Positions 1 to 64,000 of a DNA stretch of 64,000 bases are shown one piece after another; positions within the stretch are counted from its first letter, which is position 1, and each line of letters opens with the position of its first letter. The notes beneath the pieces were generated by a model that was not told where the DNA came from, ran no database searches, and saw nothing but the letters and a program-made list of their open reading frames with translations. The position numbers and the translations under genes are program-made. Source of the DNA: an uncultured Gemmatimonadaceae bacterium (lineage in GTDB: Bacteria; Gemmatimonadota; Gemmatimonadetes; Gemmatimonadales; Gemmatimonadaceae); the NCBI GenBank assembly GCA_963740355.1, contig CAVUDW010000002.1, forward strand, positions 1,504,001-1,568,000. The letters are read 5' to 3'.

Positions 1-343
1 GACGGATCGTGTCGCCCGGCTTCGGGCCGGCGACCGGCTCGATAAGTGCAGCGTGGTCCGCGTACCATTCACAGCAGACGGCGCACTTTTCGACTTCGGC
101 GCGTGCGGCCGTGATTGGCTTGCCCATTTCGAGCGTTGCCATGGTGGCGAGCGTATCGGCATGGTGACGGATCGCGGATGCGATCTGGCGCAGGACGTCG
201 GCGCGTACAGCGGCCGGGGACTGGCGCCAAACCTTCTGCGCGGCATGCGCCCTCGTCAGGCGCTGGTTTGCCTCATCGGTCGAATGCTGCCGGTGTGTGG
301 CAAGGGTGGCTCCGCCGTGCGGGTTGACGCTGGTAAGGGTCAC
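1..343 (-). CDS. NAD(P)-dependent aldehyde dehydrogenase (succinate-semialdehyde dehydrogenase-like), 5' part only; runs off the window edge
   Basis: Not in the ORF track. Manual translation from GTG at 343 (GGGAG upstream) gives MTLTSVNPHGGATLA...ADTLATMATLEMGKPITAARAEVEKCAVCCEWYAD, a typical ALDH N-terminus (SVNP, EMGKP, EVEKC). Confidence 0.85.
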   Translation of the reverse strand, partial: MTLTSVNPHGGATLATHRQHSTDEANQRLTRAHAAQKVWRQSPAAVRADVLRQIASAIRHHADTLATMATLEMGKPITAARAEVEKCAVCCEWYADHAALIEPVAGPKPGDTIR

Positions 344-465
344 GCAAAACACTCCCGAAGGTGAAAGGCGGCGCCACATCGATCGGCCCAGCCGAGCGAT
401 CGCGCACCTCGATACTGAACTTGGGCCACGTCTGTCGGCATTGTGATACCCACTACTTCTTCATC

Positions 466-1554
466 ATGATTATTTCTGATAACTCGCCAGTCGTGCCCGC
501 TTCGATCATCGCCGCCGCCGGCCAGGAATTGAGCACGCCGAAACCAACGGGAAAGTTCCGTGCGGCGGCGATCCTGATCGTACTTGGCTGCAGCATCGTG
601 TGGGCGATGGTGCCGTTTGCGCCCGGCATCCTTGGTGCCGCCGTGTTCTATGTGCTGACGGTGAATGCGTACCGCTGGATGGTGGCGAGGAAGGTGCCGC
701 GATCGCTGGCCGCGACCGCGATGCTGCTGGTCGTGCTGCTGCTGATTCTGGTGCCCGGTGGCGCACTGGTGACGGTGCTCATCGACGAGATCCCAACCGC
801 CATTCGCGGCCTCGATACTGGGCCACTGGTGCGTGCGGTACAGCACCTGCGCATTGGACCGATCAACGTCGGCGAGCAGCTGGCGCGTGCCAGCGGCAGC
901 ATCGGCGCCTGGGTTTCGCAGCAGGTGCTGGGCGCCGTGGGCGGTGCCGCGCGCGGGACGCTGAACCTCGTCATCGCATTGCTGGGCCTGTACTACCTGC
1001 TGCTGGCCGCCGAAGACGTCTGGCCGAAGATCAAGCGTTACCTGCCGTTCACCGACGACGACAGCGAAGACCTCCGCAACAAGTTCTACGAAGTGACGAT
1101 GGCCACGGTGCTCGGCGTCGTCGCGGTGGCTGTCGTACAGGGTGTGCTGGTCGGCGCAGCGTTTGCCGTGCTCCAGCTACCGAATCCGATCGTCTGGGGC
1201 ACCGTCACCGCGATTGCGTCCGTGCTGCCGTTGGTTGGATCGGCATTGGTCTGGCTGCCTGGCTCGATCGTCCTCTTCGCAACGGGCAACGTTGGGCAAG
1301 CGGCCGGTCTTGCAATTTTCGGCGGTGTGGTGGTGTCGAACATCGACAACGTGATGCGCCCTCTGGTCTCGAAGCGCGTGGGCAACCTGCATCCACTCAC
1401 CACGCTGCTCGGCGCCTTCGCCGGCATCGAATACATCGGATTGATCGGTGTGCTGCTTGGACCGCTCGCCATCACCTGGTTCTTCGAACTGATGATGATC
1501 TACGACAAGGAATACGGGTTGACGGATCGCTTCAACCTGTTGACCAAGTCGTGA
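466..1554 (+). CDS. AI-2E family transporter
   Basis: Multi-TM protein with family motifs LPLVGSALVWLP, IDNVMRP, LHPLTTLLG and GLIGVLLGP. Start trimmed to ATG 466. Confidence 0.85.
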   Translation: MIISDNSPVVPASIIAAAGQELSTPKPTGKFRAAAILIVLGCSIVWAMVPFAPGILGAAVFYVLTVNAYRWMVARKVPRSLAATAMLLVVLLLILVPGGALVTVLIDEIPTAIRGLDTGPLVRAVQHLRIGPINVGEQLARASGSIGAWVSQQVLGAVGGAARGTLNLVIALLGLYYLLLAAEDVWPKIKRYLPFTDDDSEDLRNKFYEVTMATVLGVVAVAVVQGVLVGAAFAVLQLPNPIVWGTVTAIASVLPLVGSALVWLPGSIVLFATGNVGQAAGLAIFGGVVVSNIDNVMRPLVSKRVGNLHPLTTLLGAFAGIEYIGLIGVLLGPLAITWFFELMMIYDKEYGLTDRFNLLTKS

Positions 1555-1679
1555 TGCGCGGGTGGACACATCGGAGTGGAGTGCGCGACATGAGGCATAT
1601 GCCGGTGCCCGCGTGCAATGGATTGCAGTCGCACGAAAACGTATAGGCGCATCGCGCTCCCCCGGCGCACCTTGGCGCC

Positions 1680-3230
1680 GTGCTTGCCTCTCTCCGCTCC
1701 GCCGCCATACTCGGCATCGACGCCTGCTCGATCACCGTCGAGGTCAACGTCTCCCAAGGGCTGCCGCTCTGGACGATCGTTGGCCTCGCCGACAGCGTCG
1801 TCAAGGAGTCGAAGGAACGGGTCGTGGCCGCTCTCCGCGAATGCGGCTTCCGCATTCCATCCCAGCGTGTGCTGGCCGCACTCTCACCCGCCGATGTACG
1901 GAAGATCGGGAACGGCTACGATCTCCCCATCGCGCTCGGCTTTCTCGTCGCGACCGGCCAGCTCCCACCAGACGCCGTGGCCAACCTGGTCGCGATCGGT
2001 GAACTCGGCCTCGATGGCTCTCTCCGCGCAGTGCGAGGCGCACTCCCCGTCGCACGGATGCTGGCCAGTCGCGAGGATCGCGCAACACTGCTGGTGCCAC
2101 CAACGAACGTGAACGAAGCGGCGCTGGTGCAGGGCGTGCGCATCGCCACGGCCAGCTCATTGCGCCAACTCGTGGCGGCGCTGCAACGTGGCCCACTACC
2201 GACGGCCCTCGCGACGGTGACGCCGGAAGTGAACGCGCCGGAGATCCCTGATTTCGCCGATGTCGTCGGACAACCCGCGGCAAAACGCGCACTCCTGATC
2301 GCCGCTGCAGGGGGACACAACCTCGCGATGTCCGGCCCGCCCGGCACCGGCAAGACCATGCTCGCGCGCCGGATCCCAGGCATCATGCCGCCGCTCACCG
2401 ACCAACAGCTCCTCGACGTCGTCGCGGTGCACTCGGTCGCCGGGACACTCAGCGATGCCCAACTGCACGCGCGCATCGCGCCCTTCCGCGCGCCACACCA
2501 CACCGTCTCCATCGCCGGATTGATCGGGGGCGGCAGCGGACCGCGACCGGGAGAAGTCAGCCTCGCACACGGCGGTGTGCTGTTTCTCGACGAATTGCCC
2601 GAACTCCAGCCCGCCGCGCTCGAGGCCCTGCGCCAGCCACTCGAAGATCGAATGGTCACCATCGCGCGCGTAGCCGGATCCATCCGTTTCCCATCCGACG
2701 TGCTGCTGGTGGTGGCCATGAATCCCTGCCCGTGTGGATTCGCCGGGCACGCCACCATCACCTGCCAATGCGATGAACGCGCGCTCGCGCGCTACCGCCG
2801 CCGACTCTCCGGCCCACTCACCGATCGCATCGACCTCCACGTTCCCGTCGGCACCGTGCCGCTGGCCGATCTCGATACCACCCCGCGGCCCCCCGAATCC
2901 GCCGCGATTCGCGCGCAGGTCATCGCTGCCCGCGCCCGCCAGCTGGCCCGCTTCGAGAGCCTGAACGCCTCCGTCGCGCCCAGACGCCTCGCCTCGCAAG
3001 GCAACTTCCTCCCCGCGGCCCTCACCCTCCTTCGGGATGCCAGCGAGCGACTCGGCCTCTCGGCACGCGCCTGGCACCGCAGCTTGCGCGTGGCCCGGAC
3101 CATCGCCGACCTCGCCGATGTCGAGACCGTCGGTGCGGCCGCTGTCGCAGAGGCGCTCCGCTATCGACGGGTCTCGCCCGGGGCGTCCGAGCTCAGCAGC
3201 CCACGTCCGCCGACACTCCGGCCCGGCTGA
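1680..3230 (+). CDS. comM: YifB/ComM family Mg-chelatase-like AAA+ ATPase
   Basis: N-terminal VEV..GLP..IVGL..VKESKERV, Walker A GPPGTGKT, PFRAPHH, GEVSLAHGGVLFLDE, AMNPCPCG, RVARTIADL. Confidence 0.9.
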   Translation: MLASLRSAAILGIDACSITVEVNVSQGLPLWTIVGLADSVVKESKERVVAALRECGFRIPSQRVLAALSPADVRKIGNGYDLPIALGFLVATGQLPPDAVANLVAIGELGLDGSLRAVRGALPVARMLASREDRATLLVPPTNVNEAALVQGVRIATASSLRQLVAALQRGPLPTALATVTPEVNAPEIPDFADVVGQPAAKRALLIAAAGGHNLAMSGPPGTGKTMLARRIPGIMPPLTDQQLLDVVAVHSVAGTLSDAQLHARIAPFRAPHHTVSIAGLIGGGSGPRPGEVSLAHGGVLFLDELPELQPAALEALRQPLEDRMVTIARVAGSIRFPSDVLLVVAMNPCPCGFAGHATITCQCDERALARYRRRLSGPLTDRIDLHVPVGTVPLADLDTTPRPPESAAIRAQVIAARARQLARFESLNASVAPRRLASQGNFLPAALTLLRDASERLGLSARAWHRSLRVARTIADLADVETVGAAAVAEALRYRRVSPGASELSSPRPPTLRPG

Positions 3231-3254
3231 GGCACAATCCGTGCTGTCTCCCTT

Positions 3255-6200
3255 ATGCTTCGCAACACGGACGCCAATCCGTCCGTTGTCCCGCCAATGG
3301 CGCTGCCTCGTCGCCACGTCGCCGCACGCCACGTCGCCCTCCGCCGCCACATGCCAGATTCGTCGACCCGCACGCCGCGACATTCGTCGGCCGATCCGTT
3401 GGGATCGGGCCCGGCGGAGCTGCGCGGCGGCGAGTTCGCGAATCCCGGCACCCGAGCCGCAGCGTACGCACCCGTGGGACCCGCACTGCGACGCATCGTC
3501 GATACACTCACCGCGCTCGGTGATGCCGTCATCGTCACGACGCTCGACGGCACCGTCGTGCTCTGGACGCCCGCCGCGATGAACGTGCTCGGCTGGTGCA
3601 GCGACGACGCGCTCGGCAAGTCGTTCATCGAGCTCCTGGACCCGACGCCGGCAGACGTCGACGCACCACGTGCGTCATCCTTCCTGACGGACACACACTG
3701 GCAGGGTGCCGCAGGCGTGCGCCACAGCGAGCGCGGACGGATGACCGTGCACCTGTCCATGGCGCAAGTCAGCCTCGATGATCCCGACGATCCGCGGCGC
3801 ACGGGCATGGTGTTGCGCGTTCGACCGTTCGCCGAACGACCACGACTCGCGGGGCCAGAGAGCCTGGACCCCTTGCTGCTCGAACGCGCCCTGGAACATG
3901 TCGAAGATGTCGTGATCATCACCGCGGGCCTGCCCACCGATCCGTCGTCAGCCCGCATCGTCTACGTCAATCAGTCGTTCGAACGCACGACCGGCTTTCG
4001 ACGGGATGAGGTGATCGGGCGGTCGCCGACACTGCTGCGTGGCCCCGACACCGATCGCGGCGCATCGGAACGCATCGACGCCGCCGTGCGCGATCGCCAG
4101 CGCGTCCGCGAGGAACTGCTCAACTACACCAAGCACGGCGAACCCCTCTGGCTCGATGTCGACATCATCCCCGTCGATGGACCGGGTGGCAACTACATGC
4201 AGTGGGTGGCCGTCGAACGCGACGTCACGTCACAGAAAGGGCAGGAGGTTGCTCTCCGCGCCCGCGAGGAGCGTCTGCGCCTTGCACTCAACGCCGTCTG
4301 GGATGGGCTCTGGGATTGGCATGTACCCACCGGCTACTGCTACTACGCGCCGCGCTGGTACTCGATGCTCGGGTTCGTGGAACATGCGCTCCCGCCGCAC
4401 ATCGACACCTTCCTCGATCTCCTCCACCCGCTCGACCTTCAGGCCTGTGAACAGGCGTTGCGCGACCATTTCGATGGGCGCACCGACACCTACGCGCTCG
4501 AGGTGCGGCTGCGCACCGCGGATAACGCGTGGCGATGGGTGTTGACGCGCGGCACCGTCGTCGAACGTGACCAGCACGGACGCCCCGTCCGCATGGTCGG
4601 CACACATACCGACATCGCGGAACGCAAGCAAGCCGAACTCGCCCTCCGCACCAGCGAGGACCGTTTTCGCACGCTCACGATGGCGTCGCCACTCGGCATT
4701 TTCCTCACCGATGCGGCTGGGGAATGCACGTTCGTGACGCCCCGGATGCTCGATCTCTGGGGAGCGCCCGTCGACGCCCTCCTCGGGCGAGGGTTCCTCG
4801 ACGCCGCACACCCCGACGACAGCGCGCGAGTGCACGCCGCCTGGCAGACTGCGGTGCGCGATGGCGGGGAACTCAGCATGGAATACCGCGTGCTGCGCCC
4901 TGATGGTGATGTGCGCTGGATCTGCGAGCGAACCGCTGCGCACCGCGACGGACCACTCGTGACCGGATTCGTCGGCACCGTCGAGGACATCACCGCGCAG
5001 AAGCTCGCAGCCGATGATCGGCGACGCCTCGAGGCGCAGATGCAGCATGCGCAAAAACTCGAAAGCCTCGGCGTGCTCGCCGGTGGGATCGCCCACGACT
5101 TCAACAACCTCCTCGTCGGCATCCTTGGCAACGCCAGCGTGGCCCGTGAGGATGTCGAACCCGGAACGCCCACCGAGGAAATTCTCGGTGACATCGAGAT
5201 GGCCGCGCGGCGCGCGGCCGAGCTGACCACGCAGCTCCTCGCCTACGCCGGGAAGGGGCGCTTCAACGTGCAGCCGCTCGATGTCTCGGCCGCCGTGCGG
5301 GAAACCTCGCTGCTGCTGCAGTCCGCAATCTCGAAGCGCGCGACACTGGTGATGCAGCTGGTGGACGATTTGCCGGCCATCGCCGCCGACGCCACGCAGG
5401 TGCGCCAAGTGATCATGAACCTGCTCACCAACGCCTCGGATGCGTTGGATGATCATCCCGGCGAGATCGCGCTCACCACCGGTCGCATGTTTGCCGACGG
5501 CGAATACCTCGCCGAGTGCCTCGCGGCGGACGGGGTCAGTCCAGGGGAGTTCGTCTTCGTGGAAGTCGCCGATACCGGTGTCGGCATGAATGCTGAGACG
5601 CTGGCGCGCATCTTCGACCCGTTCTTCACCACCAAGTTCACCGGACGGGGACTCGGCCTCGCTGCCACACTCGGCATCGTGCGCGGGCATCGCGGCGCGT
5701 TGCATGTGCGGAGCGCGCTGGGATCGGGCACCGTTTTCCGGGTCTTGTTTCCGGTCGCGGCGTCGCGTGAACCCACCAGTCGCACGCCGCGGTCGGTGGT
5801 CGCCATTCCGCGCTCCGGCACCATCCTGGTCGTGGATGACGAGGAAACCGTGCGTGGCGTCGCACGCCGCATGTTGGAGCGTCGCGGCTATGTCGTCCTC
5901 GAGGCCAGCGACGGTGACGACGGTCTTCGCGCGTTTGCCGAGCATGAGGCGAGCATCGTGGCCATCGTGCTCGATGTCACCATGCCGCGCGTCAGTGGAA
6001 CGGAAGTCCTGGCTGACCTGCGGCGCAGGGGAAAGCAGGTGCCGGTCGTCCTCGCGAGTGGCTATACCTCACAGTCGCTTGCCGCACCGATCGCTGGCGA
6101 ACCGGCACCGATCTTCGTTCAGAAGCCCTTCGTCACCGCTGAATTGCTGGCCGGCATTGATTCAGCGCTGGCACGCTACCTCGAGCAGTCACACCGCTGA
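3255..6200 (+). CDS. Multi-PAS hybrid sensor histidine kinase/response regulator
   Basis: Four PAS/PAC segments, H-box GGIAHDFNNLL, N-box NLLTNASDA, FDPFFTTK..GRGLGL, C-terminal receiver (VVDDE, LDVTMP, KPF). Start uncertain. Confidence 0.9.
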   Translation: MLRNTDANPSVVPPMALPRRHVAARHVALRRHMPDSSTRTPRHSSADPLGSGPAELRGGEFANPGTRAAAYAPVGPALRRIVDTLTALGDAVIVTTLDGTVVLWTPAAMNVLGWCSDDALGKSFIELLDPTPADVDAPRASSFLTDTHWQGAAGVRHSERGRMTVHLSMAQVSLDDPDDPRRTGMVLRVRPFAERPRLAGPESLDPLLLERALEHVEDVVIITAGLPTDPSSARIVYVNQSFERTTGFRRDEVIGRSPTLLRGPDTDRGASERIDAAVRDRQRVREELLNYTKHGEPLWLDVDIIPVDGPGGNYMQWVAVERDVTSQKGQEVALRAREERLRLALNAVWDGLWDWHVPTGYCYYAPRWYSMLGFVEHALPPHIDTFLDLLHPLDLQACEQALRDHFDGRTDTYALEVRLRTADNAWRWVLTRGTVVERDQHGRPVRMVGTHTDIAERKQAELALRTSEDRFRTLTMASPLGIFLTDAAGECTFVTPRMLDLWGAPVDALLGRGFLDAAHPDDSARVHAAWQTAVRDGGELSMEYRVLRPDGDVRWICERTAAHRDGPLVTGFVGTVEDITAQKLAADDRRRLEAQMQHAQKLESLGVLAGGIAHDFNNLLVGILGNASVAREDVEPGTPTEEILGDIEMAARRAAELTTQLLAYAGKGRFNVQPLDVSAAVRETSLLLQSAISKRATLVMQLVDDLPAIAADATQVRQVIMNLLTNASDALDDHPGEIALTTGRMFADGEYLAECLAADGVSPGEFVFVEVADTGVGMNAETLARIFDPFFTTKFTGRGLGLAATLGIVRGHRGALHVRSALGSGTVFRVLFPVAASREPTSRTPRSVVAIPRSGTILVVDDEETVRGVARRMLERRGYVVLEASDGDDGLRAFAEHEASIVAIVLDVTMPRVSGTEVLADLRRRGKQVPVVLASGYTSQSLAAPIAGEPAPIFVQKPFVTAELLAGIDSALARYLEQSHR

Positions 6201-6231
6201 GTCCTGGCCGTCGCACGCAGGACGGCGTCGC

Positions 6232-6624
6232 TCAGTTCCTCGTGTTGGCCGTGATCGGCTCGAGCAGCTTCGCGATGGAATCGAGCAGGATGTTTTCGTC
6301 GATGATCGGCTTGGCCACGTAACTGTCGAAGCCGGCCTGCAGAAACTTCTCGCGGTCGCCGCTCATGGCGTGCGCGGTGAGGGCGACGATCGGCAGCTGC
6401 CGCAGTCGCGGATCGGCACGGATCTCTCGCGCCACTGCCAGGCCGTCCATCTCGGGAAGCGAGATGTCGAGCAGGACGAGGTCCGGCGGTGATTCGCGGA
6501 GCCCGTTCAGCGCTTCGATGCCGGTGGCGTATTCGGTGATGTCGTACAGGTCCTCGAGCAGCGCCTGGACCAGCAGACGGTTGTCCGCGTTGTCCTCGAC
6601 CACGGCGATTCGTTTACGCGTCAT
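6232..6624 (-). CDS. Single-domain response regulator (CheY/DivK-like)
   Basis: VVEDN, LLDISLPEMDG, ALTAHAMSGDREK, KPI. Confidence 0.9.
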   Translation of the reverse strand: MTRKRIAVVEDNADNRLLVQALLEDLYDITEYATGIEALNGLRESPPDLVLLDISLPEMDGLAVAREIRADPRLRQLPIVALTAHAMSGDREKFLQAGFDSYVAKPIIDENILLDSIAKLLEPITANTRN

Positions 6625-6852
6625 GCCTGCGACTCCTTCGGATGGTGCGCGACGAGGTCGCGGCCGAGCGGCGCTCCGGGCGTCTTCTGCTGGAAGCGCG
6701 ACGGTGCGAGTAACGGGATACCGGCGAGTATCGTCGTCTCTGTGGGGTACATGAAGCCGGTGAGGCTCCCCACGGCCCTCCGGGCGACTAACCTTGCCCC
6801 GAGGCGTCTGCGGGCGCCGCCCCCGAATTCCCGATTCCCGGAGTCGTCCGTC

Positions 6853-7554
6853 GTGTTTGGTTGCTTCCGTCGCCTGATCAGCCTCGTCATCCTCGCCGTC
6901 GTCGGCGTCGGCCTGTACCTCACCCGGGACGCTTGGTTGCCCACGGTCCGGAAGGCGATCGGTTCGACGAGTGGCGCTGCACCCGCTGCTTCTGGCGCGG
7001 ATTCGACCGCGCGAGCGAAAGCCGACACCGGGTGGGCGGCGCTGTCCTATCCGGCCAAGGAGAAGGGCCGTCGCTCTGCGGCACGCCTCCAGCAGTCGAA
7101 GGGCCCTGCCTACGTCACCGTCTCGGCCGAGGAGTTCGCCGCCGCCTTCCTCGATTCATTGTCGGCCCAGCTGCCAGCGAGTACGGAGAGTCTCGTCGTG
7201 CGGGCGCAGGGCAACGAATTCCAGGTGCGCGCGTCGCTCAAGCTCGGTGACCTCGGTGGTCGGGCCGTACTCGGACCGCTGGCGTCGATGGTCGGTGAAC
7301 GCGAACGGGTGACGCTCGGTGGAACCCTCGAACCGACGTCCGTGGCGGGGGTAGCGCAGTTCAAGCTGACTCGCGTTCGGGTCGGCGACTTTGCAGTGCC
7401 CAGTCCCGTCGTGCCGCGACTCGTGAAGGCGCTCAAGCGCGGCACGGGTGCCGTGGGCGTCGAGGCCAGCGCACTGCCCATTCGCCTGCCGGCCGGCGTC
7501 GGTGACGTCCGTGTCTCGCAGGGCAAAGTCACGCTTTACCGTGCCACCCCGTGA
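6853..7554 (+). CDS. Hypothetical membrane-anchored/exported protein
   Basis: GTG start after GGAG; N-terminal hydrophobic helix (RRLISLVILAVVGVGLYL); stop overlaps the next start (GTGA). Confidence 0.7.
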   Translation: MFGCFRRLISLVILAVVGVGLYLTRDAWLPTVRKAIGSTSGAAPAASGADSTARAKADTGWAALSYPAKEKGRRSAARLQQSKGPAYVTVSAEEFAAAFLDSLSAQLPASTESLVVRAQGNEFQVRASLKLGDLGGRAVLGPLASMVGERERVTLGGTLEPTSVAGVAQFKLTRVRVGDFAVPSPVVPRLVKALKRGTGAVGVEASALPIRLPAGVGDVRVSQGKVTLYRATP

Positions 7555-8927
7555 ACCGACGCATTCTCGTCATCGATGATGAAGCCCCGATCCGCTCTGC
7601 ACTCAGCCAACTGCTCGAGTACGAGGGGTACGAAGTCCGCACCGTCGCCAATGGCGCCGATGGCCTGACGGAGTACGACAAGTTCCGGCCGCATCTGGTG
7701 TTCAGCGATGTGAAGATGGCCGGCATGGATGGCCTCGATGTGTTGCGTGCGCTGAAGGTGAAGGACTCGCGTGCGCTGGTGGTCATGATCAGCGGTCACG
7801 CGACCCTCGCCACCGCCGTCGAAGCCACGCAGGCCGGCGCGTACGACGTGATGGAGAAGCCGCTCGACACCGACCGGATCCTCGTGCTCCTGCGCAACGC
7901 GCTGCGACACCTGGATCTCGAGGAGGAGAACGCCACCCTGCTCGAGCAGCTCGATGCGCGTCGCGAAATCGTGGGGCAGAGTCACGCCATCGTCTCGCTG
8001 ATGGAGCGCATCGACAAGGTCGCAGGCACACCGGCACGGGTGCTGATCACCGGCGAGAACGGCACCGGCAAGGAGCTCGTCGCACGCGCGGTGCACCGCG
8101 GATCGACGCGCGCCAAGAAGCCGTTCATCGAGGTGAACTGCGCCGCGATCCCAGGAGAGTTGATCGAGAGCGAACTGTTCGGCCACATGCGCGGGTCGTT
8201 CACCGGCGCGATTTCCGACCGGCCCGGCAAGTTCGAGCAAGCCGATGGCGGCACGCTCTTCCTCGATGAAATCGGCGACATGTCGCTGGCGGCGCAGGCC
8301 AAGGTGCTTCGCGTGCTGCAGGACGGCGTCGTCACGCGCATCGGCGGCAACAAGCCGGTGCAGGTGGACGTGCGCGTGCTCGCCGCCACGAACAAGGAAC
8401 TGGAGCACGAAATCGCCGAAGGACGATTCCGTGAGGACCTGTTCTATCGGTTGAACGTGGTGCCGATCAGTGTGCCGCCACTCCGCGAACGGCGCGAGGA
8501 CATTCCGCTGCTGATCGCGTTCTTCGTGCAGCAGATGGCCCAGCGGGATGGCATCGCCCCGCGACGCTTCGCCGTCGATGCCGTGCAGGCGCTCACGGAA
8601 CTCGACTGGAGCGGCAACGTGCGCGAGTTGCGCAATACCGTCGAACGGCTGCTGATCCTCGCGGGCGGTGACGGCATCACCGTGGCCGACGTGCATCGCC
8701 TCGTCGGGCGCCCCAGTGCCGACACCGCTGGACTCGGTGCACTGATGCAGTGCAAGAGCTTCGAGGATTTCAAGCTCGCCGCGGAGGAAGCCTTCCTGCG
8801 CGTGAAGTTGCGCGAGCATGACTGGAACGTGAGCGAGACCGCGCGTGCGCTCGATATGCCACGATCGAACCTGTACAAGAAGATCGAACGGTACGGCCTG
8901 GTGCGGGCCGGCATGGCCGCCACCTGA
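7551..8927 (+). CDS. Sigma-54-dependent response regulator (NtrC/NtrX family)
   Basis: Receiver, AAA+ domain (GENGTGKE, GSFTGA, LFLDEIGD, GNVRELRN) and Fis-type HTH. Confidence 0.92.
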   Translation: MNRRILVIDDEAPIRSALSQLLEYEGYEVRTVANGADGLTEYDKFRPHLVFSDVKMAGMDGLDVLRALKVKDSRALVVMISGHATLATAVEATQAGAYDVMEKPLDTDRILVLLRNALRHLDLEEENATLLEQLDARREIVGQSHAIVSLMERIDKVAGTPARVLITGENGTGKELVARAVHRGSTRAKKPFIEVNCAAIPGELIESELFGHMRGSFTGAISDRPGKFEQADGGTLFLDEIGDMSLAAQAKVLRVLQDGVVTRIGGNKPVQVDVRVLAATNKELEHEIAEGRFREDLFYRLNVVPISVPPLRERREDIPLLIAFFVQQMAQRDGIAPRRFAVDAVQALTELDWSGNVRELRNTVERLLILAGGDGITVADVHRLVGRPSADTAGLGALMQCKSFEDFKLAAEEAFLRVKLREHDWNVSETARALDMPRSNLYKKIERYGLVRAGMAAT

Positions 8928-9646
8928 TGTCACGCGTCAATCGTTTCGGTCAGCCGATCGGGGATGCGGTGCTCAACTGGAAGCCGCCCATCGCACCACC
9001 GCGTGACGTCATCCACGGACAGCGCTGCGATCTCGAGCCCCTCGATCTCGAGAAACATGGTGACGCGCTCTTCGAGGCGAATGAACGCGGCGATGGCAGC
9101 AACTGGACGTATCTCTTCAACGAGCCGCCGACCTCGCGTGACGCGTACCTCGAGTACATGCGCAGCACCTTTCTCGGCGACGATCCACTCTGCTTCGCGA
9201 TCATCGATGCGGCGAGTGCGCAGGCGGTCGGCGTGGCGAGCTACATGCGGATCACACCCGCGGCTGGCTCGATCGAAGTCGGGCACATCAATTTCTCGCC
9301 CGCGTTGCAGCGTACGCCGATCGCCACCGAGGCGATGTACCTGATGATGAAGACGGTCTTCGATCTCGGCTATCGGCGATATGAGTGGAAGTGCGATTCG
9401 CTGAACGCGCCGTCGCGAGCGGCGGCACAACGCCTGGGGTTTTCGTTCGAGGGCGTCTTCCGGAACGCGCTGGTCTACAAGGGGCGCAATCGCGACACGG
9501 CGTGGTATTCGATTACCAATAGCGAGTGGCCGGCGATTCGGGGCGCCTTCGAGCAGTGGCTGGCACCGGAGAACTTCGATGCGCATGGGTCGCAGCGCGT
9601 CCAGCTCAGGTGGCTGACCTCCAAGCTCCTGCGCGCGGTTGGCTAG
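8927..9646 (+). CDS. GNAT family N-acetyltransferase (RimJ/RimL-like)
   Basis: IEVGHI, LGYRRYEWKCDSLN.PSR.AA.RLGF.FEG, KGRNRDTAWYSI. Confidence 0.88.
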   Translation: MSRVNRFGQPIGDAVLNWKPPIAPPRDVIHGQRCDLEPLDLEKHGDALFEANERGDGSNWTYLFNEPPTSRDAYLEYMRSTFLGDDPLCFAIIDAASAQAVGVASYMRITPAAGSIEVGHINFSPALQRTPIATEAMYLMMKTVFDLGYRRYEWKCDSLNAPSRAAAQRLGFSFEGVFRNALVYKGRNRDTAWYSITNSEWPAIRGAFEQWLAPENFDAHGSQRVQLRWLTSKLLRAVG

Positions 9647-9705
9647 ATTTCAGGACTCCGCGCCAACGGGACAGCTCCGGGGCGCCTCCCCCTCCTGTTC
9701 GCCTC

Positions 9706-11190
9706 ATGACTGACTTCAAGAACTACATCGCGGGCCAGTGGGTTGCCCCCTCGACGGGCGCCTGGTTCGAGAATCGCAATCCCGCCGATACCAGCGACCT
9801 CATCGGGCGCTTTCCGCGCTCCGGCGCGGACGATGTGAACCGGGCTGTCGCCAGCGCCGCAAAGGGCTTCGCCGCCTGGAAGGCGGTGCCGGCTCCCGCG
9901 CGCGGCGACGTGCTCCGCCGGGTGGGCGACCTGTTGACCGGGCGGAAGGAAGAGCTGGCCGACATCATGACCCGCGAGATGGGCAAGCCGCTGGCTGAGA
10001 CGCGGGGCGACGTGCAGGAAGGCATCGACACCGCGTATTACGCCGGCACGATGGGGCGGCAGCTTTTCGGCAAGACCGTGCCCAGTGAGTTGAACAACAA
10101 GTGGGCCATGAGCTTCCGGCGCCCGATCGGCGTCTGTGGCCTGGTGACGCCGTTCAACTTCCCGCTCGCCATCCCGACCTGGAAGAGTTTCCCCGCGCTG
10201 TTGTGCGGCAACTCGGTCATTTTCAAGCCTGCCGAGGACGTGCCGCAGACCGTGGCCGTGTTGGTGGAGATTCTGCTCGAGGCCGGGGTGCATCCGGAAG
10301 CGGTGCAGCTCGTGCACGGGCTTGGCGAGGAAGTCGGCGCGGCGCTGGTCTCGCACCCCGACGTCCCCGTGATCTCCTTCACCGGCTCGACCGCCACCGG
10401 TTCGCTCATTGGCGAGACGTGCGGGCGGATGCACAAGCGTTTGTCGCTCGAGATGGGCGGCAAGAACGCGCAGATCGTACTCGATGACGCCAATCTGGAC
10501 CTCGCACTGGAGGGCGTCCTGTGGGGTGCGTTCGGCACCACCGGGCAGCGCTGCACCGCCACCTCGCGACTGATCCTGCAGGCCGGGATTCACGATCGGT
10601 TTCTCGATCGACTGGTTGCGGCGGCCTCGAAGCTCAAGCTCGGTGACGGCCGCAAGGCGGGCACCGACGTCGGTCCGGTGATCCACGCCGAGTCGCTGGC
10701 GAACGTCGAGAAGTACGTCGAAATCGGCAGCAAGGCAGGCAATTCCCTGGCGACCGGAGGCCAGCGCGCCACCGGCGGGGACCTCGACAAGGGCTTCTTC
10801 TTCCAGCCCACGATCTTCGCCGGCGTCAGGCAGGGCGATCGCCTGGAGCAGGAGGAGATCTTCGGCCCCGTGCTGAGCGTGCTCAAGGTGGCGGATGCGG
10901 ACGAAGCCTTCCGGGTCAACAATGGCGTGAAGTACGGCCTCTCCTCGTCGCTCTACACGAGCGACGTGAACCTTGCCTTCCGCGCGCTGAACGAGTTGGA
11001 CAACGGCATCACCTATGTGAACGCCCCGACCATCGGCGCCGAGGCGCACATGCCGTTCGGTGGTGTGAAGCAGACCGGTAACGGTCATCGCGAAGGCGGG
11101 TGGGAAGTGTATGATTTCTACTCGGAGACCAAGGTCGGCTACATCGATTACTCCGGCCGCCTCCAGCGCGCACAGATCGACAACTACTGA
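9706..11190 (+). CDS. Aldehyde dehydrogenase family protein
   Basis: FTGS, LEMGGKN, catalytic GQRCTA, EEIFGP, PFGGVK. Confidence 0.92.
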   Translation: MTDFKNYIAGQWVAPSTGAWFENRNPADTSDLIGRFPRSGADDVNRAVASAAKGFAAWKAVPAPARGDVLRRVGDLLTGRKEELADIMTREMGKPLAETRGDVQEGIDTAYYAGTMGRQLFGKTVPSELNNKWAMSFRRPIGVCGLVTPFNFPLAIPTWKSFPALLCGNSVIFKPAEDVPQTVAVLVEILLEAGVHPEAVQLVHGLGEEVGAALVSHPDVPVISFTGSTATGSLIGETCGRMHKRLSLEMGGKNAQIVLDDANLDLALEGVLWGAFGTTGQRCTATSRLILQAGIHDRFLDRLVAAASKLKLGDGRKAGTDVGPVIHAESLANVEKYVEIGSKAGNSLATGGQRATGGDLDKGFFFQPTIFAGVRQGDRLEQEEIFGPVLSVLKVADADEAFRVNNGVKYGLSSSLYTSDVNLAFRALNELDNGITYVNAPTIGAEAHMPFGGVKQTGNGHREGGWEVYDFYSETKVGYIDYSGRLQRAQIDNY

Positions 11191-11426
11191 GGCAGTCGCG
11201 CAGGGCGGTGCAGGATTTTGCGCTGCCCTGCGATACTCGGGTGTGTGGGCCGGCGAACGGTTGCGTATCCTCCGCCTGTCTCTCGTCATCGGGGCGAGGG
11301 CTCCGGACGCCTTGCGGCAGATTGCTGCTCGCGCTTGCTTTTTTTCAGGGTGTGCAGGCGAATGCGCGAACTGTTCGCGCCGTCTCCGCATCGTCACCAT
11401 CGCTGGACCAACGTCCGTCGGCCGTC

Positions 11427-12197
11427 ATGGATCTGTCCAATCCAAGTCAGGCACCGCAGCGCGCGATCTCCGAGACGGAGCGTCGCGACGCATTGCGCAG
11501 GGTGAACCGCCGCGGCCTCGCCTGGCTGTGGGAATGGGCGAAGTCGTTCACGATGACCGTGCTCGTCATCATCGTCGTCCGCACCTTCCTCATCGACATC
11601 TTCCGGATCCCGAGCAGCAGCATGGAAGGCACGCTGCTGGTTGGCGACATCCTCTTCGTGAACAAGCTGGCCTACGGTGCCGAGGTGCCGCTGACCGCCA
11701 AGCGGCTGCCACCGATGAAGGCGCCGGCCCGCGGTGAAGTGATCGTGTTCAAGTGGCCGCTCGACCATGCGAAGCCGTTCGTGAAGCGTCTTGTCGGCCT
11801 CCCCGGCGACACGATTGCCATGCGACAGGGGCACCTGCAGGTCAACGGCGTGATGCAGAGCGAGCAGTTCACGCGCCGCATGCCCGGCGTCGCGGAACCG
11901 ATGGCGATGGAGTTCGACTGGCTGCGGCGCGCACTGCTGCCGGCGGCGCACGCGTCACCCGGTGCGCATCCCACGCGCAATACGTGGGGGCCGCTCGTCG
12001 TGCCGGCGCACAGCTTCTTCGTGCTCGGCGACAACCGCGACAATTCGAGCGACAGCCGCTACTGGGGCTTCGTGCCGGATTCGCTGCTGCTCGGACAACC
12101 CTTGTTGGTGTACTACAGCGTAGTGCCGGATTCGGTGGCGCCAGGCTCGTGGCTCTCCCGCGTTCGATGGCATCGCATCGGGGAATGGGTGCGATGA
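11427..12197 (+). CDS. lepB: Signal peptidase I
   Basis: TM helix, then IPSSSMEGTL (Ser), VKRLVGLPGD (Lys) and GDNRDNSSDSRYWG. Confidence 0.9.
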   Translation: MDLSNPSQAPQRAISETERRDALRRVNRRGLAWLWEWAKSFTMTVLVIIVVRTFLIDIFRIPSSSMEGTLLVGDILFVNKLAYGAEVPLTAKRLPPMKAPARGEVIVFKWPLDHAKPFVKRLVGLPGDTIAMRQGHLQVNGVMQSEQFTRRMPGVAEPMAMEFDWLRRALLPAAHASPGAHPTRNTWGPLVVPAHSFFVLGDNRDNSSDSRYWGFVPDSLLLGQPLLVYYSVVPDSVAPGSWLSRVRWHRIGEWVR

Positions 12198-12294
12198 CCG
12201 TGCTGCGCGCAGCATGACGTTGTGAACGACTCGCGTTCGCGTGCAGCCTCCTGTCACGCGCCGCGCCTCCCCGCCGCTGGAAGGAGCTCGTCGC

Positions 12295-13158
12295 ATGTCG
12301 GTGTCGTCCCGTCGGTCCAAGCTTGCGTCGGATGAAGGGTCGCTCGATCAGTACCTGAAGGACATCAGCCGCTATCCGCTGATCAATCGCGAGAAGGAGG
12401 CAGAACTGGCGCGCGCCATCCGCGCGGGCGACCGCGAAGCCCTCGACACGCTGGTCCGTTCCAACCTGCGTTTCGTCGTCTCCGTGGCCAAGAAGTACCA
12501 GAATCAGGGCGTGTCACTCTCCGACCTGATCAACGAGGGCAACCTTGGCCTGATCCGCGCCGCGCAGAAGTTCGACGAGACGAAGGAGATCAAGTTCATC
12601 TCCTATGCCGTCTGGTGGATCCGCCAGGCCATCCTGCAGGCGCTTGCGGAACAGAGCCGCATCGTGCGGGTCCCGCTCAACCGCGCCGGCACGCTGCACC
12701 GCATCGGCAAGCGTGCCAGCGCCATGGTCCAGGAACTGGGCCGTGAAGCCACGCACGACGAGATCGCCAAGGACATGTCGATCTCGCTCGACGAAGTGTC
12801 CCTCACCATGGGCATCGCGCAGGGCCATGTCTCCCTCGACTCCCCCGTGACGCCGGGTGAGGACAATCGGCTCAGCGACTACCTCGCCGATACCGAGCAT
12901 CAGTCGCCCGAGGAGGAGATGTTCGAGAAGGCCATGACCGAGACGGTCGAGGGCGCGCTGCACCGGCTCAAGGAGCGCGAGGCGCGCATCCTGCGCATGT
13001 ACTTCGGGCTGGACGAAGTCGAGCCACTGACCCTCGAGGAGATCGGCTTGAAGCTGGGCATCACCCGCGAGCGTGTCCGACAGATCAAGGAGAAGGCGCT
13101 CAGTCGGCTGCGCCATGTCAGCAACTCGCGCGCGCTCGAAAGCTTTTACGTCTCCTGA
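12295..13158 (+). CDS. RNA polymerase sigma-70 factor, RpoD/RpoS-like, lacking region 1.1
   Basis: YLKDI, NLRFVVSVAKKY, DLINEGNLGL, FISYAVWWIRQAI, TLEEIG..RERVRQI; about 290 aa. Confidence 0.9.
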   Translation: MSVSSRRSKLASDEGSLDQYLKDISRYPLINREKEAELARAIRAGDREALDTLVRSNLRFVVSVAKKYQNQGVSLSDLINEGNLGLIRAAQKFDETKEIKFISYAVWWIRQAILQALAEQSRIVRVPLNRAGTLHRIGKRASAMVQELGREATHDEIAKDMSISLDEVSLTMGIAQGHVSLDSPVTPGEDNRLSDYLADTEHQSPEEEMFEKAMTETVEGALHRLKEREARILRMYFGLDEVEPLTLEEIGLKLGITRERVRQIKEKALSRLRHVSNSRALESFYVS

Positions 13159-13309
13159 CGGAAAAGCGGGGCGAGCCGGCGGTGGGGCGGTTCCAAAGCC
13201 CGATGTGGCAGCGCCGCCTGACCCGCCCGCCTCGCGCCCACGACTGACGTAACTTTCCCGGGTACGGCATTCCTCCGCCGCACCCGGACCACGTCAGAGG
13301 ATCGCACCC

Positions 13310-13810
13310 ATGGCTGATACAAATTCGTTCGACGTCACCACCGGCGTCGACCTGCAGGAAGTGGACAACGCCGTCAATCAGGCGCAGAAGGAGGCCGCCC
13401 AGCGCTACGACTTCAAGGGTGCACTGGTCGAGATCAACTTCAAGCGCGCCGAGTCGAAGATCGAGCTCAAGACCGACAGCGACATGCGCATGGAAGCATT
13501 GCTCGACATGCTCAATGCAAAACTCATCAAGCGCAACGTGCCGGTGAAGAATCTCGACATCGGGGAGGTGAAGCCCATGGGCGGTGACACCCTGATGCGA
13601 ACGATCGGCCTCAAGATGAACCTCGACGGCGACACGGCGAAGAAAGTCGCAGCCGCCATCAAGGCCGCCAAGTTCAAGAAGGTGCAGGCCGCCATCCAGG
13701 GCGAACAGGTGCGCGTGACATCACCCTCGCGCGATGACCTGCAGCAGGCCATCGCTCTGCTGCGAAAGGAAGACTTCGGCGTCGAGCTGCAGTTCGGGAA
13801 TTTCCGATGA
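13310..13810 (+). CDS. yajQ: YajQ family nucleotide/c-di-GMP-binding protein
   Basis: SFDV, EVDNAVNQ, RYDFKG, VQAAIQGEQVRV, RDDLQ, LQFGNFR. Confidence 0.92.
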   Translation: MADTNSFDVTTGVDLQEVDNAVNQAQKEAAQRYDFKGALVEINFKRAESKIELKTDSDMRMEALLDMLNAKLIKRNVPVKNLDIGEVKPMGGDTLMRTIGLKMNLDGDTAKKVAAAIKAAKFKKVQAAIQGEQVRVTSPSRDDLQQAIALLRKEDFGVELQFGNFR

Positions 13811-14784
13811 GCCTCGTCGAGGCGCGTCGCGTCACCGCCGCCGGCATCGCGCGTGCCGCGCAGGGGATCAACCCGGTGTTCCTCAACACACCGGTGGTAC
13901 GACACGACGACCTCGATGCCTGGCTCGGTGCACAGGTCAGCTGCAAGGTGGAATCGCTGGGTCCACTGCGCTCGTTCAAGGGCCGCGGTGGCGACTGGTT
14001 CATCAAACAACGCGCTGCCACCGGTCCGGTCTGCGCGGCATCCGCAGGAAACTTCGGGCAGGCACTCGCCTTCGCTGCGCGCGACGCTGGTGTGCCATGT
14101 ACGATGTTCGCTTCAGTGCATGCCAGCCCGCTCAAGCTGGCTCGGATGCGCGCCCTCGGCGCAACGGTCTTTCAGGCCGGCGAGGATTTCGACGCCGCCA
14201 AGGATGAAGCGCGCAGCTATGCCCAGAAGCATGGGCTCGAGTTCGTCGAGGACGGTCAGGCGCTCGCCATCACCGAAGGGGCAGGTACCATCGCGGTCGA
14301 ACTCGCGAACGCCGTCACCCTCGATACGCTCCTGGTGCCACTCGGCAATGGTGCACTGCTCGCTGGTGTCGCGACCTGGATGCGTACCGTTGCGCCGACC
14401 ACACGGATCATCGGCGTCGTTGCTGAAGGCGCGCCGAGCATGATGCGCGCCTTGACTGGCGTACAAGTCGATCACACCACGCCCGTGAACACCATTGCCG
14501 ACGGCATTGCGGTGCGTGTTCCGGTGAAGGAAGCCATCGATGACTTGCGCGGCCTCACCGATGACTTCGTCGCCGTGGAAGAGGCCGCGATTCTTTCAGC
14601 GATGCGTGGTCTCGTGTCGCACATCGGTCTCGTCGTCGAGCCCGCCGGTGCCGTGGGAATCGCAGCCCTGCTCACAGCAGCGCACGGCACCTACGGAGAA
14701 CGTGTCGGGACGATTCTCTGTGGCGGCAACGTGACGACGGCGCAGATGGATGAGTGGAAGTTGCTCCGCACGGCGATCGGCTGA
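13807..14784 (+). CDS. PLP-dependent threonine/serine dehydratase family enzyme
   Basis: SFKGRG (PLP lysine), ASAGNFGQ, PLGNGALLAG, TIADGIAV, EPAGA. Confidence 0.85.
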   Translation: MSLVEARRVTAAGIARAAQGINPVFLNTPVVRHDDLDAWLGAQVSCKVESLGPLRSFKGRGGDWFIKQRAATGPVCAASAGNFGQALAFAARDAGVPCTMFASVHASPLKLARMRALGATVFQAGEDFDAAKDEARSYAQKHGLEFVEDGQALAITEGAGTIAVELANAVTLDTLLVPLGNGALLAGVATWMRTVAPTTRIIGVVAEGAPSMMRALTGVQVDHTTPVNTIADGIAVRVPVKEAIDDLRGLTDDFVAVEEAAILSAMRGLVSHIGLVVEPAGAVGIAALLTAAHGTYGERVGTILCGGNVTTAQMDEWKLLRTAIG

Positions 14785-14834
14785 AGCCAACAACGTTCCA
14801 GCCGCGACCAGCACCTGCAGGTCGCGGATGGAAC

Positions 14835-15536
14835 TCAGGCTGCGTCGTGAAAGATGATCCCCGTCGCGAAGCGGTGACCGCTCCGGATCCGACTGACACC
14901 GTGCCGCAAGTTGACGCGGTACGCCCCCCGCGTTCCCGTCACCGGACGATGGTGCACCGCGAAGATTGCGGCATCACCTCGCCGCAATGGCACCACCTCG
15001 GCGCGCGACTGCATCCGGGGACGCTGCTCCGTCAGCACGAACTCGCCACCTTCGAAGTCCTGTCCGGGCTCCGAGAGCAGGAACACTACCTGAAAGGGAA
15101 AGACGTGTTCGCCGTACAGGTCCTGGTGCAGCGCATTGAAGTCCTCCGCGCCGTATTTCAGTAGCAAGGGCGTCGGCTTCACCTGGCCGGCGGTGTGGCA
15201 ACGTGCCAGGAACGCGTCGTGGTGCTCAGGAAACGCCACGTCGATGTTCATGGCATTGTTCCACCGCGTCGCGATTGGAGCCAGTCGCAGATAGAGCGCC
15301 TGTCGCAGCGTTGCGATCGTGTCGGGAAGGGGATAGTCGAAGTATTGATACTCTCCTCGGCCAAATCCATGGCGCTGCATCACGACACGACTGCGAAAGT
15401 GCGACGGCTCGTCGTACATCCGCGCCAGCGCGTCGCACTCCCCGGCGGTCAGCATTCCGGGCAGCATCGCCCAGCCATGGGCGTCAAGATGTGCCGCGAT
15501 CTCGGCCCACCGATACCGATCGAGCGGCGCGCTCAC
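14835..15536 (-). CDS. 2OG-Fe(II) oxygenase (DUF2086/prolyl-hydroxylase-like), Ada-associated
   Basis: HxD (LHQDLYG), distal His (LRHGVS), FGRGEY.YF. The GTG start overlaps the ada stop codon. Confidence 0.85.
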   Translation of the reverse strand: MSAPLDRYRWAEIAAHLDAHGWAMLPGMLTAGECDALARMYDEPSHFRSRVVMQRHGFGRGEYQYFDYPLPDTIATLRQALYLRLAPIATRWNNAMNIDVAFPEHHDAFLARCHTAGQVKPTPLLLKYGAEDFNALHQDLYGEHVFPFQVVFLLSEPGQDFEGGEFVLTEQRPRMQSRAEVVPLRRGDAAIFAVHHRPVTGTRGAYRVNLRHGVSRIRSGHRFATGIIFHDAA

Positions 15537-16642
15537 CGGGCACCTTCGCGTTCCAGCAGCGCCGCCTTGCGCTCGATTCCCCAGCGGTATCCCGACAACC
15601 CGCCGCTGGCCCTCACCACGCGATGGCAGGGGATCACAACCGCGATTTCGTTCGCCGCACAGGCGCTCGCAACAGCGCGCACCGCGCTCGGCTGTCCGAT
15701 GGCTTCCGCGATCTCGGTGTAGCTGCGTGTCTCTCCTGGCGCGATCGACGTCAGTGCACGCCACACCCGCTCCTGAAATGCGCTGCCTCGAATGTCGAGT
15801 GGCAGGTCGAGCGCATCGCGTGGCGATTCCACGAAGCCAACGACCTTCGAGACGACCGCCGCGAACGCCGGATCATCGCCCACCAGTGTCGCGGCGCTGA
15901 ATCGCGTCTCGAGCGCCCGCACCAGCAGCTCCGGATCATCGCCGAGGGCAATGGAGCAGATCCCCTTCTCAGTCGCGGCCACGAGAATTGCACCGAGCGA
16001 TGACTGCCCGACGGCGAACCGCACCGTTTCTCCCTCACCGCCACGCCGCGCCTGCGCGGGCGACATCCCCAGCCGTTGAGTGGCGCGCTCGTAGAAGCGA
16101 CTTGGCGAGGAGTACCCCGCGCCGACAATCGCTTCCGAGACTGTGCGTGTGTTACCGAGCGATTCGCGAAGCATTCGTGCACGGGCCCCAGCCGCATACC
16201 CACGCGGTGTAAGACCGGTCGCCTTGCGGAAGATCCGGTGCAGGTGGAACGGGGAGAAGCCGGCGCGATCAGCCAGTATTTGCAACGTCGGGACCGATCC
16301 ATCCTTCGCCAGCGTGTCGTCGATCAGTCGGCAGACCGCGGTCACGACTTCGGCATGCAAGTCGGAGTCGAGCAGATCGGGTCGGCAACGCTTGCAGGGA
16401 CGGAATCCAGCCAGCGTGGCGGCTTCGATCGAATCGTGAAAGGAAACGTTCTCGCGCTTGGCAAGCCGTGCACCACACGACGGCTTGCAGAACACACCCG
16501 TGGTGCGCACCGCGTAATACCACTGCCCATCCTGCGACCGGTCACGCGCCGATATCGCGGCGTACCGCTCGTCGATGAGCGGAAGTGAGGTCGTGGGGTC
16601 AGTGGTCATGCTGGTTCCGGGATACAGACCGATGGCCGTCAT
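15533..16642 (-). CDS. ada: Bifunctional Ada: transcription regulator / O6-methylguanine-DNA methyltransferase
   Basis: Zn site FCKPSC...FRPCKRC, AraC HTH, active site IPCHRVV; AGGAG precedes ATG 16642. Confidence 0.92.
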   Translation of the reverse strand: MTAIGLYPGTSMTTDPTTSLPLIDERYAAISARDRSQDGQWYYAVRTTGVFCKPSCGARLAKRENVSFHDSIEAATLAGFRPCKRCRPDLLDSDLHAEVVTAVCRLIDDTLAKDGSVPTLQILADRAGFSPFHLHRIFRKATGLTPRGYAAGARARMLRESLGNTRTVSEAIVGAGYSSPSRFYERATQRLGMSPAQARRGGEGETVRFAVGQSSLGAILVAATEKGICSIALGDDPELLVRALETRFSAATLVGDDPAFAAVVSKVVGFVESPRDALDLPLDIRGSAFQERVWRALTSIAPGETRSYTEIAEAIGQPSAVRAVASACAANEIAVVIPCHRVVRASGGLSGYRWGIERKAALLEREGAR

Positions 16643-16753
16643 GTCGAGCTCCTGTGCCAGAGAGTAGGCTGATGCCGAATGATCGGCCAGCGGCTCCTGA
16701 CACACACTCCGGTGCTTGCGCTTGAATTTCAGCCCGCGTCGCCGTGCCTCTGG

Positions 16754-17713
16754 TCACGCGTCCGGTGGGGCGGCACGGAGGTTGATCCGCCAGAGGTGAC
16801 GCTGCGTACCGACGGCACCGAAGCGTTCCTCGGTCGCCGCACTCACGTGTCGGAACCCGGCCGCGAACGTGATGAAGCGTGCCGACTTCATCGGATCCCA
16901 CAACTCGAGCTCCACCGCATCGTATCCGGCCCGCCGTGCAAAGTCGATCGACTCGGCAAGCAGCCGACGGCCGATGCCGATTCCGCGCGCCTGCGACTCG
17001 ACGTGCAGCATCCTCACGCGCGCGACCTGGTCACCGGCCTTGTGCACCAGCACGGATCCAATCACGACGCCGTCACGTTCGGCGATCCAGCTGCAGTCTG
17101 TGGTCGAATCGAACTGCTCCGCGAAGTTCGTTGCCGTACGGAGCAGCATCGCCTCATAGGCTGCGTTGTACTCGAACTCTTCCAGCGCCGATGCAATCGT
17201 CCGCTGCGTGATGTAACTGATGTCACCCGCGCGATGCGGGCGAAGCAGCCACGGCGCTGGATCGCGCGCCGGCACCTCGCTGCTGAAGGCGCCCTCGATT
17301 CGCTCCATCGCATCGAGCAACGGCGCATGAATGAAGGTCGGCAAGGTGCGAACGAGCGACGCGTATCTGGCGGTCGTGATCGCCTCGAGCGTCGTCACTT
17401 CCGCACGGCCGGCGGCGGTGAGCGAGAGCGGCTGTTGCCGGCTGTCGGCTGAGTCGGCCGACTTCGACACCACGCCCGTCGTTTCGAGTCGCCGGATCAC
17501 TCGGCTCAGGTACCCGGCATCGAGCCCCAGCGAGCGGCTCAGCGCGGTCACCGTCCGCTGTTCGTATTGGGCCAGCTCGCCCAGCACCCGCACCTCGGTC
17601 GCCGAGTACGAGCTGCCAGCCGGCCCCGCCTCGAGCGATCCGAGCCGTTGGGAGAAGAATCGGGAGAAGCGCCGGAGGGCGGCGATCTTCTGATCCAGCG
17701 GGAGCGTGCTCAT
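16754..17713 (-). CDS. MarR-HTH / GNAT acetyltransferase fusion
   Basis: C-terminal 319 aa of ORF 16754..19045: LRRFSRFF, LGLDAGYLSR, ADSRQ (MarR), then WIAERDG...ARGIGIGRRL (GNAT). Confidence 0.85.
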   Translation of the reverse strand: MSTLPLDQKIAALRRFSRFFSQRLGSLEAGPAGSSYSATEVRVLGELAQYEQRTVTALSRSLGLDAGYLSRVIRRLETTGVVSKSADSADSRQQPLSLTAAGRAEVTTLEAITTARYASLVRTLPTFIHAPLLDAMERIEGAFSSEVPARDPAPWLLRPHRAGDISYITQRTIASALEEFEYNAAYEAMLLRTATNFAEQFDSTTDCSWIAERDGVVIGSVLVHKAGDQVARVRMLHVESQARGIGIGRRLLAESIDFARRAGYDAVELELWDPMKSARFITFAAGFRHVSAATEERFGAVGTQRHLWRINLRAAPPDA

Positions 17714-17833
17714 ACGTATCCGGGAAGGCGAGAAATCCTTGCTGCAGGCACGGGAATATATGCCTCGGGCACGATTCGCGTTCCCGCGACGGCTTTCGCT
17801 TCTCCGGGCCCCCGGGTCCGGTAAGTTCAGCGC

Positions 17834-19231
17834 ATGAAAATCGGCTTCATCACGCTGGGCTGCGACAAGAACACCGTCGACACCGAACGCTATCTGGCAC
17901 AGCTCGCCGCGTATGGCGGCGAGCACACCGACGACCTGGCTGAGGCCGAGGTGATCGTCGTCAATACCTGTGGGTTCATCGACGCCGCGAAGAAGGAGTC
18001 GATCGACGCCATTCTCGAGGCTGCCCGCCACAAGGTGGATGGCGCCTGTCAGGCCGTAGTCGCACTCGGCTGCATGGTCCAGCGCCATAAGGATGAGCTC
18101 GCTGAGTCGATTCCGGAGGTCGACCTGTTCCTTGGCACCACCGATGTCGACCAGCTCATTCCGCAGCTGCAGCTGCGCGGCTTGGTGGATGCGGCGCCGA
18201 TGATCCATCCCGGCGAGCGGATGTTCGGTGGCGGCGAGACACCACACGTGCGGTATCTCAAGGTCAGTGAAGGGTGCGATCACGGCTGCGCGTTCTGCGC
18301 CATTCCACTGATGCGCGGCAAGCATCGCAGCTTCGCACTCGAGGATGTGATACGCGAGGCGCAGTTGCTCGAATTGCAGGGTGCTCGCGAGGTGAACCTC
18401 GTGGCGCAGGATCTTGCGCACTACGGGCGTGATCGTCGCGACGGTACAGCGTTGCCGGAGTTGCTGGAAGCGCTGCTGCGAGAGACCGACATCCCGTGGT
18501 TCCGCAATCTCTATCTCTACAACGCCGGCATCACACCGCGTTTCCTCGAGGTCGTGGCGAACAATCCGAGGATCCTGCCGTATCTCGACATGCCGGTACA
18601 GCATGGCAGCGACTCGGTATTGACCCGGATGCGTCGCCCGGAGCGTCGCAAGACCATCGTCGAGAAGGTGGCGAGATTCCGTGATGCGGTGCCGGATCTC
18701 ACCATTCGCACCACCGTGATCGTCGGCTTTCCCGGCGAGACGCACGAAGATTTCGAGATCCTGCTCGAATTCCTGGAAGAGATGCAGTTCGATCGTGTCG
18801 GGGCTTTCACCTACAGCGCGCAGGATGGCACGGCCGCCGCGGCGATGGTGGATGATGTGCCGGATGAAGTGAAGCATGAGCGGCTCGACATGCTTCAGCG
18901 CATGCAGGCAGGGATCACGGCGGAGCGATATGAGCGTCATATTGGTCGCACTGTGCAAGTGCTGATCGATCGTGCCGGGAGCGACGACGAGTTGGCAGTG
19001 GCGCGGGCACCGTGGCAGGCTGACGACATCGACGGCGTGACGCATCTCGACACCGATGCGCCGGTCGGGTCGCTGGTCGAGGCCACGATCACGGATGTAG
19101 TCGACGACTATGACTTCGAGGCCACCGCCTCTGGCATCATCCTGCTGCCGCCGGCGCTGGTTCAGCGCGAGCGGGCGGCGCGAGTCCTGCCGTTGGTGGC
19201 TTCTTCCTCGATCGGGAGCTTTGGACGATGA
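17834..19231 (+). CDS. rimO: Ribosomal protein S12 methylthiotransferase
   Basis: LGCDKNTVD, NTCGFI.AAK.ESI, radical-SAM EGCDHGCAFC, TRAM-like C-terminus. Confidence 0.93.
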   Translation: MKIGFITLGCDKNTVDTERYLAQLAAYGGEHTDDLAEAEVIVVNTCGFIDAAKKESIDAILEAARHKVDGACQAVVALGCMVQRHKDELAESIPEVDLFLGTTDVDQLIPQLQLRGLVDAAPMIHPGERMFGGGETPHVRYLKVSEGCDHGCAFCAIPLMRGKHRSFALEDVIREAQLLELQGAREVNLVAQDLAHYGRDRRDGTALPELLEALLRETDIPWFRNLYLYNAGITPRFLEVVANNPRILPYLDMPVQHGSDSVLTRMRRPERRKTIVEKVARFRDAVPDLTIRTTVIVGFPGETHEDFEILLEFLEEMQFDRVGAFTYSAQDGTAAAAMVDDVPDEVKHERLDMLQRMQAGITAERYERHIGRTVQVLIDRAGSDDELAVARAPWQADDIDGVTHLDTDAPVGSLVEATITDVVDDYDFEATASGIILLPPALVQRERAARVLPLVASSSIGSFGR

Positions 19232-20517
19232 CGGGTGTGGTGACGACGGAATCGCAGGCGATCATGGCGCGTGCGCGTCAGCTCTTTCCTGGTGGCGTGA
19301 ATTCGCCCGTGCGTGCGTTCGGTGGAGTCGGTGGCGAACCGTTCGTGGTGCAGCGTGGCGAGGGGCCGTACATCTGGGATGTCGACGGCAATCGCTACAC
19401 CGACTTCGTGTTGAGCTGGGGGCCGCTGGTGCTGGGCCATGCCGCGCCGGTGGTGCTGGATGCGCTCCATGAAGTGATGCAGCGCGGTACCAGCTTCGGC
19501 ATTCCGACCGGACTCGAAGTGCAGTTGGCGGAGCTCATCACGCAGCGCATGCCGCACATCGAGATGCTGCGCTTCACCAGCAGCGGCACCGAGGCGGCGA
19601 TGAGCATCGCACGTGTCGCGCGTGCGGCCACGGGTCGTGATGCGATCCTCAAGTTCGACGGCTGTTATCACGGCCACGCCGACTCGTTCCTCGTGAAGGC
19701 TGGTTCTGGGGTCGCGACGCTCAACCTGCCCAATTCACCGGGGGTGCCTGCGGCGCTGGCGGCGCTGACCTACACGGCGCCGTTCAATGACCTCGACGCG
19801 GTGCGCGCGGTGGCGAAGCAGGTGCCGTTGGCGGCCATCCTGCTCGAGCCGATCATTGGCAATGCCGGCTTCATCGAGCCGCTGCCTGGTTTTCTCGAAG
19901 GCCTGCGGCAGATCGCCGATGAAACCGGGGCGCTGCTGGTGTTCGACGAGGTGATGACCGGTTTCCGCATCGCGTGGGGTGGCGCCGTCGAACGATTCGG
20001 CGTCACGCCCGACCTGACGGCGTTCGGCAAGGTGATTGGCGGCGGGCTCCCGGTGGCGGCCTATGGTGGCCGACGTGAGTTGATGCAGCAGGTGGCGCCG
20101 AGTGGCTCGGTCTATCAGGCCGGTACGCTCAGTGGCAATCCACTGGCCATGGCCGGTGGATTGGCGACGCTCAAGTCGCTGACACCCGAGTTGCACACGA
20201 TCATCACCAACCGGACCGGTGTGCTGGTGCAGGGGCTGCGCGACATCATGGCACGCGAAGGTGTGCCGTTCCACGCGTCGCACGCAGGATCGATGTGGGG
20301 CTTCTTCTTCCATCCGGGCCCGGTCACGAACTTTGCGGAAGCGCGCACCAGTGATGTGCCGCTCTTCAACAAGTTCTTCCACGCCGCGCGTGAGCGTGGC
20401 GTGTACCTCGCGCCGTCGGCGTTCGAGGCAGCCTTCATGAGCGCGGCGCACGGCGACGATGTCGTTGCCGACACGCTCGAACGGCTTTCCGATGCGATCC
20501 GCGCTGCGAAAGCGTAG
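19228..20517 (+). CDS. hemL: Glutamate-1-semialdehyde 2,1-aminomutase
   Basis: PGGVNSPVRAF, GCYHGHAD, DEVMTGFR, FGKVIGGGLP, YQAGTLSGNP. Confidence 0.95.
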   Translation: MTGVVTTESQAIMARARQLFPGGVNSPVRAFGGVGGEPFVVQRGEGPYIWDVDGNRYTDFVLSWGPLVLGHAAPVVLDALHEVMQRGTSFGIPTGLEVQLAELITQRMPHIEMLRFTSSGTEAAMSIARVARAATGRDAILKFDGCYHGHADSFLVKAGSGVATLNLPNSPGVPAALAALTYTAPFNDLDAVRAVAKQVPLAAILLEPIIGNAGFIEPLPGFLEGLRQIADETGALLVFDEVMTGFRIAWGGAVERFGVTPDLTAFGKVIGGGLPVAAYGGRRELMQQVAPSGSVYQAGTLSGNPLAMAGGLATLKSLTPELHTIITNRTGVLVQGLRDIMAREGVPFHASHAGSMWGFFFHPGPVTNFAEARTSDVPLFNKFFHAARERGVYLAPSAFEAAFMSAAHGDDVVADTLERLSDAIRAAKA

Positions 20518-21643
20518 CCACGGGCTGCTGTTCGCATCGCTCGCCTGCCTGGCGGGCGCCCCATCGCACGCGCTCCTCGCGCAGGAGCGGGTGCAGGCGC
20601 GTGTGCCCGAGCGTGCCACGGAGCGCGTCGACAGCGTGATCGAGTCCGGCCGGAATAGGGCGACCGTTGGCACGCACCTTGGCGACAAGACCATCCGCGT
20701 GCTCCTCGGACGGACGGCGCCGGGCGCGATGTCGAGCCGGAATGCCATCGGCATCGTGGAGTGGAACGGCCGACGCTATCGCGGTGAGGTCGACTTCGTC
20801 CCGGATGGTGGCACGGTGGCGGTGATCAACCGCCTCGATCTCGAGGAGTACCTGCGCGGCGTGCTGCCGGGTGAGATCGGCTCGCGTGATCCGCGCGATC
20901 GTGCCGCGCTGCAGGCGCAGGCAGTGGCGGCGCGTTCGTACGCCGCGGCGCGCATGGGCGAGCGTCGGCCGCTCTATGACGTCACCTCCACGGTTTCGGA
21001 TCAGGTGTACGGCGGCGTGACCGTGGAGCGACCCGAGACCGACGACGCGGTGCGCGCCACGCGCGGGCTGGTGCTCACCTGGGGTGATCGGATCATCACG
21101 GCACCGTATCACTCACATGGCGGCGCGATGACGGCCGGCGTCGATGAGGTGTTCTGGAAGCGTGGTGCCGAGCCGTACCTGCGTCCGGTAGACGACCACA
21201 CGTTGTCGGGTGGCTGCTTCTGTGACGCGAGCGGGAGCCGAGGGTGGGAGCGACGCTTCAGCACGGTGGACATCAACCGGCTGCTGGCGCAGTACGGCTC
21301 GGATGCCGGCGTAGCGACCGCGGGCGACGTGCGAGCGGTTCGCGTCGCGGCCCGGGGGCCATCGGGACGGGTGACGGCACTCGAGATCGAGACCAGCACC
21401 GGCCGCGTCACCTTGCGGGGCAATGACATTCGATCGGTCCTGCGCACCGACGGCGCGATCCTGCCCAGCACGAACTTCTCCCTCGAGTCGCTCGGCACCA
21501 CGATCGTGCTGCGGGGCGTTGGCAATGGGCATGGGGTTGGCATGTCGCAGTGGGGGGCGATTGGGCGTGCGAGGGCAGGGCAGGATGCCCGGTCGATTCT
21601 CGCCGCGTATTATCCCGGGACACGATTGTCGCCGCTGATGTAG
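20492..21643 (+). CDS. SpoIID/LytB domain lytic transglycosylase-like protein
   Basis: Signal peptide; LEEYLRGVLPGE, AQAVAARSYA, DQVYGG, GHGVGMSQWGA, ILAAYYPG. Confidence 0.9.
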   Translation: MRSALRKRSHGLLFASLACLAGAPSHALLAQERVQARVPERATERVDSVIESGRNRATVGTHLGDKTIRVLLGRTAPGAMSSRNAIGIVEWNGRRYRGEVDFVPDGGTVAVINRLDLEEYLRGVLPGEIGSRDPRDRAALQAQAVAARSYAAARMGERRPLYDVTSTVSDQVYGGVTVERPETDDAVRATRGLVLTWGDRIITAPYHSHGGAMTAGVDEVFWKRGAEPYLRPVDDHTLSGGCFCDASGSRGWERRFSTVDINRLLAQYGSDAGVATAGDVRAVRVAARGPSGRVTALEIETSTGRVTLRGNDIRSVLRTDGAILPSTNFSLESLGTTIVLRGVGNGHGVGMSQWGAIGRARAGQDARSILAAYYPGTRLSPLM

Positions 21644-21796
21644 TCCGAACCTGGCCTGCCAGCGGGTGGGCGTGCGTCGCCAGCGTCATGGCGTGTCCGC
21701 GTTGCAGATTGTCCGAGTTGCAGGTCGCATGTTGCTGCCGGTCGTTCTGCGCCCCCGCGAGGGAGGCGCCATCGCTTTCCGCCCTCCTTGTACCGC

Positions 21797-22804
21797 ATGT
21801 CCAAGCCAGCCCTCCGGATCGGTGTCATTGGCGCCGGCGCCATTGCCCAACTCGCCCACCTGCCCGTGCTCTCGAAGATGCGCGGCGTGCAGTTGGTCGC
21901 ACTCTGTGACAATGACGGCGCCAAGGTGCGTGCGCTGGCCGATCGCTTCAGCGTGCCCGACACCTTCACCGACATCGAGGAGCTGCTCGAGTTCGAGGAG
22001 ATCGATGCGGTCCTGATCTCGACGCCGAACCATCTCCATGAGCCACACGTGCTGAGCGCCCTCAAGGCCAAGCGGCACGTGCTCTGCGAACGCCCGCTGG
22101 CCCTCACGACCAAGGGCGTGGAGCGGATCATCGCGGCGGCGGAGAAGCACGAGATGAAGGTGTTGGTCGGCCACAACCATCGGTTCCGCACCGAGGTCCA
22201 GAATCTCGAGAGCTTCATCCACGGTGGTGAGCTTGGCCGCCTGATCGGCATCCGTGCTGGCGCGTACAAGACGCGTCGAGGCGATGCAGGCTGGCGTTCG
22301 CGTCGCGCGGAAGCGGGCGGCGGCATCTTTCTCGACCAGGGCGTGCCGCTGCTCGATCTCGCCTGCTGGCTCGCCGACTTCCCCGATCCGGTGCGTGTCA
22401 CGGCCAGCATGGAACGTGGCAGCGGTGTGCGTTCGGTCGAGGATGCGATGTTCGTCCACGTGCAGTACGCATCAGGGCTGAGTGTCGCGATCGACACCGC
22501 ATGGGGCTACGTGGGTGAGGAGGATCGCTGGTGGTTCGAGGTGCTGGCCTCGAAGGGCACCGCGCGCCTGGCGCCACTGCGCGTGGTGAAGGACCTCAAC
22601 GGTCGCGCGGTGGATGTGTCGCCCACCGGCGCCGCGCAACGAGACAGCGCGTTCATCCAGAGTTATCGCGCCGAGCTGGCACACTTTGCCGCCGTGCTGA
22701 ATGGCGATGTCGCATATGAGCCGCCGGTGGACCAGATCGTCGTGCAGCGCCTCGTCGAGGCGATCTACCGCAGCGCCGAAGAGGGGAAGGAAGTCCGGCT
22801 GTGA
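21797..22804 (+). CDS. Gfo/Idh/MocA family oxidoreductase
   Basis: IGVIGAGAIA, TPNHLH, VLCERP, GGGIFLD. Confidence 0.88.
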   Translation: MSKPALRIGVIGAGAIAQLAHLPVLSKMRGVQLVALCDNDGAKVRALADRFSVPDTFTDIEELLEFEEIDAVLISTPNHLHEPHVLSALKAKRHVLCERPLALTTKGVERIIAAAEKHEMKVLVGHNHRFRTEVQNLESFIHGGELGRLIGIRAGAYKTRRGDAGWRSRRAEAGGGIFLDQGVPLLDLACWLADFPDPVRVTASMERGSGVRSVEDAMFVHVQYASGLSVAIDTAWGYVGEEDRWWFEVLASKGTARLAPLRVVKDLNGRAVDVSPTGAAQRDSAFIQSYRAELAHFAAVLNGDVAYEPPVDQIVVQRLVEAIYRSAEEGKEVRL

Positions 22805-24054
22805 CGCGGCTCGCAGGCGTGATGCGTGCCGTGCGACGCGTCGCGCTGCGGGCGAGCCTCGTGCTGTGCGCGGCGCTCGTGACGCTGGCCCGACCGCTGT
22901 CGGCGCAGCGCGAGATCGACTGGTCGACGAAACCCGTCTACCTCATGACGATGGGGCAGGGCGACGAGGTGTTCGAGAAGTTCGGGCACAATGCGATCGT
23001 GGTGTGGGACGATGCCGCGGGCCAGCCCCTCGTCTACAACTGGGGCATGTTCGACTTCGAACAGCCGAACTTCATCGGGCGCTTCCTCACCGGTGATACG
23101 AAGTACTGGATGCAGCCATTCTCGCTGATGCAGACGCTGCGCCTCTACCAGCAGCTGAATCGCAGCGTCAGCTTGCAGGAGCTGCAGCTGACCCCGTCGC
23201 AGAAGACTCGGTTGGTCGCGATGCTGGCCGAGAATGCGAAGGAAGAGAACAAGTATTATCGGTACGACTATTACCTCGACAATTGCAGCACACGAGCACG
23301 TGACGCCATCGATGCGGTGACCGGCGGCGCGCTCAAGCGTGCGATGCAGGCGCAGCCGGGGCAGGGGAGCTACCGGTGGCACACCCGTCGATTGCTGGCC
23401 TACAGCGCGCCGCTCTACTTCGGCAGCGAGCTCGTACTCGGCGTCGACGCCGATGCGCCGCTCACCGGTTGGGACGAGGCGTTCCTGCCGCAGTCGCTCT
23501 CGGAGTCGGTGAAGCGGATCGAGTTGCCGGCGGCGGAGGGCCTGCCCGCGCGGTTGTTGGCGGGACCGGTGGATACGCTCTTCCGCGCCGATCGCGGACC
23601 TGAGCCCGGCGGCGTCGACTGGCGGGTCGCGCTGGCGGCGCTGGTTGGTGTGGTGATTGGTGTCGTCTTGACTGGAATGATCCGCGTCGGGCGTGTCGCC
23701 GCGGCGACGGCGATGGCGGCGTGGAGTCTCGTGATCACACTGTTCGGCAGTGGAATGCTGCTTGCATGGTTCGCCACCAAGCACGTCTTCATGGCCAACA
23801 ATCCCAGTGTCGCGCTGGTGAACCCGGCGTGGCTGCTTGGCCTGGTTGCGGCGGTGATGGTGCTGCGTGGTGGGGTGCCGAAGGGGGTACGCAGTGCACT
23901 GCGCTGGTTGCTGGTGATCGCCGTCATCGGCATGGCTGGCGCCGTGCTGCTTGGCCACGCTGGAAGTGCGCTCGAGATTGCAGCGCTGGTGCTGCCCGCG
24001 CATGCTGCCGTCGTCTACGCTGCCGATCGATATCGACTGCGAACCCCTGACTGA
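22801..24054 (+). CDS. DUF4105 / Lnb-like (lipoprotein N-acyltransferase N-terminal domain) membrane protein
   Basis: Signal peptide, FGHNAI, YNWGMFDF, Y.YDYYLDNCSTR (His/Cys dyad), C-terminal TM helices. Confidence 0.82.
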   Translation: MTRLAGVMRAVRRVALRASLVLCAALVTLARPLSAQREIDWSTKPVYLMTMGQGDEVFEKFGHNAIVVWDDAAGQPLVYNWGMFDFEQPNFIGRFLTGDTKYWMQPFSLMQTLRLYQQLNRSVSLQELQLTPSQKTRLVAMLAENAKEENKYYRYDYYLDNCSTRARDAIDAVTGGALKRAMQAQPGQGSYRWHTRRLLAYSAPLYFGSELVLGVDADAPLTGWDEAFLPQSLSESVKRIELPAAEGLPARLLAGPVDTLFRADRGPEPGGVDWRVALAALVGVVIGVVLTGMIRVGRVAAATAMAAWSLVITLFGSGMLLAWFATKHVFMANNPSVALVNPAWLLGLVAAVMVLRGGVPKGVRSALRWLLVIAVIGMAGAVLLGHAGSALEIAALVLPAHAAVVYAADRYRLRTPD

Positions 24055-25987
24055 CGTGGTCACACACTACATCGTGCGGCTGGACCCGCTCGAGCTCGTG
24101 TTCAACACGAGGCCGATCACGGCCCTCCTCGGCTACACCGCCGACGAGTACGGCACGATGACGCTCGAGACGGTGAACCGCCTCATACATCCCGATGACG
24201 TACCCGCGCTGCAGGCGCACATCTCACGACTTCACCTGCTGGCGGATGGTGAAGTCGCGTTATTGCGGCACCGGATGCGCAATGCGGCCGGCGGCTGGGG
24301 GTGGATCGAAGTCCGCGACTCGGTCTTCACACGCACGGCCAGCGGCACGCCGGAACAGGTGATCGGGACGGCGCGTGAAGTCACCGCGCAGATGCGAACG
24401 GCGGAGGCGCTGGAGTCGAGTGAGGCCCGTCACCGCTTGTTGGTGGAAACCATGCTGCAGGGGGTGGTCCACCACGGCGCCGATGGGAGCATCATCGCGT
24501 TGAATCCCGCTGCGGAGCGCATCCTCGGCCGACCCCGCGATGACTTCATCGGCAGCGATCCATCACGCGAGGAGCAGCACACCATTCGTGAGGACGGTTC
24601 GGCGTTTCCTGGAGCGGAGCACCCATCGAGTGTGGCGCTTCGTACTGGTGCACCGATCCATGGCGTCGTCATGGGCGTCTACAACTGGGATCGGCGCGAG
24701 TATCGCTGGTTGAGCGTCGATGCGGTGCCACTGCGTCGTCCCGGAGAGTCGGTGCCGTACGAGGTCTACACCGTCTTCGAGGACATCACGGATCGCCTGC
24801 GGGCCGAAAAGGCGTTGCGCGACGCACACACGCGGAAGGATCATTTCATCGCCACGCTGGCGCATGAACTGCGGAATCCGCTGGCGCCGATTCGTCATGC
24901 CGTGGCCGTGCAGCAGCGTCGCGCAGCTGCCGCCGGTGATCCGGAACTGGCCTGGTCGCAGGCGATCATCGACCGACAGGTCGGACACATGTCGCGGTTG
25001 CTCGACGACCTGCTGGACGCGTCGCGGATCGCGAGCGGCAAGCTCGAACTGCGGCGCGAACTGGTCGGGTTGAACGCCGTCATCGCACAGTCGATCGAGA
25101 CGGCGCGACCGCAGATCGACGCGTTGCGGCATGCGCTGTCGGTGTCCTTGCCGACACCGGACGTTTACGTTGACGGCGACCCGATTCGTCTCGCACAGGT
25201 GTTCTCGAACCTGCTCACGAATGCTGCCAAGTACTCCGAGGCTGGTGGCAGCATCGCGGTGACAGCGAGTCGTGACGGGGACGGCGTGGCCGTCACCGTG
25301 CGCGATACTGGCATCGGCATCGATGCGGCGAACCTGACGCGAGTGTTCGAGATGTTCGGCCAGATCGATGCCGCGATCGATCGTTCGCAGGGCGGGCTCG
25401 GCATCGGACTCTCGCTGGCACAGGCGCTGGTGACGCTACACGGCGGCCGCATCACCGTGCAGAGCGACGGTCTGGGAAAAGGCACGTCATTCACGGTATT
25501 CCTCCCCACCTCTCCTGACGCAGCAATGCCAGACGAACAGTCGTCCACGCCGGAGCTTGCAGATCCTGTCACCCCGCGCCGGTTGCTGGTGGTGGATGAC
25601 AACCGTGACGGCTGTGATGCGCTCGCGACCCTGCTCGGCATGATGGGGTTCGAAGTGGCTACCGCCTATGACGGGCTGGAGGCCGTGGAGCGCGCCGTGG
25701 ACGGCACGCCGGACGTGGTGCTGATGGATGTTGGCCTGCCGCGCCTGAACGGCTACGAGGCCTGTACGGCGATCCGCGCCACCGTGGGTGGTGAGCGTAT
25801 CGTGATGCTGGCGGTGACCGGCTGGGGCGCGGCTGCCGACCTGCGCAACGCGACGCAAGCAGGGTTCGATGCCCACCTGGTGAAGCCGATCGACATGCAG
25901 TGGCTTGGCCAGCTGCTGCCGTTGCCGCGGTCGGAAGTGCAGCGGCTGGAGACGATCCGGCGGTTGCGGCTGGGGTACGAGGCGTGA
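24002..25987 (+). CDS. PAS-domain hybrid sensor histidine kinase/response regulator
   Basis: Two PAS domains, LAHELRNPL, NLLTNAAKY, GGLGIGL, receiver VVDDN..DVGLP..KP. Start is ATG 24002 or GTG 24056. Confidence 0.88.
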   Translation: MLPSSTLPIDIDCEPLTDVVTHYIVRLDPLELVFNTRPITALLGYTADEYGTMTLETVNRLIHPDDVPALQAHISRLHLLADGEVALLRHRMRNAAGGWGWIEVRDSVFTRTASGTPEQVIGTAREVTAQMRTAEALESSEARHRLLVETMLQGVVHHGADGSIIALNPAAERILGRPRDDFIGSDPSREEQHTIREDGSAFPGAEHPSSVALRTGAPIHGVVMGVYNWDRREYRWLSVDAVPLRRPGESVPYEVYTVFEDITDRLRAEKALRDAHTRKDHFIATLAHELRNPLAPIRHAVAVQQRRAAAAGDPELAWSQAIIDRQVGHMSRLLDDLLDASRIASGKLELRRELVGLNAVIAQSIETARPQIDALRHALSVSLPTPDVYVDGDPIRLAQVFSNLLTNAAKYSEAGGSIAVTASRDGDGVAVTVRDTGIGIDAANLTRVFEMFGQIDAAIDRSQGGLGIGLSLAQALVTLHGGRITVQSDGLGKGTSFTVFLPTSPDAAMPDEQSSTPELADPVTPRRLLVVDDNRDGCDALATLLGMMGFEVATAYDGLEAVERAVDGTPDVVLMDVGLPRLNGYEACTAIRATVGGERIVMLAVTGWGAAADLRNATQAGFDAHLVKPIDMQWLGQLLPLPRSEVQRLETIRRLRLGYEA

Positions 25988-26046
25988 TGGGTGGGCGTAC
26001 ACGGGAATACCGGCGTAAGTCGTTGCACGGCCTGCGGTTAGGCGCC

Positions 26047-26238
26047 GATCAAGGGGTCGGAGATCTTGATCGATCAAGGGGTCAGAGATCTTGATCGGGA
26101 AAGTCTGGAGCTAAACACTTGCTCCGTAATGAGTTAGGCTCAGATCAAGGGGTCAGAGATCTTGATCGGGCGATTATGAAGCTAAATCGTTGCCCCTCTT
26201 CGCTTTAGGCTCAGATCAAGGGGTCAGAGATCTTGGTC
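26047..26238 (+). repeat. Left REP-like array: 4 copies of GATCAAGGGGTC(A/G)GAGATCTTG(A/G)TC
   Basis: Copies at 26047, 26072, 26143 and 26214; the last three have a 71-bp period. Each has 7-bp inverted arms GATCAAG/CTTGATC. Confidence 0.92.
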
Positions 26239-26267
26239 GGCCGAATCGCGAGGAGTCGCGCATCGCA

Positions 26268-26978
26268 TTAGCGATGGTCGTTTTGCCAGCCCACACCCCT
26301 GCGATCGCCGCCGTGCTGCTGTGGCGTCACCCGGCGCTTCAACTGCGCCTCCAGCCGACGGAGCGCGCGGCTTTCACCCACTGCTGCACATCCGAGGCTC
26401 GCGGCGCGAATCGCCTCAATTTCTCGCCTTGGTGCATCCGCGCTGCAAAAGGCTCGATACGCAGCTTGTCGCGCGTCCGGCGTCATGCCGAGGGCATTGT
26501 ATGCACCGTGCGAGGTCAGGAGTTCGTCACAGCCCCCGTGTGCCAGGTGTCTGTGGCTCGACCACTCGTACTCCACCGCGTGGCGCACGATTCCAGCGCG
26601 AACGGGATTGAGGTCGATGTACCTACAGCACGCCAGAAAGTACCGATCGCTACCCACGATCATTGAGTGGAAGCGGCCGTCCCACAGAGTCCCGCTTCTG
26701 CGGTGCCGAGTATTCCAGTGTCGCACGAATCGACTGCCAACACGCTGCATGAGTCGCGAGGGACCGAGTGGATGCGACGCCGTAAGCAGAAGATGAATGT
26801 GGTTTGACATCAGCGCATACGCGTGCACGGCGCACGATGTGCTCCTGCTGGCGTGCATCAGGATTTCGCGGAAGTGCGCAAAATCCATTTCGTCGTGGAA
26901 CTTGAGCTCGCGATTGTGGCAGCGCTGAGTCAGGTGGATTGGAAAGCCTGGTGCAATGAGTCTTGGCATGCGCGCCAT
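26268..26978 (-). mobile_element. REP-associated tyrosine transposase (RAYT; HUH/Y1 superfamily)
   Basis: HLTQRCHNR, HUH motif MSNHIHLL, GTLWDGRF, catalytic RYIDLNPVRAG, YEWSS; flanked by REP-like arrays. Confidence 0.9.
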
Positions 26979-27204
26979 TTGCGCCTCGGTGCGTGAGCCG
27001 ACAGCTCGGTGGGAAACGCGTAAGGATGCCGCAGCCTCAAGCGCCGCAGACGGCGTGTGAACGACGCGATTCTATCGCTTGGCGCTTCTCAACACCGCAC
27101 CTGATTCGCGCATCGATCATCGCGTGCACGCCGGCGTATCATTCCTTCAGCCGTTTCGCGGTGGCGCAGCAGCAAAGGAGCACTGATCTGAGCGAGACTG
27201 AGCC

Positions 27205-27371
27205 GATCAAGATCTCTGACCCCTTGATCGAGACGTAAGGCTCGTACTACGAAGGCTTTAGCCCGCGAACTCGCCGATCAAGATCTCTGACCCCTTGATC
27301 GAGACGTAAGGCTCGTACTACTAAGGCTTTAGCCCGCGAACTCGCCGATCAAGATCTCTGACCCCTTGATC
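27205..27371 (-). repeat. Right REP-like array: 3 inverted copies GATCAAGATCTCTGACCCCTTGATC
   Basis: Copies at 27205, 27276 and 27347 (71-bp period); exact reverse complement of the left-array consensus. The two 46-bp linkers differ by 1 nt. Confidence 0.92.
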
Positions 27372-27491
27372 GGCTTTCACCTTGATCGGATGCAGCCGCC
27401 TGCGCCAAAAACAACGCGCCCCGACCAGTCTCCTGATCGGGGCGCGTCGTCATCCGCGCATCGCAGCGCGTCACATCAAACGTTCATCGCA

Positions 27492-27908
27492 CTATCGACA
27501 GATCCACGGCGTCGCGTTTTCGCGCGCGGTGCTCCGGCGCGCACTCGTCTCGTCGATGGCAGTGAACGTCACCTCGAGAAACCCGTCGTCCTGACTCTGC
27601 GATGTGCACTGCATTTCCTTGCGGACACTGAAGGCGCCGTTCGCATCGGCCTTGATCGGGCCGAACGCAATCGCCTGGCTGGTGTTCGGCGGCGGCGACC
27701 CGGTGAGCTTCACCGGTCCGTTCGGCGTGAAGTTCGAACCCGTGATGGTGATCACGGGACCCGTCGCCTGACGCTGGATGCTCACGCTCAGCTTCAGCGG
27801 CGGTGTGGCCTGCGCATGGACCGCCATCGGCAGCGCAGCAAGGGCCAGCCCGAACAGGACAGTTGCCCCGATCGAGGACCAAGTGCGACGAGCCTGGTGG
27901 ACACGCAT
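27492..27908 (-). CDS. Hypothetical secreted protein (small, beta-rich, two Cys)
   Basis: AGGAG plus ATG 27908; signal peptide ending AVHA-Q; ITITGSNFTPNG...ADANGAF resembles Ig-like folds. Confidence 0.7.
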   Translation of the reverse strand: MRVHQARRTWSSIGATVLFGLALAALPMAVHAQATPPLKLSVSIQRQATGPVITITGSNFTPNGPVKLTGSPPPNTSQAIAFGPIKADANGAFSVRKEMQCTSQSQDDGFLEVTFTAIDETSARRSTARENATPWICR

Positions 27909-28113
27909 GAACGACTCCTGAAAAAGGGGTACCTGCAATCGAGGACGATTGCCGGCTGTCGAACGACACACCCACGACGACACACGTACATCGTATCGCG
28001 TGTAGGTGCAATTCGACACTGTAATATACACCGGTTCCGCGCTTGAGTTCACTGCGCCAAGTGGTTTGTTTCCTTGCACTTATGCCACTGCTCCGACCGC
28101 TGGTCAGGCTCCG

Positions 28114-29178
28114 ATGAGCCTGCGAGATCGCCTCGACGACGCCGTAGCCCGCGCTGCCGTGGTGGAGCAGGAGCTGCTGGACCCCCGGACGGTCAAAGAT
28201 CCACGGCTTCTCGCCACCCTCGGCAAGGAGCACCAGCGCCTCCAGGACGTCGTGCGCCTGGCCGCCGAAGTGCGCCAGATCGAGCGCGAACTGGTAGAAT
28301 CGCGCGAAATGGCGAACGGCGACGACCCCGATTTCGCCACCGAGGCGCAGGCGGAGGTCGTACGGCTGGAAGAGCGCCTGGAACAACTCGACCGCGATCT
28401 CTATCCGCTGCTGGTGCCGCGCGATCCGCTCGACGATCGGCCCGCAATCATCGAAATCCGCGCCGGTACCGGCGGCGATGAAGCGGCGCTCTTCGCGGCC
28501 GATCTCTGGCGCATGTACGAACGCTTCTTCGCCCGTCAGGGATGGCGCATCGAAGTGATGTCGATGTCCGACGGCACCCTCGGTGGCATCAAGGAAGTCA
28601 TCGCACGTGTCGACGGCAGTGGCGCCTTCGGCACGATGCGCTGGGAGTCCGGCGTGCACCGCGTGCAGCGCGTACCGGCCACCGAAACCCAGGGGCGCAT
28701 CCATACCTCCGCCGCCACGGTGGCCGTGCTGCCGGAAGCGGAAGAAGTCGACGTCACGATCGAGGACAAGGATCTCCGCATCGATGTCTTCCGCTCGTCA
28801 GGGCCTGGTGGACAGAGCGTCAACACCACCGACTCGGCCGTGCGGATCACGCATATCCCCAGCGGGATCGTCGTCAGCCAGCAAGACCAGAAGTCGCAGC
28901 TGCAGAACAAGATCAAGGGGATGACGGTGCTCCGCTCCCGGTTGCTCGACCAGCGTCTCGCGAAGCTCGAGGCGGAACGCTCGCAGATGCGCAGCGCGCA
29001 GGTCGGCACCGGCGATCGCTCGGCCAAGATCCGCACCTACAACTATCCGCAGGATCGCATCACCGATCATCGGATCGGATTGTCTTTGCATGGCATGCAG
29101 TCGGTGATGGATGGCAACATCGGGCCGTTCATCGACGCACTGCAGGAGGCGGAAGTGAAGGAGCGGCTGGGTGGCTGA
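28114..29178 (+). CDS. prfA: Peptide chain release factor 1
   Basis: EIRAGTGGDEAALF, ESGVHRVQRVPATE (PxT), GPGGQSVN; followed by prmC. Confidence 0.96.
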   Translation: MSLRDRLDDAVARAAVVEQELLDPRTVKDPRLLATLGKEHQRLQDVVRLAAEVRQIERELVESREMANGDDPDFATEAQAEVVRLEERLEQLDRDLYPLLVPRDPLDDRPAIIEIRAGTGGDEAALFAADLWRMYERFFARQGWRIEVMSMSDGTLGGIKEVIARVDGSGAFGTMRWESGVHRVQRVPATETQGRIHTSAATVAVLPEAEEVDVTIEDKDLRIDVFRSSGPGGQSVNTTDSAVRITHIPSGIVVSQQDQKSQLQNKIKGMTVLRSRLLDQRLAKLEAERSQMRSAQVGTGDRSAKIRTYNYPQDRITDHRIGLSLHGMQSVMDGNIGPFIDALQEAEVKERLGG

Positions 29179-30094
29179 CCTGTCGCGCCCGCGCACCGTG
29201 GCCGCATTGCGCGACGCGATCGCGGCGAAACTGGGCGGTGCGGTCGAGCATCCGATGGATGAAGCGCGTGACCTGCTGGCCGGCCTGCACGACGCGCCGC
29301 GGTCATGGTCGACGGTGCATGCGGCAGACGAGGTGATCGACCTGTTGGTCGACGCGGCCGACGATGCTGCCGACCGTCGCATCTCCGGTGCGCCGATGGC
29401 GTATGCGATCGGGCGAGCGGCGTTCCGCCACCTCTTCCTGCACGTCGACGAACGGGTCCTGATTCCGCGGCCCGAGACGGAGGAACTGGTCACCCTCGCG
29501 CTGGCCTGCATTGGCCCTGGCACGACCGTGGTGGACGTCGGCACAGGGTCCGGCGCCATTGCACTCTCGATCGCGCAGGAGAGTCAGGCGGCCCGCGTGA
29601 TCGGGATCGACATTTCGCCAAGTGCGATCGAGGTCGCGGAGATGAACGCGCGCGCGGTCCTTCGCCGCGAGTATGCCCGGACCGAGTTCCTCGTCGGGAA
29701 CCTGCTGGAGCCACTGGGCGGTGAGCGGGTGGATGTGGTGGTCTCCAACCCGCCGTACATCGCCACTGGTGAGCGGGATGCGCTCCCGGATGGGGTGCGC
29801 AACTGGGAACCGGCGCTGGCGCTCTACGGCGGCGCGGATGGCATGTCGGTGATCCGGGAGCTGGTCGGGCAGGCGGAGGCGACGCTGACGGCCGGTGGCA
29901 TGCTCCTGATGGAGATCGACGCTCGACGAGCCGATGAGGCGCTGGCCTGCGTCACCAGGCCGCAGTGGCGGGACAGCAGGATCGTCCCCGACGCGTTCGG
30001 TCGGGACCGCTTCGTGGTGGCTCGGCGGACCGAGGCAACGGTTCGGGCTGCTGCTGGGTCTGAGGTCGGCGCTGGCAGTAGCCAAGCGCAGTAA
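29171..30094 (+). CDS. prmC: Release factor glutamine methyltransferase
   Basis: VLIPRPETE, DVGTGSGAIA, SNPPY. Confidence 0.94.
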   Translation: MADLSRPRTVAALRDAIAAKLGGAVEHPMDEARDLLAGLHDAPRSWSTVHAADEVIDLLVDAADDAADRRISGAPMAYAIGRAAFRHLFLHVDERVLIPRPETEELVTLALACIGPGTTVVDVGTGSGAIALSIAQESQAARVIGIDISPSAIEVAEMNARAVLRREYARTEFLVGNLLEPLGGERVDVVVSNPPYIATGERDALPDGVRNWEPALALYGGADGMSVIRELVGQAEATLTAGGMLLMEIDARRADEALACVTRPQWRDSRIVPDAFGRDRFVVARRTEATVRAAAGSEVGAGSSQAQ

Positions 30095-30151
30095 CTTCTG
30101 GCATGGCGTGGGCCGTTCGGGTCCCGCGAATCCCCTTTGCAGTGGACTGAC

Positions 30152-30505
30152 ATGCTCGAGGAGAAAGCCAAGGAACTGGGCCGGCAGATCGGCCAGTCGA
30201 CGGAATATCAGGCGCTCAAGCGCGCGAACGACCTGCTGACGGAAGATGGCGAGGCGTCGTCGGTGCTTCGTCGCCTGTCGCAACTGCGCAGCGAAGCACA
30301 GCAATTCATCGAACGTGGCGAAGATCCGCCGCAGGAGATGGAGCAGGAACTCGACACGCTGCTGCAGAAGGTCGAGCTGAATCCCGTGTACCAGCGGGCG
30401 ATCGTGGCGCAGACCAATTTCGACAAGCTGATGATGCGCGTGAACGAGTTCATCTCGGAAGGAATTCGCACTGGTGCCGTGAGCAAGATCATTACATTGT
30501 CATGA
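30152..30505 (+). CDS. YlbF/YmcA-like small helical regulator
   Basis: 117 aa, all-helical; EKAKELGRQIGQS.EY...NPVYQR.IVAQ.NF..LM..VN..I pattern. Confidence 0.65.
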   Translation: MLEEKAKELGRQIGQSTEYQALKRANDLLTEDGEASSVLRRLSQLRSEAQQFIERGEDPPQEMEQELDTLLQKVELNPVYQRAIVAQTNFDKLMMRVNEFISEGIRTGAVSKIITLS

Positions 30506-31176
30506 CAACATCCGCGGCGCGTGGGCGATTGATCGTGCTCGAGGGGGGCGACGGCGTCGGCAAGACGACGCAGCTCCCGCTCGTCGCCGAGGCGCTGCGC
30601 GCTCGCGGGTTGGTGGTGCACACGATTCGTGAGCCCGGACAGACGCAGGTGGGTCTGCAGGTTCGTGAGTTGCTGCTCAACCCCGACTCGACCATCAGCC
30701 CCGCCACGGAAGCCTTGCTTTTCCTTTCTGCCCGAGCCCAGGTGGTGGCCGAAGTCATCCAGCCGGCGTTGTCGCGTGGTGAATGGGTGGTCGCCGATCG
30801 GTTCTTCGTGTCCACCTATGCCTACCAGATCGCTGGCCATGGACTGGATGACGCACAGGTCCGATCAGCGAATTCCCTCGCCACCGGCGGGTTGGTGCCT
30901 GACCTCACGTTGCTGTTGACGCTCTCTCCGGAAACGGCTGGTGCACGACGGGCCTCGCGCGGCCTCGCTGACCGCCTGGAGCGGTACGGACCGGCGTTCG
31001 ACGCGCGGGTTGCGGCGGCGTACGAGGCGTCGGTGACGTCGGCGTGGCAGGCTCGCCACCCGGAATGCGGTCCAATCGTGCCCGTGCGTGCAGACGGTGC
31101 GGTTGCCGAGACGACCGGGCGACTGATCGAGGCCATCGTGGAACACACGAGCCCGAGTGTGGTGCTTACAGCATGA
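30502..31176 (+). CDS. tmk: Thymidylate kinase
   Basis: EGGDGVGKTT, REPG, DRF..ST.AYQ, PDLTLLL. Confidence 0.94.
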   Translation: MTTSAARGRLIVLEGGDGVGKTTQLPLVAEALRARGLVVHTIREPGQTQVGLQVRELLLNPDSTISPATEALLFLSARAQVVAEVIQPALSRGEWVVADRFFVSTYAYQIAGHGLDDAQVRSANSLATGGLVPDLTLLLTLSPETAGARRASRGLADRLERYGPAFDARVAAAYEASVTSAWQARHPECGPIVPVRADGAVAETTGRLIEAIVEHTSPSVVLTA

Positions 31177-31246
31177 CATCGCAGCGCGTGGCACACCTTG
31201 CCTCGGCCGAGTTCCATCAGCCGGCCAAACGACGACAGGGAAGGGC

Positions 31247-32890
31247 ATGAGCAAGGGTCGAAGTCTTACCGTCGTTGCGGTCCTCGGCCTCGCCATGGCA
31301 TCTGGCGGGTGGCTGATGGGCCGCAGCCTGCATCGCGATGCGCCGGCCACGGTCGACGGTCGCAAGCTGTTCGCGCAGGTGTTGGAGACGGTGCAGAATC
31401 AATTCGTCGATTCCATCCCGATCGATTCATTGTGGCACGAGTCGATGCTCGGCATGGTGAACGAGTTGCACGATCCGCATTCGGTGTTCCTGGTGGCGGA
31501 TCGCCTGAAGCGCTTTCGTGAGCAGACGACCGGGCAGTACGCCGGACTCGGTCTGCGCATGGACGTCCGTGACGGATGGATCACCGTCATCGCGCCGCTG
31601 CCCGGCTCGCCGTCGGAGGCTGCCGGCCTGATGACCGGCGACCGCGTGGTGACGATCGATGGCATGGGCACCAAGGGACTGACGTCGGAAGAGGCCCTGG
31701 TGAAGTTGCGTGGCGCCGCTGGCTCGAAGGTCGTGCTCACGGTGGAGCGTCTGGGCGTGGAGGGTCGGTTGACGTACAACCTCACGCGTCAGGTGATTCA
31801 CGTGCGAGCGGTGCAGCGCGTGGCGATGTTGCCCACCAAGGTCGGCTATCTCGACGTGAGTGTGTTCAGTGACTCCACTGCCGACGAAGTGGCGGCGGGC
31901 GTCGACTCCCTGACGAAGCTGGGGATGGAGTCGCTGGTTCTCGACCTGCGCGGAAATCCCGGTGGACTGGTGCAGCAGGGTGCCGATGTGGCTGATCTCT
32001 TCCTCGACCCCGGGCAGGAGATCGTGACGCTGCGCGGTCGTACGGCAGAATCGAATCGCATCTTCAAGGACAAACTGCCACAGAAGTGGCCCGCACTGCC
32101 GATCGTGGTGCTGGTCGATCGGGGCAGCGCGAGCGCAGCCGAGATCGTGGCCGGTGCACTGCAGGACCATGATCGCGCCGTCGTGGTTGGGACGACGACC
32201 TATGGCAAGGGCAGTGCGCAGAGCGTCTTCGATGCCGGGACGGTTGGCGCGCTCAAGCTCACCACATCGCTCTGGTTCACGCCTGCCGGGCGAAGCATCT
32301 CGATCCGTCGTCGCTACAACGATGATGCGGCCACGTTGCGCACCGGTGTCGAGGAGACGGATTCGCTGAGCCATGAAGTCGACTCGCTGGTCACCAAGCG
32401 ACAGGCGTTCAAGACCGACAAGGGCCGCATCGTGTACGGCGGTGGTGGCATCACCCCCGACGTGATTGCGCGCGACAGCGCGGCCATCGTGCAGGGTGCG
32501 GTGCTGCAGGCGGCGCTCGGTCGAGCGGTGCCACAATTCCGCGACGCACTCACGGCGCTGGCGTTGCAACTGAAGTCCACCGGTGCGTTGACGAACACCA
32601 CGTTCACCGTGACACCGGAGATGCGGGCCTCGCTGCTCGCTGGCGTGCGCGCGCGAGGTGCCGTGGTTCCCGACTCGACGTTCGACGCCAACGCCACCGT
32701 GGTGAATCGCTTGATCGGGTACGAGGCATCGCGCTACGTGTTCGGTCGCGATGCGGAATTCTCGCGGCGTACGGCGGACGATCCGGTGATGCAGCGCGCG
32801 TTATCGCTTTTGCGCGATGCGCCCGGTCGCGACCAGTTGCTGGTGCGCGCCAGTGCCGAGCATCCGAGCAAGGTGGGCAGTCGCTCGTGA
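31247..32890 (+). CDS. S41A carboxyl-terminal processing protease (CtpA/Prc-like)
   Basis: N-terminal TM, DPHS, PDZ domain, DLRGNPGG, SASAAEIVAGALQD, TYGKGSAQ. Confidence 0.92.
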   Translation: MSKGRSLTVVAVLGLAMASGGWLMGRSLHRDAPATVDGRKLFAQVLETVQNQFVDSIPIDSLWHESMLGMVNELHDPHSVFLVADRLKRFREQTTGQYAGLGLRMDVRDGWITVIAPLPGSPSEAAGLMTGDRVVTIDGMGTKGLTSEEALVKLRGAAGSKVVLTVERLGVEGRLTYNLTRQVIHVRAVQRVAMLPTKVGYLDVSVFSDSTADEVAAGVDSLTKLGMESLVLDLRGNPGGLVQQGADVADLFLDPGQEIVTLRGRTAESNRIFKDKLPQKWPALPIVVLVDRGSASAAEIVAGALQDHDRAVVVGTTTYGKGSAQSVFDAGTVGALKLTTSLWFTPAGRSISIRRRYNDDAATLRTGVEETDSLSHEVDSLVTKRQAFKTDKGRIVYGGGGITPDVIARDSAAIVQGAVLQAALGRAVPQFRDALTALALQLKSTGALTNTTFTVTPEMRASLLAGVRARGAVVPDSTFDANATVVNRLIGYEASRYVFGRDAEFSRRTADDPVMQRALSLLRDAPGRDQLLVRASAEHPSKVGSRS

Positions 32891-33765
32891 GCATCATCGC
32901 CGGTTCCATGGAGCCGGTAGTGCTCGTGGGGGCAGGGCGTGCAGGTCGTGCGCTGGCAGCGGCATTGCGCGCCGCCGGCGTGGCGCACGCGTTGGTCGAT
33001 CGCACCAGCATCATCGAGCAGCACGGCCCGCCGGTTTTCTCCAGCCGCACTGACGCTGTGGCGAACTCGCCGGCGGTGCTGGTCGCCGTGCGTGATGGAC
33101 AGCTGGATGTGGCGCTCGACGAACTGCGTGACCGCGACGGCATCCAGCCAGGCACCGTGGTGCTGCAGGTGAGTGGAAGTGCGGAGCCGGCAGCGCGCGA
33201 ACGGATCACGGCCTCAGGAGTGTTTTACGGCACGTTTCATCCACTGCTGCCGCTGATCGATCCCTCGCTGGCGTCGTTCCGCCTGCAGGGCTCCGTGATC
33301 GGTATCGAGGGAGACGCCGCCGCGCACAGCGTCGCCTCACGCCTCGCCGCGCGACTTGGTGCCACCACCATCGAGATTCCGCGCACCGATCGGGCGGCGT
33401 ATCACGCGGCGGCGGTGATCGCCAGCAATTTCCCCGTCACACTCGCGGCGCTGGCGGAAGGCTTGTTGTCGCGTATCGGGGTCGATTCGGTGGCCGCGCA
33501 TCGTGCCGTCCGGGCGCTGATGGCAGCCAGCGTCGAAAACCTGGCGGCCGCGCCCCGTGCGCTGGATGCCCTCACCGGCCCGATCGCACGCGGTGATGTG
33601 TCAACGGTCCTGGCACACACCACGGCACTCCACGGATCGCGGCCATACCACGATGTCTACGAGGTACTGTCGCGGGCGACGCTGGCACTGATGCGCGAAC
33701 GAGGGGACGATCTGCGTGCGGTGGCGGCGCTCGAAGCCGCTCTCGACGCGGATGGACTGCGCTGA
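32887..33765 (+). CDS. Rossmann-like + DUF2520 protein (PanG-like oxidoreductase)
   Basis: GAGRAG, FHPL, YHAAAVIASNF, ALTGPIARGD. Confidence 0.85.
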   Translation: MSIIAGSMEPVVLVGAGRAGRALAAALRAAGVAHALVDRTSIIEQHGPPVFSSRTDAVANSPAVLVAVRDGQLDVALDELRDRDGIQPGTVVLQVSGSAEPAARERITASGVFYGTFHPLLPLIDPSLASFRLQGSVIGIEGDAAAHSVASRLAARLGATTIEIPRTDRAAYHAAAVIASNFPVTLAALAEGLLSRIGVDSVAAHRAVRALMAASVENLAAAPRALDALTGPIARGDVSTVLAHTTALHGSRPYHDVYEVLSRATLALMRERGDDLRAVAALEAALDADGLR

Positions 33766-33911
33766 GAACTGGCTCGCAGCGGGCCATCTCCTCGCGCCCT
33801 GCCGTTCCCTCCGCTCGTGCACGTTGCGACATTCCTTCCAGCGGCTGCCATTCGTCTGGCGCCCTCCCGCGACCTGCGGGCCTCGACTTCGACGCTCATC
33901 CGGTACCCTGC

Positions 33912-34874
33912 ATGCGACGCATTGCCTCACTTGGACTGGCGCTCTCGCTTTTCACGCCGGCGGCCACCTTCGCCGTCACACCATCGCCTGCCATTTCCGC
34001 CGCAATCCCCGGCGAGGAGATGATCGGGCACTGGGACCTCACGGCGACAGGCGCCAATGGTCGAACCTATCCGTCGTGGCTCGAAGTGAAGCTCTCCGGC
34101 AATCGTTCGCTGGTTGGGGCGTTCGTGTCATCCGGCGGAAGTTCACGACCGGTGGCGAAGGTCACGTACACCGGGAACACTTTCCGCTTCGCGATTCCAC
34201 CGCAGTGGGAGCAGGGCGATGGTGACCTGGTGGTCGAAGGCACCTACGCCGACAACAAGATCAGCGGCACGATCACCGAACCGAATGGCCGCACGGCGAA
34301 CTTCGTCGGCGTACGCGCACCAACGCTCGAGCGCACCGCTGCGCCACAGTGGGGCGCACCGATCAACATCTTCAACGGTCGCGACCTGACTGGATGGAAG
34401 ACGTCGCCCGGCACCAGTCAGTGGAGTGTCGTGGGCGGCATTCTCACGAATGCCCGCAACGGCGCGAACCTGATCACGGAGCGTACCTTCACCGACTTCA
34501 AGCTGCACGTCGAGTTCCGTGTGCCGAAGAATGGCAACAGCGGGATCTACCTGCGTGGTCGTCATGAGTTGCAGGTCGAAGACAGCAAGGGGATGGAACC
34601 ACTCAGCACGCACACCGGCGGTATCTACGGTTTCCTGATCCCGAACGAGAATGCGGCACTCGATGCCGGCGCCTGGCAGACGTATGATGTGACGCTGGTC
34701 GGTCGCCGCATCACGGTGGTGCTCAACGGCAAGACGGTGATCTCGATGCAGAACATTCCCGGCATCACGGGCGGCGCGCTGGACAGCAACGAAGGGGAGC
34801 CGGGGCCGATCTACCTGCAGGGTGATCACACGGCCGTCGAGTACCGCAAGATCGTCCTCACGCCGGCGCGGTAG
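33912..34874 (+). CDS. DUF1080 (3-keto-glycoside hydrolase/hydratase family) exported protein
   Basis: Signal peptide; FNGRDLTGW, DFKLHVEF, NSGIYLRG..ELQV, GPIYLQGDH..V.YR.I. Confidence 0.88.
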   Translation: MRRIASLGLALSLFTPAATFAVTPSPAISAAIPGEEMIGHWDLTATGANGRTYPSWLEVKLSGNRSLVGAFVSSGGSSRPVAKVTYTGNTFRFAIPPQWEQGDGDLVVEGTYADNKISGTITEPNGRTANFVGVRAPTLERTAAPQWGAPINIFNGRDLTGWKTSPGTSQWSVVGGILTNARNGANLITERTFTDFKLHVEFRVPKNGNSGIYLRGRHELQVEDSKGMEPLSTHTGGIYGFLIPNENAALDAGAWQTYDVTLVGRRITVVLNGKTVISMQNIPGITGGALDSNEGEPGPIYLQGDHTAVEYRKIVLTPAR

Positions 34875-34931
34875 TCGCAGCGTCGGAAGCGGGCCCGTTT
34901 CCGACGCGCGCACACGCAGGTGCTGAGGATG

Positions 34932-34972
34932 ACGCGTCACATGGCTTTCGAGCCATGTGGCGCGTTTTCTTT
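34932..34972 (+). terminator. Intrinsic terminator after the DUF1080 gene
   Basis: 15-bp stem ACGCGTCACATGGCT / AGCCATGTGGCGCGT (one G-U pair), TTCG loop, then a T-rich tail (TTTCTTT). Confidence 0.8.
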
Positions 34973-35053
34973 GCGCGCTCACCGTGGTCGCTACCGCTAC
35001 CGCTACCGCTGACGTTGACGCGTGTCCCGTGCACCGGAGAGGCGATCCGGCGC

Positions 35054-35112
35054 ACTACGGGAAAACCAGTTGACAGAAGGCAGTGCCTGTCGCATACTAC
35101 GGAAAAACCAGT
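35054..35112 (+). promoter_or_regulatory. Sigma-70 promoter TTGACA-N17-CATACT bracketed by two 17-bp direct repeats
   Basis: -35 at 35070-35075, -10 at 35093-35098; ACTACGG(G/A)AAAACCAGT at 35054 and 35096. Confidence 0.7.
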
Positions 35113-35203
35113 ACTAACCGCCGGAATGCAGCGCTGACACAACCTTTTCGCACCGGCGTATGTCAGACCGCAGATCACGAGCCCACCCTCGAGCCCCGTT
35201 GCC

Positions 35204-38200
35204 ATGCTGGTCCGTTCTCTCCGTCGCGCAGCGCTGCTGCTCGTCGCCGGCGTCACGCTCCTGCGTGCCCAATCCGTCACCGACATCATTCGCGGCCGCA
35301 TCACCGATGACTCCGCCCGCACGGTGGTCGGAGCCAGTGTCTTCGTCACGCGCGGTCCGGATCGGGCGTTCAAGCAAACCACCACGGACAGTGCAGGGCG
35401 TTACGTGGTGTCGTTCGAGGACGGCACAGGCGACTACCTGGTGGCCGTGTCATCGGTCGGGCTGAAGTCGGCGCGACGTCGAGTGCAGCGACAGAACAGC
35501 GAGAAGGAACTCGTCGCGGATTTTGTGCTTGCGCACGACGCGTCGACGCTGGCGGCGGTGAAGGTCACGGCGGACAAGCCCGAACGTGCGAATACACAGG
35601 TGGACCCGACCACGCTCGAAGCGGGGGCGTCGGAACGCTGGTTGGATGGTGTGAACGGGCAGGTCGCGCCTTCACTCGCGGGCAACCTGAGTGCGATTGC
35701 CGGCAACACCCCTGGTGTGACACAGGGCGTGAATGGCCCATCGATTCTTGGCAGCGGGGCGGAGTCGAATCTCACGACGCTCAACGGGATGGCACTCCCT
35801 GGTGGCTCCCTGCCACGTGCCGCGCGTGTCGATACGCGCGTGACCGGTGCCACCTTCGATGTGGTCCGTGGCGGATTCTCCGGCGCAAACACGGACGTGC
35901 AGTTGGGCGCCGGCAGTCGCAACTATCAGGATCGCAACGCCTACCTAACGTTCGACGCGCCATCGCTGCAGTTCACCGATGCCGTCGGGCAGTCACTGGG
36001 CGCGCGATACGGTTCCTATCGCGGCAGCGTTGGCGCGAACGGGTATCTCGTGCCGCACGTCGCGACCTATAACGTCGCCGTCGAGCTGTCGCGGTCGACC
36101 TCCGACCCGGCGACGCTGTTTTCAGGCGATGCGCGTGCCTTGCAATCCGCTGGTGTCTCGCGTGATTCGGTCGCGCGTCTGCAAACTGCGGCGCTCGGCG
36201 TCGGGCTTCCGACCGCGGGCAACGGCATACCCCTGTCGCGTGAACGCAGCGGCATTACGTGGCTGGGGCGGATCGACGATATCCGTGACTCGCTCAACTC
36301 GCGCCAGATCACGAGTTATCTGAGCCTGTCGCGTGACGGTGCGCTCGGGTTTGCACCGCTCAACGCCACCTCGACCGGCGGCAAGTCCACCGATCGTGGG
36401 CTGGGTGCACAGTTCCAGATGTCGAATTTCATCGGCGACGGTCGGCGTATCCTGAACCAGACCAAGCTCGGGGCGAGCCAGACCCGCCAGTCGGGGGATC
36501 CCTACCTCGTTTTGCCTGGCGCCAGTGTGCTGGTGCGGTCCACAGGCACCACCGGCGATGGCATCACCTCGCTCGACCTCGGGGGGAATTCCTTCCTCGA
36601 TCGGACGGAGACGCGAGTGACGGTCGAAGCCAGCAACCTCACGGCGTGGAACGCGAAGGGCCGTCGGCACACCTTCAAGGCCTTTGGCTGGGGTCGCGTC
36701 GATGCCATGGAAACGCAGGGCGGCGCGAACCTGCTCGGTCAGTACGCTTTCAATTCGATCAGCGACTTCTCCGCCGGACGCCCGACCAGCTTTTCGCGCA
36801 CACTGACGCAGCCGAAGAGCGATGGCACCGTGTGGAATGCCGCCACGGCCTTTGGCCATCAGTGGAACGCCACCAAGCGATTCAACCTCCTCTACGGTGC
36901 GCGCATCGAGGGCAATGGGTTTGCGTCTGCGCCAGCAAGGAACGCGCAACTGGAAAGTGCGCTCGGTGTGCAAACGGGCCAGGCGCCGACGATGGTTCAC
37001 GTCAGTCCGCGCGTCGGATTTTCGTACAGCTACAGTCGCAGCAAGGAAAACGGCAACGGTATGGCGATGACGCAGGCCGGGACGTACTTCCGCACCACCA
37101 GTGGTGTGGTGCGCGGTGGCATCGGTGAATTCCGCGACCTCTTGCGTCCTGATATCCTGGCCGATGCATCATCGCGAACCGGCCTTGCGGGAAGCACCCA
37201 GTCGTTGCTCTGCACAGGTGCGGCGGTGCCGGTACCCGATTGGTCTGCGTTCCTGCAGGACCCGAACACCATTCCACGTTCGTGCGTCGACGGCGGCGGT
37301 GTGCTCACCGACAACGCACCACCGGCCACGTTGATCGCGAAGGACTATCAGGTGCCGCGCTCGTGGCGTGCGTCCCTCGACTGGTACACGAACTTCGACT
37401 GGTTGCAGCTGCGCTGGAACAACCTCGCGTCGTGGGACTTGTCGCAGGCGTCTGTCCGCGACGCCAACTTTGCCGGCGTCCAGCAATTCGCGCTGGCGGC
37501 AGAAGGGGGCCGACCGGTGTATGTCTCCACCGCAGGCATCGATGCCGGCACGGGAGCGGTGTCGGCCACCGAGTCGCGTCGTTCCGCCGCATTCGGCCGT
37601 GTCGGTGTGCGCGGAAGCGAACTGCGCGGCTACGGTGGTCAGACGACCATCACGCTCTCCCCCGATGTGTTCCGGATGCGCAGCGTGCCACTCGGCATTT
37701 ATGCGTCGCTGTCATACACGCTGCAGTCGTCGCGCCGTCAGTTCATCGGCTTCGACGGAACGACCGCTGGTGATCCGCGCCTTCGCGAATGGGCGCCAAG
37801 CATGAATGACGCACGGCATATCTTCTCTTTGCAGGGCGCATTCACCATACCGCACTTCGGCACGACGACGTTCTTCACGCGCGCGCAATCCGGCCTGCCG
37901 TTCACGCCGATCGTGCAGGGTGACATCAATGGTGATGGGCGATCTGGTGATCGCGCCTTCATTCCTTCGACGTCCGCCCCCGGGCAAGCGGATCTCGCGG
38001 CGCAGCTGCTGGCATTGCAAACGAATGGCTCAGCGACGGCGCGAAAGTGTCTCTCATCGTTCGCCGGCCAGATCGCATCGCGCAACGGGTGCCGCGGTCC
38101 GTGGACCGCCACGATGAACATGCAGTTTTCGCCGACCATGCCCAAGGCACTGCGGCGCATCAACGCCAGCCTGTACCTCGAGAATGTGCTCGCGGGCGTC

Positions 38201-38968
38201 GATCAGCTCGTGCACGGCTCGAGCGACCTGCGCGGTTGGGGTGGTGCGGCGATGCCAGACCCGATCCTGCTGGTTCCGCGCGCGTTCGACGCGGCGTCGC
38301 GTGCCTTTGCCTACGATATCAATCCGCGCTTCGCCGAGACGCGTCCGTCGCGCTCGACGCTCCGGTCACCATTCCGCGTCACGATTGATTTCCGGTTCCG
38401 TTTGTCGACGGACTATCAGCTGCAGGAGCTGCGTCGCGCACTCTCGCCGGTGAGGGTGGGCAAGCGATGGGAGCCACGGAACGCAGACTCCCTGACGGCG
38501 CTCTATCTCCAGGAGACCTCGAGCATCCACACCGCGGTGCTCTCGGAGAGTGATTCACTCTTCCTGTCGGCGGAGCAGATCGCCGGGCTGCGGAAGGCGG
38601 AAGGCGAGTTCGGTGCGCAGGTGCGGAAGATCTACGGCGACCTTGGACAATACCTGGCGCAGTTTGCCGGCGGCGGGGTGACCAAGGCCGCCCTCGACAG
38701 CACGGGGAAGGCGAAGAAGGCGTACTGGGCGGTGTTCTGGGAGCAGCCGGAAATCGCCGCAGCGCTGCTGACCCCGACCCAGCGCGACCTGATGCCGATC
38801 CTGCGCGACATGTTCGCCACCCCGAAGGCTCAGCGGAAGAATGCGCAGTGGATGTTCGGGAACGAGGTGAAGTTCGTGAAGCCGGCGCCGGCGCAGACCG
38901 CGGCACCGGCGGTCCCGGCCGGGGGGCTCGCCCCCCCGGCTGACGCCGCCGGATGGCGAGTCGGTTAG
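35204..38968 (+). CDS. TonB-dependent-receptor-like outer-membrane protein with N-terminal carboxypeptidase-regulatory-like domain
   Basis: Signal peptide; IRGRITD..VVGASV..TTTDSAGRY; plug-like NLTTLNG; beta-strand-rich body with SPRVGFSY and SGLPFTP..GDINGDG. Confidence 0.72.
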   Translation: MLVRSLRRAALLLVAGVTLLRAQSVTDIIRGRITDDSARTVVGASVFVTRGPDRAFKQTTTDSAGRYVVSFEDGTGDYLVAVSSVGLKSARRRVQRQNSEKELVADFVLAHDASTLAAVKVTADKPERANTQVDPTTLEAGASERWLDGVNGQVAPSLAGNLSAIAGNTPGVTQGVNGPSILGSGAESNLTTLNGMALPGGSLPRAARVDTRVTGATFDVVRGGFSGANTDVQLGAGSRNYQDRNAYLTFDAPSLQFTDAVGQSLGARYGSYRGSVGANGYLVPHVATYNVAVELSRSTSDPATLFSGDARALQSAGVSRDSVARLQTAALGVGLPTAGNGIPLSRERSGITWLGRIDDIRDSLNSRQITSYLSLSRDGALGFAPLNATSTGGKSTDRGLGAQFQMSNFIGDGRRILNQTKLGASQTRQSGDPYLVLPGASVLVRSTGTTGDGITSLDLGGNSFLDRTETRVTVEASNLTAWNAKGRRHTFKAFGWGRVDAMETQGGANLLGQYAFNSISDFSAGRPTSFSRTLTQPKSDGTVWNAATAFGHQWNATKRFNLLYGARIEGNGFASAPARNAQLESALGVQTGQAPTMVHVSPRVGFSYSYSRSKENGNGMAMTQAGTYFRTTSGVVRGGIGEFRDLLRPDILADASSRTGLAGSTQSLLCTGAAVPVPDWSAFLQDPNTIPRSCVDGGGVLTDNAPPATLIAKDYQVPRSWRASLDWYTNFDWLQLRWNNLASWDLSQASVRDANFAGVQQFALAAEGGRPVYVSTAGIDAGTGAVSATESRRSAAFGRVGVRGSELRGYGGQTTITLSPDVFRMRSVPLGIYASLSYTLQSSRRQFIGFDGTTAGDPRLREWAPSMNDARHIFSLQGAFTIPHFGTTTFFTRAQSGLPFTPIVQGDINGDGRSGDRAFIPSTSAPGQADLAAQLLALQTNGSATARKCLSSFAGQIASRNGCRGPWTATMNMQFSPTMPKALRRINASLYLENVLAGVDQLVHGSSDLRGWGGAAMPDPILLVPRAFDAASRAFAYDINPRFAETRPSRSTLRSPFRVTIDFRFRLSTDYQLQELRRALSPVRVGKRWEPRNADSLTALYLQETSSIHTAVLSESDSLFLSAEQIAGLRKAEGEFGAQVRKIYGDLGQYLAQFAGGGVTKAALDSTGKAKKAYWAVFWEQPEIAAALLTPTQRDLMPILRDMFATPKAQRKNAQWMFGNEVKFVKPAPAQTAAPAVPAGGLAPPADAAGWRVG

Positions 38969-39021
38969 GTCCAGCCCGGCACACTTTACGGTACGCGGTA
39001 CATCCGTCAGTCTTCGGCATC

Positions 39022-39891
39022 ATGACTGACCGTAGAGACTTCCTCCGTGTACTTGGCGCATCGGCTGTTGCCGGCGCCCTCTGGCCTAAGACCGCGCTCG
39101 CCTCTGGCGCGGATCAGCTGTCGGCCAACGCCTCGATCCGACGGATCGGCGTGCAGCTCTACTCCGTGCGTGGCGCGATGCAGAAGGACGGGGTCGAGCC
39201 GACCCTCGCCCGCATCGCAAGCCTCGGATACAAGGAAGTCGAGTTCGCCGGATATTATGGCCGCACCGCGGCCCAGATCCGTGACACGCTGAAGGCGAAT
39301 GGCCTCACGTCGCCGTCGACCCACGTCTCGCTGGAACAGATCAAGTCTCCCGACTTTCCGAAGCTGGTCGAGACGGCCCAGACCATTGGGCACAAGTGGA
39401 TCAATCTGGCCTTCCTGATGCCGAACGATCGCGGCTCGGCGGAGAAGTACAACGCGCACGCCGATGCCTTGATTGCGGCACAGGCCATCGCCAGCCAGTC
39501 GGGGATCACGCTCGCGTACCACAACCACGACTTTGAATTCGAGAAGCTTGGCAACACCGACGGCTACGAGATTCTGCTGGACCGGACGAAGGGCACCGGC
39601 GTCCAGTTCGAGATGGACTTGTACTGGATGAGTGTGGCCGGCAAGGATCCGGTGTCGTACTGGACGCGGTTCCCGGGACGCTTCCCGATGGTGCACGTGA
39701 AGGACAATGCTGGGCCGCCAACGAACGAGATGCGCAGCGTGGGGCAGGGGACGATCAACTGGGCTGCACTGTTCGAGCAGCGGAAGCTGGCCGGCATCGA
39801 GCACTTCTACGTCGAGCACGACAATCCGCCCGATCCCTGGGCTTCGATCACCACCAGCGTCGCGTACCTGAAGCAATTGCGGTTCCGGTAA
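39022..39891 (+). CDS. Tat-exported sugar phosphate isomerase/epimerase (xylose-isomerase-like TIM barrel)
   Basis: DRRDFL Tat motif; GVQLYSVR, YHNHDFEF, EMDLYW, HVKD, VEHD. Confidence 0.88.
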   Translation: MTDRRDFLRVLGASAVAGALWPKTALASGADQLSANASIRRIGVQLYSVRGAMQKDGVEPTLARIASLGYKEVEFAGYYGRTAAQIRDTLKANGLTSPSTHVSLEQIKSPDFPKLVETAQTIGHKWINLAFLMPNDRGSAEKYNAHADALIAAQAIASQSGITLAYHNHDFEFEKLGNTDGYEILLDRTKGTGVQFEMDLYWMSVAGKDPVSYWTRFPGRFPMVHVKDNAGPPTNEMRSVGQGTINWAALFEQRKLAGIEHFYVEHDNPPDPWASITTSVAYLKQLRFR

Positions 39892-39960
39892 TCAGCGTTC
39901 ACTTGCTTCACTGACAGGCGTGGTCGCTCCAGCGGCTGCGCCGTCCTTCTCTGTGCCCCA

Positions 39961-41289
39961 ATGAATCCGCGCATTCTCTTCTGGTCGATCACGTCGGCGC
40001 TGGCTGGTTTTCTCTTCGGATTCGACACCGTCGTCATCTCCGGGGCCGAGCAGAAGATCCAGGCGATCTGGGCGCTGGGCCCCGGCATGCACGGCGTCGC
40101 GCTCGCCTCGGCGCTCTACGGGACGGTGGTCGGCGCACTCTTCGGCGGATGGCCTGCTGACAAGTTCGGGCGCAAACCGACGCTGATCGTCATCGGTGTC
40201 CTCTACCTGATTGGGGCGATCTGGTCAGCGCTGGCGGGTGATGTCTACTCGTTCATCATCGCGCGCGTCCTTGGCGGGCTTGGGATCGGGGCCTCGACGA
40301 TCGCCGCCCCGTTGTACATCTCCGAGATCGCACCGCCGGCCAAGCGCGGATTCCTGACCGGCATGTTCCAGTTCAACATCGTCTTCGGCATCCTGATCGC
40401 ATTCCTCTCCAACGCGCTGTTGGCAGGCGTGGGCGAGAATGCCTGGCGCTGGATGCTGGGCGTGGCGGCATTCCCGTCGGTGATCTACGCGCTCTGCTGC
40501 TTTGCCATTCCCGAGAGCCCGCGCTGGCTGCTGACCATTGGCGGTAAGCGTGACGAAGGGCTGCGCGTACTGCGGCTGATCGAGCCGCAGGCGACGGATG
40601 CCCAGATCAATGCGACGGCGGCAGAGATCACGGCGTCAGCCGTGATGCGCACTGGAGGGTCGGAGAAGTTCTGGACGAAGGAACTCCGCGTGCCGATCCT
40701 GCTCGCGTTCCTGATTGCGTTCTTCAATCAGCTTTCCGGCATCAACGCGATCCTGTACTTCGCGCCACGCATCTTCGAGATGACGGGTCTCGGCGACAAG
40801 GCGGCGTTGCTGCAGTCCACCGGCATCGGCATCACGAACCTGATCTTCACCTATGTCGGGCTGCAGCTCATCGACCGCCTCGGTCGGCGCACGCTGCTCT
40901 ACATCGGCTCGTTCGGCTACATCGCCTCGCTCGGCCTCGTTTCGTGGGCGTTTTTCACGGGGCACTACGCGATCGTGCCGGCGTGCATCTTCGCCTTCAT
41001 TGCCGCGCACGCCATCGGGCAGGGAGCGGTGATCTGGGTGTTCATCTCGGAGATCTTTCCCAACCGTCATCGCGCCGCGGGGCAGGCACTTGGGTGTTCG
41101 ACGCACTGGATCTTCGCGGCTCTCATCACGACGTTCTTCCCGAGCATGGTCACGGCCTTTGCCCCCGGATACGTCTTTGCCTTCTTCTGCTTCATGATGG
41201 TGTTGCAGCTCATCTGGGTGCGCACGATGGTGCCCGAGACGAAGGGCGCCTCGCTCGAGGCCATTCAGCAGCAGCTCGGGCTCGCCTGA
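39961..41289 (+). CDS. Sugar porter family MFS transporter
   Basis: FGFDTVVISG, DKFGRK, YISEIAP, PESPRWL, QLSGINAILY, PETKG. Confidence 0.93.
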   Translation: MNPRILFWSITSALAGFLFGFDTVVISGAEQKIQAIWALGPGMHGVALASALYGTVVGALFGGWPADKFGRKPTLIVIGVLYLIGAIWSALAGDVYSFIIARVLGGLGIGASTIAAPLYISEIAPPAKRGFLTGMFQFNIVFGILIAFLSNALLAGVGENAWRWMLGVAAFPSVIYALCCFAIPESPRWLLTIGGKRDEGLRVLRLIEPQATDAQINATAAEITASAVMRTGGSEKFWTKELRVPILLAFLIAFFNQLSGINAILYFAPRIFEMTGLGDKAALLQSTGIGITNLIFTYVGLQLIDRLGRRTLLYIGSFGYIASLGLVSWAFFTGHYAIVPACIFAFIAAHAIGQGAVIWVFISEIFPNRHRAAGQALGCSTHWIFAALITTFFPSMVTAFAPGYVFAFFCFMMVLQLIWVRTMVPETKGASLEAIQQQLGLA

Positions 41290-41365
41290 GCTTTCGTTTG
41301 TGAGTCGCACCGATGTCCGGCGCGGCACTGACTGCGTGTAGGAACCGCTCACTCTGGAGTCTCAC

Positions 41366-42259
41366 GTGCAGTATCGCATCGTCGGGATCGGCGAAGTTCT
41401 CTGGGACCTGCTGCCTTCCGGCGCGCAGCTTGGTGGTGCGCCAGCAAACTTCGCGTACCACGCGGCGGCCCTTGGCGCCGACTCGTTCATCGTGTCACGC
41501 GTCGGTGACGACACCCTCGGCCACGACATCCGCGAGCGCATCGCCGCGACCGGTGTCCACGTCGAGACGATCCAGTGTTGCGCTGTTCGCCCAACGGGCA
41601 CGGTGGCCGTGACGGTTGATGCGCTTGGCCAGCCGCAGTACGACATCCGTCGCGATGTGGCGTGGGACTACGTCGAGGCCGATGCTGCGGCTCATCGTGC
41701 CGTCGGTTCAGCTGACGCGATCTGTTTTGGCACCCTCGCACAGCGAGGTGATGTCTCGCGCGCGGCCATTCGTGAACTCGTCGCCGCGTCACCGTCCAAT
41801 TCGCTGCGCATTCTCGACGTCAACCTGCGGCAGCAGTACTACTCGCGGGCGATCATCGAGGACTCGCTCGCGCTGGCGACGGTGCTGAAAGTGAACGACG
41901 CCGAGCTGCCGAAATTGGCGGAGATGTTCTCGCTCACCGGTGACGTCCGATCCCAGATCGATCAGCTGGCGGATCGCTGGCAGCTTCGTGCGATTGCCTA
42001 CACTCGCGGTGAGTGTGGCAGCGTGCTGCGCACGGCGCACGAGTGGTCGGAGCATCCGGGCGTGGTGACGACCGTCGTCGACACCGTTGGCGCCGGTGAC
42101 TCGTTCACGGCGGCGATGACGATTGGCCTGTTGTCCGGTTGGGCGCTCGATGACGTGAATGCGCTGGCCAACCGGGTGGCAGCGTTCGTTGCGTCGAGTG
42201 CTGGTGGCATGCCTCCGCTTCCTGCCGACATCCAGGCGCCGTTCGCGGCGCGCGTCTAG
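41366..42259 (+). CDS. PfkB family carbohydrate kinase (fructokinase-like)
   Basis: GEVLWD, GGAPANFA, DVNLR, DTVGAGDSF. Confidence 0.92.
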   Translation: MQYRIVGIGEVLWDLLPSGAQLGGAPANFAYHAAALGADSFIVSRVGDDTLGHDIRERIAATGVHVETIQCCAVRPTGTVAVTVDALGQPQYDIRRDVAWDYVEADAAAHRAVGSADAICFGTLAQRGDVSRAAIRELVAASPSNSLRILDVNLRQQYYSRAIIEDSLALATVLKVNDAELPKLAEMFSLTGDVRSQIDQLADRWQLRAIAYTRGECGSVLRTAHEWSEHPGVVTTVVDTVGAGDSFTAAMTIGLLSGWALDDVNALANRVAAFVASSAGGMPPLPADIQAPFAARV

Positions 42260-42266
42260 CTGGCGG

Positions 42267-43415
42267 CTACTGCGGCGTGATTCGCCAGATCTGACCGCCG
42301 CCGTTGCCAACGTCGGTGGTCACGTAGAGTGAGCCGTCAGGCCCCTGAACCGGTGTGCGCAGGCGAACACCGAGTGATGCATAGAGTGGTGTGGCCGTCT
42401 TCAGGGCGCCGGCACCATCGAACGTCAGGACCATCAGCTTGGTGCCGGAGAGCTGGCCGATCACGAGTGCGCCGTCCCACGCCTTCCACGCGGCGCCACT
42501 GATGAATCCGCCGCCTGACGTTCCGCGCGCCGGGCTGCCGCTGCTCCACACCGCTTTCATCGCCGATGGATACCTGGTCAGATCGGTCATCGGCACCGAC
42601 TCATTGTACCCAGGTACCGGGTTCCATCCGGCATTCGCGCCGGCCACCAACTTGTTCACTTCGTCGTCCACGGAGCTTCCCTGCTCGATGGAGAAGGGTG
42701 CACCCGTGCCAGGCTGAAAGGCGATGCCCTGCACATTGCGATGGCCGTACGTGTAAATGCGCGCGTCGCCACCGGCGATCGATGGATTGCCAGGTGCAGC
42801 GGCGCCATCACGCGTGATGCGAAGCACCTTGCCGCCGAGCGTGGTGACATCCTGCGGGTTGGTGCCGACAGCGGCATCGCCGGTGCCAAGCCAGAGCTGA
42901 CCGTCGGTGCCGAATCGTGGACGGCAGCCGCTGTGCCTGCCCCCGTTCGCATAGGGGAGGCCAGTCACGATGTCGCGACGTGATCCGAGTGCCGACCCAT
43001 CGGCGGCGAGCGTCCACCGGACGAGCCGATTATCGGTGGTGCCGCCCGCGTTCGACGAATAGCAGGTGTAGACGAATCGATTGCTCGCGAACTGCGGGTC
43101 GATCGTCATGCCGAGCATCCCGCCTTCGCCGCCAAGCACCACATCGGACGGCTGGGCCACGGTAATAACGTCGCCATTCGTGCGCCGTAGTCGCAGCCTG
43201 CCTGGACGCTCGGTGATCAACACCTCACCATTTGGAAGGAACGCCAGGTCCCACGGATTGCTCAGCCCACTCACGAACACTGCGCGGTCCAGCGTCGGGA
43301 TGGTGGTGTCCGAGGGAGAGGGTGATGGCTGCGGATCCGTCGGCGAGTCCTGCCCACACGCCGTGCCGAGCAGGGCACCGAGGACGATGAGGCGGCGAAA
43401 CATCGGAAGCGGCAT
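42267..43415 (-). CDS. PQQ-dependent sugar dehydrogenase (GSDH beta-propeller), probable lipoprotein
   Basis: Lipobox-like LGTAC; GLSNPWDLAF, GEGGMLG, GKVLRI, YGHRNVQG, DEVN, GPDGSLYVTT. Confidence 0.88.
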   Translation of the reverse strand: MPLPMFRRLIVLGALLGTACGQDSPTDPQPSPSPSDTTIPTLDRAVFVSGLSNPWDLAFLPNGEVLITERPGRLRLRRTNGDVITVAQPSDVVLGGEGGMLGMTIDPQFASNRFVYTCYSSNAGGTTDNRLVRWTLAADGSALGSRRDIVTGLPYANGGRHSGCRPRFGTDGQLWLGTGDAAVGTNPQDVTTLGGKVLRITRDGAAAPGNPSIAGGDARIYTYGHRNVQGIAFQPGTGAPFSIEQGSSVDDEVNKLVAGANAGWNPVPGYNESVPMTDLTRYPSAMKAVWSSGSPARGTSGGGFISGAAWKAWDGALVIGQLSGTKLMVLTFDGAGALKTATPLYASLGVRLRTPVQGPDGSLYVTTDVGNGGGQIWRITPQ

Positions 43416-43446
43416 GACTACAGAGGCAGAGGTGACCAGCGTCGGT

Positions 43447-43605
43447 CGGGCGGTGTGACCGGACAGCCCCACCTGAAAAACACCTCGGCATGCAGGAGTC
43501 GTTCCAGTGCGGCCGATCTTCCCCTGCTGAGGGCACAGGAGAGCGTGGCCTTGGTGCAGTTGCCCTGGCGTCCGACACGCAAGCGGCTGTCCCGAGCGGT
43601 GTGAC
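43447..43605. other. About 132-bp inverted-repeat-bounded rod-like element flanked by 13-bp direct repeats (MITE-like or structured ncRNA)
   Basis: CG(G/A)GCGGTGTGAC at 43447 and 43593; GGACAGCC at 43461 and GGCTGTCC at 43585; nested internal complementarity. Confidence 0.45.
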
Positions 43606-43672
43606 TATCGGCACAGCTGTGCAGGGGACTATTTAGCAGATTGGTCTCCACTCCTGCCTCTGGCTCTCCCCC

Positions 43673-45193
43673 ATGAAGCGTACCGCACTTCTTTCCGCTG
43701 TGACCGGCATCGGTCTCCTCGCCAGTGTCGGTGCTGGCACATCGCGCCGCGAATCGGTGGACATCCTCATCACCGGTGGCACGGTGATCACGATGGATTC
43801 CGTCCGGCGCGTCCTCGACGACGGCGCGGTGGCGATCCGGGCGGATCGGATCGTCGCGGTGGGCAACACCGCTGAACTGGTCGCGAAATACAGTGGACGA
43901 CAGGTCATCGACGCGAAGCGCAAGATCGTCATGCCGGGGCTGATCGATGGGCATGGGCACGCGGGTCATGGCCTCGTGAAGTCGCTCGGCATGGACATGG
44001 ACCAGTTCTATCCGGCCACCGAGAAGATCTACGCACGCGGTTCGACGGTGGATTTCTGGCGTGCCGAAGCGTTGCTCACCGGCGTCGAGCGTGTGCGATT
44101 CGGTGTCACCACGGCGCTCAGCATGTTCGGCGGTGGCGACATGATCATGCGCACCGATGACGAGAAATACGGCGATGCGTATTTGCAGGCCACGAAGGAT
44201 GTCGGCATCCGTTATTTCCTCGCGGTCGGTCCGCGACGTCAGCCCTTTCCGAATACGTTCACCGAATGGAGTGGCGACAGCGCGCGCGATGTGGCGGTCA
44301 GCTTCGAAAAGGAGCTCGCGGTTTCGGAGGCGTTGATCAAGCGGTGGCAGGGACAGGGGGATGGTCGTATCAATCTCGCCGTGACGTTCCCGACCCACAT
44401 CCCGGCCGAGCACAACGTCACCGGTGACGCACTGGAGGAGCTCAAGGTGCGTGCGCGCGCCACGCGAGCCCTGTCACGCGAGTACGGTCTGCGCTTTACG
44501 CAGGACGGTCACACCACCGGGTCGGTGAAGTTCGCCGACGAGATCGGCTTGCTGGGCCCCGATGCGATCCTGTCTCACGCCACGGAGTTCACGCCGGAAG
44601 AAATCGCGATTCTCGCGCGCACGAACACGCGGATCGTGCACAATCCCAGCGCCAACGCCGCCACGCGACGTCGATTCCAGCTCGTCGAGCTGCTCGATGC
44701 GGGAGTGACCGTGATGCTGGGCTCGGACGGCGTGGCACCGGATCGCAGCTACGACATGTTCCGCCACATGTTCCAGGCCATGCGGTATCACCGCTTCTAC
44801 TGGCGGGATACCAATGTGCTGCCGCCTGGCAAGGTGCTGGAAATGGTCACCGTCGATGCGGCGAAGGCGCTTGGCCTCGAGAAGGAGATCGGCTCGCTCG
44901 AGGCAGGGAAGAAGGCAGACGTGATCCTGATCGACTGGTGGCGGCCGCACATGGTGCCGATGAACATGCCGCTCTATCGCGTGGCGTATTTTGCGAATGG
45001 CAACGATGTCAGCACCGTGCTGGTGAATGGGCGCGTGTTGATGCGCGACCGGAAAGTGTTATCGGTGAACGAGGACGCCGTGTTGGCGTTGGCGCAGCGC
45101 GAAGCCGACGCGGCGATCAAGCGGACCGGGTTGGCTCCGCTGTTGGCGACGCCGGAGGGGTTCTGGGGGCGGAGTCGGTTTCCGAAGCGGTGA
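43673..45193 (+). CDS. Amidohydrolase family protein (Atz/Trz/MTA-SAH deaminase-like)
   Basis: PGLIDGHGH, LSHA, VHNPSAN, LGSDG, GSLEAGKKADV; N-terminal signal-like segment. Confidence 0.85.
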   Translation: MKRTALLSAVTGIGLLASVGAGTSRRESVDILITGGTVITMDSVRRVLDDGAVAIRADRIVAVGNTAELVAKYSGRQVIDAKRKIVMPGLIDGHGHAGHGLVKSLGMDMDQFYPATEKIYARGSTVDFWRAEALLTGVERVRFGVTTALSMFGGGDMIMRTDDEKYGDAYLQATKDVGIRYFLAVGPRRQPFPNTFTEWSGDSARDVAVSFEKELAVSEALIKRWQGQGDGRINLAVTFPTHIPAEHNVTGDALEELKVRARATRALSREYGLRFTQDGHTTGSVKFADEIGLLGPDAILSHATEFTPEEIAILARTNTRIVHNPSANAATRRRFQLVELLDAGVTVMLGSDGVAPDRSYDMFRHMFQAMRYHRFYWRDTNVLPPGKVLEMVTVDAAKALGLEKEIGSLEAGKKADVILIDWWRPHMVPMNMPLYRVAYFANGNDVSTVLVNGRVLMRDRKVLSVNEDAVLALAQREADAAIKRTGLAPLLATPEGFWGRSRFPKR

Positions 45194-45363
45194 GTCGTTA
45201 TGGGTCGTGGCGGTGACTGGGGCAGGTAGGTCAGTGGACGGGATCAGCCATTCGACTGTTCGCCGATCTCGGCCGGGATCCTGGCTCGCGCATCTGGTGT
45301 TGATGTGATACGATACATGACGCGGCCACCGTCCACACGGAGTTCCTGATGCGGGATGCGACC

Positions 45364-46164
45364 ATGAGCACGAGCATCGCGAGGCTCCTGCGCGTCGTAC
45401 GATCGGAACCGGCAGGTCTGATATTCCAGTCTGCGATTGCCTGCATGTTCGCCGCGGTCGTTTCGACGCAGGCGGTGGCGCAGCTTCCATCCAGCGGAGG
45501 CGATGGCTTCCTTTTCAGCCCGCCACGCCTCATGCTCACCGTGCGAGGGGGCTACGACCAGCCTCTCGGGAATGGTGATGTATTTCAGAGCGCGCTCAGC
45601 CAGCTGACGCTGAGTCGCGGCAGCCTGGCAGCTGCCAACTATCAGATTGACATCGGTGTCCGGCTTTCCGATCGGCTCGAGGTTGTGGCCACGTCTGGGG
45701 AAGCGCAGCGCATAACGCGCTCGGAATACCGGAGCTTCGTGGACAACAACGATCTCCCGATCCAGCAGTCGACGCGACTGCGACGCGTTCCGGTCTCGAT
45801 CGGGCTGAAGTACGCGCTGGCACCGGCAGGAAACCGCGTCAGTCGGTTGGCGTGGATTCCGTCGCGATTCATTCCGACGGTCGGCGCGGGTGTCGGCGCC
45901 ATGCACCACATCTTCCAGCAGAACGGTGACTTCGTCGACGCGCCGACGCTGAATGTGTACCGTCGTGAATTTCGGTCGAGCGGGTGGACGCCGATGGGGT
46001 ACGCGAGTGTTGGTGCGGAGGTGCGGCTGTCACCGTTCATCTCCACTACCGGTGATGTGCGCTACACCGCCGCACGCGCGACCCCGAATGGCACCGTCGT
46101 GGGTTTCAGGATGATTGACTTGTCAGGGGTGGCGGCGTCTCTCGGCTTCACCTTTCGGAGGTAG
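45364..46164 (+). CDS. Hypothetical outer-membrane beta-barrel protein
   Basis: Signal peptide ending AVA-Q; alternating amphipathic strands; C-terminal SLGFTF. Confidence 0.62.
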   Translation: MSTSIARLLRVVRSEPAGLIFQSAIACMFAAVVSTQAVAQLPSSGGDGFLFSPPRLMLTVRGGYDQPLGNGDVFQSALSQLTLSRGSLAAANYQIDIGVRLSDRLEVVATSGEAQRITRSEYRSFVDNNDLPIQQSTRLRRVPVSIGLKYALAPAGNRVSRLAWIPSRFIPTVGAGVGAMHHIFQQNGDFVDAPTLNVYRREFRSSGWTPMGYASVGAEVRLSPFISTTGDVRYTAARATPNGTVVGFRMIDLSGVAASLGFTFRR

Positions 46165-46168
46165 TGCA

Positions 46169-47461
46169 ATGTCACCCGTCTCAGCCAGGCACGGCGCGAT
46201 GATCATCGCTGCTGCAATGCTTGCGACGACCGTCGCAGTGGCCCAGCAGGATTCTGCGCCACGCTTCGATGCTCGCTGGCGAGCCTTCATCGGCTGCTGG
46301 GCCACGAGCACCGGCGAACAGGTTGGGCCGATGGTGTGCATCATGCCGACACGTGATTCACAGACGGTTGAATTCGTGCAGGTTGCCGGCGACAGCATCG
46401 TCTCGCGCGAGCCGCTGACCGCCAGCGGGGAGCGCGTCACGATCGATCGTGCGGACTGCACCGGATGGATGAGCGGGATCTGGTCAGCGGATGATCGCCG
46501 ACTGTTCATGCGATCCGACGCACGGTGCGGCAGTGGGCCATCGGTGACGATGAGCAGCATCTACTCATTCGACAACTATCGAATGTTCACGCGGGTCGAG
46601 CGCGCTGCGACACCTGCTGGCGCTGCCGTGCGCGTCACACGCTTGACCGCGGTCAGTGCAGTGGCAGACGTGCCGCCCGTGGTACAGTCCGTGCTCGCGA
46701 TCGACTCGTTGCCGGCGACGTACTCGGCTCGCATCGATGCGTCAGCGTTGGTGTCCACGGCGGATGTCGCCGATGCCACGCAGCGGGTCGAGGCACCGTT
46801 GGTCGAGGCCTGGCTGGGCGATCGAAAGCAGTCGTTCTTGTTGGGCGCACGCGACTTGATTGCGTTGCAGGATGCACATGTCCCGCCGAGCGTGATCGAC
46901 GTGATGATCGCCGTGTCGCGGCCGGACATGTTCACGCTGGTTCCGTCCGCGGAGTCTCGTGGGCCGCGTGCTACGCGGCGGCTGCTGCCGGCTGACTCGG
47001 TCGAAATCGCGGCAGTGCAGGCAGCGGCCCGTACTTTCGGTGGCCTGTCGGCGACGAGCACGACGGAGTTGTTCTATCCGCTCCTGCGCGGCGGCTATGG
47101 CCTTGACACTCGGTACAGTCAGAATGGCCCGCCTGGCGCGCCGTGGTTCAACCCGTTTCTCGAATGCTACGGCAAACTCGATTGTCGGATCATGCCTCCG
47201 GATTGGACTCGGACGTCAGGTGAGAGCGTGTATCTCCCGCAGAGGACTGGGTCATCTGCGGGGAGCAGCGACGTCGGTGCGGGATGGACGCCAGGCGCTG
47301 GGGGCGGGCGAAGTGCCTTCCCGTCCGGTGGGATTGATTCACCGGGGATGACGTCCGGTGGCGTGGCTGCGTCGGTTGGCAGTTCGACCAGCGGCGGCGC
47401 ATCTGGCGGTGCTGCACCGTCTGCGGCACCGGAACAGCGCACAGCAAAACCGCGCCCCTGA
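46169..47461 (+). CDS. Hypothetical exported protein with Gly/Ser-rich tail
   Basis: Starts 4 nt after the upstream gene; signal peptide; several Cys; low-complexity C-terminus. Confidence 0.62.
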   Translation: MSPVSARHGAMIIAAAMLATTVAVAQQDSAPRFDARWRAFIGCWATSTGEQVGPMVCIMPTRDSQTVEFVQVAGDSIVSREPLTASGERVTIDRADCTGWMSGIWSADDRRLFMRSDARCGSGPSVTMSSIYSFDNYRMFTRVERAATPAGAAVRVTRLTAVSAVADVPPVVQSVLAIDSLPATYSARIDASALVSTADVADATQRVEAPLVEAWLGDRKQSFLLGARDLIALQDAHVPPSVIDVMIAVSRPDMFTLVPSAESRGPRATRRLLPADSVEIAAVQAAARTFGGLSATSTTELFYPLLRGGYGLDTRYSQNGPPGAPWFNPFLECYGKLDCRIMPPDWTRTSGESVYLPQRTGSSAGSSDVGAGWTPGAGGGRSAFPSGGIDSPGMTSGGVAASVGSSTSGGASGGAAPSAAPEQRTAKPRP

Positions 47462-47478
47462 GCGCGGGGCGCGGTTCA
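47446..47478. terminator. Hairpin terminator between convergent genes
   Basis: AACCGCGCCCC-7 nt-GGGGCGCGGTT (11-bp perfect stem); short T tract on the minus strand. Confidence 0.6.
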
Positions 47479-47542
47479 CGATGCCAGCGACGCGACCACT
47501 ACCGCGGCGCGAGAGCAGCACCGTACTCGGTGCGGTCTCGGC

Positions 47543-48190
47543 CTAGCCGAACAGCTTCTTCAGCAACCCCGGCGGGCGAATCTTCACCTGTGGCTTGAAC
47601 TCGATGCGGCCCTGGCTTGCGCGCTCGCGTTCGACCTGCTTGCCCTTCACGTTTTCGCGGATGTAGTGGTGCTTGCCCTGCGTGCCATCCTTGGCGAACG
47701 AGTCGATCGATCCGACGTAGCCGTAGAACGAGCAGTTCTTGTAGCCGCGTGAATACATCTCGTCAGCCACCTGACGGGCGAATGGTGGGCCCGCCACTTC
47801 GGGATCGGAGCCGATCTTGCCACTTTCCGCGCTGTGGCAGTTGAACAGCTTGATCTTGCCTGAATAAGCCTTTTTCAGGCCGCTCTCGATGAGGCGATCC
47901 ACGACCGTCTCGACATCGATTCGTTCACCACCGCGACCACCTTCGATCGACTTGAAGCCCGGCATGCCGTGACCGCGGATGTAGATCTGGCCCGTGCTCA
48001 TCGATGACATGAACGGATTCTTCGTCTTCGGCTTGTACCAGACCGCGACGGCGGTGTTGCCCTTGGTCAGCTCGTGGTCGATATCCTGCTGCAGCTTGTT
48101 CATCCCACCCTGCGCGGAGCCGTATTCGGTCTGCGCCGCGAGATACATGTGGTGATTGGGATCGTAGGGCATGAAGAACGCTTTGTTCAT
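47543..48190 (-). CDS. Putative clan CD (C80/caspase-like) cysteine protease; candidate T6SS effector
   Basis: 215 aa from ATG 48190; IYIRGHG and IKLFNCHSA match the His-Cys dyad pattern; no signal peptide. Confidence 0.6.
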   Translation of the reverse strand: MNKAFFMPYDPNHHMYLAAQTEYGSAQGGMNKLQQDIDHELTKGNTAVAVWYKPKTKNPFMSSMSTGQIYIRGHGMPGFKSIEGGRGGERIDVETVVDRLIESGLKKAYSGKIKLFNCHSAESGKIGSDPEVAGPPFARQVADEMYSRGYKNCSFYGYVGSIDSFAKDGTQGKHHYIRENVKGKQVERERASQGRIEFKPQVKIRPPGLLKKLFG

Positions 48191-48531
48191 TGCCGTGAGC
48201 CTCGAATGGGTGGTGACCTGTGGAACGGAGACAGCGATCCGGCGGCGGGGGAGGGCGGTCGCCCCGCGTGAAGGCACAATTGTGGGGGGTGGGGCGCGAA
48301 GTCGCCACTGGCCGGTCCGGACGATGGATGCGACGACGTGACACTGCGCTCGCGTTTGCGGAAGCCGCTCAGAGGTGGCGCTGCCGACGCTCTGGCGCTT
48401 TGCCGAACCGAGCGACATCCTAATGGATGGGCTTGGTGCGGCAGGGCGTCGCCGATGGTCAGCGCAGGCAGAACTCCCAAGAGCGTACAGAACCCTCGCT
48501 GGCCCCTCACCCCTCCACACCAAACGACTTC

Positions 48532-49140
48532 ATGTCAAACGCGTCGGCCGCAGCAAAGCTTGGTGATCCCGCGAAGAAGCTGGCGAAGGCGCAGTTTCAG
48601 GCCTGGCTCGAGAAGAACGTGAAATCAGCCGACGCGACGGTGATCAAGTTCATGCTCGACTACTTCGAGCTGACATGGGACCTTCTCAGCGAGTCAATCA
48701 AACAGGGCAAGGTGCCTGCCAAGGGCGACATCATCCGCTACTTCGGCAACAAGGCCGTTGCGCTGAGTGGATTTTCCGAGGACAACGCCGTGGCCTGTGT
48801 CTCCTCCGTCGTATCCTTCGGCATCACTGCTAGCAATCTTGAGACCGCGGCAGGCGGCGTGCCCGGCGTCGTGCTGTACATCAGCCTGTTGATGCTGGAC
48901 GGTTTGGACGTGGGCGGGAACTGCTACCTCGCGTACCTCGATCAATCGAACGCGCAGAAGATCGAGCAATTGAAAGTCGATCTCGAAAAGCGCCGAGCGA
49001 GGGCGTTCGCCCAAGCGCGCACAAACATGACCGGCACCGCGCCGCAGGCGGACCCGCTGGCCGCATTGCTGCAATACGAAGGACGGCAACCGCAGCAGTG
49101 TATGAGTTCGCCAGCGATCGCCGTGCCGCGACTTCCATAA
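48532..49140 (+). CDS. Hypothetical protein with central hydrophobic helical hairpin
   Basis: 202 aa, natural-looking composition, no signal peptide; stop 6 nt from the tssM stop (convergent). Confidence 0.65.
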   Translation: MSNASAAAKLGDPAKKLAKAQFQAWLEKNVKSADATVIKFMLDYFELTWDLLSESIKQGKVPAKGDIIRYFGNKAVALSGFSEDNAVACVSSVVSFGITASNLETAAGGVPGVVLYISLLMLDGLDVGGNCYLAYLDQSNAQKIEQLKVDLEKRRARAFAQARTNMTGTAPQADPLAALLQYEGRQPQQCMSSPAIAVPRLP

Positions 49141-49146
49141 CTCTGC

Positions 49147-52100
49147 CTACTGCGCCACCTGCCCCGGACACGCCTGCCCAGCCAACCCGCCACGCTGCAC
49201 CACCGGCCCACCACCGGGCGCCCACAACTCCAGCACCACCGGCGCCGCACCGCTGAACGTCAGGCGCCCGGTGTTGGCGCGGCCCCCTTCGTAGGACGTC
49301 GCGCGCGCCATCACGCGGAACAGCGCCCATGGCCCATCCGCGCGCGCCAGCTCCTGGTCGCGGCCACCGGACATGACTGACAACCGCGCCGCGCGCCCAC
49401 CGCTCGGCGGCCAGGCCACGCCCTGTGCTTCACCGCCTGGCACGAACCGAGGTGTGCGGTCGCCATGAGAAAGCGTCACCGGCCCCGCGTCTGGCGTCGC
49501 AAGCACCTTCACCGTCAGCGCCATGCGCGGTGTTTGCCCCTTGTCTGCGTAGAGCGCACCTGATGCACGCGCCATGCGCTTGAAGAAGCCGACGAATTGC
49601 GGCGTCAATGTCACGCCGTTGGCCGGCCTCGACACATACGTGCCATTCTCGAGAGGCAGCAGCGGCTGCAACCGCTCATCGTAGAACTGCCAGAGCGATC
49701 CGGTGCCTGGAGCCAGCAGCGCATTGACATCGCGCAAATCCGCATCGCCCTGTTCGGGATCGAATGGGAATTTGCGCAGGATACGCTCCATCGCCTTGCA
49801 CAGTTGCTTGCCGCGATCGTTGAGGATCACGGCCAGTTCTGGTCCGGTGGCGCTGCCCGCGGCGTCGGAGCCGGCCGGCGCTGCAGGCGCGGGTGCTGCA
49901 CCACCGCCGCCGACTGCGGGCGTGGGCACCGCGGGCGCCATCGCCACTGGTGCTGCGGCGCCTGGTCCCGCGCCCGCCTTGCTCGGGGTCCTTGGCAGCG
50001 GTGCGTTGGACGCCTTCTGCAACGTCGCCTCCGCGCCATCGATCGGGGCCTGCAGCAAGGTCGCAACCACGCGGCCAATCGCCGCCGCATCGGGATCCAC
50101 TGCGAACTTCTGCTCGAGTTGGCGCGCCGCAATCTTCGCCGTTGACGATGGGCCCATCAAGACGTTCTGCGCCGCCAGCTTCTGCGCGGCGATCGTCGCG
50201 GTGTCCGTGCCCGGTGGAAGATTGCCGAGCTGCTCCATCGCGCCCTGCAGCATCAATAACGCATTGGCATACGGCTCATTCGCCTCGCTCACAAACTTGC
50301 CCTGCACACTGGCCGGCGTCACGCTGTGCACTGGTTGAAACGCGCGCGTCAGCGAAGTGTCGACGCTGGTGTTGTGCGCCACCATCGAGAGGATCGCGAG
50401 CAACGGTGATTGCGCACCGCCCAGCTTCCCCAGCCGCGCTGCCGATTCCTTGACGCTCGGAGGACGCGGCACACTCACGGCGCGCAGTGCATTGCGCCAC
50501 TGCGTCGCATAGTCGGCGACATACCGCTTGCGGATCTCCGCCAGGTCCTGCTCCCGGTTGCGGCTCGACACAGCGCTCCGTTCGCCAAGCACCCACTGCT
50601 CACCCTGGAAGAAACGATCCGAATCCTTCAGCACCTCTTGCATCGTGCGCCAGCCAGCGCTGGTGTAGGGGCCGAGCACGATGGCACCTCCCGTGCCCAC
50701 CACACCTGCCGCCTGCGGCACGGTATCCGCCAGCTTGACCTGCTTCACCTTCGCCGACACGGTCGAGAGCATCGAGACGTAGATCGGGTCGATGCCGGCA
50801 AAACCGTTGAGGTAGTCACGCGTGTGACCGACGAGCTTCACATCACCGGTCACGGGCCAGAGGGGCTCTGCAGCCTGCAGCGACGCGTAGGTGTCGAACT
50901 GGCGGCGAGCGAGTTCCGTCACGGCGGTGTCGGTCGCGATACCGCGCTGCCACGCCGACAACAGCACCGGCGTCACGAACGACGCAGAACTCCTTGCATG
51001 TTCTGCCGTGCCGACGAGGTACGTCTTCAGCATGTCATACGACAGGCCGTAGTCAGAGGTCGCGACGGGTTTGTCAGGCAACGCGCGCAACGAGTCGGTC
51101 AGCGTGCGCCAGGCATCGTCGTGCAACTGGCGGCGGTATCCCGCGACCCAGGCCGGCCGTGCGGATGCGATCAGGCCCTTGCCATTCCAGAGTCCGAATC
51201 GCATCGAAAACGGTGCGCCGACGCTATCGATCGCGGCGATGGTATCGATCAGGCTTCGCAGGCGCTCCAGCGTGCGCAGCGCTTCACCGCTGGGCAACGC
51301 GATCGTGCCAGGTGCTGCTTGCACCACCGGCAACGACGCCACGCTCCGTGCCGCGTCCAGCGTGCGCGCAGTGAGCGCACGATTGCCAAGCCAACTCACG
51401 GTGACACCAATTCCAAGCAATACGCCGGCACCGATCACGCTGCCAAGCAACACGCGGCGCATCCCGGAGACGCGCACACCACCGATCGCCGCGGCGCGTC
51501 CACTGCGATCGCCAAACACCACATCGGTGAAGAAGCGATCGATGAACACCCACTCCGGTACCTTGCGCGCCGCTGCCACTGGCTCAGGCGCCATCGCGTT
51601 GCCAGGCACCCCCGGACGAAACAGCCCGGTGGCGCCGGCCGCAGGCGCCTGCATCGCAGCCGCCGCTGGCGCAGCGTCGCGCACCAGCACCGGGCGCGCG
51701 CCAGTGAACCAGAACCCGCGCAGCTGCGGCGTCATGCCCATCTGCGATGGCCGCGTCACCTCCACCATGAACCGGATCGCCGCCGGCGCAAGCTTGCTCA
51801 TCTCGCGCGGCACTTCGTACGACGTCAAACGCTGTGCGTCGACCGACTCCCGGGTCAGCAGTTCGCCGCGCCGTGCACCCAATGCGGCAATCAGCGTGGC
51901 GAAGGCACTCTCGAGACGTGGGACCAGGCGTTCGGCATAGGCGCCAGCAGCGCCGCTGTCGAACGGCAACGCCGCGCCCAGCGGCACTCGCGTCTCGTCA
52001 CGCGTCAGTGGGGCAAGCCATCCCTCGAGATACGGAATGCGATCGACACGCGTGAAGAGCACGTACACCGGCACCCGCATGCCGAGCTGATTGGCTGCAT

Positions 52101-52749
52101 CGGCGAGCCGTTCGCGCAGGGTCGGCGCCAGGGCGTCGAGCTGTTTCGCTTCGTCGGCGCCGGCGAGAAAGTCGCATGGAATGCAGAGCACGATGGCGCG
52201 CGGCGCGGGCTCGCGACGGCCAAGCGCCACGGCCAGTCCGGGGGCGCGCATCGCACGCACGAAGCGTGTGAAACGACCAGCATCGGCGATCAACGCGCCC
52301 GGCGCTTCGACCACCGCGCCGCCTCCCGCAAGCCAGATGTTCGCCGCCTTGGTCGGCTCTTCTGGTCCGGTGCCGCGCGCATCACCAGCCAGCAGCTGTG
52401 CATCGAGCCCACTGCGCGTGATGACGGTGGTCTTGGTACTCGTCGGCGGACCAATCACGAAAACCAGCGACTTGCGCAGCAGTTCACCGCGCGGCAGGCG
52501 ATCCGCCGCCTGTCGCAGCGCCAGGATGGCATCGTCCTTCTCGGCCTTCGAGACGGCATCGGTGGGACGCAAGACGTGCCACGTGAGCATGGCGCCTGCT
52601 GCGCCGAGCACCGCGAGCCCGAGCAGGATTGCCGTGCGCTCGCCGCCGGTGAGCTTGAGGAGCCAGATCACGATGATCGCGATCAGGATGAACGCGAGCA
52701 GCACGCCGAGGCTGGCCAGCCAGCGGGTGGTGCGCGAGGAATGAGTCAT
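49147..52749 (-). CDS. tssM: T6SS membrane complex protein TssM (IcmF)
   Basis: Two N-terminal TMs, P-loop-like domain, RVPVYVLFT..D, LRGFWFTG, third TM, YDMLKTYL, Y..DYATQW, FPF, GPWALFR. Confidence 0.9.
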   Translation of the reverse strand: MTHSSRTTRWLASLGVLLAFILIAIIVIWLLKLTGGERTAILLGLAVLGAAGAMLTWHVLRPTDAVSKAEKDDAILALRQAADRLPRGELLRKSLVFVIGPPTSTKTTVITRSGLDAQLLAGDARGTGPEEPTKAANIWLAGGGAVVEAPGALIADAGRFTRFVRAMRAPGLAVALGRREPAPRAIVLCIPCDFLAGADEAKQLDALAPTLRERLADAANQLGMRVPVYVLFTRVDRIPYLEGWLAPLTRDETRVPLGAALPFDSGAAGAYAERLVPRLESAFATLIAALGARRGELLTRESVDAQRLTSYEVPREMSKLAPAAIRFMVEVTRPSQMGMTPQLRGFWFTGARPVLVRDAAPAAAAMQAPAAGATGLFRPGVPGNAMAPEPVAAARKVPEWVFIDRFFTDVVFGDRSGRAAAIGGVRVSGMRRVLLGSVIGAGVLLGIGVTVSWLGNRALTARTLDAARSVASLPVVQAAPGTIALPSGEALRTLERLRSLIDTIAAIDSVGAPFSMRFGLWNGKGLIASARPAWVAGYRRQLHDDAWRTLTDSLRALPDKPVATSDYGLSYDMLKTYLVGTAEHARSSASFVTPVLLSAWQRGIATDTAVTELARRQFDTYASLQAAEPLWPVTGDVKLVGHTRDYLNGFAGIDPIYVSMLSTVSAKVKQVKLADTVPQAAGVVGTGGAIVLGPYTSAGWRTMQEVLKDSDRFFQGEQWVLGERSAVSSRNREQDLAEIRKRYVADYATQWRNALRAVSVPRPPSVKESAARLGKLGGAQSPLLAILSMVAHNTSVDTSLTRAFQPVHSVTPASVQGKFVSEANEPYANALLMLQGAMEQLGNLPPGTDTATIAAQKLAAQNVLMGPSSTAKIAARQLEQKFAVDPDAAAIGRVVATLLQAPIDGAEATLQKASNAPLPRTPSKAGAGPGAAAPVAMAPAVPTPAVGGGGAAPAPAAPAGSDAAGSATGPELAVILNDRGKQLCKAMERILRKFPFDPEQGDADLRDVNALLAPGTGSLWQFYDERLQPLLPLENGTYVSRPANGVTLTPQFVGFFKRMARASGALYADKGQTPRMALTVKVLATPDAGPVTLSHGDRTPRFVPGGEAQGVAWPPSGGRAARLSVMSGGRDQELARADGPWALFRVMARATSYEGGRANTGRLTFSGAAPVVLELWAPGGGPVVQRGGLAGQACPGQVAQ

Positions 52750-52766
52750 GACGCGTTCCGGAAGCG

Positions 52767-53462
52767 TTAGCGTGAAGAAGCGTCGGTGATGGCGCGAATG
52801 TCCTGCTGGCCGCCTGCAAGTGTTGCGCGTCCTGCGCCCCACACCGCAGCGACCAGCACGACGACGAGGACGGCACCCACCGCCAATCGCCGGATCCAGG
52901 GATCCTTTGCCGCGACGGCATCGTCCACCGGTCGCCATGCCGGCGCGAGGTCACCCGAGGCGCCACGAATCCGAGTGATACGGTCGCCAACGCGGTGCGC
53001 AATCACCTTCAGCGCGCCTGCATCGCTGCCGTACCGCCCGCGAAAGCCGAGCAGCAGGGCGTGGTGGAACACTTCGAGAACGTCGGCCAGCGCCGGTTCA
53101 TCCGAGCGTGCCAGCTGTTGCTCCAGATACTGATAAAACAGCTCGCCGCCCATGTGCCCACCAAACAGCTCGTCCTGCAGCGGACGTCGTGACCATTCCG
53201 CGAGTGCCGGTTGCGCAGAGTTGAGTACCGATTCGTCGAGGAAGGCGACCGCGGCGAAGAGTGCCACACGCACGTCGGTGGCGGCGTAGCCTGTGGCGGC
53301 ACCTGCCTGTTCCGCCTTCGCCAGCAGCGTGCGAGCCTGTTGGCGAAACGACTCGGCATCACGGACTGGGGCGCGATCACTCCGCAGCCGCGCAATCACC
53401 GTGAACAGATCCTGAAGCGAGAGCGCCAGACGTCCTGGCGCAGCAGTCGCGGGCGTGGTCAT
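52767..53462 (-). CDS. tssL: T6SS protein TssL (DotU), no OmpA domain
   Basis: FAAVAFLDESVL, W...PLQ.ELFG...GGE.F, LLLGFRGRY, C-terminal TM. Confidence 0.92.
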   Translation of the reverse strand: MTTPATAAPGRLALSLQDLFTVIARLRSDRAPVRDAESFRQQARTLLAKAEQAGAATGYAATDVRVALFAAVAFLDESVLNSAQPALAEWSRRPLQDELFGGHMGGELFYQYLEQQLARSDEPALADVLEVFHHALLLGFRGRYGSDAGALKVIAHRVGDRITRIRGASGDLAPAWRPVDDAVAAKDPWIRRLAVGAVLVVVLVAAVWGAGRATLAGGQQDIRAITDASSR

Positions 53463-53517
53463 GAGTGCGGGGGCTGGCGACGAGACGGTGACGATGGCGG
53501 ATCGATCGAGGACGACG

Positions 53518-54888
53518 TTACTCAGGCACCAGCACGGCGATCTCGATCACCGCATCTGGCAACGAATCAGGGACATAGACGCCGACTTCACGCGTCTGCA
53601 GCAGGGCCTGTGCGCAGGGGCCGTCACGCGTGATGGCGAAGTAGCTCATCTCGGCGCGCGGGGCGATCCCGGTCGGCGGCGTCGGCACCGACTCGATCGT
53701 GAGGCCGGCGTAGGCGCGGCGCACCAGTTCGAGGACGAACTTGGCGGCGCAGACCTTGGCGTGCTGCGGGAACTGCGTCGCAGTGAGCAGCGGTCCGAGG
53801 CTCGTGCGGACGCCAACGTACCAGCGTGCCGAGGGCTCGAAGCAACGCGCGTCGGTGATCGCGGCCGTGTGCAGCGTCGATGACGTTTCCGTCAATCGCA
53901 CGACCACAGCGCGCGCGGACACGACGGCGTCGAGGTGCGAGCGGAGGTGGTAGTCCAGCGCGCCGAAGCACCCTTCCAGGTCCTGATGGTCGTACATCGG
54001 CAGGTCGCGCGCCTGCACCGTGAGCGAGAAGGTGCAGAGCGCGCCGGACAGCCGCGACAGTTCCACCCAGAGCCGCTCCGGATGTGCGGTGCGATTCGAC
54101 AGCAGGTGCCGCAGCGGCGCCTCGGCACTGCGAATGGCGTGCAACAACCAGCGGATCGCGACTTCGTTGCCCACGTAGGCCTGCGCCGACGCGGCACCCG
54201 CATCCGCGATCGCCGATGCTAACGCCGCGCTTTTCGCCTCGAGGATCGCGACGGTGTGTTGCAGGAGCGCCACCAGCCGCGGACTGGCGCCGTAGTGCAG
54301 GCAAGGCGGGATATAGTCGCGATCTACGACAAAATGGCCGCCGGCATCACGACGGATGCGCGCCAGTGGCAACGTGATGTCGCCCGCGGACAGTTCGTCA
54401 TCGAGCAGTAGCCGCAGGTGCTTGGTCGTGACCGTGACCGCGAGGGCGTCGGTGCCGGTGGTTTCGTCCACCAGTGTCCGTTCGTCCCGACGGAATCGCG
54501 TGGTCGCCGATGGCAGTGCTGACGCAGGGGCGACGTTTGGCGCATCGTTCAGCCACGGCGCGAGCGCCAGGTGCACCAGGTGCGACTCGCGTGTCGGCGA
54601 AAACCGCGCGGCCAGTGCCGTGGCGAGGGGCAGGGGATCGGGATCGGGCACCTGCAGCGGCGTGCCATCAGGGAATCGGCCGCGTGCATGCACCAGCGAG
54701 AGCGTTCCGCCGCGCAGCGCATCCGTATCCAGCTCCACGCCGGCGACGCCCCACGCGAATGGGATCATGGCATCAATTGCACGTCGCGCCTCGTCCTCGA
54801 GCCATCGACGCTGTGCCTGAAAATGCTGCGGGGCCAACGCCATGCCTTCCTGCCACACCGGCCGTGCCGGCGACAGCGGCTGGCTCAT
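53518..54888 (-). CDS. tssK: T6SS baseplate subunit TssK, copy 1
   Basis: VWQEGMALAPQHFQAQ, GRFPDGT, YIPPCL, HPERL, YDHQDL..CF. Confidence 0.92.
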   Translation of the reverse strand: MSQPLSPARPVWQEGMALAPQHFQAQRRWLEDEARRAIDAMIPFAWGVAGVELDTDALRGGTLSLVHARGRFPDGTPLQVPDPDPLPLATALAARFSPTRESHLVHLALAPWLNDAPNVAPASALPSATTRFRRDERTLVDETTGTDALAVTVTTKHLRLLLDDELSAGDITLPLARIRRDAGGHFVVDRDYIPPCLHYGASPRLVALLQHTVAILEAKSAALASAIADAGAASAQAYVGNEVAIRWLLHAIRSAEAPLRHLLSNRTAHPERLWVELSRLSGALCTFSLTVQARDLPMYDHQDLEGCFGALDYHLRSHLDAVVSARAVVVRLTETSSTLHTAAITDARCFEPSARWYVGVRTSLGPLLTATQFPQHAKVCAAKFVLELVRRAYAGLTIESVPTPPTGIAPRAEMSYFAITRDGPCAQALLQTREVGVYVPDSLPDAVIEIAVLVPE

Positions 54889-55145
54889 GGTGCCCACGTT
54901 GCGAACACGCGTCGTGTGCCGGATCTGCAGGCAAAGCGAACGGTCAACATGCGTTCAGGGGGGAGTCGGCGTGGAGGACGAGGCACAGCTGGCGAGCGGC
55001 CCGGTCCGCCGATCCGGAGAGTGCGATTGCGCCAGCGGTTCGTCAAGATAACATACAGCGAAGAGTAGACTGCCTTGAAGGTTACACTGGGACCTCGGCG
55101 GCGCGACCGGTGGTTCGACCGCGTTTTCTCGACACCTGAGCTGTG

Positions 55146-57050
55146 ATGATTGAACCCGCTGCACCCTCGCGTTATCGCTTGTCGATGGCCATCGCGCAGC
55201 AGGATGGCGTTCGAACCTATATCGCGGTGGATACCGTTGCGGGTGATTCGGTCCTCGCGCATGTGCTGACCGATACGTCGCCGGCGGCTCGCACGCTGAT
55301 GACGGCGCGTCTGGCGCAACTCACGGGAACCGATGCCGCGCAGGTGCTGGCGACGGTGGTCACTGACCGCGGCTGGGCCGTGATCACGCGTGCCGAGGAC
55401 GGGCTGAACAACTTTGGTGCGTGGTTGCATGCGCGCACGGTTGAGCCCCCCGCGCCATCGGGGACGATGGAGTTCAGCGCGTTTTCGTTCGCACCGCCGG
55501 CGGCACCATCGGCAGCCGCAGCCCCGGTTGCCGCTCCACCGACGGCGCCGCCGCTTGCGATGCCGAGTGTCGCCGCGCCTGTCGACAAGACGGTCGTCAT
55601 TCCACGGCCGCCGAGCACGCCGCCGGTCACGCCGCCGCCGATGGCCGTGCAGCCGGTCGCTCCGCCGCCGATGGCCATGCCGCCAGTTGCCATGCCGCCG
55701 GTTTCGCTGCCATCAGTGCCTCCAACACCGGCCGCGGTGCCAGCGCCTGCACCGGTGATGCCGATGCCGATGCCCGGTGGCGAGGCGATGGTGCTGCCGG
55801 TGGTGCTGTCATCGTCCCCGCCGCCCCCACCACCGAAGGCGCCTGCACCAGGGGAATTCACGCAGATGTTCGCGCCACTCGGCGCGCCGCCATCGAGTGG
55901 CGCGTCGACGCCGTCGCCGGTAGTTCCGATGCCGGTAGCGCCGATGCCGGTTGTCGCGCCGCCAGCACCGGTTGTTTCGCCGGTCGTGTCGACGCCGATT
56001 GCCCCACCAGTGGCGCCGTCGCCGATTGCCGCGGCGCCAGTTGCACCACAGCCAACATTCGACGGGCCGACACAGGCGCCAGCGCAGCAGTCGGTCACTC
56101 GACCCGATCTCGTGTTGCCGCTGCCACCGGCCGACGATGTGCGACCGGCAGCGCCACCACCCACGCCACCACCCGCGCCACCTGCGGCCATTCCGTCGCC
56201 GTCGGTCGTCACACCGGCGCCGCCTGTGACGCCTGCCGCGCCGGCACCCGGTGAATTCACCGCGATGTTCTCGCCGGGCGCCCACTTGAGCGGTCCACCG
56301 CGACCGCACATGTCACCGCCTGCTGCGGCGCCGCCACCAAGCGCGTACACGCCACCGCTCGCGCCACCTGCGTACACGCCACCGCAGGCGCCGCCACCGT
56401 ACACTCCACCGGTCGCGGCACCACCCGCGTACGTGCCACCGGCACCGCCGCCGGATCGTTTCCCGAGTCCGCCGCCTGACACCCGTCCGCCGGCCTTTGG
56501 TGCGGGTGCGGGCGTGAGCGCGTTGCCGCCGCTGCCGCCCCCTGCGACACCGCGTCCGGTGACGGCGCCGCCGATGTCGCCGCCTCCCCTGTCGCCGCCA
56601 TCACTGGCGATGCCGCCAGCCGGTGCCGCAGCGCCTGCACCGGCGCCTGGTGCGAGTGTACCGCCGGTATTGCCGCCGCCGCTGTTCGGTTTGCCTGCGG
56701 CGGGTGGGCCACCTCCGGCGAAGGCGGGGCGCGCTGCCGCCAGTGAGTACACGATGGTGATGCAGGCGAGCGTGAAGCCGATCGATGCGCCGGCACCTGC
56801 GAAGGAGCCAGCCGCCGATGCCACTGCGTCGACTGGTACGCGTCGACTCACGTTACCGGTGATCCTGATGATCAACGCCGTGGTGTTGCTGACGCTCGGA
56901 TTGATTCTCTACTTCGTGTTGCGAAATCCGCCTGCGGCCGTGCCGACGGTGAAAGGCGCACGAGCTTCGGCGGACAGTGCCGCGAAGGGTGCGGTCGACT
57001 CAGCCAAGGTGCAGGGTGATTCTGCCGGAGCGACCGCGCCAAAACCGTAA
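55146..57050 (+). CDS. Proline-rich single-pass membrane protein with degenerate kinase-N-lobe-like N-terminus (T6SS-associated)
   Basis: About 95-aa globular N-terminus, about 470-aa Pro/Ala tract with repeated motifs, TM VILMINAVVLLTLGLILYFVL. Confidence 0.7.
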   Translation: MIEPAAPSRYRLSMAIAQQDGVRTYIAVDTVAGDSVLAHVLTDTSPAARTLMTARLAQLTGTDAAQVLATVVTDRGWAVITRAEDGLNNFGAWLHARTVEPPAPSGTMEFSAFSFAPPAAPSAAAAPVAAPPTAPPLAMPSVAAPVDKTVVIPRPPSTPPVTPPPMAVQPVAPPPMAMPPVAMPPVSLPSVPPTPAAVPAPAPVMPMPMPGGEAMVLPVVLSSSPPPPPPKAPAPGEFTQMFAPLGAPPSSGASTPSPVVPMPVAPMPVVAPPAPVVSPVVSTPIAPPVAPSPIAAAPVAPQPTFDGPTQAPAQQSVTRPDLVLPLPPADDVRPAAPPPTPPPAPPAAIPSPSVVTPAPPVTPAAPAPGEFTAMFSPGAHLSGPPRPHMSPPAAAPPPSAYTPPLAPPAYTPPQAPPPYTPPVAAPPAYVPPAPPPDRFPSPPPDTRPPAFGAGAGVSALPPLPPPATPRPVTAPPMSPPPLSPPSLAMPPAGAAAPAPAPGASVPPVLPPPLFGLPAAGGPPPAKAGRAAASEYTMVMQASVKPIDAPAPAKEPAADATASTGTRRLTLPVILMINAVVLLTLGLILYFVLRNPPAAVPTVKGARASADSAAKGAVDSAKVQGDSAGATAPKP

Positions 57051-57065
57051 GTCGGTGATCGCGCG

Positions 57066-58406
57066 TCAGCGCAGTTGGATCACCAGTTCGAGGCGGGCGT
57101 CACCGAGGTCGGCCGGCACGTACACCGCGAGGTTGCGCGCACGTTCGATGGCTTCCCACGCCGGCCCGCTGCGGCGCAGCACGAAGTACTGCTGATCGAG
57201 CTTGATCGGCAGTCCGGCTGGCGGTTGCGCCACGTGCGTCACTTCGACGCCGGCCAGCGCCTGACGAATGAGGGTGTCGACGACGTCGGAGGAGGCGATC
57301 TTGCAGCCGCTGATGACTTTCGTCACGATGTCGATCGGCCGCACCGACGAGGCGACGGCGAGATACCACTGCGGCGCCTGAAGCCACGACTCCTGCTCCA
57401 CGGCCACCGCGTGCACCGAGTGTCGCACCACGCGCAGCGGTCGAGCGACGGCCGTGTCAGGGACGGCGGTGTCGAGCAACTCATGCACTCGCGCGTCGAG
57501 CAGTGTGAAGACCTCGCCGAGCCGCAGATGGTCGTAGGTCGGTAGCGGCGTCGGCATCGCGGAGAAGGTCGTCAGCGCACCGGCGAGGGCGATCATCGCT
57601 TCCCACAACGCCGCCGGGTGTCCACGTCGCACCTCGTACAGGTGCCGCAGCGAGGGTAGGTGGGTGTTGAGCGTGTAGAGCAACCAGAAGCCGGCGACAT
57701 CGGTCACCGAGAAGTCGGCCAGCCCTTGATTGCGTTGCCGCCGCGTGCCGGACACTGCGCTGGCCTTGGCGGCGACGCGTTCGACGAGCCGTCGCGTGAT
57801 GCCCACCAGGTATTCGTTGGCGGCGATGTCGAGCATCGGTGGCACGTATGACAGATCCAGCGTCGTCACGCCAGCCGCATCTCGCGTCAGGCGCATGATG
57901 GGCAAGGTCGTATAGCCATCCAGCGCCTCGCCTTCGAACAGCAGCCTGAGATTGGCGCGTGCCACACTCACTGGGCGTTCGTTGAGCCCCGTCACCTCGT
58001 CGCGCCGCTGCACCTCATCCCCGTGCCACCTGGCGATCGCACGCTCACCGACTTCCGCGACATTACGGCCGCCGGGCCGGTACTCCGGGACGGCGAGATG
58101 CACCACGAGCGAGGACTGATCCGGCGCCCAGGCATCGGTGAAGGCGCGTGGTGCCGGCGACGGGTCGCCGGCGGGGGCGTCGATCACCAGGCCGTCGGGA
58201 AAGCGTGCGGTGACCGCCGTGACGACGACGCTGCCGGCGGCGAGCGCCGCTCGGTCGAGCTCCAGTCGTGCCAGTCCCCACGGGCAAAACGTCAGCGTGG
58301 CGAGCTGGAAGGCCAATGCCTCCTCGTGTGCGCGATCCTGCTGCTGCAGGTGTTGCGGGGCGAGCAGGGTCCCCTTGGACCAGAGCACGGGATGGGCATG
58401 CGGCAT
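57066..58406 (-). CDS. tssK: T6SS baseplate subunit TssK, copy 2
   Basis: VLWSKGTLLAPQHLQQQDR, ARFPDGL, YVPPML, FWLLYTLN, YDHLRL..VF. Confidence 0.92.
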   Translation of the reverse strand: MPHAHPVLWSKGTLLAPQHLQQQDRAHEEALAFQLATLTFCPWGLARLELDRAALAAGSVVVTAVTARFPDGLVIDAPAGDPSPAPRAFTDAWAPDQSSLVVHLAVPEYRPGGRNVAEVGERAIARWHGDEVQRRDEVTGLNERPVSVARANLRLLFEGEALDGYTTLPIMRLTRDAAGVTTLDLSYVPPMLDIAANEYLVGITRRLVERVAAKASAVSGTRRQRNQGLADFSVTDVAGFWLLYTLNTHLPSLRHLYEVRRGHPAALWEAMIALAGALTTFSAMPTPLPTYDHLRLGEVFTLLDARVHELLDTAVPDTAVARPLRVVRHSVHAVAVEQESWLQAPQWYLAVASSVRPIDIVTKVISGCKIASSDVVDTLIRQALAGVEVTHVAQPPAGLPIKLDQQYFVLRRSGPAWEAIERARNLAVYVPADLGDARLELVIQLR

Positions 58407-58591
58407 TCGACGAACCTATGCGCGTGTGCCGCTCACAGCCAATGCAGGTGGTGGGGTTCGCGCGGTCGTGTCGCGCGTCACCAGCCGCGCGAGTTGGCGC
58501 GACGATCCGGCGTTATCAGCGGCTTTGTGCGTGGCTGGACTGGCCGCCACGCACGCCATCAAACCGTGACCTGATCCCCGCGTGCACTGGC

Positions 58592-58620
58592 TTGACGCCG
58601 CGTGCGCTCCATGCCACCAT
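58592..58620 (+). promoter_or_regulatory. Putative sigma-70 promoter for the tssBC-hcp operon
   Basis: TTGACG-N17-CACCAT with an extended -10 TG, about 150 nt upstream of tssB. Confidence 0.5.
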
Positions 58621-58766
58621 AGGGCAGCCGAGACGGAATCAGGAGGTCGATCACCGTCTGAAAGTGGGCAGTTCAGACGGTGCCCGGCTCTTTGAAATTG
58701 CGTGTTCGTGCTCCAGCGTTCACTCCCTTCGTGAACGTCTTTTCCATTACTTCCGGAGCGTTGGTC

Positions 58767-59282
58767 ATGGCCGACAGCACGCAAAAGAAACTCGAGCGAG
58801 TGCGCGCTCCCCGCGTGAACATCAGCTACGATGTGGAGGCGGGCGATGCGATCGAGCAGAAGTCACTTCCCTTCGTGATGGGCATCCTGGGCGACTTTAC
58901 CGGTATGCCCGTCGAGCCGCTGGCGCGCGTCAAGGACCGCAAGTTCGTCGAGGTCACCCCCGACAACTTCGACGACGTCCTTGCCAGCATGAAGCCGCAT
59001 CTCGCGTTCTCGGTCGAGAACAAGCTGAGCGAGGATCCGAATGCCGCGAAGCTTGGCATCGACCTCACGTTCAAGAGCCTCGATGATTTCGCTCCGGATG
59101 CCGTTGCACGCCAGGTAAAGCCACTGCGCGAACTGCTCGACCTGCGCACCAAGCTGGCCGACCTTCGCGGCACGTTGCAGACGAACGAGAAGCTCGATGA
59201 GTTGTTGCAGGAGACGTTGCACGACGATGCGAAGCTGGCGGCGCTGAAGGCCGAACTCGGCCTCGATAAGTCGGAGGGTTGA
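58767..59282 (+). CDS. tssB: T6SS contractile sheath small subunit TssB
   Basis: STQKKLERVRAPRVNISYDVE, LPFVMGILGDF, RKFVEV..DNF, DDF.PD.VA.QV..L. Confidence 0.96.
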   Translation: MADSTQKKLERVRAPRVNISYDVEAGDAIEQKSLPFVMGILGDFTGMPVEPLARVKDRKFVEVTPDNFDDVLASMKPHLAFSVENKLSEDPNAAKLGIDLTFKSLDDFAPDAVARQVKPLRELLDLRTKLADLRGTLQTNEKLDELLQETLHDDAKLAALKAELGLDKSEG

Positions 59283-59286
59283 TCTG

Positions 59287-60777
59287 ATGGCTGACGCACA
59301 GGCGAGCGCAGCTGGCGCCGCACCGCAGGCTGAAGCCCGCGAAGTCGGGTTGCTCGACCAGATCGTGGCCGAAGGCCGCTTCGGTGCCGACACGCAGTCG
59401 CAGACGCGCGGCAAGGACCTCGTCACCCGCTTCGTCTCCGAGGTGCTGGAAGGCGCCGTGACCGTGGGACGCGACACGGAGGCGATGATCAACGCCCGCA
59501 TCGCGCAGCTCGATCACCTGCTGTCGCTGCAGGTGAACGAGATCATGCACAACGCGGAATTCCAGAAGCTCGAGGCGAGCTGGCGCGGCTTGAAGTACCT
59601 GCTCAACCAGACCGAGACGGGCGAGCAGCTGAAGCTGAAGATCTTCAACGTCAGCAAGAAGGAATTGCTGCGCGACCTGCAGCGCGCCCCGGAGTTCGAC
59701 CAGAGCGCGTTGTTCAAGAAGGTGTACGAGGAAGAGTACGGCGTGTTCGGCGGCGCCCCGTTTGGCGCGCTGCTCGGCAACTACGAGTTCAACAAGAGTG
59801 GCCAGGACATCGAGCTGCTGGAAAAGATCTCGAACGTCGCCGCGGCAGCACACGCCCCGTTCATCACGGCGGCGTCGCACGAGATGTTCAACCTCGAGAG
59901 CTACGCGCAGCTGGATCAGCCGCGCGACATGGCGAAGGTGCTCGACAGCACCGAGTACGCGAAGTGGAAGGCGTTCCGCAACACGGACGACTCCCGCTAT
60001 GTCGCGATGGCACTGCCGCGCATGCTGTTGCGTGAACCGTACGGTGCCAAGACCGTGCCGATCGAGGCGTTCAACTACGACGAGCACGTCGACGGGACGG
60101 AGCACGAGTCCTACCTCTGGGGCTCGGCCGCCTGGGCCCTCGGCGCGAAGATCACCGATGCCTTCGCCAAGTACAGCTGGTGCGCGGCCATCCGTGGCGT
60201 GGAAAGCGGCGGCCTCGTGACCGGCCTGCCGGTGCACAATTTCCAGACCGACGCTGGCGAGACGGTGATGAAGTGCCCGACCGAAGTGTCGGTCACCGAT
60301 CGCCGCGAGAAGGAACTCGCGGATCTCGGCTTCGTGCCGCTGGTCCACCAGAAGGGCACCCCGAACGCCGCGTTCTTCAGCGTGCAGAGTGCGCAGAAGG
60401 CGAAGGTGTACGACCAGCCGCAGGCGTCGGCCAACGCACGCATCTCGGCGCAGATTCCCTACATCTTCGCCACGTCCCGCTTCGCGCATTACCTGAAGGT
60501 GATGATGCGCGACAAGATCGGCGGGTTCATGACCGCCTCGGAAGCGACGTCGTTCCTCAATCGCTGGATCTCGCAGTACGTGGTGTCGAACGACGATGCA
60601 TCGTTCGAAACGAAGGCAAAGCGGCCGCTGAAGGAAGCGCGCATCGATGTCGTGGAAGTTGCGGGCAAGCCTGGCGTGTTGCGCGCCGTCGCATTCATGC
60701 GCCCGCACTTCCAGCTCGATGAGCTGTCCATCTCGATGCGCCTCGTTGCTGAGCTGCCGCCGCCGGCTGGCGGCTGA
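59287..60777 (+). CDS. tssC: T6SS contractile sheath large subunit TssC
   Basis: FQKLEASWRGL, FDQSALFKKVYEEEYG, AAAAHAPF, IRGVESGG, SRFAHYLK, PHFQL. Confidence 0.97.
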   Translation: MADAQASAAGAAPQAEAREVGLLDQIVAEGRFGADTQSQTRGKDLVTRFVSEVLEGAVTVGRDTEAMINARIAQLDHLLSLQVNEIMHNAEFQKLEASWRGLKYLLNQTETGEQLKLKIFNVSKKELLRDLQRAPEFDQSALFKKVYEEEYGVFGGAPFGALLGNYEFNKSGQDIELLEKISNVAAAAHAPFITAASHEMFNLESYAQLDQPRDMAKVLDSTEYAKWKAFRNTDDSRYVAMALPRMLLREPYGAKTVPIEAFNYDEHVDGTEHESYLWGSAAWALGAKITDAFAKYSWCAAIRGVESGGLVTGLPVHNFQTDAGETVMKCPTEVSVTDRREKELADLGFVPLVHQKGTPNAAFFSVQSAQKAKVYDQPQASANARISAQIPYIFATSRFAHYLKVMMRDKIGGFMTASEATSFLNRWISQYVVSNDDASFETKAKRPLKEARIDVVEVAGKPGVLRAVAFMRPHFQLDELSISMRLVAELPPPAGG

Positions 60778-60857
60778 TGCGGGCGCAGTATTGCTGGGCA
60801 GTGCCGGGATTTCGAGGTTCACGCGGTCTACAATTTCATTCGTAAGGAGTCGAGCAG

Positions 60858-61355
60858 ATGCTGTTCCTGACTTTTGACAAGGCGGAAGGCCTCGTCGGCA
60901 GTACCACCGATGCCGGGCAGTCCAAGACGGGCGCGTCCGAAATCACGAGTTTCCAGTTCGGCGCCGGCACTGGCGTGAGCAAGGAATCGGGTCGCCTCAA
61001 GGCGAGCGTCGTCTCGCTGTCGGATGTGACGCTGACCAAGGCCTTCGATTCCATGTCGCCACCACTGTTTTCGGCGTGCAGCCGCGGCGCCTCGATTCCG
61101 AAGGCGTCGGTCATCTTCTGCAAGCCGAACGCCGACGCCAAGGCGGGCGCGATTCCTTACCTCACCGTCCTGATGGAGAACGCGGTGATCTCCGGCGTAT
61201 CCTGGAGCAGCGGCGGTGACATGCCGTCAGAGAGCATCTCGCTGACGTACGAAAAGATCACGTTCACGTACGAGGCCGCGCCGGCCGTCGGGAAGGAAGG
61301 TCAGGGCAAGCCGGTCGTCACCGGTTGGGATGCGATGCAGAACGTCAAGATCTGA
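60858..61355 (+). CDS. hcp: T6SS tube protein Hcp (TssD)
   Basis: 165 aa after tssC with AAGGAG RBS; LTK..D..SP.L, P.ESISLTY.KI...Y, GWD...N. Confidence 0.88.
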   Translation: MLFLTFDKAEGLVGSTTDAGQSKTGASEITSFQFGAGTGVSKESGRLKASVVSLSDVTLTKAFDSMSPPLFSACSRGASIPKASVIFCKPNADAKAGAIPYLTVLMENAVISGVSWSSGGDMPSESISLTYEKITFTYEAAPAVGKEGQGKPVVTGWDAMQNVKI

Positions 61356-61358
61356 TCA

Positions 61359-62075
61359 GTGCCGACCGCCATTGATGCGTTCCGGGCTGGACGCCTGTCG
61401 GAGGCGGTCGAGGCGTTGGGCATCGAACTGCGACACAATCCGTCCGATGCCCGACGTCGCACGTTTCTGTTCGAACTCCTCTGCTTCGCCGGCGACTATG
61501 AACGTGCCGTGAAGCAGCTCGACGTGCTCGGTTCGGCTTCGAAGGAAGCCGAACTGGGCGCGCTGTTGTACAAGGGCGCAATCCGTGCCCAGCGTGAACG
61601 CGAATCACTCTTCGCCGATCACGCCTTTCCGCTCGATCCCGCACCAGCCGTGCGCGGGACGCTCAACGGCAAGCCATTCGAGTCGCTCGAGGACGCGGAT
61701 CCGCGCATCGGTGCGCGGATCGAGTGCTTCGCCGCCGGCAAGTACATGTGGTTGCCGCTCGCGCATGTCGCGCAGATCACCATGGCCGCGCCGGCCTCGG
61801 TACGTGACACGCTCTGGCCAACAGTCCACGTGCGCACTGGCCCGGGATTCAAGGGGATGGAGCTGGGGCAGGTCCTGCTGCCGGTCATCGCTGCGGGCAC
61901 CACCAGCCAGGCCGATGAGCAGGTCCGTCTCGGGCGGGTCACCGATTGGGCCACGCTGCCGGATGGTGCGGAGGCGCCCGTCGGTCTCAAGTACTGGCTG
62001 GTCGACGGTGAAGAGTTCTCGCTGCTCGAATTGCGCGACCTCGTCATCGAGCGGCCGCCTGTCGTCGAGGCCTAG
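61359..62075 (+). CDS. tagJ: T6SS accessory protein TagJ (ImpE/SciE)
   Basis: R.NP.D...R.FLFELLCFAGD..RA.KQL, DAD.RIG...E, Y.W.P, RLGR.T.W. Confidence 0.88.
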   Translation: MPTAIDAFRAGRLSEAVEALGIELRHNPSDARRRTFLFELLCFAGDYERAVKQLDVLGSASKEAELGALLYKGAIRAQRERESLFADHAFPLDPAPAVRGTLNGKPFESLEDADPRIGARIECFAAGKYMWLPLAHVAQITMAAPASVRDTLWPTVHVRTGPGFKGMELGQVLLPVIAAGTTSQADEQVRLGRVTDWATLPDGAEAPVGLKYWLVDGEEFSLLELRDLVIERPPVVEA

Positions 62076-62203
62076 TGCGGGCCGCCCCTCGCACGCACAC
62101 GAGTTGATCACGCTGACCTGACGCGCGCGCACGGCGCCGCCAATCCGTCGCGTGGTCTGCCGGGCTTCCGGCGTCGCGTTTCTCTTCCTCGCTTCTGATC
62201 GCA

Positions 62204-63985
62204 ATGCCTGCACGCGCCGAAATTCTCGATCCGCTCCTCGCCCCGATTCCTGGCGACAATCCGTCCGGTCGATCGGTACGCGATGAACCTGTGTACGAGA
62301 AGATCCGGGAAGCGCGCCGCGAGGAAGACGACGCTGATCAGGGCGCCTGGAAGCGCGCACGCAAGGTTGCCGATCACGCGCTGGTGATCAAACTCGTGTC
62401 CGAGGTGCTCACCTCGACATCGAAGGACCTGCAACTCGCGTCCTGGTGGACCGAGTCGATGCTGAAGCGTGAGGGCGTCGCCGGACTGCGCGACGGCGTG
62501 GCGCTGATGCGCGGGCTGGTCGAAGGATTCTGGGACACCGTCTATCCGGAACTCGAAGACGGCGACGCCTCGCTGCGCGCGGGGCCACTCGACTTCATCG
62601 GCATCAAGCTGGTGGACGCATTGAATACGGCACCGCTCAATGCCGCGCGCCACAGCTTCCGTCAGTACGACGCTGCGTTTCTTGCGGGGACCGAGGAGGA
62701 AGGGCGCGGCGACGACGACCGACGCAAGTTGCGCGAAACGCTGGCCGAGAAGTCTGAACCGCTGATCGAGCAGGTGCTGGCGTCTGCCGATGCCACGCCG
62801 AAAGCATGGTACGTGACGCTGGCTGCCGACATTCGCGAGATCATCGCTGATCTCTATGAGCTCGACACTTTCGGGAACGAGCGATTCGGCGAAGAAGCGC
62901 CAAGCTTCCGGCGCCTGCTCGATGCCCTCGAGGTCGCGCAGCGATCGGCGGATGCGTTGCTCGCACGTCGACGCGCACAGGAGCCTGACGGCGACGACGG
63001 ATCTGTCGGCGACACTGCCGATGCCGCAGGTGGCCAGACTGATGCCAGCAGCCTGGTGACGGCCACTGTTGGCGCAGTCCCGACCAGCGACAGCGACGCC
63101 GGCCTGCGAGTCGTGATTGCTGCGCGCTTCCTGCGCCGCGCGCACCCTACCGATCCAACGCCGTACGCCTTGCTCCGCGCACTGCGCTGGCAGGCCCTCA
63201 GGGCTGGTGGTCGCGGCGAGGATACGCCGGCACCGGCCCTGATGCACGCCCCTCCCACGGCGGAACGCGCCCGCCTGAAAGGGCTCATGCTCGAGCAGCG
63301 ACATGAAGACCTGCTCGATGGGGTCGAGGAGTTGCTGGGTGCCACCAGCGGCGGCGCGTGGCTCGACGCGCAACGTTGGGCGCTCGACGCCGCCACCGCA
63401 CTCGGCGATGACTATGCACCCGTTGCACACGTGATGCGCACGTCATTGCGCCAGCTGCTGGCTGACTTTCCCCGGCTCCCGCAGGCGATGCTGCTCGATG
63501 ACACACCGGTCGCGAACGCCGAAACGATTGCGTGGCTGGATCGGGCCGGGCTGCTGAGCGCGGCACGTGGCGCTGACGCGCCGCCACTCGAAGGGATGCC
63601 CACGGTCCCGCATCGCCCGATGCTGGAGCGCGCACGGGCCGAAGCGGCGGGCGGTCGTCTGGATCGTGGCGTCGCGCTGCTGATGTCCGATGTCGTGCGT
63701 GAACGCAGCGAGCGCGCGCGCTTCCTGCGCCGACTCGAACTGGTGACGATGCTGGTCGATGCGGCCCGGGCTGAGATTGCGATGCCCATCGTCGAGGAGC
63801 TGCTCGAACAGCTGGACACGCACAAGCTGGAAGCGTGGGAAGACGGTGGTGTCGTCGCGCAGGCGCTGGTGCTGGCCTGTCGGGCGATCGATGCCACCGA
63901 AGGCGACCAGCGTCGTCGTGGTGAACTGTACTTGCGGATCTGTCGCCTCGACCCGATCGCCGCGCTCGCACTCGGCACGGCCTGA
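62204..63985 (+). CDS. tssA: T6SS protein TssA (ImpA_N + VasJ-like)
   Basis: LLAPIPGDNPSG..R....Y.KIREARRE, SKDLQLA, FWD..YP, RALRW, WLDAQ, W...RLDP. Confidence 0.9.
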   Translation: MPARAEILDPLLAPIPGDNPSGRSVRDEPVYEKIREARREEDDADQGAWKRARKVADHALVIKLVSEVLTSTSKDLQLASWWTESMLKREGVAGLRDGVALMRGLVEGFWDTVYPELEDGDASLRAGPLDFIGIKLVDALNTAPLNAARHSFRQYDAAFLAGTEEEGRGDDDRRKLRETLAEKSEPLIEQVLASADATPKAWYVTLAADIREIIADLYELDTFGNERFGEEAPSFRRLLDALEVAQRSADALLARRRAQEPDGDDGSVGDTADAAGGQTDASSLVTATVGAVPTSDSDAGLRVVIAARFLRRAHPTDPTPYALLRALRWQALRAGGRGEDTPAPALMHAPPTAERARLKGLMLEQRHEDLLDGVEELLGATSGGAWLDAQRWALDAATALGDDYAPVAHVMRTSLRQLLADFPRLPQAMLLDDTPVANAETIAWLDRAGLLSAARGADAPPLEGMPTVPHRPMLERARAEAAGGRLDRGVALLMSDVVRERSERARFLRRLELVTMLVDAARAEIAMPIVEELLEQLDTHKLEAWEDGGVVAQALVLACRAIDATEGDQRRRGELYLRICRLDPIAALALGTA

Positions 63986-63987
63986 CG

Positions 63988-64000
63988 ATGGCACGGGACG
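63988..64000 (+). CDS. Start of the next gene in the T6SS operon (truncated by window edge)
   Basis: ATG 2 nt after the tssA stop; only 4 codons visible. Confidence 0.35.

Follow-up and report, generated by a model that had tools for sequence, protein, structure and literature searches.

Few repeats are as common in bacterial genomes as those of RAYT/REP systems, yet there is no settled account of how their hairpins multiply. To our knowledge, nearly all studies have dealt with GTAG-tagged REPs of proteobacteria, which form inverted doublets. The stretch of DNA analysed here (the window; 64,000 nucleotides from an uncultured Gemmatimonadaceae bacterium) contains a RAYT gene bracketed by two arrays of a short hairpin repeat, whose copies lie head-to-tail at fixed spacing. 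Is this an array system peculiar to its locus, perhaps one whose arrays guide the nuclease, as an initial annotation proposed? Or is it a known system in an unfamiliar layout?

The evidence points to the latter. With a probability of roughly 0.8, the locus represents a TIRYT/TIRtron-type REPtron: a single-copy RAYT gene amid inverted copies of its own genome-wide hairpin family. This is a known kind of system, and no new kind is revealed; what is unusual is the regular, head-to-tail, fixed-linker arrangement of the arrays throughout the genome.

The RAYT gene and its flanking hairpins

The whole window holds seven matches to the 25-mer GATCAAGGGGTCAGAGATCTTGATC at two or fewer mismatches, and none of 100 dinucleotide-preserving shuffles holds any. 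Four matches lie past the RAYT stop codon and three lie inverted upstream of its start, just as first described. The features are as follows (the first coordinate of each repeat copy is its start).

26016..26046, + strand: linker-like leader, resembling the 3' part of the 46-nt linker
26047..26071, + strand: REP copy 1 (single substitution A13G), abutting copy 2; pattern match
26072..26096, + strand: REP copy 2, exact; pattern match
26097..26142, + strand: 46-nt linker
26143..26167, + strand: REP copy 3, exact; pattern match
26168..26213, + strand: 46-nt linker
26214..26238, + strand: REP copy 4 (single substitution A23G), nearest the RAYT stop codon
26268..26978, - strand: RAYT gene, 236 aa, Y1/HUH; open reading frame with Y1_Tnp profile match
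27205..27229, - strand: REP copy 5, exact, nearest the RAYT start
27230..27275, - strand: 46-nt linker
27276..27300, - strand: REP copy 6, exact
27301..27346, - strand: 46-nt linker
27347..27371, - strand: REP copy 7, exact

Start-to-start spacing is 25, 71, and 71 bp in the left array and 71 and 71 bp in the right. The arrays thus contain the four linkers of exactly 46 bp counted by the initial annotation, along with one linker-free junction that it missed, the fifth, where copies 1 and 2 abut. Identity between the paired 71-nt units is 77% on the left and 99% on the right. Positions 26016-26072 align at 74-77% to the linker-plus-repeat units at 26112-26168 and 26183-26239. The last copy of the left array ends 29 nt from the RAYT stop codon, and the nearest copy of the right array lies 226 nt upstream of the RAYT ATG. 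With the gene set to +, the upstream copies are + and the downstream copies -, so the asymmetric core of the repeat does face the gene from both sides. Folding the 25-mer as a single strand returns the expected hairpin of 7-bp arms and an 11-nt loop (-3.6 kcal/mol as DNA); as RNA it forms 8 pairs (-7.1 kcal/mol). Three genes lie nearby: one for a PAS histidine kinase/response regulator, one for a release-factor-like product, and one for a 195-aa protein that matches nothing in Pfam. The interval 25500-28000 has no Rfam match at E<=1.

The identification of the protein as a RAYT-type Y1/HUH enzyme stands. It matches Pfam Y1_Tnp (E = 2.9e-12; 47.2 bits against a cut-off of 23). The NCBIfam REP_Tyr_transpos score, 79.7 bits, is 0.3 under the cut-off of 80, and the IS200 equivalog reaches 23.7 against 55. 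The HUH motif is H60-I-H62, and Tyr120, within RYIDLNP, is the predicted catalytic residue. Residues H60, H62, and Y120 are invariant in an alignment of 24 homologues, as are W139-S140-S141. A phmmer search of PDB sequences with the single protein gave no match at E<=0.01; a profile of the 24 homologues matches 4er8 (E. coli TnpA-REP) at 1.1e-5, with the HUH and Y..NP motifs aligned. Moreover, the best Foldseek match to the AF2 model (pLDDT 89.3) is 4er8_A (E = 1.4e-8; TM 0.77 on the target; 19% identity in the structural alignment), above the IS608 and ISDra2 TnpA structures. The model includes a helical carboxyl-terminal extension; Pfam finds nothing at E<=10 in the last 97 residues (140-236). 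The genome contains this gene once, together with one 34%-identical paralogue. The RAYT gene is a domesticated transposase and, by homology, its product would cut hairpins.

A dispersed repeat family with homologous linkers

The initial annotation took the arrays to be a feature of this locus. A genome-wide count finds 62 exact copies of the 25-mer and 214 copies at up to five mismatches, in 48 clusters, all 48 of them extragenic by crude GC3-based gene calls. The arrays here therefore belong to a repeat family spread over extragenic DNA, and do not form a locus-specific system. Nor is the bracket unique to the RAYT gene, because three further inward-facing array pairs in the genome flank ordinary genes.

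The tandem, same-orientation layout with its fixed-length linker does hold for most copies. Head-to-tail pairs account for 144 of 166 neighboring pairs (87%), mostly at 71 or 25 bp; the remaining 22 are inverted (20 +/- and two -/+). There are 72 pairs at period 71, and 27 exact hairpin-to-hairpin abutments (period 25). Some spacings recur in blocks: 71,25,71,25,71,25,71; 57,71,71,57,71,71; and 71,71,71,22,35,71,71,22.

Positions 4-22 of the 25-mer, loop included, are at least 96% invariant, save for an A/G polymorphism at position 13. The linkers vary, as do the three outermost base pairs. The consensus of the 214 oriented copies reads ..gtTag.c.cC ahead of the stem and Gg behind, and has no GT[AG]G (GTAG or GTGG) at the hairpin foot, confirming what was noted from the seven local copies. 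Since this 5' guide is absent, the E. coli mode of recognition is not simply transferable.

Linker identity averages 0.884 within arrays, 0.505 between arrays, and 0.264 for shuffles. A linker type is common to two arrays in a single case, a pair separated by 1.3 kb. All linkers go back to a single 46-nt template from which they have diverged; they are not unique inserts, and the description of the locus as a repeat-spacer-like array must be given up. With it goes the CRISPR-like reading, in which array transcripts or single strands would guide the nuclease. Evenly spaced short palindromes with constant-length intervening segments give the arrays that look, but the likeness is outward only. 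The supposed spacers are homologous across the genome, and those of one array hardly differ; there are 48 arrays, not one or a few; the 27 period-25 junctions have no spacer; the neighbors at this locus are not cas-like; and the 23-nt periods of orthologous loci leave a spacer no room. Guide arrays are contradicted by these observations, and we give that reading almost no credence.

Known relatives and the genus

TIRtron/TIRYT systems (PMC3733652) have been equated with TnpA-Y1 subclass 2.1 (PMC6006769) and RAYT Group 1 (PMC5581495), and the comparison can be made at the level of motifs. Subclass 2.1 proteins have a median length of 238 aa, with NHVH or NH[YF]H, W[EQ], YIELNP or Y[IV]HLNP, and SS in the tail (Table 1 in PMC6006769); the protein here has 236 aa, NHIH, WD (family consensus WE), YIDLNP, and W-S-S. 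Low gene copy number is a further likeness. The inverted repeats that flank TIRYT genes have the consensus GGGG[AT][CG]A[CG], or GGGGWSAS (PMC3733652, PMC6006769). That motif is fitted by GGGGTCAG, positions 7-14 of each 25-mer copy here, in the hairpin loop. The genus variants GGGGACGG and GGGGACAG fit it partially or fully; GGGGACGG, present in some members, differs from it at position 7.

The differences are equally plain. Subclass 2.1 genes are described as having no REP-like sequence nearby (PMC6006769), and in Group 1 the commonest flanking 16-mer occurs about 12 times genome-wide (PMC5581495). Here there is a clear flanking hairpin with about 200 copies, a linker fixed at 46 nt, and 87% of neighbor pairs head-to-tail. 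Moderate abundance, clustering, and self-complementarity are also reported for some TIR families (PMC3733652). The carboxyl-terminal HTH-like similarity reported for subclass 2.1 (Bac_DnaA_C, HTH_23, and HTH_28; PMC6006769) was not found by Pfam in this protein. The main texts of the TIRYT, TnpA-Y1, and RAYT surveys searched do not mention Gemmatimonadetes, and a literature search joining that name with REP-associated tyrosine transposase found nothing.

The E. coli REPtron (TnpA-REP/YafM, 4ER8) provides the closest profile and structure match, with a protein of 165 aa against 236 aa here. Its gene lies between inverted copies of a genome-wide extragenic palindrome that forms regular clusters (Nunvar 2010), so inverted flanking copies and regular extragenic clusters are common to both. 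In contrast, REPs in E. coli have GTAG as a 5' guide, and successive REPs of a BIME point in opposite directions, whereas the copies here lack GTAG, run head-to-tail, and hold their conserved motif in the loop. In Pseudomonas, the REPIN-RAYT system is described as pairing a RAYT present in one copy with a cognate repeat population that is inherited vertically (PMC3116915). Two likenesses to it are RAYT synteny in 2 of 11 related loci and the near absence of repeats where the RAYT is absent; unlike here, where inverted pairs are the minority, its mobile unit is an inverted doublet. The family thus falls outside the canonical GTAG-tagged REP, REPIN, and BIME, having no GT[AG]G foot and mostly same-orientation pairs. 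Head-to-tail (HT) REP dimers and reiterated singletons have been described (Di Nocera et al. 2013); here that form dominates.

The genus offers a direct comparison. Motif repeats flank the gene on both sides, inverted about it, in 9 of 11 orthologous loci. With the gene oriented, they carry GGGGWCRGAG on the + strand upstream and the - strand downstream, each species in its own variant. (L036 has a single stray + copy downstream of the RAYT.) Loci L037 and L043 have motif repeats on one side only, and L041 has none. Conservation of the array in the flanks of homologues, as the initial annotation envisaged it, therefore holds for the inverted bracket; it does not hold for the 71-bp period, since the periods at these loci are 23, 27, 33/23, 25/29, 23/59, and 34/57 (range 23-59 bp, never 71).

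Co-occurrence was scored in 20 genomes, with E<=1e-60 as the threshold for an orthologue-level RAYT. All 12 genomes that have one (G000 among them) contain at least 12 head-to-tail motif pairs each, whereas seven of the eight without contain three or fewer. The exception, G014, has 49 such pairs, and its RAYT match is only paralogue-level (1.3e-27). The reversed-pattern control gave 0 pairs in all 20 genomes. Among these genomes, the arrays track RAYT presence.

These observations bear on the simplest alternative, that the arrays are ordinary minisatellites lying beside the enzyme by chance. Arrays do grow by local duplication, and other genes are bracketed too. But chance does not account for an inward bracket that recurs with each species' own repeat variant, for arrays that are abundant or nearly absent according to the orthologue, or for a loop motif that fits the published TIRYT flank consensus. 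We regard a chance association as very improbable. Together, the bracket, the co-occurrence, and the loop motif support the TIRYT-type reading, and with it the 25-mers as probable cognate hairpins of this RAYT.

Synteny is kept at two loci: L033 (G017) retains all three neighbor genes, and L034 (G009) the 195-aa protein and release factor genes. A RAYT tree was built from 13 rows, representing 12 genus loci and L001, whose translation sits on a very long branch. Eight of its ten inner branches are unresolved, one starred clade of four has a common repeat type and period, and clustering of repeat-type labels is not significant; co-evolution of enzyme and repeat is accordingly weakly shown.

Growth and possible use of the arrays

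How might such arrays arise? Under the TIRYT-type reading, the enzyme would recognize the 25-nt hairpin on single-stranded DNA, as its homologues suggest, reading mainly the loop and inner stem, which are almost invariant and bear GGGGTCAG. Cutting and rejoining at the hairpin borders, likewise expected by homology, would spread and maintain the repeat. The inverted flanking copies may be the ends of an ancestral element. The multi-unit spacing patterns and the near identity of neighboring linkers suggest that arrays lengthen mostly by local tandem duplication of 25-nt, 71-nt, or multi-unit blocks, whether through unequal recombination, slippage, or enzyme-catalyzed joining of neighboring hairpins. 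The 46-nt linker would then be a diverging passenger of fixed length, rather than an acquired spacer.

The enzyme may do more, and build the arrays unit by unit: it would cut at the foot and insert or re-copy a 25- or 71-nt unit beside the hairpin. Its target site would be the repeat's own end, and exact-period head-to-tail concatemers would be a product of RAYT chemistry. Indeed, junctions at the repeat borders must be precise to give the 27 abutments and the 72 pairs at exactly 71, and throughout the genus this RAYT lineage shows the head-to-tail layout (periods 23, 25, 27, 42, and 56). Moreover, the repeat family of the second RAYT paralogue in this same genome consists mostly of inverted doublets about 26-27 bp apart, REPIN-like in layout, so layout goes with the enzyme/repeat pair and not with the host. 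However, the linkers are array-specific (the one pair of arrays excepted), so units are not exchanged between loci, and the multi-unit blocks are to be expected from unequal recombination or slippage without any enzyme. Construction by the enzyme is thus possible, if doubtful.

Alternatively, it may be mainly use by the host that keeps the arrays, either as stem-loops at RNA 3' ends (mRNA stabilizers or terminators) or as phased nucleoid-protein sites on the linker, with the RAYT as a mere maintenance enzyme. This is compatible with the TIRYT-type reading. All clusters are extragenic, and the gene on the 5' side is on the repeat's strand for 150 of 214 copies (counted by single-orientation clusters, 19 of 29). 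A transcript of that gene would then carry the repeat in sense orientation in its 3' region. (For the gene on the 3' side, the count is 108 of 214, from the same crude GC3-based calls.) On the sense strand, non-Watson-Crick stem cells are G.T in 63 cases and C.A in 31. Yet the orientation bias is weak by cluster and depends on crude gene calls, the hairpin is weak and has no T-run, and a terminator scan flags no repeat.

The linker speaks on both sides of this question. Its consensus is GGggaaTTc.gGgc.TAAg.c.tTg....gcat.G.gTTAggc.Cc, with a few conserved positions and a fixed length. About 35 independently diverged linkers (less than 80% mutual identity) are each exactly 46 nt, a constancy for which pure neutral drift is not easily the account. 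Its TAA-N4-TTG is reminiscent of the core consensus of E. coli IHF. In E. coli BIME-1, IHF binds the inter-REP segment (Nunvar 2010), a precedent for host use. Against it, the linker has no consensus structure or covariation, and no Rfam match. Among 35 representatives less than 80% identical, mutual information reveals no convincing column pair (the best, at 0.47, is not base-paired), and RNAalifold predicts no linker helix in REP-linker-REP on either strand with RNA or DNA parameters. A second conserved hairpin in the linker, proposed by eye, was dropped on these results. Retention through host use seems rather unlikely.

A bolder proposal combines elements of both: TIRYT/2.1 RAYTs would propagate their hairpin unlike REPIN-type enzymes, making precise head-to-tail concatemers at the foot (perhaps through rolling-circle-like re-initiation or self-targeted insertion there), and in this genome the unit copied would take in the 46-nt linker, whose length would be selected as a phased protein-binding module. 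We consider it speculative, and unlikely as a whole. If it were true, the arrays would be an enzyme-built chromosome-structuring or 3'-end element and not decaying junk.

A subclass 2.1/TIRYT-type enzyme, from a group reported without REPs, here accompanies an abundant and unmistakable hairpin family. In a phylum that has received little study, the genus sets up a clean natural comparison: a conserved loop motif, species-specific periods, arrays that go with the enzyme, and a second RAYT with a doublet family. The sequence read by the enzyme, its cutting site, and the origin of the arrays (enzyme or recombination) can be tested directly here.

A link between repeat orientation and replication was also considered and set aside; the strand bias is too weak to decide and tracks gene strands. 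Repeats number 66 on the + and 43 on the - strand of C2, and 46 and 59 on those of C3, a weak bias parallel to that of the genes. GC skew is positive throughout C2 and negative throughout C3.

The RAYT and its bracket of repeats

The gene between the two arrays encodes an intact Y1/HUH enzyme. The protein matches Pfam Y1_Tnp (2.9e-12) and scores 79.7 bits against NCBIfam REP_Tyr_transpos, 0.3 under the cut-off. Its homologues at E<=1e-10 number 1119, Gemmatimonadaceae "transposases" among them; betaproteobacterial homologues, about 44% identical, carry the source name REP-associated tyrosine transposase (RAYT), and the nearest RAYT among named genomes (46% identity) is in a Gemmatimonadales MAG. 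The HUH residues H60 and H62 and the tyrosine Y120 (RYIDLNP) are invariant in an alignment of 24 homologues. A PDB search with the single sequence gave no match; a profile search placed E. coli TnpA-REP (4er8) at the top (1.1e-5), with the HUH and Tyr residues aligned. For the AlphaFold2 model (pLDDT 89.3), too, Foldseek ranks 4er8_A first (E 1.4e-8; TM 0.77 on target), above the IS608/ISDra2 transposases.

Exactly seven matches to the 25-mer hairpin repeat occur in the 64-kb window at up to two mismatches, and none in 100 dinucleotide-preserving shuffles of it.

Features of the locus
26268-26978, minus strand: RAYT ORF, 236 aa
26047, 26072, 26143, 26214, plus strand: 25-mer copies, left array (at most two mismatches)
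27205, 27276, 27347, minus strand: 25-mer copies, right array (at most two mismatches)

Copy spacings are 25, 71, 71 on the left and 71, 71 on the right, so that four linkers measure 46 bp and one junction has no linker; the seven-copy bracket with four 46-bp linkers described in the initial annotation is confirmed. The RAYT stop codon lies 29 nt from the end of the left array, and the start 226 nt downstream of the nearest right-array copy. The 25-mer folds into a 7-bp stem with an 11-nt loop, which is weak (−3.6 kcal/mol as DNA, −7.1 as RNA). A hairpin resembling a terminator, with a T-rich tail, lies immediately beyond the left array (26261-26276, plus strand), across the RAYT stop codon and on the strand opposite to that gene; transcription of the convergent histidine-kinase gene could stop there. 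Tandem Repeats Finder also reports arrays of 15/30-nt and 27-nt period at 55607-55700 and 56332-56441 (scores 64-108), unrelated to the RAYT arrays, which may be repeats within a coding region.

The locus is a REPtron/TIRtron, a known kind of system, in a Gemmatimonadales-related genome and with a non-canonical repeat layout. One third of REPs are described as lying in BIMEs, where orientation alternates (Nunvar et al.). For species without GTAG REPs, Di Nocera et al. (PMC3733652) describe RAYT-like genes between inverted repeats sharing GGGGWSAS, name these units TIRtrons and their enzymes TIRYTs, and report that some TIRtron repeats belong to self-complementary families of moderate abundance that occur in clusters. 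Quentin et al. (2018, PMC6006769) define subclass 2.1 (median 238 aa; NHVH/NH[YF]H, W[EQ], YIELNP/Y[IV]HLNP, SS), report no REP-like sequence identified for it, equate it probably with the TIRYTs (flank consensus GGGG[AT][CG]A[CG]), and match it to Group 1 of Bertels. Highly abundant flanking 16-mers are given for Groups 2 and 3 only, with a figure of about 12 for Group 1 (Bertels et al. 2017, PMC5581495). At the level of motifs, the window RAYT resembles subclass 2.1/TIRYT enzymes (236 aa; NHIH, WD/WE, YIDLNP, W-S-S), and the loop motif GGGGTCAG of the 25-mer fits the TIRYT flank. HTH-like similarity was not detected in the C-terminus of the enzyme. The main texts of PMC3733652, PMC6006769 and PMC5581495 do not mention Gemmatimonadetes, although their supplements may list such genomes; a literature search for papers pairing Gemmatimonadetes with RAYTs found none. 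The system offers a good natural model for the workings of subclass 2.1 RAYTs and their repeats, not a new class.

The repeat family and the growth of its arrays

The source genome (5.45 Mb, 65% G+C, 5 contigs), in which the window spans C2:1504001-1568000, has a single copy of this RAYT, plus a 34%-identical paralogue, and holds 62 exact copies of the 25-mer, 198 at up to three mismatches and 214 at up to five. The 214 copies fall in 48 clusters of 1-9, all extragenic (overlap with called genes at most 53 bp, by a crude GC3-based gene call). Neighbouring copies (166 pairs) share orientation in 144 cases and are +/- in 20 and -/+ in 2; same-orientation spacings are 71 (72 times), 25 (27), 72 (8) and scattered others. 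Positions 4-22, including the loop, are at least 96% invariant, the exception being position 13, where A and G both occur (171/42). The three outermost pairs of the stem vary and are often T.G (51 copies at pair 3-23). The loop and inner stem are under far stronger constraint than their surroundings.

The initial annotation saw in the two arrays beside the RAYT something like repeats and spacers. Comparison of 72 linkers of 46 nt, from 30 arrays, overturns that reading: identity is 0.884 within arrays, 0.505 between arrays and 0.264 in shuffles, and the consensus is GGggaaTTc.gGgc.TAAg.c.tTg....gcat.G.gTTAggc.Cc. The linkers are diverged copies of one template, not spacers. A CRISPR-like guide role for the arrays is rejected. 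Neither conserved secondary structure nor covariation was found in the linkers, nor an Rfam family.

Spacing patterns recur in blocks (71,25,71,25,71,25,71; 57,71,71,57,71,71; 71,71,71,22,35,71,71,22), and therefore the arrays lengthen by local, in-place duplication of one or several units. Either the enzyme or host recombination may carry out this duplication. Each array has linkers of its own, which argues against units passing from one locus to another. About 35 linkers that have diverged from one another are all exactly 46 nt long, a constancy hard to explain by neutral drift alone.

Relatives in the genus

Eight of 19 other genomes in the genus contain the 19-mer core of the repeat (75 copies in G007, 58 in G018, 22 in G010); the 21 genomes searched outside the genus have none. 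RAYT orthologues, 50-59% identical, are present in 11 other genus genomes. With the gene turned to plus, nine of these 11 loci show repeats matching GGGGWCRGAG on either side, plus upstream and minus downstream. Locus L036 has one stray plus copy downstream; the L037 sequence starts at the gene, leaving the downstream repeats alone visible; L043 has repeats upstream and none downstream; and a scan of the RAYT flanks in L041 found none. Periods at the orthologous loci are 23 (four loci), 27, 33/23, 23/59 and 25/29, and never 71; L034, with 33/23, adds 34/57 downstream. Across the G009 genome, 112 copies of a variant particular to it also run head to tail, at periods of 23, 25, 42 and 56. The inverted bracket of head-to-tail copies, with its orientation, is conserved across the genus, and the 71-bp period is peculiar to the source genome; of the arrangement first proposed, orientation holds among homologues and the period gives way to values of 23-59. 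The non-canonical layout is most regular in the source genome.

Enzyme and arrays co-occur. Tandem motif pairs 20-50 bp apart were counted in 20 genomes, which are kin and include many incomplete MAGs, with an orthologue-level RAYT defined by E<=1e-60, a threshold set after the table was seen: at least 12 pairs are found in 12 of 12 genomes with such a RAYT, and at most three in seven of the eight without. The reversed-pattern control gave no pairs in any of the 20. The exception, G014, has 49 head-to-tail pairs, and its best RAYT is at paralogue level (36% identity, 1.3e-27). Perhaps the assembly misses the orthologue; perhaps arrays endure in its absence, or are served by the paralogue instead.

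Two orthologous loci share neighbours with the window: L033 in G017 (histidine kinase 61%, 195-aa protein 92%, release factor 83%) and L034 in G009 (195-aa protein 74%, release factor 78%). RAYT identity there, 59% and 55% respectively, is below that of the window neighbours at 27492-28079 and 28006-29178. Such synteny with low RAYT identity fits vertical descent with fast evolution. Either the RAYT changes far more quickly than the genes beside it, or another RAYT has taken its place at the same site. The RAYT tree is mostly unresolved, with one starred clade of four sharing a 23-nt GGGGACGGAG repeat. G007, G009 and G018 are among genus genomes with two or three RAYT paralogues of the same lineage, each beside its own repeat variant. 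One such paralogue (G009:C21:174797-175453) adjoins 24-nt-period GGGGACAGAG arrays at C21:175621-175702; another, partial and at a contig end (G018:C45), has repeats of the source-genome type alongside.

Possible workings, and a second system

By homology, the enzyme would bind the hairpin on single-stranded DNA, recognise the loop motif instead of a GTAG foot, and cut and rejoin at the hairpin borders; these activities would seed and maintain the repeat family. The 27 cases in which copies abut exactly, and the 72 spacings of exactly 71 bp, are consistent with precise junctions. Host use of the repeats is possible. The gene on the 5' side lies on the same strand as the repeat for 150 of 214 copies, but for only 19 of 29 single-orientation clusters; the hairpin lacks a T-run, and a terminator scan flags no repeat.

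Three further pairs of 25-mer arrays in the source genome bracket segments of 0.65-1.34 kb with ordinary genes.

Further array pairs
L044, C2:1758332-1760062: arrays inward (plus left, minus right), like the RAYT bracket; Vgb_lyase-like, 355 aa
L045, C3:2457273-2458356: arrays inward (plus left, minus right), like the RAYT bracket; Rieske-like, 163 aa
L046, C2:127674-129419: ++++ left, ++-- right; Cupin_2, 167 aa

Cluster pairs less than 1.5 kb apart number five, against about 0.6 expected for 48 random clusters (a rough estimate). Possibly these are passenger genes between RAYT-type ends, or arrays favour both flanks of short genes.

The RAYT paralogue has a repeat of its own.

Second system
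C3:374499-375140 (L047:800-1441), minus strand: RAYT paralogue, 34% identical, Pfam Y1_Tnp 8.6e-8

It is flanked by the inverted repeat CCGGTGACAGTGCACTCATT, two copies per side, which has 34 exact copies in the genome and 124 at up to three mismatches. Most of these pair up as +/- doublets, with about 26-27 bp between the two members, and some form head-to-tail runs at steps of about 28 bp, whereas the 25-mer runs mostly head to tail; one genome thus houses two contrasting RAYT/repeat systems. Copies of CCGGTGACAGTGCACTCATT are concentrated near C2:1.63-1.69 Mb and C2:1.97 Mb.

Follow-up and report, generated by a model that had tools for sequence, protein, structure and literature searches.

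Among the described systems that resemble the locus studied here are the BIME-1 elements of Escherichia coli, which are also called RIP or RIB. In the available part of the source describing them, IHF sites sit in their linkers (PMC3333891), and the IHF consensus has been given as WATCAANNNNTTR in the accessible text of two reports (PMC5963220, PMC2709558). IHF sites typically lie at σ54 promoters, between the enhancer and the promoter (PMC2709558, available part). REPINs and REP dimers combine conserved REPs with spacers that keep their length but little of their sequence, and head-to-tail dimers and clusters have been described (Bertels and Rainey 2011; Di Nocera 2013; PMC3733652). As judged from titles and abstract openings, no literature on the REPs of Gemmatimonadetes was found, and a search linking Gemmatimonas with integration host factor found none either. 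Here, we analyzed a stretch of 64,000 nucleotides (the window) from an uncultured Gemmatimonadaceae bacterium, where the initial annotation had described arrays whose linkers vary in sequence around a fixed TAA-N4-TT(G/C/A)-N12-TTA-N6 scaffold resembling an IHF site.

The transposase gene and its flanking arrays

The arrays lie on either side of a gene on the minus strand (26268..26978), which is present in a single copy in the genome and encodes a 236-aa protein with a Y1_Tnp domain at residues 14-122. This protein matched PF01797 in Pfam (E = 2.9e-12), and its score of 79.7 bits against the NCBIfam model NF047646, REP_Tyr_transpos, just missed the cut-off of 80. The translation shows an H-I-H motif as well as the Y of RYIDLNPV, the homologues of the protein bear the name REP-associated tyrosine transposase, and the closest named ones came from Gemmatimonadaceae MAGs. 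A tblastn search with the protein retrieved this one genomic copy and one paralogue, 37% identical. Judged by these sequence features, the gene product is a RAYT-type Y1 (HUH) transposase.

The RAYT gene is flanked by REP arrays in inverted orientation, the left one on the plus and the right one on the minus strand. On its outer 5' side, the left array is bounded by the tetranucleotide GTAC (25997..26000), followed by the terminal linker L1 (26001..26046), which has no preceding REP, and by two abutting REP hairpins (26047..26096, i.e., 26047-26071 and 26072-26096). Linker L2 (26097..26142), a REP (26143..26167), linker L3 (26168..26213), and the innermost REP of this side, which has one mismatch (26214..26238), complete the array, with all these features on the plus strand. 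On the minus strand, the right array contains its innermost REP (27205..27229), linker L4 (27230..27275), a further REP (27276..27300), linker L5 (27301..27346), and the outermost REP (27347..27371). The five linker sequences given in the initial annotation were found to be correct on re-reading, and each stops exactly at a REP. As single-stranded DNA, the REP at 27276..27300 was predicted to fold into a stem of 8 bp and a loop of 11 nt, with z = -4.1 on one strand and -5.9 on the other.

The REP is a 25-nt imperfect hairpin, the stem of which is lengthened by the ends of the linkers (C45 C46 and G1 G2). At up to four mismatches, 207 copies were detected genome-wide, mostly intergenic and in 45 clusters, and 138 of the 162 neighboring pairs within 260 nt were on the same strand, forming arrays of up to 8 REPs. 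When same-strand neighbors 40-110 nt apart were considered (n = 104), the distance was exactly 71 nt in 70 cases and 72 nt in 8; this 71-nt period corresponds to a linker of 46 nt. The GTAG or CGTC tag of the Di Nocera superfamilies was absent next to the hairpin, the flanks being CC and GG. The family thus has the features expected of a REP/RAYT system, namely a short imperfect palindrome, more than 100 mostly intergenic copies, and a RAYT gene flanked by inverted REPs, and the REP would be the recognition element of the neighboring single-copy RAYT.

The starts of the arrays were then inspected. Within 33 rows read by eye, 22 linkers did not abut a REP, and GTAC was located exactly at the start in 16 of these and shifted by 1 nt in 3, while its genomic frequency is 0.0027 per position. 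This tetranucleotide sits 46 nt upstream of a REP, at array starts only; upstream of it, only a pyrimidine at -1 was kept (15/16), and no conserved sequence was found 3' of the arrays. IS200/IS605 elements use target and cleavage tetranucleotides, of which GTAC is reminiscent, and full units start after GTAC. Linkers were alike within an array and unlike between arrays, which makes local head-to-tail amplification of the unit the probable mode of array growth. Recent transposition of units from one locus to another was also considered and rejected: the best match of a linker outside its own array was at most 36/46 for 98 of 101 linkers, and a single pair of arrays, at a distance of 1.5 kb, had near-identical linkers (43/46).

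Conservation and symmetry of the linkers

The fixed scaffold proposed for the array linkers was recovered and extends genome-wide, in 68 unique 46-nt linkers with the 71-nt period; the reported identity of the two inner left linkers of the window, 30/46, was reproduced as well. When these 68 linkers, picked by spacing alone, were compared, the bases kept on the 5' side were T16 in 54, A17 and A18 in 64 each, T23 in 50, T24 in 65, and G25 in 49, and those on the 3' side were T38 in 64, T39 in 68, and A40 in 51. The least conserved columns, including 26, 27 and 36, kept their base in 23-27 of 68, neighboring columns reached 35-45%, and the most variable ones were 26-28. Among the linkers of this genome, TAA and TTA were more conserved than the neighboring bases, with A17 and A18 at 64/68 and T39 at 68/68, and the four linkers lacking A17 and A18 all came from one array (C2:1949145) with an unrelated linker. 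Further conserved positions were T7, T8, C31 and A32, and at column 33, T was commoner than A. A 46-mer with at least 6 of the 9 scaffold positions preceded 101 of the 207 REPs and was found in 229 of 200,000 random genomic 46-mers. Within arrays, the minimum number of changes was 1 for T16 and 0 for A17, A18, T38 and T39, and the other 29 columns averaged 5.8, these counts being somewhat biased because they came from units chosen for at least 6/9 scaffold positions.

The pattern of scaffold plus REP gave 102 matches in this genome and none in 19 congeners, and the module with the conserved linker was found in 1 of the 20 genomes of the genus. The sole trace in the congeners was one REP fragment in G010, and the arrays of four of them (G007, G010, G015 and G018) had short and unrelated linkers. 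Since the linker was not found in the 19 congeneric genomes, the motif was built from the within-genome linker population.

Columns 16-40 form the core of the linker, a 25-bp imperfect palindrome, TAA-N4-TTG-N5-CAW-N4-TTA. The scaffold initially described is one half of it, with the TTA mirroring the TAA across a dyad centered on column 28. This center had a symmetry score of 3.71, and the next-best one scored 1.2. In the window, the cores of L1 (26016-26040), L2 (26112-26136) and L3 (26183-26207) showed one mismatch each over the 12 specified positions, and those of L4 (27236-27260, with inner TTC/ACG) and L5 (27307-27331) were degenerate, with four mismatches each and only the outer TAA/TTA kept. 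The linkers also carry a small GGAATTCC-like palindrome at columns 3-10, and the palindrome motif accounts neither for this nor for the conserved T7/T8.

In both halves, the core has CAA at positions +3..+5 and TTR at positions +10..+12 relative to the palindrome center, which are the offsets found in the IHF consensus (PMC2709558, available part), and 6 of the 9 specified positions of WATCAANNNNTTR were conserved on each strand. The WAT of this consensus was not conserved in the 68 linkers, where its columns, 26-28, are the most variable, and the linker site is palindromic, whereas the E. coli IHF site is asymmetric. The resemblance to an IHF site thus stood for the CAA-N4-TTR core, on both halves, and did not extend to WAT or to the asymmetry. 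The genome has two DNABII genes, both encoding the RNPxTG arm; the product of one (C2:2446812-2447096) is closest to IHF/Hbb chains and that of the other (C2:591891-592172) to HU, and both proteins scored below the NCBIfam IHF cut-offs (90.6 against 115 and 82.3 against 111).

The pairing potential of the linkers was examined with several methods. Over the 9 variable pairs of the dyad, Watson-Crick pairing was counted 168 times, against 169.6 ± 8.3 in permuted sets (P = 0.6, n = 53 linkers), indicating no base-pair covariation. RNAalifold gave no consensus structure for 31-32 dereplicated linkers, and helix scans of dereplicated linkers gave observed minus expected values of at most 0.10. As single strands, four window linkers folded no better than shuffled sequences (z = -1.76 to +1.06; L2, -1.76; L3, 0.06; L4, 0.42). 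An Rfam scan of positions 25000-28500 at E ≤ 1 returned nothing at the locus, the only match being a sub-threshold malK-III inside a kinase gene. A long linker hairpin drawn by eye, with stems of columns 9-18 and 38-46, was ruled out, as mutual information, helix scans, RNAalifold and permutation showed no excess pairing.

Solitary palindromes and σ54-type promoter motifs

The palindrome is also an order-wide, solitary, intergenic cis-element that is independent of REP and RAYT. The perfect palindrome was found at 24 places in the genome, 16 near REPs and 8 solitary, and at up to one mismatch, these numbers rose to 89, 60 and 29, respectively; four control patterns gave 0 perfect and 1-3 one-mismatch places. 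At two mismatches, the controls gave 8-86 solitary places, so chance probably accounts for many of the 43 solitary sites with two mismatches. Perfect palindromes were detected across the order, in 35 of the 41 genomes, where the reversed control gave 0-1 per strand; among these were 12 of 16 genomes from two families that had no detected RAYT homologue (0/16). According to a rough ORF call, 28 of the 29 solitary sites were intergenic, with gyrB, groES, and pilin-like and flagellar genes among their neighbors. Five sites clustered in one flagellar region (C2:156-189 kb), three preceded pilin-like genes, and those before gyrB, groES, namZ and lpoB had no σ54-like motif. At positions outside the search, the base preferences of linkers and solitary sites were correlated (r = 0.56 and 0.44; at most 0.12 in shifted controls). 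The central 5 bp were G+C-rich in linkers, G at -2 was found in 43% of linkers and in 0% of solitary sites, and the A+T enrichment of solitary sites was at -18..-16, not at -21/-20.

Roughly one in three solitary palindromes was located upstream of a σ54-type promoter motif, with helical phasing at about 19, 30, 41 and 52 nt. With promoters defined solely as consensus matches, σ54-like -24/-12 motifs pointing away from the site within 62 nt were found at 14 of 72 solitary sites, 9 of them among the 29 with up to one mismatch, and the distances from center to GG were 19, 19, 19, 21, 30, 30, 30, 31, 40, 41, 51, 53, 53 and 60 nt. Only 2 such motifs were observed at 63-260 nt, and 2 pointed toward the site. 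In five related genomes, 6 of 19 sites had a σ54-like motif, at 29, 30, 41, 41, 43 and 49 nt, and none was found elsewhere. A Rayleigh test gave R = 0.79 and p of about 3.5e-6 for a 10.5-nt period that was picked after seeing the data. The genome contains rpoN, and the placement typical of IHF at σ54 promoters was shown by the solitary copies only.

Explanations for the 71-nt unit and its known relatives

We consider it the best explanation, with a probability of about 0.6, that each 71-nt unit joins a putative site for a host DNA-bending protein to a RAYT hairpin, as a lineage-specific analogue of E. coli BIME-1/RIP. The palindromic core would be the double-stranded site of a dimeric architectural host protein, for which a homodimer of the single IHF-like DNABII protein of this genome is the likeliest candidate. 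Under such an arrangement, only contact positions would be constrained, and the N blocks would therefore have drifted almost to saturation, with length and scaffold persisting. Binding of a protein to the core, its identity as the IHF-like DNABII protein, and its bending of the DNA are inferences. The initial annotation had proposed a bending site plus a RAYT hairpin as the unit, and this core of its interpretation, which was partly supported as a whole, held in all the tests applied. The identity of the RAYT, the fixed 71-nt spacing, the scaffold conserved without covariation, the order-wide and phased solitary sites, and the CAA/TTR offsets in common with IHF argue for it, and the unconserved WAT, the palindromic symmetry and the scores of both DNABII proteins below the IHF cut-offs argue against it.

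A further step, which we regard as improbable, is that the IHF-like protein bends the linker so that the REP-bound RAYT precisely attaches a 71-nt unit, bounded by GTAC, at the ...GATC end of a REP already present, the arrays then serving as a lineage-specific nucleoid-organization layer or a sink for the protein. Extension would proceed unit by unit at 71 nt, as IHF guides Cas1-Cas2 to the repeat nearest the leader, and, if true, about two-thirds of the best sites for this protein in the cell (16/24 perfect and 60/89 with up to one mismatch) would have been made by a domesticated transposase.

Other explanations bear mainly on what reads the palindrome. It may, though we think this rather unlikely, be the operator of another dimeric sequence-specific protein, such as a flagellar/pilus σ54 regulator or a global transcription factor, that was captured by the REP unit. 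A true palindrome with a 10-bp half-site of about TAAGTCGTTG is like those of many HTH dimers, the site lacks the WAT found in the IHF consensus, and the five sites in one flagellar region, together with those before three pilin-like genes, keep a specific regulator as a live alternative. However, gyrB, groES, namZ and lpoB have a site in front of them as well, with no σ54-like motif, the CAA/TTR geometry is the same as that of IHF, and centers just 19-60 nt upstream of the -24 GG, in several helical registers, suit an architectural factor more than they do an enhancer-binding activator. The scaffold could instead hold single-stranded cleavage or guide signals for the RAYT, as in IS200/IS605 ends, with no host protein involved. 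This has a precedent in E. coli TnpA-REP, which cuts inside BIME linkers according to the available text (PMC3333891), and here full units begin after the specific GTAC, and the linker occurs in this genome only with this REP family. We give it little credence, as the palindrome is common in genomes and families without a detected RAYT homologue or such a REP, strand symmetry is unexpected for single-strand signals, and the solitary sites correlate with promoters.

The remaining possibilities concern the linker itself. Folding into a DNA or RNA hairpin, with TAA:TTA and TG:CA paired and the scaffold as its conserved part, is suggested by the complementarity of these bases in register and by the long stems that some linkers can draw; with no covariation (P = 0.6), no RNAalifold consensus, folds like those of shuffled sequences and no Rfam family, it is very improbable. 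Functionless residual identity among diverged copies of an ancestral linker, to which the homology of all linkers and the local amplification of arrays lend some appeal, is just as hard to accept: neutral decay cannot leave five columns at 94-100% beside neighbors at 35-45% across about 45 independent arrays, linker length is unchanged, the kept bases are A/T in a 65% G+C genome, and the motif recurs at unrelated solitary sites. Finally, the N blocks had been suggested to be information-bearing, which would make them like spacers that match foreign or host DNA, and the fixed-length variable segments between identical repeats speak for this. It was not borne out: the linkers have a scaffold in common and share ancestry within arrays, a BLAST search with 101 of them in the rest of the genome gave a best E of 0.14 per query (19-21 nt with mismatches), and the left array had no match in 50,697 phage and 72,556 plasmid records. 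N blocks of 4-12 nt are too short for testing one by one, and we hold this last explanation to be barely credible.

If the unit does pair a site for a host architectural protein with a RAYT hairpin, TAAGTCGTTG-N5-CAACGACTTA is a candidate consensus for the predicted protein of a poorly studied order, with a predicted role at the σ54-type promoters of pilin and flagellar genes. The strongest sites of the genome are mostly located in about 45 REP arrays, providing a handle on how RAYT/REP systems may reshape the distribution of a nucleoid protein.

Several known systems share parts of this organization, as far as the available portions of the sources describe them. As in CRISPR leaders with IHF-directed integration, and by analogy only, an array of palindromic repeats that grows by units has a putative bending site at a constant distance from the repeat (PMC13769266, bioRxiv 10.1101/2023.05.26.542337), but the linkers here are mutually related and nothing foreign was matched. 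GTAC at 16 of the 22 free linker starts, and 1 nt away in 3 more, recalls IS200/IS605 ends, but the arrays around the RAYT are inverted, unlike such ends. With IHF sites at σ54 promoters, the solitary copies share helical phasing to -24/-12 motifs and CAA/TTR at the same offsets, whereas the putative site here is symmetric and also precedes genes without a σ54-like motif. REPINs and REP dimers likewise have conserved REPs and length-conserved, sequence-variable spacers in head-to-tail order (PMC3733652), but in our arrays there is no GTAG/CGTC tag and the spacer has a defined motif common to non-REP sites. BIME-2 and atypical BIMEs form tandem multi-copy arrays of REP and linker, for which RAYT-mediated amplification models exist (PMC3333891); BIME-2 alternates inverted REP types with short variable linkers and no IHF site, whereas the arrays here contain one REP type, directly oriented, and linkers of constant length (46 nt) bearing a conserved motif. 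BIME-1 likewise has RAYT-associated REPs, a linker of conserved length with a CAA-N4-TTR core, and many dispersed intergenic copies (PMC3333891). In contrast to its single inverted REP pair around the L linker, the REPs here are direct, head-to-tail and in arrays of up to 8, the site is palindromic without WAT, the linker varies outside the scaffold, and the module was found in 1 of 20 genomes of the genus, with a RAYT whose nearest named homologues are from Gemmatimonadaceae MAGs, not Enterobacteria. REPs with IHF sites are known from E. coli, and here what would be the same combination was built independently with another REP sequence, orientation, linker and site symmetry, which suggests that the pairing of a REP with an IHF-like site is functional rather than accidental.

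A RAYT gene and a scaffold common to REP linkers

The gene at 26268-26978 (minus strand) encodes a 236-aa protein with a Y1_Tnp domain (PF01797, E = 2.9e-12), which scored 79.7 bits against a cut-off of 80 with the NCBIfam model of the REP-associated tyrosine transposase (RAYT). Its homologues carry this name, the closest named ones being from Gemmatimonadaceae MAGs, and the 5.45-Mb genome holds one copy plus one paralogue at 37% identity. On either side of the gene is an array of the REP, an imperfect palindrome of 25 nt, with the two arrays inverted relative to each other; as single-stranded DNA, the REP folds into a hairpin with 8 bp in the stem and 11 nt in the loop (z = -4.1 and -5.9). 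A hybrid histidine kinase gene ends at 25987, upstream of the left array; this reads GTAC, L1, REP, REP, L2, REP, L3, REP on the plus strand, where L1-L3 are 46-nt linkers, and the right array reads REP, L, REP, L, REP on the minus strand. Two further elements were observed nearby. Within the histidine-kinase coding region, Rfam gave a weak malK-III RNA hit at 25224-25315 (minus strand; 27.5 bits, gathering score 50, E = 0.004), probably due to chance. Just outside the right array, a G+C-rich inverted repeat at 27401-27460 (28-nt arms, 79% complementary, 4 nt apart) looks like a terminator, and is just past the stop-codon ends (27484 and 27492) of two overlapping unannotated minus-strand ORFs.

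Genome-wide, we found 207 REP copies with up to four mismatches (62 perfect, 76 with one mismatch), grouped in 45 clusters with a single singleton. Same-strand neighbours spaced by 40-110 nt (n = 104) were exactly 71 nt apart in 70 cases and 72 nt apart in 8. The initial annotation had described TAA, TT(G/C/A) and TTA blocks at fixed positions in the window linkers; in the linker consensus, these are T16 A17 A18, T23 T24 G25 and T38 T39 A40. This scaffold was real and general: in 70 linkers chosen by spacing alone, corresponding to 68 unique 46-mers, A17 and A18 were each present in 64, T24 in 65, T38 in 64 and T39 in all 68, and T16, T23, G25 and A40 each in 49-54, while at columns 26, 27 and 36 the commonest base was found in just 23-27. 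The four linkers lacking A17/A18 all came from one array with an unrelated linker. At least six of the nine positions were present in 101 of the 207 46-mers upstream of a REP, versus 229 of 200,000 random 46-mers, and the conserved bases are A/T in a genome of 65% G+C. Columns T7, T8, C31 and A32 were also conserved; C45/C46 and G1/G2 are a mere extension of the REP stem.

Further features of the arrays were also observed. Columns 3-10 hold a small A/T-centred palindrome (consensus about GGAATTCC, e.g., at 26003-26010 and 26099-26106 of the window), with T7 in 58 and T8 in 55 of the 68 linkers, unaccounted for by the 25-bp motif described below. An array of a REP variant starting with CATC (G000:C2:1949088-1949510, G000 being this genome and C2 and C3 its contigs) has the 71-nt period and a 46-nt linker that opens with a partial REP and lacks the scaffold. 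REP variants at C3:1111822 and C3:1572685 have a 3' arm that is complementary throughout, so that they form a perfect stem of 11 bp; the usual REP looks like a derived form in which the inner stem is mismatched. Ordinary genes are also bracketed by REP arrays, like the RAYT gene, at C2:1758332-1760062, C3:2457273-2458285 and C2:127674-129420; they encode a Vgb_lyase-like beta-propeller, a Rieske-domain protein and a TetR plus cupin pair, with no transposase among them.

The linker palindrome and its likeness to an IHF site

The linker frequency matrix was strongly self-complementary, with column 28 as the centre (score 3.71, versus 1.2 for the next-best centre), defining the palindrome T16 A17 A18 / T23 T24 G25 // C31 A32 W33 / T38 T39 A40. 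A PWM built from the linkers also matched the opposite strand of many of them with the register shifted by 9 nt, which again shows the palindrome. The TTA of the initial annotation is thus the mirror of its TAA, and the CAW block had been missed. The right-array linkers of the window keep the outer TAA/TTA alone.

The same annotation had likened the scaffold to an IHF site. The IHF consensus is given as WATCAANNNNTTR (PMC5963220) or WATCARXXXXTTR (PMC2709558), and the legend of Table 1 in the latter places the site centre at the first consensus base, which puts CAA at +3 to +5 and TTR at +10 to +12. Relative to column 28, C31 A32 W33 and T38 T39 A40 fall at exactly these offsets, and are mirrored on the other strand; the WAT bases are not conserved in the linkers. 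Two DNABII genes were found in the genome. One most resembles IHF and Hbb chains and the IHF-beta/alpha models, and the other is closer to HU; both proteins score under the NCBIfam IHF cut-offs and have the RNPxTG arm. A homodimer of a single IHF-like subunit would, we infer, be expected to choose a symmetric version of the IHF half-site.

Other readings of the linker were weighed. A first impression of a long stem did not hold up in pairing tests: among 31-32 linkers less than 75% identical to one another, no pair of columns was prominent, pairing in helix scans exceeded expectation by at most 0.10, and RNAalifold returned an empty structure. No covariation was detected at the nine variable dyad positions of 53 dereplicated linkers (168 Watson-Crick pairs versus 169.6 ± 8.3 with permuted partners, P = 0.6), four of the window linkers showed no folding advantage over shuffled sequences (z = -1.76 to +1.06), and Rfam gave nothing relevant. 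By these tests, the scaffold is not a folded strand. The suggestion that the variable blocks are information-bearing segments found no backing either, since the 101 linkers had no BLAST match in the genome outside the arrays better than E = 0.14 per query, and the left array had none in phage and plasmid collections.

Solitary palindromes and sigma54-type motifs

The perfect pattern TAA-N4-TTG-N5-CAW-N4-TTA occurred at 24 genome places, 16 of them within 150 nt of a REP and eight solitary; with one mismatch, there were 89 (60 near a REP, 29 solitary). As controls, we used four patterns in which the blocks or the whole were reversed or the spacings differed; these gave no perfect place and 1-3 with one mismatch, rising to 12-86 with two mismatches, indicating that the last class is noisy. 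Of 41 genomes from the order, 35 had perfect palindromes (reversed control, 0-1), among them all 19 congeners (1-7 per strand). Nine of the 19 congeners had the REP, which was not found in any of 21 genomes from outside the genus; the linker plus REP pattern was found in none of the 19, save one REP fragment. A RAYT homologue was detected in 15 of the 40 relatives; two families, represented by 16 genomes, had none, and 12 of these 16 genomes have the palindrome. By this wider spread, the motif belongs to the host lineage and not to the REP/RAYT system. The congeners' arrays (loci L001-L008, in genomes G018, G007, G010 and G015) have the same REP, densely placed, with many partial REP fragments and short (1-60 nt), unrelated linkers, so the linker module is lineage-specific.

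At positions not specified in the pattern, base preferences of linkers and solitary sites correlated (r = 0.56 in the left half and 0.44 in the right; shifted controls, at most 0.12). Linker centres are, however, G+C-rich, with G at -2 in 43% of linkers versus 0 of 48 solitary sites, and the conserved T7/T8 patch of linkers is at -21/-20, whereas solitary sites are A+T-enriched at -18 to -16. With the degenerate right-array linkers, these differences suggest that linker sites may be weaker or differently used.

In a rough GC3-filtered ORF call, 28 of the 29 solitary sites with up to one mismatch were intergenic. Adjoining genes included gyrB (site 46 nt upstream of its start), groES, three pilin-like genes, an FlgG-like rod gene, FliQ/FlhB, namZ and a divergent DUF1499/LpoB pair. 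The half-site pair (TAACTCGTTG ... CAATTCGTTA) of the site between the latter two (C2:2077329-2077353) was matched in sequence in 11 more genomes of the genus. A 33-kb region at C2:156118-188977, with the FlgG-like and FliQ/FlhB genes, contains five solitary palindromes, and three more precede consecutive pilin-like genes at C3:1261471-1263450; several of these are accompanied by a sigma54-like motif at 19-41 nt from their centre. We scored sigma54-type -24/-12 motifs keeping GG and GC with up to two other mismatches. For 72 sites, 14 motifs pointed away within 62 nt, nine of them from the 29 sites with up to one mismatch, at centre-to-GG distances of 19, 19, 19, 21, 30, 30, 30, 31, 40, 41, 51, 53, 53 and 60 nt. 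Only two were found at 63-260 nt and two pointing toward the site, random places giving 0.06 per 520 nt. Two pilin sites had weaker motifs (three mismatches) beginning 41-42 nt from the site start. In five related genomes, where loci were obtained for 19 of 32 palindrome places, six had motifs, at 29, 30, 41, 41, 43 and 49 nt, and none of the 19 had one at other distances or in the opposite orientation. The 20 distances clustered at a 10.5-nt period chosen after the data were seen (R = 0.79, p about 3.5e-6). The genome has rpoN; at sigma54 promoters, IHF classically has its bending site between the promoter and the enhancer (PMC2709558). A candidate consensus for a predicted architectural protein of this order, in phase with sigma54-type promoters, is a side result of the analysis.

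Array growth, the GTAC boundary and known REP systems

Linkers of the same array were mostly identical at 38-46 of 46 positions, whereas for 98 of 101 the best match in another array was at most 36/46; the sole near-identical pair of arrays is 1.5 kb apart. This suggests that arrays amplify locally, with an old linker type particular to each locus. RAYT identity in the congeners is just 50-59%, indicating a deep genus in which saturated free linker positions are unsurprising. Parsimony changes within arrays numbered 1, 0 and 0 at T16 A17 A18 and 0 and 0 at T38 T39, against averages of 5.8 for other linker columns and 1.7 for REP columns, counts somewhat biased because units were pre-selected for at least six of nine scaffold positions.

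Among 33 rows read by eye, 22 linkers did not abut a REP; GTAC stood exactly before 16 and shifted by one base in three more (frequency 0.0027 per position; binomial with n = 23, 1.6e-36), as at 25997-26000 in the window. A pyrimidine at -1 was the sole conserved feature 5' of it, and in some arrays REP-GTAC-L units repeat at 75-76 nt. IS200/IS605 elements have target and cleavage tetranucleotides, to which this boundary can be likened. It also resembles the cleavage in linkers described for E. coli TnpA-REP (PMC3333891). GTAC may be a cleavage or target tetranucleotide of the RAYT.

Our literature search, supplementary files aside, returned no published account of REPs or IHF in the phylum. 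The closest known system is E. coli BIME-1, whose conserved L linker frequently has an IHF site (PMC3333891); known REP dimers keep the length of their spacers and not the sequence, and head-to-tail clusters are also described (PMC3733652). Unlike these, the present arrays are in direct orientation with up to eight units and a strict 71-nt period, their REPs have no GTAG/CGTC tag, the linker site is palindromic and without WAT, a GTAC boundary is present, and, of the 20 genomes sampled from the genus, one contains the linker arrays.
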